Shown here: positions 1-32,000 of the stretch, piece by piece | Layout: each line of letters opens with the position of its first letter | Position numbering within the stretch: position 1 is the first letter of the stretch | NCBI GenBank assembly: GCA_015134435.1 | Contig: CP043989.1 | Location: 1-32,000 of the forward strand | DNA: 32,000 bases | From: Candidatus Saccharimonadota bacterium | GTDB lineage: Bacteria; Pseudomonadota; Gammaproteobacteria; Enterobacterales; Enterobacteriaceae | Reading direction: 5' to 3' | The notes under the pieces: model-generated | Database searches by the model: none | What the model was told of the DNA's origin: nothing | Seen by the model: only the letters and a program-made list of their open reading frames with translations | Translations under genes and position numbers: made by a program

Positions 1-144
1 AATATATTTAATAAAAATAAAAAAAATATATTTAATAAAAATAAAAAAAATATATTTAATAAAAATAAAAAAAATATATTTAATAAAAATAAAAAAAATA
101 TATTTAATAAAAATAAAAAAAATAAATTTAATAAAAATAAAAAA
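1..144. repeat. In-frame 24-nt tandem repeat inside the infB 5' region
   Basis: The unit is aatatatttaataaaaataaaaaa. There are five perfect copies at 1-120 and a sixth at 121-144 with one substitution. Each unit encodes NIFNKNKK in the infB frame. The array may continue upstream of the window. Confidence 0.9.
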
Positions 145-1701
145 AATAATTTATTAAATAATAAATTATTAATTTATAAAAAAAAAATAATTAGTGAAAT
201 AAAAAAATATTATAGTAAAAATAATAAAAAATATATAAGACCACCAATAATAACAATTATGGGACATGTTAATCATGGAAAAACATCTTTAATTAAATGT
301 TTAAAAAATAAAAAAAACATAAATGAAAAATGAAATATAACACAAAGTATAAATACTTATTATATAAAAAATAAATATATTAATTTTACTATTTTAGATA
401 CCCCTGGTCATTCTATATTTACTGATATAAGATTAAAAAGCTTAAAAATAACAGATTTAATTATATTAATAATTGCTATAGATGACGGTATAATGAAACA
501 AACAAAAGAAATAATTAAATATATAAAAACAAATAAAAAACCAACAATTATAGCACTTAATAAAATAGATAAAATAAATTATAAATATAATATAAATATA
601 ATAAAAAAAAAATTATCTAAATACAAATTAATTTCTAAAAAATTAGATGAAAAATATTTATTTGTAAAAATATCTACAAAATTTAAAAAAGGTATAAAAA
701 AATTAATAAAATATATTTCAATATTATCTAAAAAAATAAATTTAAATACAAATATAAATAAAAACATTTCATCTGGAATTATACTTGATTCAGGAATAGA
801 TAAAAATAAAGGACCAATAAATAATATAATAATAAAACGTGGAATATTAAAAATTAAAGATATTTTATTATGTAAAAACAGTTATGGAAAAATAAAATCT
901 ATATATAATAATAAAAATAAAAAAATCAATAAATTATTACCTTCTATTCCAGGTAAAATATTAGGTCTACCTAATGAAAATTTTTCAGGAGAAAAATTTA
1001 TTACTATAAAAAATATTAAATTAGCTAAAAAAATATCAAAAATTAAAAAAAATATATATATAAAAAAAAATAATAATAATTTAAATAAATATAATATTAA
1101 TAAAAATTTATTTAATAAAAATAATAAAAAAATAAATATTATTATAAAAAGTAATACATATGATTCATTAAATATAATAAAAAAATGAATCAAAAAAAAA
1201 TACAAAAATAAAATAAATATAATATTTTATTCTATAGGTAATATTAATAAAAATGATTTAATATTATCAAAAACAACAAAATCTATAATTATAGCATATA
1301 AAATAAATATAAATAATATAAATAATAAAATATATTATAAAACAAAAATATATTTTTTTAAAATAATATATAAAATATTTAATAAATTAAAAAAAATAAT
1401 ATTAAAAAAAAATAATATTAAAAATAATAAAAAAAAATATTTAGGAAAAGCAATAATAAAAAATATATTTAAAATATCAAAAAATAATATAATAGCTGGA
1501 TGTAAAGTAATAAAAGGTAAAATAAATAAAAATAATAATATAATTATAATAAGAAAAAAAAAAATTATTCATAAAGGACAAATTAAATCAATTAAACAAT
1601 TTAAAAAAAATATAAAAATAGTTAAAAATAATATGAAATGTGGAATAAACATAAAAAATTTTTATAAAATAAAAATTGGAGATATAATATTATCTATATA
1701 A
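1..1701 (+). CDS. infB: Translation initiation factor IF-2, 5'-partial; needs TGA=Trp
   Basis: Frame 1 is open from base 1. Motifs seen are the G1 motif GHVNHGKT (262-285), DTPGH (397-411) and NKID. In-frame TGAs at 331-333 and 1186-1188 are read through, and TAA lies at 1699-1701. The track ORF 493..1188 is an internal fragment. rbfA-truB follow, as in the E. coli operon. Confidence 0.9.
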
Positions 1702-1717
1702 TTAAAAATAAAAATAT

Positions 1718-2066
1718 ATGAACAAAAAAATAAAATATAATAAAATAAATAAAGAAATACAAAAACAAATAACAAAAATTATTATCTTAAAATTTAAATA
1801 TTTAATTAAAAAAAAAGATATTATTAATATAAATTATATTTATTTATCAAAAGATTTTTCTTATATTAATATATATATTAATTTTATAAAAGAAAAAAAA
1901 ATAAAAATTATTAATAATTATATAAATGAATTTAAAAAAAATTATATATATATAATTAAAGAATTAAAAAAAAAAATATATATTAAACATATACCTAAAA
2001 TAAATTTTAAATATGACACATTTTTAAATAAAATAAATAATTTATATAAAAAAATTAGTAAAGCTA

Positions 2067-2083
<17 letters not shown>
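1718..2083 (+). CDS. rbfA: Ribosome-binding factor A
   Basis: A 121-aa ORF with the RbfA-like core ININYIYLSKDFSYINIYINF. It sits between infB and truB. Confidence 0.8.
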
Positions 2084-2807
<724 letters not shown>

Positions 2808-2858
2808 ATAAAAAATAAAAATATTCATTTATTAATAAAAATATAAAAAATATTAAAT

Positions 2859-2930
2859 TAGCCCTTATTGGATTCGAACCAATGACCAAGCGATTATGAG
2901 TCGCTTGCTCTACCACTGAGCTAAAGGGCC
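2859..2930 (-). tRNA. ileX: tRNA with CAU anticodon, most likely tRNA-Ile2 (lysidine-dependent) rather than elongator Met
   Basis: Manual cloverleaf of 72 nt: GGCCCTT TA GCTC AGTGGTA GAGC A AGCGA CTCATAA TCGCT TGGTC ATTGG TTCGAAT CCAAT AAGGGCT A. The anticodon arm GCGACUCAUAAUCGC is identical to my memory of E. coli ileX. It is not initiator-like: there is no GGG/CCC anticodon stem. No 3' CCA is encoded. Confidence 0.65.
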
Positions 2931-2988
2931 AATAAGAAATATTATCAAATATAAAAAAAAAATTCAAGTTAAATAAAAAAATATTTTA

Positions 2989-3585
2989 TTATTTATTTTT
3001 AGTATATTTAAAAACTTTAACCATAGCTGGTCTTAATAATCTATTATTTAAAATATAACCATCTTGTAATATATCTACTACTAAATTATCTTCTTTTTTA
3101 TTATTTGAATTTAATATAGACATAGCTTGATGATAATTAGGATTAAAAGGAATATTAATTTTATTAATTATTAATACCCCAAATCTTTTTATTATAGAAA
3201 TAAAATTTTTTAAAATCAAATTTATACCTTTATAAGTTATATTAATATCTAATTTTTTATTTTTAATAGAATTTAAAGCATTTTTTAAATCATCAATTAT
3301 AGGTAAAAGATCATAAATAATCTCTTTTAAACAATATTTATATATTTTTTTTATATTTTTTTCATTACGTTTATTTATATTATCAATATTTGCATTATTA
3401 TATAAATTTATATTAATTATTTTTTTTTTTAAATTTATTATTTTTTTTTTTAAAATACTTAAATTACTTTTTTTTAAATCTAATTTATATTTCAAATTTT
3501 TAATTTTATTTTTTAATTTTTTTATTTTGTATAAATATTTTTTATTATTTTTAATATCTATTTTTTTTTTTTTATCAATATTCAT
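2989..3585 (-). CDS. grpE: Nucleotide exchange factor GrpE
   Basis: The C-terminal part is FNPNYHQAMSIL...DILQDGYILNNRLLRPAMVKV, typical of GrpE. The track ORF starts at TTG 3597. I prefer ATG at 3585, which is preceded by GGGAA. Confidence 0.85.
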   Translation of the reverse strand: MNIDKKKKIDIKNNKKYLYKIKKLKNKIKNLKYKLDLKKSNLSILKKKIINLKKKIININLYNNANIDNINKRNEKNIKKIYKYCLKEIIYDLLPIIDDLKNALNSIKNKKLDINITYKGINLILKNFISIIKRFGVLIINKINIPFNPNYHQAMSILNSNNKKEDNLVVDILQDGYILNNRLLRPAMVKVFKYTKNK

Positions 3586-3676
3586 AATAATTCCCAATAT
3601 ATATTTTAAATTAAAATATATATTATATACTAATATAAATTAATAAAAAATATATTATTAATATAAAATAAAATAA

Positions 3677-4123
3677 ATGAAAAAAAAAATAATAATAAAA
3701 AATAAAAAAATATATTTAAATTATAAAATCAAAAAAAAAATCACTGGAGGAATTATTTTAAAAGGATGAGAAGTTAAAATAATGAAAAAAAAAGAAATAG
3801 ATATAAAAAATAGTTATATAAAAATAAAAAATAAAAAAAAAATATATTTAACAAATTATAATATAAATAAAAATAATAAAATAAATTTATTTAATAAAAA
3901 TAATAATAATAGAGATATAGAAATATTACTTAAAAAAAAAGAAATAAAATATTTATATAATAAAATAAATAAAAAAGGATATACTTTAGTACCAATATTA
4001 ATTAAATTAAAAAAAATATGATTTAAAATAATAATAGGATTAGTTAAAGGTAAAAAAAAATATAATAAAAAAAAAAATATTAAAAAAATTAGACAAAATA
4101 AAAAAAATATTATTGATTTTTAA
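3677..4123 (+). CDS. smpB: SsrA-binding protein SmpB; needs TGA=Trp
   Basis: ATG lies at 3677. GGIILKGWEVK has its W encoded by TGA 3767-3769 (E. coli LQGWEVK). KKIWFKIIIGLVKGKKKYNKK has its W encoded by TGA 4019-4021 (E. coli NAWCKVKIGVAKGKK). TAA lies at 4121-4123. ssrA is immediately downstream. Confidence 0.9.
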
Positions 4124-4160
4124 TATATATATATATATAATTCTAATATAAAAATAAAAA

Positions 4161-4510
4161 GGGGTTGTTTTGGATTTGACAAAATATACAAATTTATTTG
4201 ATCATGTCGAGGAAACGGTTGGCCGCGTTAAAAACCGTAAAAAATAATTGCAAATAATTACAATTATGCTTTAGCAGCTTAAAAACTGAAAAGCCATTTT
4301 TTATATTATATTTATCTCTTTAAATTTATAAAAAATGTTATATTAAAAGAGAAATATTATAAAATGTCTATGTTTATAATATAATTATTTATAGATAAAC
4401 TTAATTATTTATTTTTTTTATTTTAAATAATTAAAAAATAAAATAAAATAAACATGTAATTTCAATAAAATTAGTTATTTTGGACGCGGGTTCGAATCCC
4501 GCCAACTCCA
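4161..4510 (+). ncRNA. ssrA: tmRNA (SsrA)
   Basis: The 5' end is GGGGTTGTTTTGGATTTGAC. The 3' end is GGACGCGGGTTCGAATCCCGCCAACTCCA. The acceptor stem has a G3-U70 pair (alanine identity). The tag ORF GCA AAT AAT TAC AAT TAT GCT TTA GCA GCT TAA (4250-4282) encodes ANNYNYALAA. No CCA is encoded. Confidence 0.93.
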
Positions 4511-4514
4511 TAAA

Positions 4515-4586
4515 AGGTGATTAACTCAGTGGTAGAGTGTCTCTTTTACAAGGAGAAAGTCAATGGTTCAATTCCATTATCACCTA
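4515..4586 (+). tRNA. tRNA-Val (UAC)
   Basis: Manual cloverleaf: AGGTGAT TA ACTC AGTGGTA GAGT G TCTCT TTTACAA GGAGA AAGTC AATGG TTCAATT CCATT ATCACCT A. It starts 4 nt after ssrA. Confidence 0.85.
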
Positions 4587-5911
4587 TTATTTAAAAAAAT
4601 ATTATTGTATATATAATTTAATAAAATTAAATTTAAATATTTATTGTTAATTTTATATTTATTAAATATTAAATTTAATATATCTTTAAAAAAAATATTA
4701 TTAATATTAATTTTATTAAAATATTTTTTAATTAAATTAATTAATTTTAATTTTCTTTTTTCTAAAATAATTTTTTTATTAGGTGGATAAATTCTATTTA
4801 TTTTAATATTTAATTTTTTTTGTAAAAAATAAAGAATTTTTATATCTTTTTTATTTATAAATAAAATAGTTTTACCTATATTATTACAACGACCAGTTCT
4901 TCCTATACGATGTATATAATATTTAAAATCTAAAGGTAAATCATAATTTATTACTAAATCAACATTATTAATATCTAAACCTCTAGAAGCAATATCAGTA
5001 GCAATTAATATATTTATAATTCCTTTACGTAAATTATTAATATTTTTTTCTCTTAAATTTTGATTCATATCACCATTTAATGGTGAACAATTATATCCAT
5101 TTTTTTCAAGTAAATTAGATAATTTTAATGTATAATTTTTTGTTTTAACAAATATAATAACAGCTTTAAATTGTTCAATTTCTAAAAAATTTATTAAAAA
5201 ATTTAATTTATCTTTATATAAATAAAATAAACAATAATATTGTTTAATATTTTTAGGTATATTATTTATTTTATTTAACGATAAATTTATTTCTTTAGGA
5301 GATAAATTTAATTTATTTATAATTTTTCTAATTTTATTACAAATAGTTGCTGAAAATAAAATAATTTGATATTTTTTTTTAATATAAGATAAAATAAATT
5401 TTACATCATTAACAAATCCTTTACAAAACATTTCATCAACTTCATCTAAAACAACAAATTTAATATTATTAAAATTTATTATATTATTGCGTTTTAAATA
5501 ATCAATTAATCTACCTGGAGTAGCAATAATTATATTAGGATTTTTTTTTAATTCATATAATTGAATATTATATTTTAATCCACCATATAAAGATAAAATA
5601 TTAAATTTCATATATTTAGAAAATAATATAAAATTATTTTTAATTTGTAAAGCTAATTCTCGTGTAGGTACTAAAACTAAACATTGTAAAAAAAAATTAC
5701 TTATATTATTTAAAATAGGTAAAATGTAAGCAGCTGTTTTACCACTACCAGTTTCAGCTACACCTAAAATATTAAATCCATTTAATAATAAAGGTATACA
5801 CTTTAATTGAATAGGAGTAGGTTTTTTATAACCAATTTCATTTATAATTTTTAATAATTTATTTTTTAATTTAAAATTATAAAAATTAATATTATTATTT
5901 ATATTATTCAT
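4577..5911 (-). CDS. deaD: DEAD-box ATP-dependent RNA helicase, DeaD/CsdA-like, lacking the long C-terminal extension
   Basis: Motifs seen are AETGSGKTAAY, PTRELA, VLDEVDEM (DEVD instead of DEAD), SAT, ATDIASRGLDI and HRIGRTGR. EKNGYNCSPLNGDMNQNLRE closely resembles E. coli DeaD. The gene sits downstream of rpsO-pnp, as in E. coli. The track stop TGA (4580-4582) is read as Trp, and the next codon is TAA at 4577-4579. Confidence 0.85.
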
Positions 5912-5924
5912 ATTTTATTAATTT

Positions 5925-8039
5925 TTATTTATTTTTTATATAATTATTTTCAATACTTAATTTTATTTTTCCATAAATATCTATATTTATAACTTTAACA
6001 TGTATATATTGACCAACTTTAAAATAATTAAAAATATTATTAATTTTATTAATATTATATATTTTAGATATATGAACTAAACCTTCTTTTTTTCCTAAAA
6101 TATTAACAAATAATCCAAAATTTACTATTTTAATAATTTTAGCTAAATATATATAACCTTTTTTAATTATACATATAATTTTTTTTATATCATTTATAGT
6201 ATTAATTGCATTATTTTTATTATTAGATATTATATTAATTAATCCATTATCATTAACTTCAATAAAACAATTATTTTTTTGAGTAAGAGACTTTATTACA
6301 GAACCACCTTTACCAATAACATCTTTAATTTTATTTATATCAATTTTAAATTTATATATTTTAGGAGAATAAGGTGATAAATAAGGTCTAAATGATTTAA
6401 TTTTAGATTCCATTTTATTTAAAATATATAATCTAGAATTATTAGATTTTTTTAAACATTCTTGAATATCATTTATATTAATTCCTTTAATTTTCATATC
6501 CATTTGTAATGCAGTTATACCTTTATTAGTTCCAATTATTTTAAAATCCATATCCCCTAATTTATCTTCATCTCCAATTATATCTGAAAGAATAAATTTT
6601 TTATTATTAGTTTTAATTAAACCCATTGCTATACCAGCAACATGTTTTTTAATAGGAACGCCAGCATCCATTAATGCTAAAGAAGCACCACATACAGAAG
6701 CCATAGAAGAAGATCCATTAGATTCCATAATATCAGATACTATACGTATAGTATAAGGAAATTTTTTTATATTAGGTAATATTGGAATAATACCTTTTTT
6801 AGCTAAATAACCATGACCTATTTCTCTACGTTTAGGAACCCCTAAATTACCTATTTCACCTACAGAATATGGAGGAAAATTATAATGAAAAATAAAATTA
6901 TCTATCCTTTCACCTAAAAATATATCATCAAAACTTTGAGCATCTTTAGAAGTACCTAAAGTAATAGTAACTAAAGCTTGAGTTTCTCCTCTAGTAAAAA
7001 GAGAAGAACCATGAACTCTTTTAGGTAAAAAACCAATTTTAATATTTATATCACGAATATCATTTTCTTTTCTACCATCTATACGAGTTCCAAAATTAAT
7101 TAAATTATTTATAAATATTTCTTTTTCAATTTCATTTATTTTATTAATTACTAAATATTCATAAAAATTTTCATTATTATTATTTAATTTTAATAATAAA
7201 TTATCTTTAATTTTATTTAATGATTTTATTCTTTTTATTTTATTATATTTTTTTGAATATATTAATTTTATTTTATCTATACAATAATCATATATATAAT
7301 TATATATATTTTTAGAAAGAAATTTATTAAAATAATTATTTTTAATAAAATTATTTTTTTTACATATATAATAAAATTTATTAATATTATTTATTAATTT
7401 ATTAAAATTATCAAAAGCAAAATTTATACCATCTATTATATATTTTTCATTTAAATTTTTACAAGAACAATCTATCATAAATATATCATTATTATTTCCA
7501 ACAACTATTAAATTTAATTTACTTATAATAATTTCATTTAAAGTAGGATTTAATATATATTTATGATTTATATAACCAACTCTTGCTACTCCTAAAGATT
7601 CAATATTATTTATACCAGATATTTTTAAAACTGCAAAAACTGCTATAATAGAAATTATATCTGTACTAATTTGAGGATTAACAGAAATAACATTTATAAC
7701 TATTTGTATATTATTAAAAAAATTTTTATCAAATAATGGACGTATAGATCTATCAATTAATCTAGAAATAATTATTTCATTATCACTAGATCTCACTTCC
7801 CTTCTAAAAAAACTTCCTGGTATTTTACCTATAGAATAAAATTTTTCTTGATAATTTACAGTTAAAGGTAAAAAATTTTGATCATTTTTAATTTCATCAT
7901 TACATACTAAAGTTACAATTACTACTGTATCATCCATATTAGCTATAATTGAAGAAGTACATTGACGAGCTATATAACCATTTTCTAATTTAATTACATT
8001 TTTTCCATAATTAAATTTTAAAATATTTTTTTTAAACAA
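5925..8039 (-). CDS. pnp: Polynucleotide phosphorylase
   Basis: A 704-aa intact ORF with RNase PH domains, KH (GKGGSVIK) and a C-terminal S1 domain. The start codon is TTG (revcomp of 8037-8039), preceded by AAAGGA. As I recall, E. coli pnp also starts with UUG. Confidence 0.95.
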   Translation of the reverse strand: MFKKNILKFNYGKNVIKLENGYIARQCTSSIIANMDDTVVIVTLVCNDEIKNDQNFLPLTVNYQEKFYSIGKIPGSFFRREVRSSDNEIIISRLIDRSIRPLFDKNFFNNIQIVINVISVNPQISTDIISIIAVFAVLKISGINNIESLGVARVGYINHKYILNPTLNEIIISKLNLIVVGNNNDIFMIDCSCKNLNEKYIIDGINFAFDNFNKLINNINKFYYICKKNNFIKNNYFNKFLSKNIYNYIYDYCIDKIKLIYSKKYNKIKRIKSLNKIKDNLLLKLNNNNENFYEYLVINKINEIEKEIFINNLINFGTRIDGRKENDIRDINIKIGFLPKRVHGSSLFTRGETQALVTITLGTSKDAQSFDDIFLGERIDNFIFHYNFPPYSVGEIGNLGVPKRREIGHGYLAKKGIIPILPNIKKFPYTIRIVSDIMESNGSSSMASVCGASLALMDAGVPIKKHVAGIAMGLIKTNNKKFILSDIIGDEDKLGDMDFKIIGTNKGITALQMDMKIKGININDIQECLKKSNNSRLYILNKMESKIKSFRPYLSPYSPKIYKFKIDINKIKDVIGKGGSVIKSLTQKNNCFIEVNDNGLINIISNNKNNAINTINDIKKIICIIKKGYIYLAKIIKIVNFGLFVNILGKKEGLVHISKIYNINKINNIFNYFKVGQYIHVKVINIDIYGKIKLSIENNYIKNK

Positions 8040-8104
8040 AACAATTTCCTTTATAAACTATTTTATAAATAAAAATTTTATTATATATATATTATATATA
8101 TAAA

Positions 8105-8362
8105 TTAATAACGTAATTTTAATTTTTTTATAATAAAATTATATTCATTTTTATTATTTAATTTTAAATATTTTAAAAGTTTACGACGATAAAAAATTAA
8201 TTTTAATAAACTAAATTTATTATGAAAATCTTTTTTAAAAACAGATAAATGTTTTTGTAAATTATTAATACGTAAACTTAATAAAAATATTTGAAATTTA
8301 GATGAACCAATATTATTTTTATTTTTTTTTAAATTATTAATTATTTTTTTTAAATTAAACAT
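8105..8362 (-). CDS. rpsO: 30S ribosomal protein S15
   Basis: An 85-aa ORF with an S15-like sequence (LSLRINNLQKHL...FHNKFSLLKLIFYRRKLLKYL). It lies immediately upstream of pnp. Confidence 0.9.
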   Translation of the reverse strand: MFNLKKIINNLKKNKNNIGSSKFQIFLLSLRINNLQKHLSVFKKDFHNKFSLLKLIFYRRKLLKYLKLNNKNEYNFIIKKLKLRY

Positions 8363-8403
8363 AAAATATTATAACTTATTTTTATAAAAAAATAAAAATA
8401 AAT

Positions 8404-8441
8404 AAAATATTAAAGTCCAATTATTAGGACTTTAATATTTT
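8404..8441 (-). terminator. Candidate intrinsic terminator downstream of groEL
   Basis: A perfect 15-bp inverted repeat: 8404-8418 aaaatattaaagtcc pairs with 8427-8441 ggactttaatatttt, with an 8-nt loop. A U-rich tract follows in the groEL direction (revcomp of 8391-8403). It is one of very few G/C-containing stems in the spacers. Confidence 0.5.
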
Positions 8442-8477
8442 TATTTTTTTTATAAAAATTAATAATTAAAATATATT

Positions 8478-10151
<1,674 letters not shown>

Positions 10152-10164
10152 TTATATATAATAA

Positions 10165-10455
10165 TTAATCAATAATTGCTAATACATCATTTTCAGACAT
10201 TATTAAAACTTCTTGATTATCTATTTTTTCAGATTTTATACCATAACTATCATTAAAAATTATTATGTCACCAACTTTTATATCAAGTTTTTTAATATTA
10301 CCATTATCAAGTATACGACCTTTACCAACAGCTATAACTTTTCCTCTAGTAGATTTATTAATTGCTGAACCTGTAAGTACTATACCTCCAGAAGATTTAG
10401 ATTCAATATTTTTACGTTTTACTATAATACGATCATGTAATGGACGAATTTTCAT
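10165..10455 (-). CDS. groES: Co-chaperonin GroES
   Basis: A 96-aa [17 protein letters not shown]...GGIVLTGSA, with a GAGGTG Shine-Dalgarno site. It lies upstream of groEL. Confidence 0.97.
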
Positions 10456-10730
10456 AAAACACCTCTATTTATAATAAAATATATATTATTTTATTTTTTA
10501 TTTTATATTATTATTTATAATAATTATTTATTAAAAAAAATCAAAATTTTAAATTAAAAAAATAAATAATAAAAATTATATAAATAATTATATTATAATA
10601 TTAAAATATATATAACATATTATAATAATAAAAAAAATTAATATTATTGAAAAATTTTTTATTTTATATTAATATAAATATTAAATTTATAAAAATAAAA
10701 AAATAAAATATTTTAAAAATATTTTTAAAT

Positions 10731-10803
10731 GCCCAAATAGCTCAGTTGGTAGAGCAAAGGACTGAAAATCCTTGTGTCGGTGGTTCAATTCCACCTTTGG
10801 GCA
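10731..10803 (+). tRNA. tRNA-Phe (GAA)
   Basis: Manual cloverleaf: GCCCAAA TA GCTC AGTTGGTA GAGC A AAGGA CTGAAAA TCCTT GTGTC GGTGG TTCAATT CCACC TTTGGGC A. Confidence 0.9.
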
Positions 10804-11244
10804 AAATGAAATATTAATATTTTATTTTTTTTATAAATTATTTTTATTTATTATATTATATTTTTTATAAATAAAAATTTTTATTTAAATATAAATTTAA
10901 TTATATATTTAAATAATTTTTTATATATTTTATATTTATTAATATAAAATTATTTATAATTTATTATTTTTATTAATTTTTAATAAATATTAAATTTTAT
11001 TTTTATTAATAAAAATTTTTATTATTTAAAATAAAAAATTTATTAAAATAATATTTTTTTTAATTTAATATTACTTTTAATTAATATATTTATTAAATAA
11101 TTTTTATTTAAAAAATAAAATGTTTAATTATACTTAATTAAAATTTATATTAATATTTTATTAAATTAAATAATAAAATTTATTAATAGAAAATTATTTA
11201 ATATTTTTATGTTTTTTATTTTTTTTGTTTTATAAATTATTAAT

Positions 11245-12083
11245 TTAATATAATTTTATTTTATAATATATTTTATTAAAAAAATTTAATTTTATTAAAA
11301 AATTATTTAATTTAAAATTTATTTTTATATTAGTTTTTAAAGATATTAAATTATTTCAAATTAAAATATTTTTATAATTTTTTTTTAAATTTTTTATTAT
11401 ATTTATATAATTTTTTATTTTTAATTTTTTTATTTTATTTAAATTTTTATATATTTTATTTATATTACCTATATTATTTAATAATATAGAAGCTGTTTTT
11501 ATTCCTATACCTTTTATACCAGGTATATTATCACTTTTATCTCCACATAATATTAACATATCTTTAAATAAATTAGGATATATTCCATATTTTTTAAAAA
11601 CTTTTTTTTTTGTAAATAATAATTTTTTAGAAACTAACATATATATATTTTTATTAACTAATTGTAATAAATCTTTATCATAAGATAAAATATATATTTT
11701 ATAATTTTTATTATTTAAAAAATTTTTTATTAAAGTTGCAATTACATCATCACCTTCAACACAAGGTATATTATAATATTTTATATTTCAAATATTAAAT
11801 TTTTTTTTTATAAAATATATATAATTTAATAAAGATTTTGGAATAGATTTACGATTTTTTTTATAATTATAATATATTTTTTTTCTAAAATTTTTTCTTT
11901 TATTATGATCAAAAATAAAAATTATATATTTTGGTTTATATAAATAATATTTATATAAAATCATTTTTCAAAATATTTTAAATGATTTTTTTATATTAAT
12001 TATTTTCTTTTTATAATTTATTATATAATAAGATTTATATATATATATATTACAATCTATTATAAAAATTTTTTTTTACTCAT
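11245..12083 (-). CDS. polA: 5'-3' exonuclease: DNA polymerase I reduced to its 5'-nuclease domain. Needs TGA=Trp; the ATG is out of frame across an A9 run
   Basis: Manual translation gives IFIIDCNIYIYKSYY, IFIFDHNKRKNFRKK, VEGDDVIATL, ILSYDKDLLQLV, the H3TH motif LCGDKSDNIPGIKGIGIKTA and LISLKTNI. These are colinear with E. coli PolA residues of about 1-320. In-frame TGAs lie at 11968-70, 11788-90 and 11356-58, and TAA at 11245-47. The main frame is closed upstream by TAA at 12076-78. ATG at 12083-81 joins this frame only if the A9 run (12069-12077) is read as A10. The alternative is an ATT start at 12069. Confidence 0.75.
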
Positions 12084-12261
12084 ATAATTTGTTTAATAAT
12101 AATAATTTCTTTAACATGTTTGAAAACCCAGGTAATTTATTATAATATATTTTTATAAATTAAACAATATAATTTTATAATATATTTATATAATTTATAA
12201 ATTATATTAATTTAAATATTTTATTATATATTTATTTATTTTATTATTTAAAGGATATAAA

Positions 12262-14136
12262 ATGATTTTTGATATTATAATAGTTGGTGGAGGTCATGCA
12301 GGTATAGAAGCAAGTTATATATCTTCAAAAATAGTTAAAAATGTATTATTAATTACTTATAATAAAAATAATATAGGAAGTATATCTTGTAATCCTTCAA
12401 TTGGTGGATTAGGAAAAAGTCATTTAGTAAAAGAGATAGATGCTTTAGGTGGATTAATGGCTAAATTAACAGATTTATCTGGTATACAATATAAAATTTT
12501 AAATTTAAGTAAAGGTAAAGCTGTACAATCTACTAGAGTACAAATTGATAAAAAAATATATAAATATTATTCTAATTATATTATAAATAATATTAAAAAT
12601 ATTACTATTTATGAAGATGAAGTTATAGATTTAATAATTGATAATAATACTGTAAAAGGAGTTATAACTAATAAAAAAAAAATATATAGTGATGTAGTTA
12701 TTCTTACTACAGGAACTTTTTTAAATTCTAAAATATTTATAGGTAAAAAAATTAAAAAAGGTGGTAGAATAAATGATCATTGTTCAGAAAAATTATCTGA
12801 ATTTTTACAAAAATATCCATTTAAATTTGGTTATTTAAAAACTGGTACTCCACCAAGAATATATAAAAAATCAATAAATTATAAATATTTAAAAAAACAA
12901 AAAAATGATAATATAAAATATATTTCTTTTTTTAGTAATTTAAAAAAATATAATAGATTACCACAAATAAAATGTTATATAACATGTACTAATAAAAATA
13001 CTCATAAAATAATAAAAGATAATTTAAAATATAGTCCCTTATATAATGGTAAAATAATTGGTAAAGGACCAAGATATTGTCCTTCAATAGAAGATAAAAT
13101 AATTAATTTTCCTGAAAAAAATAAACATAATATATTTTTGGAAAAAGAAGGATTATTTAGTAATATAATATATCCAAATGGGATATCTACTAGTTTACCT
13201 ATTAATATTCAAAATAAATTTATAAAAACTATTTATGGATTAGAAAACGCTAAAATAATTAAACCAGGTTATGCTGTTGAATATATGTTTTTTAATCCTA
13301 TAAAATTAAATTTAACATTAGAAAGTAAAATAATAAAAAATTTATTTTTTGCTGGACAAATTAATGGTACTACTGGATATGAAGAAGCAGCAGTTCAAGG
13401 ATTAATAGCTGGTATAAATGCTTCATTAAAAATTAAAAATAAACCATCTTTTATACCTAAAAGATTAAATTCATATATAGGTGTTTTAATAGATGATTTA
13501 TGTAATAGAGGAATTGATGAACCATATAGAATGTTTACTTCAAGATCAGAATATAGATTATTTTTAAGAGAAGATAATGCTGATTATAGATTAACTCCAT
13601 ATGGATATAAATTAAAATTAATAAATAAAAAAAAATGAAAATTTTTTTTAAATAAAATTAATATTATAAAAAAAAATTATATTTATTTTAGAAATAAAAG
13701 TATTTTTTTTAATAAAATACCTAAAAAAATAATTAAAAAATATTTTTTAAATAAATATTTAAAAAAAAAAATAAGTATAAAATCTTTAATATGTAATTAT
13801 TTTATATCTTTAAAAAAAATTATAAATAATTTTAATTTATTTAATAAAATTAAAAATTGTTTTTTAGAAGAAACTGAAATACTTATTAAATATGAAGATT
13901 ATTTAAATAAACAAAAAGAAGAAATAAATAAATTAAATTTTTATAAAAAAATAATAATACCTAATAATATTAATTATAATTTAATTCCAGGATTATCTAA
14001 AGAAATAAAAGAAAAATTAATAAAATATAAATTAAAATATTTATGTGATATATATAAAATTTCAGGTATAACTCCAGCTTCAATTATTTCAATTTTAATA
14101 TATATTAAAAAAAATAAAAATAATTATTTATTATAA
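12262..14136 (+). CDS. mnmG: tRNA uridine-5-carboxymethylaminomethyl modification enzyme MnmG (GidA); needs TGA=Trp
   Basis: The N-terminal FAD motif is DIIIVGGGHAGIEA, with SCNPSIGG also present. TGA at 13636-38 is read through. The C-terminal part is IKYEDYLNKQ...GLSKEIKEKL...ISGITPASI, and TAA lies at 14134-36. Confidence 0.93.
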
Positions 14137-14570
14137 TTTAATAATTAAATATATAATTTATTATTTTAAATTAAATATATATATTATTTTTATTTATTTT
14201 TTTTTAAATTTATTATATAATATTTATAAATTTTAATTATTTTTATTTTTTAAATAAAAGTTTATAAAAATATTATTTTTTATTTTTTTTTATAATATTT
14301 TTAAATTTTATTAAATTTTTATATAATTTAAAATATTATTAATAATATATTAATAAAAGTTTTAAATTAATTTTATAAATAATAATAAAATATTTTATTA
14401 TTTATAAATAATAAATTATTTATTTTTTTTGTTAAATATATTTATTTTTTTATATTTATAAAAATAAATATTTTATTTTATTTATATTAATTATTTTATA
14501 TATAAATTTTTTTTAAAATATATTTATAATAAAAAAAAATAGTATTATGAATTTTTATATAATTTATTAT

Positions 14571-14642
14571 GGGGTTATAGCTCAATGGTAGAGCATCTGT
14601 TTTGCAATCAGAAGGTTAGCGGTTCAAATCCGCTTAACTCCA
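14571..14642 (+). tRNA. tRNA-Ala (UGC)
   Basis: Manual cloverleaf: GGGGTTA TA GCTC AATGGTA GAGC A TCTGT TTTGCAA TCAGA AGGTT AGCGG TTCAAAT CCGCT TAACTCC A. The G3-U70 identity pair is present. Confidence 0.85.
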
Positions 14643-14644
14643 TT

Positions 14645-14717
<73 letters not shown>

Positions 14718-14731
14718 ATTTTTTTTTATAA

Positions 14732-14815
14732 GGTGGAATTCCTGAGTGGTTAAAAGGGACAGACTGTAAATCTGTTGTTATAATAACTTCGAAGGTTCGA
14801 ATCCTTCTTCCACCA
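14732..14815 (+). tRNA. tRNA-Tyr (GUA), long variable arm
   Basis: GGTGGAATTCCTGAGTGGTTAAAAGGGACAGACTGTAAATCTGTTGTTATAATAACTTCGAAGGTTCGAATCCTTCTTCCACCA is colinear with E. coli tRNA-Tyr as I recall it. Confidence 0.88.
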
Positions 14816-14817
14816 TT

Positions 14818-14888
14818 GCGAGTATTTTATAAAGGTATTATTTTAGCCTTCCAAGCTAAAGATACGGGTTCAAATCCCGTTACTCGCT
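14818..14888 (+). tRNA. tRNA-Gly (UCC)
   Basis: In GCGAGTA...TTAGC CTTCCAA GCTAA AGAT ACGGG TTCAAAT CCCGT TACTCGC T, the D-arm is all A/T. The Thr-Tyr-Gly order resembles the E. coli thrU-tyrU-glyT cluster. Confidence 0.8.
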
Positions 14889-17438
14889 TTTAAAAAATAT
14901 ATAAATATTATTTATAATAATAATTGGTTTTATATTTTTATATATATATAAAAAATTTTTTTTATTAAAATAAAAAATATTATTTATATTTATTATTTTA
15001 AATAAATATTTATTTTTTATTAAAATATTTTTATAATTTAAATTTAAATTTAAAATAAATAATATATTTATTTTTTTTATTTTTTTTATTTTTATGAAAT
15101 TTCTTAAAAAACATATAATTTTTTTAAATATTTTAAATATTGAATTATAAATTTTAAAATTATTTAATTTATATTTTATATTTGGAAATTTTTTATTTAA
15201 AATTGAATTTTTATAATTTTTTTTTCATATATATTCTGTAATGAATGGTGTTATAATATGTGATATTTTTAAAAAATTATTAATTATATATTTTAAAAAT
15301 AATTTATTATGTTTATTTATTAATTTTAATTTATTAGATTCAATATATCAATCACAAAAATAATTTTTTAAAAATTTAAAAATATTTTTACATAATAAAT
15401 TAAATTTAAATAATTTTATATTTTTTTTAAAATTAATAATTAATTTATTAAATTTATATAATATTCATTTTTCTATTAAAAATAATTTATTTATATTTAT
15501 TTTTTTTTTTATATAATTTTTATTTATTTTTATTATTTTAAATATATATATACATATATTTCATAATTTATTACAATAATTATAAGAATGTATTAATTTA
15601 TTATTATTAAAATTTATTTTTAATGTAGATGTGTATATTGATGTTAAATAAAATCTTATTGTATCAATACGATTAGGTTTTATACCTTTTGGAAAAAATT
15701 TTTTTGTATTTTTAATAATTTTATTTATTTTTTTATTTTTAATTAAATTTTTTATTCTTTTTTTTATTAATTTTTTTAATGATATTCCATATATTAAATC
15801 TTTTATTTCTATTACATTTCCTAAAGATTTAGACATTTTTTTTCCATTTTCATCTCTTATTAAACCAGTTATAAAAATTTTTTTAAAAGGTATTTGAGGT
15901 ATATTATTTTTTTTTATTAAATATAATGACATTATAATCATTTTACAAATTCAAAAAAAAATAATATCAAAACCACTTACTATTAAATTTAATGGATAAA
16001 ATTTATTTAATATATTTTTTTTATTTGGTCAACCTAATAAAGTAAAACTTCATAATGAAGAAGAAAATCATGTATCTAAAATATTTTTGTCTTGTTTTAA
16101 TTTTTCATTTTTTATATTAGGATATTTTTTTTTTATATAATTTACATTATATCCAGCATATTGATTTTTTTTTTTATCATATCATATAGGTATTCTATGT
16201 CCTCAATATATTTGTCTAGATATACATCAATCTTTTGTATTATTTATTCAATATAAAAATAATTTTTTATATTTTTTTGGAAATATTAATATTTTTTCAT
16301 TTTTTATATATTTTATAGCTTTTTTAGATAAAATAGATGTTTTTATATATCATTGATTAGTTAATATAGGTAAAATAATACAATTTGTTTTATTACTATA
16401 TTTTATTTTTGAATATTTATTTTTTATTTTTTTAATAATTTTTTTTTTTTTTAAAAAATTAATTATATTTTTTCTTACTATTAAATAATATTTTTTTTTG
16501 ATTCATTTTAAATTTTTAAATTTTAAATATTTTGTTTTTTTTTTTTTATAATTATATAATTTTATTTTTTTTATAAAACCGTTTTTATTAAATATATCAA
16601 TTATATTTAATTTATTTTTTTTTACAAAATTTAAATCTTTATTATAATAATTTGGTAATATTTTTATATTTTTATTTTTATTAATTTTTTTATTAAATAT
16701 TAATTTTATTAATTTATTTGTAATTGGATTTATTACAAATTTATTTTTATATTTAATATTATTAATAATTATAGCTGTAATACTTAATATTTTTTCTGGT
16801 TTAGTTGTTTTTAATATTATATATTTATTTTTTTTAAAAATTTTAAATTTAATAAAATAATTTTTTACAATTTTTTTTTTAATATTAATTTCTAGATTAG
16901 ATAATGAATTTTTTATTTTTTTATCTCAATTAATTATTTTTTTTTTTTTATATATTAAATTGTTATTATATAATTTTATAAAAGCTTTTTTTACAGAATA
17001 ATTAAAATTTTTATCTAAAGAAAAATATGTTTTTTTTCAAAATATCGAACTACCTATTAATTCTGTTTGTTTATTTATTTTTTTTTCATATTTTTTTTTT
17101 CATTTTCATAATTCTTTTATTATATTTTTTTTTGATATATTTATATTTTTTTTTTTTAAATAATTTTCTACTAAAATTTGAGTTATTATTCCTGCATGAT
17201 CTGTACCCATTAATCATAATATATTTTTATTTTTCATTTTATTATATCTTACTATTATATCTATAATAGTTTGTTGAAATGCATGTCCTATATGTAAATT
17301 ACCTGTAATATTAGGAGGAGGCATAATAATAGAAAAATTTTTTTTATTATTTTTATTTTTTGGATTAAAGAATCCTTTATTTTTTCAATAATTATATATT
17401 TTTTTTTCTTTATTAAATAAATTATATTTTTTATTCAT
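14880..17438 (-). CDS. valS: Valyl-tRNA synthetase; needs TGA=Trp (about 20 in-frame TGAs)
   Basis: I translated the full frame by hand from ATG 17438 to TAA 14880-82 (852 codons) with no TAA/TAG. Motifs seen: [101 protein letters not shown] and [12 protein letters not shown]. It lacks the C-terminal coiled coil of the E. coli enzyme. The track shows only the fragment 15561..15941. Confidence 0.93.
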
Positions 17439-17683
17439 ATATTTTTATTATAAATATTAAATTTATTAATAATTAAAATTTTTATAAAAATAATATATAT
17501 TTATAAAAATAAATTAATATTTTTTATTTTTAATAATATATTTTAAATTTTAATAACATTTTATTTATTATATTTTATATATTTATTAATTTTTTTATAA
17601 ATTAATTATTAATAGTATATAAATATATATTAATATTATATAATTTTATTTTATAGTTTTAAATTATATTAATAAATAATTTT

Positions 17684-18238
17684 ATGATAAATATTAAAAA
17701 TATATTTTTTATTGGTAATAATATAGTTTATTTAAATGAACCTTATAAAATAAAATATTTAGATTTTATTAAACCTGGAAAAGGAAATTCTTTTATAAGA
17801 ACTAAAATAAAAAATTTAATTACTAAAAAAATAATAGAAAAAAATTTTAAATCATTTAATAATATAAAGAAAGCTAATATTTTTATTGATAAATATGAAT
17901 ATATTTATAAATTTAAAAATAATTGATTTTTTATTAATAAAAAAAATTTTAATCAAATATTTTTAAATGAAAAAATTATTTTAAAAAATAAATATTTAAT
18001 ATGTAATAATAATATATATAATATTGTTTTTTGAAATAAAAAACCTATAGATATAAATATACCAAAATATATTATTATTAAAGTTAATTTAATTAAAAAT
18101 AATATAGAAAAAAAAATAAAAAATAAAATAGCTATATTAAGTACTGGTTTAGAAATAAATGTACCTAACTTTATAAATTCTGGTAATTTAATTAAAATAA
18201 ATACAAAATTAAAATGTTATATTTCTCGTATTAAATAA
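17684..18238 (+). CDS. efp: Elongation factor P; needs TGA=Trp
   Basis: KPGKGNSFIRTKIKNL matches E. coli KPGKGQAFARVKL. TGA 17924-26 and TGA 18032-34 align with the two E. coli Trp positions (EFWHF, TLWNG). TAA lies at 18236-38. Confidence 0.9.
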
Positions 18239-18239
18239 T

Positions 18240-18464
18240 TTATATTAAATATATATTATTTAATTCTGGAAAATTTATTTTTAATTTATTTAAAATTATA
18301 TTTATAAATATATTTTTTTTTTTGTTACAAAAATTACAATTTTTTGTAAATTTTAAAAATATATCATTTTTTTTATTTAATTTTATTTTTATATTATTAT
18401 TACATAATATATTTATATTTTTTTTAATAAATTTTTTAATTTTATTTAATAATTTATTATTCAT
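18240..18464 (-). CDS. nfuA: Stand-alone Nfu-type Fe-S cluster carrier domain (NfuA C-terminal domain only)
   Basis: A 74-aa ORF. FTKNCNFCNKKKNIFINIILNKLKINFPELNNI aligns with E. coli NfuA [32 protein letters not shown], sharing the CxxC motif and FPEL. There is no room for the N-terminal A-type domain, because tRNA-Trp lies 37 nt upstream. Confidence 0.6.
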   Translation of the reverse strand: MNNKLLNKIKKFIKKNINILCNNNIKIKLNKKNDIFLKFTKNCNFCNKKKNIFINIILNKLKINFPELNNIYLI

Positions 18465-18501
18465 ATTTTATTTTTTTATTTAAATTAATTTTTTATAAAA
18501 A

Positions 18502-18574
18502 CAGGGGTAGAAGGATTTGAACCCTAACCTATGATTTTGGAGACCATCGTTCTACCAGATTAAACTATACCCCC
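18502..18574 (-). tRNA. trpT: tRNA-Trp (CCA anticodon) with U11-A24 D-stem pair
   Basis: Manual cloverleaf: GGGGGTA TA GTTT AATCTGGTA GAAC G ATGGT CTCCAAA ATCAT AGGT TAGGG TTCAAAT CCTTC TACCCCT G. The discriminator is G73, as in E. coli tRNA-Trp, and the sequence is colinear with it. The T-stem has one mismatch and one G-U pair. Confidence 0.8.
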
Positions 18575-18581
18575 TTTTTTA

Positions 18582-18653
18582 TAGGTCTAAGAAGATTTGA
18601 ACTTCTGACCTCACCCTTATCAGGGGTGTGCTCTACCACTGAGCTATAGACCT
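18582..18653 (-). tRNA. tRNA-Ile (GAU)
   Basis: Manual cloverleaf: AGGTCTA TA GCTC AGTGGTA GAGC A CACCC CTGATAA GGGTG AGGTC AGAAG TTCAAAT CTTCT TAGACCT A. It is not embedded in an rRNA operon here. Confidence 0.88.
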
Positions 18654-18798
18654 TTATTATAACTAAAATTATATTATATATTAATATTAATTAATATATC
18701 AATATAATTATTTAAATATAATATATATTAATTTAAATAATTTTATTATAATTATATATAAGAATAAATCAAATTTTATTATATTTTAATATTAAATT

Positions 18799-19143
18799 AT
18801 GAAAAATAATATTTTTAGTAAAATTATTAATAATGAAATAAAAGTAAAAATTATATATAAAGATAAATATGTTACAGCTTTTAATGATATTAATCCAAAA
18901 TCCCCTATACATATAATTATTATACCTAATATATATATAAAAAATTTAAATTATATTATTAAAGATAATATTATTATATTAGGTAGAATGTTATTTATAG
19001 CCTCTAAATTAGCTAAAAAATATAAAATAAATAAAAGTGGATATAGAGTGGTTATTAATTGTAATAAAAATGCTGGTCAAAAAATAAATTATCTACATTT
19101 ACATATTTTAGGTGGTTGTTATTTAGGTGATATAATAAATTAA
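18799..19143 (+). CDS. hinT: HIT-family purine nucleoside phosphoramidase
   Basis: [25 protein letters not shown] and the histidine triad HLHLHILGG are colinear with E. coli HinT. Confidence 0.85.
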
Positions 19144-19147
19144 ATAT

Positions 19148-20848
19148 ATGAGAACAAAAAAATATTTTTTATTTACAAAAAAAGATAATTTAAAAAAAGA
19201 TAAAAATAATATATGTAATTTAATGATTAAAGGAGGTTTAATAAGAAAATTATCTTCTGGAATATATATATGATTACCTAATGGTTTAAAAATTATTAAT
19301 AATATAAATAAAATTATAAAAAAATATATGAATAAATTAAATGGTATAGAATTATATATTCCTATATTACAAAATTCTATATTTTTAAAAAAAAGTAATA
19401 GATATAATTTATATGGTAATGAATTATTTAAATTATATAATAGAAATAATAAAATTTTTATTTTATCACCTACAAATGAAGAAATAATTACTAATATAAT
19501 TTGTAATGAAGTAAAAAATAATTTTTATCCTAAATTTTATTATCAAATACAAAATAAATTTAGAGATGAAATTAGATCTAGATATGGAATTTTAAGATCT
19601 AAAGAATTTATAATGAAAGAAGCTTATTCTTTTCATGATTCTATAGAATGTTTAAATAAATTTTATAAAAATATATTATTAATATATAAAAATATATTTT
19701 ATGATATAGGTTTAGATTTTTTTTGTAAAAAAGCTAAATGTGGTAATATAGGTGGTAAATTATCTCATGAATTTCATACAATTTCTTTTTATGGAGAAAA
19801 TAAAATTTATTATTATAAGTATATTAATAAAATTTTAAATTTTAATTATTTAAATAATAAAAATAATAAAAAATTTTTTAGAAGAATTAAATTAGTAAAT
19901 ATTTCAAAATATTTATTAAAATTTAATTTTAAAAAAATTATAAATGTGAATTTTTTTGTTAAAACAATTTTAATTAAAATATATACAAAAAAAAATAAAT
20001 CATTTATGTTTATATTAATACCATATAAAAAAGAAATAGATTTCAATAAAATATATAAAATTTTTCCTTATATTATTAATATAAAAATTGTAAAAAAAAA
20101 AAAAATATTAAAAAAATTTAATATAAATAATATTTATTTTTTATCTACATTTGGATACTTTTATCAAATTATAGCTGATTTTTCATTATTATATTGAAAA
20201 AATTTTATATTTGGTTCTAATATTAAAAATAGTATTTATTATAATGTAAATTTTTTTAGAGATATAAATGTTAGTGGTTTTTTTAATATATGTAAAAATG
20301 TTTTTATATTTATTAAAAAAAAAAAAAAAATAAAAAAATTTTTTAAATATAAAACTATAGAATTAGCTCATACTTTTAAATTAATGAATTATTATTCTAA
20401 TATTTTTATTAAAAAAAATAAATTAAATAATAAAAAAATATATATGGGTTGTTATGGAATTGGAATTACTAGATTAATTTTTTCTATAATAGAAAAATAT
20501 AAAAATAAAAATAATATTATTTTACCAATTTCTATATCTCATTTTAAAATTGGTATTTTACCAATTAATATGTATAATAATATTAAAGTTTATAATATGT
20601 CATTAAAAATTTATAATTTTTTATTATTTAAAAAAATTAGTGTTTTATTAGATGATAGAAAATTATATATGGGTGAAATGTTAAATGATTTTTATGTCAT
20701 GGGAATACCTAATATTTTAATAATTAGTGATAAAATGTTATCTTTAAATTTATTGGAATTTAAAGATAGATTAAATAATAATATTAAATATATTAATAAA
20801 AATAATATATTTATTTTTTTGGAAAATAAATATAATAAAATTATTTAG
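19148..20848 (+). CDS. proS: Prolyl-tRNA synthetase; needs TGA=Trp
   Basis: MRTKKYFLFT...GLIRKLSSGIYIWLPNG has its W encoded by TGA (E. coli SGLYTWLPTG). Other motifs are FYYQIQNKFRDEIRSRYGILRSKEFIMKEAYSFH, ELAHTFKL and MGCYGIGITR. The track fragments 19328..20197 and 20384..20848 are in the same frame, joined across TGA 20195-97. TAG lies at 20846-48. Confidence 0.92.
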
Positions 20849-22130
20849 TTAATTTTATAATAATAAAATTATTATTTTTTATTTTTCCATATTTTGTAAT
20901 AAAAAAATTAGGACATATAATTGGTTTTTTATTATAAAAAATAATTGGTTTATTTTTTCTTTCTCATGGATATATTTTATATTTTTGTCATATTTTTTTT
21001 ATTTTAATTTTTTTATTTAAATATATAGTTCCTTTATAATTAAATTTTATATATATTATTTCATTTTTATATGGTTTTCTAATTTTATTTTTTTTATTAT
21101 TTCCATTAATTGATAAATAACCAATATTATTTGGTAATTTAATTTTTTTATTAATATTTTTTCATATTATTGTTTTATTTTTATATTTATTTTTATTTTT
21201 TAAAAATATTAAATTTTTATATTTATATATAATAAATTCTTTAAATATTAATTGAAAATATATTTTTTTTATTTTTGTTATTAAATTATTAAATAATAAA
21301 TTTATATTTTTAAAAGATAACATTTTTTTTTTATTAATTTTTATTCATTTTCGTAATATTAATATTCATTGTTGTTTTTTTTTTTTTGATATTTTTTTTA
21401 TATTTAAAGAATTATTATATAATAATATTTTTTTAAATTTTTTTTTTATAAAATATTCTAATAATTTTTTTTGTTTTAAACATATTAAAGATGTTCTTGT
21501 AATACAATTTAAAAAAAATGGTCATTTTTTATAAATTAAAGGTAATATTTTTATTCTAATAAAATTTCTATCAAATTTAATATTTTTATTACTTTTATCA
21601 TTTATTCAATTTAAATTATTTTTTTTTGCATATTTTATTATTATTTTTTTTTTTATATTTAAAAATGGTCTAATTATTATTTTTTTTTTAATTTTTAATT
21701 TTTTTTTTATTCCTGATAATCCATCTAAACCACTTCCACGTTTTATAGATAATAATATTGTTTCACATTGATCATTTTTATGATGAGCTGTTAATAAAAT
21801 TTCTTTATTAATTAAATTTTTTATACATATTTTATATCTTTTTTTTCTAAATTTATTTTGTATATTATTTTTTTTTTTTATATATATATTTTTTATTATT
21901 AAATTTATTTTTCATTTTTTACATATATTAATACAATTTTTTTCTATATTTTTTGATAATTTTGATAAATTATGATTAATATGTATTGCTCTTATATTTT
22001 TATTTTTTATATTATTATTTTGCTTTAAACTATATAAAAGGGTAGTTGAATCTATTCCTCCACTATATGCTATTAAAAATTTTTTATATTTTTTAGATAA
22101 AATATTTATTTTTTTATTAATTATATTCAT
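20841..22130 (-). CDS. tilS: tRNA(Ile)-lysidine synthase; needs TGA=Trp
   Basis: The PP-loop is IAYSGGIDSTTLL. After TGA 21912-14 the frame continues through LLTAHHKNDQCETILLSIKRGSGLDGLSG (E. coli GHHLDDQAETFLLRLxRGSG). I translated by hand to TAA 20841-43, giving 429 aa with about 9 in-frame TGAs. Confidence 0.88.
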
Positions 22131-22223
22131 TTTTTAATGTAAAATTTTTATTATTTTATTTTAAATAAAAATAATATTTTATTGTTTTTAATATTAAATT
22201 ATAATAATATTATATTTAAAGAA

Positions 22224-22296
22224 GGGTTGTTAGCTCAGTTGGTAGAGCAATTGACTTTTAATCAATTGGTCACAGGTTCGAATCCTGTACAACCCA
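22224..22296 (+). tRNA. tRNA-Lys (UUU)
   Basis: Manual cloverleaf: GGGTTGT TA GCTC AGTTGGTA GAGC A ATTGA CTTTTAA TCAAT TGGTC ACAGG TTCGAAT CCTGT ACAACCC A. Confidence 0.9.
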
Positions 22297-22299
22297 TTT

Positions 22300-22590
22300 T
22301 TAATAAATAAAATCTATATGTAATATTTTATTTTTATATGGATGTTTTTGTATATATTTTATTTTAGATTTTATTATTTTATTATTTATTTTTATATAAA
22401 AATAAATTTTTTTATTTTTTTGATATTTTAATATTTTATTATATATATCATTATGGTTAATATTAATTAATATATTATTTTTATTTTTACCATATATTAT
22501 TGCTGGTATTATATTTTTATTTCTTAATTTTTTATTATAATTTGATCCTGTTTTTTTTCTATATTTTGCTTTTAATTTTATTTTTTTCAT
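22300..22590 (-). CDS. rplY: 50S ribosomal protein L25
   Basis: A 96-aa ORF. KLRNKNIIPAIIYG...IQKHPYKNKILHIDF aligns with E. coli L25 (RLRAANKFPAIIYG...VQRHPYKPKLQHIDF). Confidence 0.88.
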   Translation of the reverse strand: MKKIKLKAKYRKKTGSNYNKKLRNKNIIPAIIYGKNKNNILININHNDIYNKILKYQKNKKIYFYIKINNKIIKSKIKYIQKHPYKNKILHIDFIY

Positions 22591-22636
22591 TTTATTTTAT
22601 TAATTAAATTAATTATTTATATTTTTTATAAATATT

Positions 22637-22681
<45 letters not shown>

Positions 22682-22703
22682 TATTTATTTAAAATAATAA
22701 ATT

Positions 22704-23084
22704 TTATTTACTAATAATAACTATAGCTTGTGTATATTTTTTTTCATCACTAATACTTATATATTTATTATTAGCTTTTTTTTTTTTAAATATTTTTAAA
22801 GCATTTTTTAAAAATTTTATTTTTGGTTTACCTAATTTATTATGATAAATTTCAAAATTTTTAAAATTTATTTTATTTTTCATTCCTGTTCCTAATGCTT
22901 TTGATGCTGCTTCTTTAGAAACAAATTTTTTAGCTAAATAATTTATTTTATTTTTTTTTTTTTTGTATTCTAATAATTCTTTTTTTGTAAGTATTTTTTT
23001 ATGAAAATTAGTGTTTTTATTATTATATATTTTTTTAATTCTTTTATTTTTTATTATATCTATACCTATTCCTATTATATTCAT
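22704..23084 (-). CDS. acpS: Holo-[acyl-carrier-protein] synthase
   Basis: IIGIGIDII...LAKKFVSKEAASKALGTG...LGKPKI is colinear with E. coli AcpS. Confidence 0.88.
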   Translation of the reverse strand: MNIIGIGIDIIKNKRIKKIYNNKNTNFHKKILTKKELLEYKKKKNKINYLAKKFVSKEAASKALGTGMKNKINFKNFEIYHNKLGKPKIKFLKNALKIFKKKKANNKYISISDEKKYTQAIVIISK

Positions 23085-23395
23085 TAATTTTTTAATTTTA
23101 AATTATTTTTTATTTTTTTTGATAATTTATTTAAAATTGAATAATTAATATATTTTTTTTTATAATTTCATATTAATTGTAATTCTGATAAATATAAATA
23201 TATAGGATAACCATTATTATCTTGTATAATGACATGATATCATGGATATTTATTAAATTTTTTTATATTATTTAAATTTTTATTTTTTTTTTTTGATAAA
23301 GAGTATTTTATATCTATATCTATTATAATTCCTAAAAATCCTAATAATTTATGTCTTACTTTTTGTCCTATATTAAATTTACTTGATTTAATCAT
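23084..23395 (-). CDS. hspQ: Heat-shock protein HspQ (YccV family); needs TGA=Trp; absent from the supplied ORF track
   Basis: Manual translation gives [34 protein letters not shown]...[27 protein letters not shown]... This compares with E. coli [32 protein letters not shown]...[25 protein letters not shown]. The W of PWYHV is encoded by TGA. The gene is 103 aa. Its stop TAA 23086-84 overlaps the acpS ATG (TAATG). Confidence 0.78.
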
Positions 23396-23514
23396 TTAAA
23401 ATAATTATACTATATTTAATATTTATATATATATATATTAATAATTAATAATATTTTATTATATAATATATATTATTATATATAATTATTTAATTATTAA
23501 TAAATAGAGGATTT

Positions 23515-23841
23515 ATGAATCAAAAAATTATTAATATTGATGATAATTCTTTTAATAATAAAGTTTTATTAAGTAAAAAATGTGTTTTAGTTATTTTTTG
23601 GTCTGATTTATGTAGTCCATGTAAATTATTAATATCTTTATTAAAAGATATTTATAAAAATTATATTAATAAAATAATTTTTTTTAAATTAAATATAAAT
23701 AAATCTAATATTATAATTAAAAAATATAATATTAGTAGTATTCCTACAATTATGTTATTTAATAAAGGTGTTTTATTATCAACTAAAATAGGTCTTTTAA
23801 GTAAAAATAAATTAATTAATTTTTTAAATTTATATATTTAA
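23515..23841 (+). CDS. trxA: Thioredoxin (active site LCSPC instead of WCGPC)
   Basis: A 108-aa ORF. VLVIFWSDLCSPCKLL compares with E. coli ILVDFWAEWCGPCKMI, and SIPTIMLFNKG is also present. It has a GAGGA Shine-Dalgarno site and sits directly upstream of rho, as in E. coli. Confidence 0.85.
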   Translation: MNQKIINIDDNSFNNKVLLSKKCVLVIFWSDLCSPCKLLISLLKDIYKNYINKIIFFKLNINKSNIIIKKYNISSIPTIMLFNKGVLLSTKIGLLSKNKLINFLNLYI

Positions 23842-23893
23842 ATATAATTTATTTTTATTTTATTTTTCAATTAATAATTAATTATTATTTATT

Positions 23894-25153
23894 ATGAATC
23901 TTACACGATTAAAAAATATGTCAGTTTCTAAATTAGTTATTATTGGTAAAAAAAATGGTTTAGAAAATTTAGCTAGAATGCGTAAACAAGATATTATTTT
24001 TTCTATATTAAAACAACATTGTAAAGGTGGAGAAGATATTTTTGGTAATGGTGTATTAGAAATATTACAAGATGGATTTGGTTTTTTAAGATCTTCAGAT
24101 AGTTCTTATTTAGCTGGACCAGATGATATTTATGTTTCTCCTAGTCAAATACGTAAATTTAATTTAAGAACAGGTGATACTATTTCTGGTAAAATACGTC
24201 CTCCTAAAAAAACAGAACGTTATTTTGCATTATTAAAAATTAATACTGTTAATTATGATAAACCTGATAATATTAAAAATAAAATTTTATTTGAAAATTT
24301 AACTCCTTTACATACTAATTATCGTTTATATATGGAAATTGGTAATGGTTCTAAAGAAGATATTACTTGTCGTGTATTAGATTTAGCTTCTCCTATAGGT
24401 AGAGGACAAAGAGGATTAATAGTAGCTCCACCTAAAGCTGGAAAAACTATTTTATTACAAAATATTGCAAAAAGTATTAGTTATAATCATTCTGATTGTG
24501 TTTTAATAGTTTTATTAATTGATGAAAGACCTGAAGAAGTAACTGAAATGTATAGATTAGTTAAAGGAGAAGTAATTGCTTCTACTTTTGATGAACCAGC
24601 TTTAAGACATATACAAGTTTCTGAAATGGTTATTGAAAAAGCAAAAAGATTAGTAGAACATAAAAAAAATGTTATTATATTATTAGATTCTATAACTAGA
24701 TTAGCAAGAGCATATAATACTACAGTTCCATCTTCTGGTAAAATTTTAACAGGTGGTATAGATTCTAATGCTTTACATAGACCTAAAAGATTTTTTGGTG
24801 CTGCTAGAAATGTTAAAGAAGGTGGTAGTTTAACTATAATAGCTACTGCGTTAATTGATACAGGTTCTAAAATGGATGAAGTAATTTATGAGGAATTTAA
24901 AGGAACTGGAAATATGGAATTACATTTATCTAGAAAAATAGCAGAAAAAAGAGTTTTTCCAGCTATAGATTATAATAGATCTGGTACTCGTAGAGAAGAA
25001 TTATTAACTTCTTTAAATGAATTACAAAAAATTTGAATTTTAAGAAGAATAATTCAACCTATGAATGAAGTAGATGCTATGGAATTTTTAATTAAAAAAT
25101 TATCTATGACTAAAACAAATGATGAATTTTTTGATATGATGAAAAGATATTAA
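23894..25153 (+). CDS. rho: Transcription termination factor Rho; needs TGA=Trp
   Basis: 419 aa, near-colinear with and highly similar to E. coli Rho. Shared motifs include GFGFLR and the Walker A motif [11 protein letters not shown] 25034-36 falls at the Trp of LQKMWILRK (here LQKIWILRR). TAA lies at 25151-53. Confidence 0.97.
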
Positions 25154-25193
25154 TAGTTTTTTAAATTATTATATTATATAATTAATCAATTAT

Positions 25194-25267
25194 GGTGGTT
25201 ATAACTCAGTTGGTAGAGTTCTAGATTGTGGTTCTAGATGTCATGGGTTCAATTCCCATTAACCACC
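25194..25267 (+). tRNA. tRNA-His (GUG) with encoded G-1
   Basis: Manual cloverleaf: G GTGGTTA TA ACTC AGTTGGTA GAGT T CTAGA TTGTGGT TCTAG ATGTC ATGGG TTCAATT CCCAT TAACCAC C. G-1 pairs with C73. Confidence 0.88.
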
Positions 25268-25271
25268 TTAT

Positions 25272-25345
25272 CGGTGAGTAGCGCAGTTTGGTAGCGCAAC
25301 TGGTTTGGGACTAGTAGGTCAGAGGTTCAAATCCTCTCTCGCCGA
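25272..25345 (+). tRNA. tRNA-Pro (UGG)
   Basis: Manual cloverleaf: CGGTGAG TA GCGC AGTTTGGTA GCGC A ACTGG TTTGGGA CTAGT AGGTC AGAGG TTCAAAT CCTCT CTCGCCG A. Confidence 0.88.
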
Positions 25346-25360
25346 TTTATATTTTATTTT

Positions 25361-26980
25361 ATGAAAAATATTTTAGTTACTTGTGCATTTCCTTATGCAA
25401 ATGGTCCTATACATATAGGACATATTTTAGAACATATACAAGCTGATATATGAGTAAGATATCAAAAATTATTAGGTAATAAAGTTTATTTTATATGTGC
25501 TGATGATTCTCATGGTACAGCTGTAATGCTTAAATCTAATGAATTAAATTTATTACCAGAAGTTATGATTGAAAATATTTTAAAAGATCATAAAAAACAA
25601 TTTAAAAAATTTAATATAATTCATGATATTTATTATACTACTCATAATAAATTTAATTATTTTTATTGTTTATTGTTATTAAATAATTTAAAAATTAATA
25701 AATTATTATATAAAAAAAATATTTATCAATTTTATGATATATATAAAAATATATTTTTGCCTGATAGATTTTTAAAAGGTCAATGTCCTAAATGTAAAAA
25801 ATATAACCAATATGGTGATATTTGTAATTTTTGTAATAAAATATATAATTCTTTTGATTTAATTAATCCTAAATCTTTATTATCAAATACTATTCCAGTA
25901 TTAAAAAAAACGAATCATTTGTTTATTAATATAAAAAAATATAAAAAATTTTTATTTAATTGAATATTAGTTTCTGGTTTTCAAAGTGAAGTAAAAAATC
26001 AATTATTATTTTGATTAGATAATGATGATTTAATTGATTGAAATATTTCTCGTGATTTTCCTTATTTTGGTTTTAAAATACCTAATAAATATATTTTAAA
26101 TAAGTTTTTTTATGTTTGATTAGATGCTCCATTAGGATATATTAGTGTTTTTAAAAAATTTTGTTATTTAAATTATAATTATTCTAAATTCTATGATTTT
26201 TGAAAAAATGATAATGATTATGAAATTTATCATTTTATTGGTAAAGATATATTATATTTTCATGGTTTATTATGACCTATAATGTTAGATGTATTAGATT
26301 TTAAAAAACCTACAAATATTATAGTTCATGGACATATTAAAATAAATGGTCATAAAATGTCTAAATCTGAAAATAATTTTATTAGTACTAAAAAATGATT
26401 AAAATATTTTGATTCTGATAGTTTAAGATATTATTTTGCAAGTAAATTATCTTTTAAAATAAATGATATAAATTTATGTATAAATGATTTTTTAAAAACT
26501 ATTAATTGTAATCTTGTAAATAATTATATTAATATTGCTTCTAGAATATATCCTTTTATAAATAAATATTATAATAATAATTTATCAAATAAATTATTAG
26601 ATTATAATTTTTATAATTTTTTTTTAAATAAATATGATTTAATAAACAATTATTTTTTAAATTTTAATTATTATAAAATTATTTTAGAAATAAATAAGTT
26701 AGTTAGTTTAGTAAATAAATATATTAATGATTATAAACCTTGATTAATTTGTAAAAATTTAAAAAAAAGATATGAATTACATAAATTTTGTACTACTATA
26801 ATAAATATTTTTGCTATTATTTCTATTTATTTATGTCCTATAATTCCTAATATTTTTAATAAAATAGAGAAATTTTTAAATATTAAATTATATTGAAAAA
26901 AAATACAAATTCCTATTTTAAATCATAAAATAAATAAATATAAAAAAATATATAAATATATAAATAAAAATATATTTTAA
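25361..26980 (+). CDS. metG: Methionyl-tRNA synthetase, lacking the C-terminal tRNA-binding/dimerisation domain; needs TGA=Trp
   Basis: [31 protein letters not shown] has its W encoded by TGA 25451-53 (E. coli ADVWVRY). Also seen are the zinc knuckle CPKC...[36 protein letters not shown] and KPW, with further W positions encoded by TGA. TAA lies at 26978-80. The protein is 539 aa. Confidence 0.93.
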
Positions 26981-27245
26981 TAATTTTATAAATTATTTTA
27001 ATTAAGAGTAATAAATATGAATAATTTAATTATTTAAAATATAATTAATAAATTTAATTTTGTATTAATAATTTTATTTTGTATTAGATAAATATATATG
27101 TTTTGTAAAAATAATTATTTAAAAAAAAATTAAAAAATGATAAATTTATAATTTTAGTTTTAAAAAAATTTAAAATGATTTAATAAATAATAATATATTA
27201 AATATTATTTTTAATAAAAAATTTAATAATTTTTAATTTATAAAA

Positions 27246-28457
27246 ATGAAAATTTTTCTTGTTGGAGGAGCGGTACGTGATAAATTATTAGGATTAAATA
27301 TACGTGATAAAGATTGAGTTATTGTTGGTGGTACTTATAAAAAAATGATAAATTTAGGTTTTATACCTATTGGTAATGATTTTCCTGTATTTTTACATCC
27401 TATTACTTATGAAGAATATGCTTTAGCACGTACTGAAAAAAAAATTAATAAAGGTTATAAAGGTTTTTTATGTAATTTTTCAAAAAATATAACTTTAAAA
27501 GAAGATTTATATAGAAGAGATTTAACTATAAATGCTATAGCTTTAGATAAAAAAGGTATATATTATGATTTTTTTGGTGGTATAAATGATATTAAAAATA
27601 GAATTATTAGACATGTTTCTTATCATTTTTCTGAAGATCCTTTAAGGGTTTTAAGAATAATTAAAATTTATTCTTTTTATTATAAATTTGGTTTTTATAT
27701 TCATAAAAAAACTTTATTATTAATTAAAAAAATTGTTATTTCTGGTGAACTTTTATATTTAAAATCTGAAAGAATATGATTAGAAACTAAAAAAGTAATT
27801 AATAAATGTAATTTATATATTTATTTTAATTTATTAAATAAATTAAATATAAATAATATTATTTATCCTGAAATTTTATTAATTTTTAATAATAAAAAAA
27901 TAAAATATTATTTTAAATTTATTTTTAATAATAAAAATTTTTATAAATTAGGTTTAAATTTAAATTTATTATGTTTATTTATTTTTTTTAATCATTCAAT
28001 ATTATCGAAAAAATATTTTTGTAATAAAGATTATACTTTAAATATAGTTTATTCTTTTTGTCAAAGATTAAAATTACCTAAAAAAAATTATATTTTATTT
28101 AAATATATATATTTTTTTTTAAAAAAAAATTTTTTTTTTAATAATAAAATATTATCTATTTTTATATTAAATTTATTTAATAAAATTAATATTTGACGTA
28201 ATAAATACATTATTAATTATATTTTTAAATTTATTAAAATAATAAATTTATTACCTTTAAAGAATAAAATATTTATTTTTTTAAAAAAATATTTTTTTAA
28301 AATATATTATATTATTAATAATATAAAAAATAAATATTTAATTAAATTAGGTTATTATGGTATTAATATAAGTAAAAAAATAAAATTTTTTAGATATAAA
28401 AAAATTTATTATTTTTTAAAAAAAGAAAATTTAAATTTTTTATATAAAAAAAATTAA
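27246..28457 (+). CDS. cca: CCA-adding tRNA nucleotidyltransferase; needs TGA=Trp
   Basis: [28 protein letters not shown] has its W encoded by TGA 27315-17 (E. coli DRDWVVVG). DFPVFLHPITYEEYALARTEKK and RRDLTINA are also present. TGAs at 27777-79 and about 28195 are read through. TAA lies at 28455-57. Confidence 0.9.
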
Positions 28458-29467
28458 AAATTTTCACCTATTTTTCAATTAGGTTTTATTTTAATTAATA
28501 AATTATTTTTATTTATATTATTTGTAATATATTTTATATATCCAGTATAAGCTATCATTGCTGCATTATCTGTACATAATTTTTTATTAGGAAAAAATAT
28601 TTTTATATTATATTTTTTTTTTAATAAATTTATTTTTTTTCTTAATTTTTTATTTGAACTTACTCCTCCTACAATACTAATTTTATTTATTTTATATTTT
28701 TTATATGCATTTATACATTTTATAATTAATATATCTGTTATTGTTTCTTCTAAAGAATAAGCTATATCATATTTAAATTGTAAATTTATTTTTTTTTTTT
28801 TAATAAAATTAATTATATATGTTTTTAATCCAGAAAAACTAAAATTAAAATTATTTTTATTTAATGTAATGGGTTTTGGAAAATTAAATTTATTTTTACC
28901 TAATTTTGCAAATTTAGAAATTTTTTTACCAGCTGGATATTTTAAATTAATTATATTTCCTATTTTATCAAAAGTTTCTCCTGCTGAATCATCTAAAGAA
29001 TTACCTATAATTTTATATTTATTAAAATTATAAACTATTACTAAAATTGTATTTGCTCCTGATGTTATTAATGTTATAAATGGAAAATTTGGTTTTTTTT
29101 TTGAAATCATTATTGACATTATATGACCCTCTATATGATTTATAGGTATACATGGTATTTTATATAAAAAAGATAAAGTATTTGCTATAGTAGCTCCTAT
29201 TATTAATGAACTTGATAATCCTGGTCCAGCTGTAAATGCTATTATTTTTATATTATTTAATTTTATTAAAGTTTTTTTAATAATTTTTTTAATTAATTTT
29301 ATAATTTTTTTAGAATGATTTTTAGATGCTATATCAGGAACTACACCTCCATATTTAGAATGTATATAAGCTTGACTATATATTTTATTAATTATTATAC
29401 CTTTTTTATTATCATATAAAGATATACTAGTTTCATCACATGAAGTTTCAATACCTAGAATAATCAT
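28454..29467 (-). CDS. tsaD: tRNA N6-adenosine threonylcarbamoyltransferase TsaD (Gcp/YgjD); needs TGA=Trp at the C-terminus
   Basis: MIILGIETSCDETS, HIEGHI and GGVSSN are present. The track stop TGA 28475-77 aligns with the conserved C-terminal Trp (E. coli RPRWPL). TAA lies at 28454-56. The gene is divergent from rpsU, as in E. coli. Confidence 0.92.
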
Positions 29468-29570
29468 TTTTATATATTAGTTGTAGTTAATATTAATTGT
29501 TGTTTATTATAATACTAGAATTATATATAAAATTGTATATAATATATATATTATATATTACAATTGTTTA

Positions 29571-29576
29571 AAGGAA
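29571..29576 (+). promoter_or_regulatory. Shine-Dalgarno-like AAGGAA for rpsU
   Basis: AAGGAA lies 5 nt upstream of ATG 29582. This supports the ATG start over the TTG at 29564 used by the ORF track. Confidence 0.45.
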
Positions 29577-29581
29577 TTTTT

Positions 29582-29794
29582 ATGCCAATTATTAAAATAA
29601 GAGAAAATGAACCTTTTGATATAGCTTTACGTAGATTTAAAAGATCTTGTGAAAAATCAGGTATTTTAACTGAAATAAAAAAAAGAGAATTTTATGAAAA
29701 ACCAACTACAAAAAAAAAAAAAGCTAAAGCTTTAGCAATAAAAAGAAGAATAAAAAATAAATTTATTAGAAATAAAAATAAAAGAATAAAATAA
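29582..29794 (+). CDS. rpsU: 30S ribosomal protein S21
   Basis: [43 protein letters not shown] is nearly identical to E. coli S21. The true N-terminus is MPII, not the upstream TTG extension. Confidence 0.95.
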
Positions 29795-29809
29795 TTATTA
29801 ATTTTTTAA

Positions 29810-31540
29810 ATGAAATATATTTCTCGTAGTTTTATAAATAAATTATTATGTTATACTAATATAGTTAAAGTTATATCATCTAAAATTAATGTTAAAAAAG
29901 TTGGTAATAAATATATAGCTTTTTGTCCTTTTCATTTAGAAAAAAATCCTTCATTTGTAATTAATGAAAATGATAAATATTATTATTGTTTTGGATGTAA
30001 AACTTATGGAAATATAATAGATTTTTTAATGCGTTTTAATCATATAAATTTTTTAGATAGTATAAAAGAATTATGTAATATTAATTGTTTAGATTTTAAA
30101 TTTAATTATTTAAATTATAATAAAAAGTTATATGATAATAAAAATTATTATTTAAAATTAATTTTAAAAATTTGTAATATTTATCATAATTCTTTATTAT
30201 TTGATAAAGAATCTTTTTTTGTTAAAAATATATTATTTAATAGAGGTATTAATATTAAATTAATAAAATTTTTTTTAATTGGTTATTCTTCTAAAAAAAT
30301 AATAAATAAAATAAATTATTATTTTAATAAAAATGAAATTAAATTTTTTATTAAATTAGGTATTTTAAAAAAAAAATCAAATAAAATTTATGATAGTTTA
30401 TATAATCGTATTATATTTCCTATATATGATATTTATAATAGAATTATAGCTTTTAGTGGTCGTACGATTTATAAAAATTATAAATATAAGTATATTAATA
30501 TTAAAAAAAATTTATATTTTAATAAAAAATATTGTTTATATGGTTTTAATTATATTAGAAAAAAAAATTTAAAATTAAATAAAATATTAATAGTAGAAGG
30601 TTATTTTGATGTAATAACTTTAAATAAATATGGTATATATTATGTAGTTGGTTTATTAGGATCTCATATATGTATTAAACAAATTATTTTTTTATATAAT
30701 TATACTAATAAAATTATTTTTTGTTATGATGGAGATGAATCTGGTTTAATATCTACTAAAAAAACATTATTTTTAATGTTAAAATATATTAATTTAAATA
30801 AAAAATTATATTTTATTTTTTTACCTTCAAATTATGATCCTGATTTATTTATTAGAGAAAATGGAATTTTAAATTTTAAAAATAAGATTAATAAAGCTAA
30901 ATCATTGTATGATATATTATGTTATTGTATATTAAAAAAAAATTGTTTTTCTTATGAAAATAAAATTTTTTTTGTAAATAAATTTTTATCTTTTATTAAT
31001 AAAATAAATTCTCCTTTAATAAAATTATTTTTATATAATAAATTATATAAAAAAGTTGGATTAAATCAAAATAAAATTATTAGTATAATAAAAAATTTTT
31101 ATAATAATAAAATATTTATTAAAAATAATAATATTTTTCGTTATTTAATAAGTATATTATTAAAATATACTTATTTATCTAATTATATAAATATAAATGA
31201 TAAAATATTTAATTTAATATATATATATAATTTATCTTTATTTTTAAAAATTGTTAATATATGTTTATTTAATAATAATATATCTATATTAGGTATTATG
31301 AATTATTTTAATAATAATAGAATAAAATTTTATATAGAATATTTATATATAAATAATTTTATATATATAAAAAAAAATAATGAAAAATTTGTTTTTTTTA
31401 ATATTTTAAATAAATTAAAAATTTTTTTAATTAATAAAAAAATAAATTTTTATTATTCAAAGTATTCTATATCTAAATGAAATATAAAAAGAAAAAAAAA
31501 AATATGAAATTTAATTAAATTAAAAAATTTTATTTTATAA
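29810..31540 (+). CDS. dnaG: DNA primase; needs TGA=Trp near the C-terminus
   Basis: Features seen are the zinc ribbon CPFHLEKNPSFVIN...YYCFGCKTYGNIIDF, FPIYDIYNRIIAFSGR and the TOPRIM motifs LIVEGYFDVI and CYDGDESG. TGAs at 31478-80 and 31505-07 are read through. TAA lies at 31538-40. Confidence 0.92.
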
Positions 31541-31665
31541 TTTTTTTAAAAAATTATAATTATTTTAAATTATAATTTAAATAAATATTTATTATAAATA
31601 ATAAATTTATAATATAATATAAATATATTAATATTTAATTAAAATTAATAATTTATAAAATTTAT

Positions 31666-32000
31666 ATGATTAAAATGAATAAAATAAATTTATTAACTAG
31701 AAAAGATGAAATAAATATAGCTAAACGTATTGAAAAAAATATTTATAATACTCAATTTTATTTAGCTAAATTATTTAAATCTATATATTTTTTTTTAAAT
31801 CAATATTATTTAGTAAAAAAAGGTAAATTACGTTTATCTGATTTAATAATAGGATTTACTGATTATGATTTGAATTATTATATTAATAATAATATTAAAA
31901 AAAAAAAAAATAATAAAAATTTATATATAAATTTTATAAATTTCAGTATTATTGAAAAAAAATTTAATTATTTAATTTTTCAATATAATATATTAAAAAA
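31666..32000 (+). CDS. rpoD: RNA polymerase sigma-70, 3'-partial; starts at region 1.2 (no region 1.1)
   Basis: MIKMNKINLLTRKDEINIAKRIEKN...LRLSDLIIGFTD aligns with E. coli sigma-70 from about residue 95 (VELLTREGEIDIAKRIEDG...ARLSDLITGFVD). An in-frame TAA at 31636-38 prevents any longer N-terminus. The gene follows rpsU-dnaG. Confidence 0.88.
   Translation, partial: MIKMNKINLLTRKDEINIAKRIEKNIYNTQFYLAKLFKSIYFFLNQYYLVKKGKLRLSDLIIGFTDYDLNYYINNNIKKKKNNKNLYINFINFSIIEKKFNYLIFQYNILK

Follow-up and report, generated by a model that had tools for sequence, protein, structure and literature searches.

The stretch of DNA analysed here (32 kb in length, below called the window) raises the question of how a genome that writes tryptophan as UGA can translate it with a tRNA-Trp whose anticodon is still CCA. 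The D-stem of this tRNA carries a U11-A24 pair, the same pair as in the Hirsh UGA suppressor of Escherichia coli, and a preliminary description of the sequence had proposed that UGG and UGA are both decoded through this D-arm effect. The question is therefore whether A24 caused the recoding, or whether it was there before UGA changed its meaning.

The tRNA-Trp gene and the genetic code of the window

The gene and its parts are located as follows.

18502 to 18574, minus strand: tRNA-Trp, anticodon CCA, 73 nt (ARAGORN and Rfam RF00005)
18562 to 18565, minus strand: 5′ strand of the D-stem, G10-U11-U12-U13, with U11 at 18564
18549 to 18552, minus strand: 3′ strand of the D-stem, G22-A23-A24-C25, with A24 at 18550
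18538 to 18540, minus strand: anticodon C34-C35-A36 (the plus strand reads TGG)
18531 to 18547, minus strand: anticodon arm, a five-pair stem and the loop CUCCAAA with the A36-A37-A38 motif

From its 5′-end the gene reads GGGGGTA-TA-GTTT-AATCTGGTA-GAAC-G-, and continues after GAAC-G with ATGGT-CTCCAAA-ATCAT-AGGT-TAGGG-TTCAAAT-CCTTC-TACCCCT-G. Structure-aware models, together with the CCA anticodon and the discriminator G73 (read directly from the sequence), identify it as a bacterial tRNA-Trp. Rfam RF00005 matches 18502 to 18574 with 60.4 bits against a gathering score of 29 (E = 7e-11), while ARAGORN reports 12 tRNAs and a tmRNA in the window, with tRNA-Trp(CCA) as the sole Trp tRNA; the Rfam tRNA model found no tRNAs in the window beyond the ARAGORN set. 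The CCA anticodon and G73 are reportedly the TrpRS identity elements in E. coli. A minimum free energy fold of this tRNA with ViennaRNA gave no cloverleaf; such folds are usual with AT-rich tRNAs, and the covariance model is given preference here. The D-stem GUUU/GAAC is made of G10-C25, U11-A24, U12-A23 and U13·G22, and the anticodon stem of A27-U43, U28-A42, G29-C41, G30·U40 and U31-A39. The 3′ CCA is not encoded. The acceptor stem opens with G1·U72, where most relatives and E. coli have A1-U72, and the D-loop has 9 nt, the variable loop 4 nt and the T-stem a U49×C65 mismatch; all four features recur in the tRNA-Trp of the Stammera genome CP144834. The preliminary description had placed a tRNA-Trp(CCA) at these positions, with the D-stem GTTT/GAAC, the pair U11-A24 and the anticodon loop CTCCAAA. 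Both programs and the sequence itself agree with it, and assign the gene to the minus strand.

The window uses genetic code 4, with UGA read as Trp, as that description had presumed. Its 17 long ORFs contain 56 in-frame TGA codons and no genuine TGG, and all 17 stop at TAA or TAG. In seven genes, 41 of the 46 TGA codons align to a TGG-Trp of a standard-code relative. ORFs of at least 100 aa, taken stop to stop, cover 11,265 aa under table 4 versus 7,816 aa under table 11. The GC content is 14%, and codons ending in G make up 1.55% of the two-fold families that end in a purine; at that usage, finding no TGG among 56 Trp codons has P = 0.42, and selection for TGG is not detectable in the window genes. 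The Trp content has been kept (46 versus 49 codons in the seven-gene comparison, with no depletion), and no bias towards a 3′-A after TGA is seen in the window genes (p = 0.42). Since the lack of TGG fits mutation bias, Trp is undepleted and no 3′-A context is favored, UGA acts as an ordinary sense codon, and no cost of its use is visible. The same skew runs through other codons of the window genes, with AAG at 16 versus AAA at 1315 and CAG at 0 versus CAA at 97, and with C-ending codons nearly absent from the four-fold families.

Several neighboring genes bear on the decoding of UGA or on the maturation of the tRNA.

18582 to 18653, minus strand: tRNA-Ile(GAU), 7 nt upstream of tRNA-Trp on the same strand (ARAGORN)
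14883 to 17438, minus strand: ValRS gene with 20 in-frame TGA codons, 19 of which are TGG-Trp in the Stammera genome CP144777
25361 to 26977, plus strand: MetRS gene with 10 in-frame TGA codons, all 10 of which are TGG-Trp in CP144777
20844 to 22130, minus strand: tilS, tRNA(Ile)-lysidine synthetase (NCBIfam TIGR02432 and TIGR02433)
27246 to 28454, plus strand: CCA-adding tRNA nucleotidyltransferase (NCBIfam NF009813, E = 1e-98, under the full-length cut-off)

The tRNA-Ile(GAU) and tRNA-Trp genes are probably co-transcribed, and the pair is syntenic in every Stammera locus examined. TilS is the only C34-modifying enzyme seen within the window and is encoded 2.3 kb from tRNA-Trp; it scores 183 bits with TIGR02432 (cut-off 93.6) and 26.1 bits with TIGR02433 (cut-off 20.2). 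The CCA-adding nucleotidyltransferase, whose syntenic gene in relatives matches PF01743, is needed because the tRNA genes of the window lack an encoded CCA. The genes lie very close together: 2 nt are shared by the convergent ORFs of ProRS and TilS (20844 to 20845), and the 3′-end of tRNA-Gly(UCC) (14818 to 14888) overlaps the end of the convergent ValRS ORF (14883) by a few bases. The tmRNA (4161 to 4513; Rfam, 128 bits) lies directly upstream of tRNA-Val(UAC), adjoins smpB and encodes the tag ANNYNYALAA, while the tags of relatives are ANNNNYALAA and ENTFALAA. An IF-2 ORF cut by the window edge (1 to 130) opens with about five tandem copies of the 8-residue unit NIFNKNKK, in 24-nt repeats.

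By sequence comparison, the window can be assigned to the lineage of Candidatus Stammera capleta, the Enterobacterales gut symbiont of tortoise beetles. Its GroEL is 86–94% identical and its ProRS 44–76% identical to Stammera proteins on contigs of 240–326 kb, and the next closest GroEL proteins after those of Stammera are from reed-beetle (Donacia) symbionts, Dasytiphilus and Buchnera. The gene order ValRS, EF-P, tRNA-Ile, tRNA-Trp, ProRS, TilS ... Rho, MetRS is conserved. An affinity to Zinderia insecticola, suggested by the GC content of 14%, can be set aside, as the Zinderia tRNA-Trp has C11-G24 and A27×C43 and the GroEL of the window is enterobacterial.

That Stammera reads UGA as Trp with a CCA tRNA-Trp and no UCA tRNA is already published. 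Both Stammera and Zinderia are on record as symbionts that use code 4 while retaining a trnW with CCA (PMC10540940), a survey of 49 Stammera genomes lists tRNA-Trp(UCA) in 0 and prfB in 15 of them (PMC13462651, Table 2), and a second survey describes Stammera strains as “always” lacking tRNA-Trp(UCA) (gTranslate preprint). The sequence searched here gives the same picture: no tRNA with a UCA anticodon was found in the 32-kb window (ARAGORN, Rfam), in ∼200 kb of related Stammera loci, or among at least 120 listed matches to a tRNA-Trp pattern that allows Y at position 34. As neither this search nor the two published surveys contain a UCA tRNA, the CCA tRNA of the window has to read UGA. For this exact strain, the absence of prfB and of a UCA tRNA is extrapolated from other Stammera genomes and the literature.

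Position 24 in relatives and other bacteria

We compared orthologous tRNA-Trp genes from 12 Stammera genomes, the window included, of about 49, with the code of each inferred from in-frame TGA and TGG codons. ProRS was the synteny anchor, NCBI Stammera records being linearised just upstream of groES. All 12 tRNAs have C34, A9 and U11-A24. Nine of the genomes, including the window, use code 4, with TGA/TGG counts from 14/2 to 80/6, and three use the standard code, with counts in stop-to-stop ORFs of 6/64 (CP144777), 4/62 (CP144774) and 2/63 (CP144787). The called genes of CP144777 contain 0 TGA and 57 TGG codons, and one gene has a TGA stop; none of the three standard-code Stammera, nor the Donacia symbiont described below, has an in-frame TGA in its called genes. 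The other code-4 Stammera keep a few TGG codons. The idea that the largest Stammera genomes are those with code 11 is wrong for CP144853, which has 326 kb and uses code 4.

Outgroup genes were located through the position of trpT upstream of the ilv operon in E. coli. The symbiont of Donacia thalassina (CP046188.1), which uses the standard code, has a tRNA-Trp(CCA) with the D-stem GUUU/GAAU and hence U11-A24. At the same locus prfB adjoins lysS; this gene is intact and, after a +1 frameshift, encodes RF2 with both the RF2-specific SPF motif and GGQ. The programmed frameshift site of this prfB (locus 275 to 1373) is CTT TAA T and not the classical CTT TGA C; the autoregulatory stop of prfB in this AT-rich, standard-code symbiont would be UAA. 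Annandia pinicola (CP045876.1, locus 5986 to 6058), with ∼20% GC and the standard code, has kept U11·G24. The E. coli tRNA-Trp has GUUC/GAGC with U11·G24, as the preliminary description had given it, and its exact sequence is annotated as tRNA-Trp in 5426 of 5426 genomes.

Further afield the A24 form is common. It occurs in 76 of 120 phage and prophage tRNA-Trp(CCA) genes with U11, and in named standard-code Clostridia and Helcococcus. A pattern scan of genome contigs returned mostly Clostridia, with 6 extra Stammera genomes among the matches listed; also among the matches listed, about 15 of 114 mostly clostridial genomes have U11-A24, and Anaerotignum has both the A24 and the G24 form.

With G24 in E. 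coli and Annandia and A24 in the Donacia symbiont and all 12 Stammera, a change from U11·G24 to U11-A24 is a plausible polarity. Of the 10 other tRNAs of the window that can be scored, 9 still have C11:G24, and the Trp pair thus appears to be a one-step fix of a U-G wobble and not part of a general erosion. Because Annandia keeps U11·G24, AT pressure does not always lead to A24, and selection may have favored A24 in the lineage of Stammera and the Donacia symbiont. The caveat, raised at the outset, that AT pressure alone turns G-U into A-U pairs is thus plausible for one G-to-A step, but does not extend to the D-stems of the other tRNAs or to Annandia.

The window tRNA-Trp is of the Hirsh type, in that it combines a CCA anticodon with A24 paired to U11, but A24 does not track the reading of UGA as Trp, since it is also found in standard-code Stammera, in the Donacia symbiont and in Clostridia. 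On this comparison, U11-A24 by itself cannot explain the code change. It is insufficient, because it was there before the recoding and is found in relatives that have RF2 and the standard code. It is also unnecessary, because Zinderia reads UGA with C11-G24 and the wild-type E. coli tRNA-Trp reads UGA once RF2 does not compete. In E. coli with an RF2 engineered not to read UGA, the wild-type tRNA-Trp, with G24, inserts Trp at ∼80% of UGA codons, and this depends on the A36-A37-A38/ms2i6A37 motif (PMC11903333). The A36-A37-A38 motif is kept in the window tRNA-Trp.

Reading UGA with a CCA anticodon: mechanism and alternatives

The reading that we prefer, to which we give a probability of roughly 0.6, is that RF2 loss was the switch, that the sole tRNA-Trp(CCA) reads UGA by a C34-A mismatch, and that A24 is an inherited background. 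The loss or inactivation of RF2 would have been the decisive event, as it removes the only competitor for UGA, and the near-cognate tRNA-Trp(CCA) would then read UGA by default while AT-biased mutation converts TGG to TGA. Essentially all Trp codons, all of them UGA, would be decoded with C34 mismatched to the A in the third position of the codon. U11-A24 would have been present in the clade before recoding, probably originating in one AT-favored G-to-A transition that turned the enterobacterial U11·G24 wobble into a Watson-Crick pair. It may still help kinetically, by analogy to the Hirsh suppressor, which stabilizes the bent A/T state: A24 may make the tRNA body more permissive, an effect to which the A36-A37-A38 motif and the weak anticodon stem, rich in A and U, may contribute. 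A24 would in that case be a background condition and not the switch.

Two points qualify this sequence of events. Of the Stammera genomes, five basal ones have the standard code, all of them with prfB (gTranslate preprint), while ∼10 code-4 Stammera assemblies reportedly still have it (PMC13462651; gTranslate preprint), and the loss of RF2 may therefore not be clean. In addition, a codon that is 100% mismatch-decoded without a visible cost is demanding, which leaves room for a C34 modification or for extra adaptations of the tRNA.

A more far-reaching interpretation, which we regard as tentative and on balance doubtful, gives A24 a larger part. A model of 2009 proposed that a distal mutation in the D-arm or anticodon arm lets tRNA-Trp(CCA) read UGA and that RF2 is lost afterwards (PMC2704378). 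The Stammera clade and the reed-beetle symbionts would preserve successive stages of this ambiguous-intermediate model, with A24 as a genuine pre-adaptation that made RF2 loss survivable. The first stage would be a permissive A24 tRNA-Trp(CCA) beside RF2 and the standard code, as in the Donacia symbiont and the three code-11 Stammera. In the second, RF2 function would be lost and TGG replaced wholesale by TGA; the anticodon would stay as it is, and its stem would loosen at the top (G×A, then G·U, then A-U at 27:43). The third stage, a change of the anticodon to UCA, would never have been reached. If A24 is such a pre-adaptation, the idea that codons are reassigned through an ambiguous intermediate would gain empirical support from the clade.

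It is unlikely that the G24A state of the D-arm was itself the key adaptation and the route by which the code change became fixed. The D-stem differs from that of E. coli exactly at position 24, plus C13U, and in E. coli, as the preliminary description had stated, G24A makes a UGA suppressor of a tRNA that still has the CCA anticodon. In this true suppressor, GTPase activation and accommodation are faster and the bent tRNA is stabilized. For a mitochondrial tRNA-Trp(CCA), too, an explanation by the Hirsh mutation has been put forward (PMC6551751). A24 is present in all code-4 Stammera sampled, the G24 of the AT-rich, standard-code Annandia indicates that it is not automatic, and the model of 2009 has a distal mutation as its first step. 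Against this stand A24 and CCA in three Stammera with 62–64 TGG versus 2–6 TGA codons, A24 in the RF2-bearing Donacia symbiont, its frequency in phages, standard-code Clostridia and Helcococcus, and its dispensability in Zinderia and in RF2-attenuated E. coli. Relatives that stop at UGA and carry the same pair had been named beforehand as what would weaken the D-arm proposal, and CP144777, CP144774, CP144787 and the Donacia symbiont are such relatives. Of that proposal, the part that survives is that the CCA tRNA must read UGA; the D-arm as its cause does not sit well with U11-A24 in UGA-stop relatives. Nor is the idea new, although it had been called an uncommon mechanistic route, having been put forward in 2009 (PMC2704378). 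In our literature search, no paper mentioned A24 for Stammera in particular.

An adaptive change in the anticodon stem, with 27:43 and/or 30:40 altered or weakened in a partly Blastocrithidia-like manner so that more C34-A wobble occurs, is less probable again. Mutations at 27:43 and 4-bp anticodon stems enhance C-A first-position wobble and UGA reading, and the 4-bp anticodon stem has been offered as the explanation for Zinderia, with Stammera listed as 5-bp and G24A and A9C treated as known confounders (2026 NAR survey). The stem UUGGU/ACCAA, with U27-A43 and G30-C40, is common to the four genomes with the standard code, those of three Stammera and of the Donacia symbiont, and each of the nine code-4 tRNA-Trp deviates from it, by A27-U43, G27·U43 (CP043975), G27×A43 (CP144850) and/or G30·U40, with A27-U43 in most. 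This suggests a series from G×A through G·U to A-U at 27:43. However, in a control with eight other tRNAs, tRNA-Pro and tRNA-Tyr are likewise uniform in code 11 and different in code 4, and 27:43 is also variable in tRNA-Lys, tRNA-His and tRNA-Tyr; since other tRNAs split in the same way, the stem signal would be largely shared ancestry and general drift. Independent stem changes cannot be counted, because the neighbor-joining tree of ProRS is unresolved at its base. The stem of the window tRNA-Trp has five base pairs and is fully paired, and with A27-U43 paired and A24 present it falls outside the class of 4-bp stems (unpaired 27:43, 7-nt loop, no A9C or G24A). In the code-4 genome CP144850.1 (locus 9262 to 9336), G27×A43 leaves a 4-bp anticodon stem, together with U11-A24; Stammera tRNA-Trp are thus not all 5-bp as in the 2026 NAR survey.

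It is improbable that C34 is changed after transcription, either by C-to-U editing or by a lysidine-like modification through the TilS encoded 2.3 kb away. Such a change would suit a genome with 100% UGA among its Trp codons and no detectable cost, tilS is retained in the window, and C-to-U editing of tRNA-Trp(CCA) takes place in kinetoplastid mitochondria (cited in PMC6551751). However, such a modification is not known from any bacterium, and tilS is needed in any case for AUA (743 ATA codons in the window genes) and is also present in standard-code Stammera strains. The few TGG codons kept by other code-4 Stammera are a further obstacle, as a tRNA with lysidine-34 would not read UGG. E. coli TilS, moreover, recognises acceptor-stem features of tRNA-Ile2. 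Finally, the scan covers 32 kb of a genome of ∼213 kb, but it is scarcely conceivable that a tRNA-Trp(UCA) outside the window or an imported host tRNA reads UGA while the CCA tRNA reads UGG only, given that the two surveys, the Stammera loci and the pattern matches contain no UCA tRNA, that a tRNA limited to UGG would find hardly any codons to decode with 0 TGG in the window, and that Stammera lives extracellularly.

The mechanistic question is how a bacterium that lacks a cognate UCA tRNA reads all of its Trp codons by a C-A mismatch. The 2026 NAR survey accounted for Zinderia and left the 5-bp Stammera unexplained, and the simplest answer, that the Hirsh mutation did it, is removed by A24 predating the recoding. 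The mixed-code Stammera clade is a natural experiment on UGA reassignment without a change of anticodon: the tRNA-Trp orthologues of sister code-11 and code-4 genomes differ at few positions, and the key features to compare are positions 24, 27:43 and 30:40 and the status of RF2.

Comparison with known systems

The closest known system is Stammera capleta itself (PMC10540940; PMC13462651; gTranslate preprint; PMC13092985), with which the window shares lineage, gene, synteny and the reading of UGA as Trp through CCA. The window tRNA-Trp is nearly identical to that of Stammera CP144834, while the chromosome, at ∼213 kb (212.7 kb), is smaller than the published Stammera range of 0.22–0.34 Mb.

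Among bacteria with the same D-stem pair, Bacillus and Clostridia also have a tRNA-Trp(CCA) with U11-A24, and a Bacillus-type gene in a viral sample has the identical GUUU/GAAC. Unlike the window, Bacillus and Clostridia with this pair keep RF2 and use UGA as a stop. UGA readthrough in B. subtilis is said to be low-level only.

Zinderia resembles the window in that a sole CCA tRNA-Trp reads UGA, with the change in the body of the tRNA and not in the anticodon. The two bodies differ, A27×C43 and C11-G24 in Zinderia standing against a 5-bp stem with A27-U43 in the window. Stammera CP144850 has a G27×A43 mismatch, comparable to the unpaired 27:43 of Zinderia, but combines it with A24.

The Hirsh suppressor, E. 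coli trpT with G24A, shares with the window tRNA the CCA anticodon, U11-A24 and the enterobacterial tRNA-Trp scaffold. The body of the window tRNA departs from it by C13U, an A/U-rich anticodon stem, G1·U72, a D-loop of 9 nt and a variable loop of 4 nt. The suppression by the Hirsh tRNA was measured in a laboratory mutant, with RF2 as competitor, whereas the A24 of Stammera is natural and common to its standard-code relatives.
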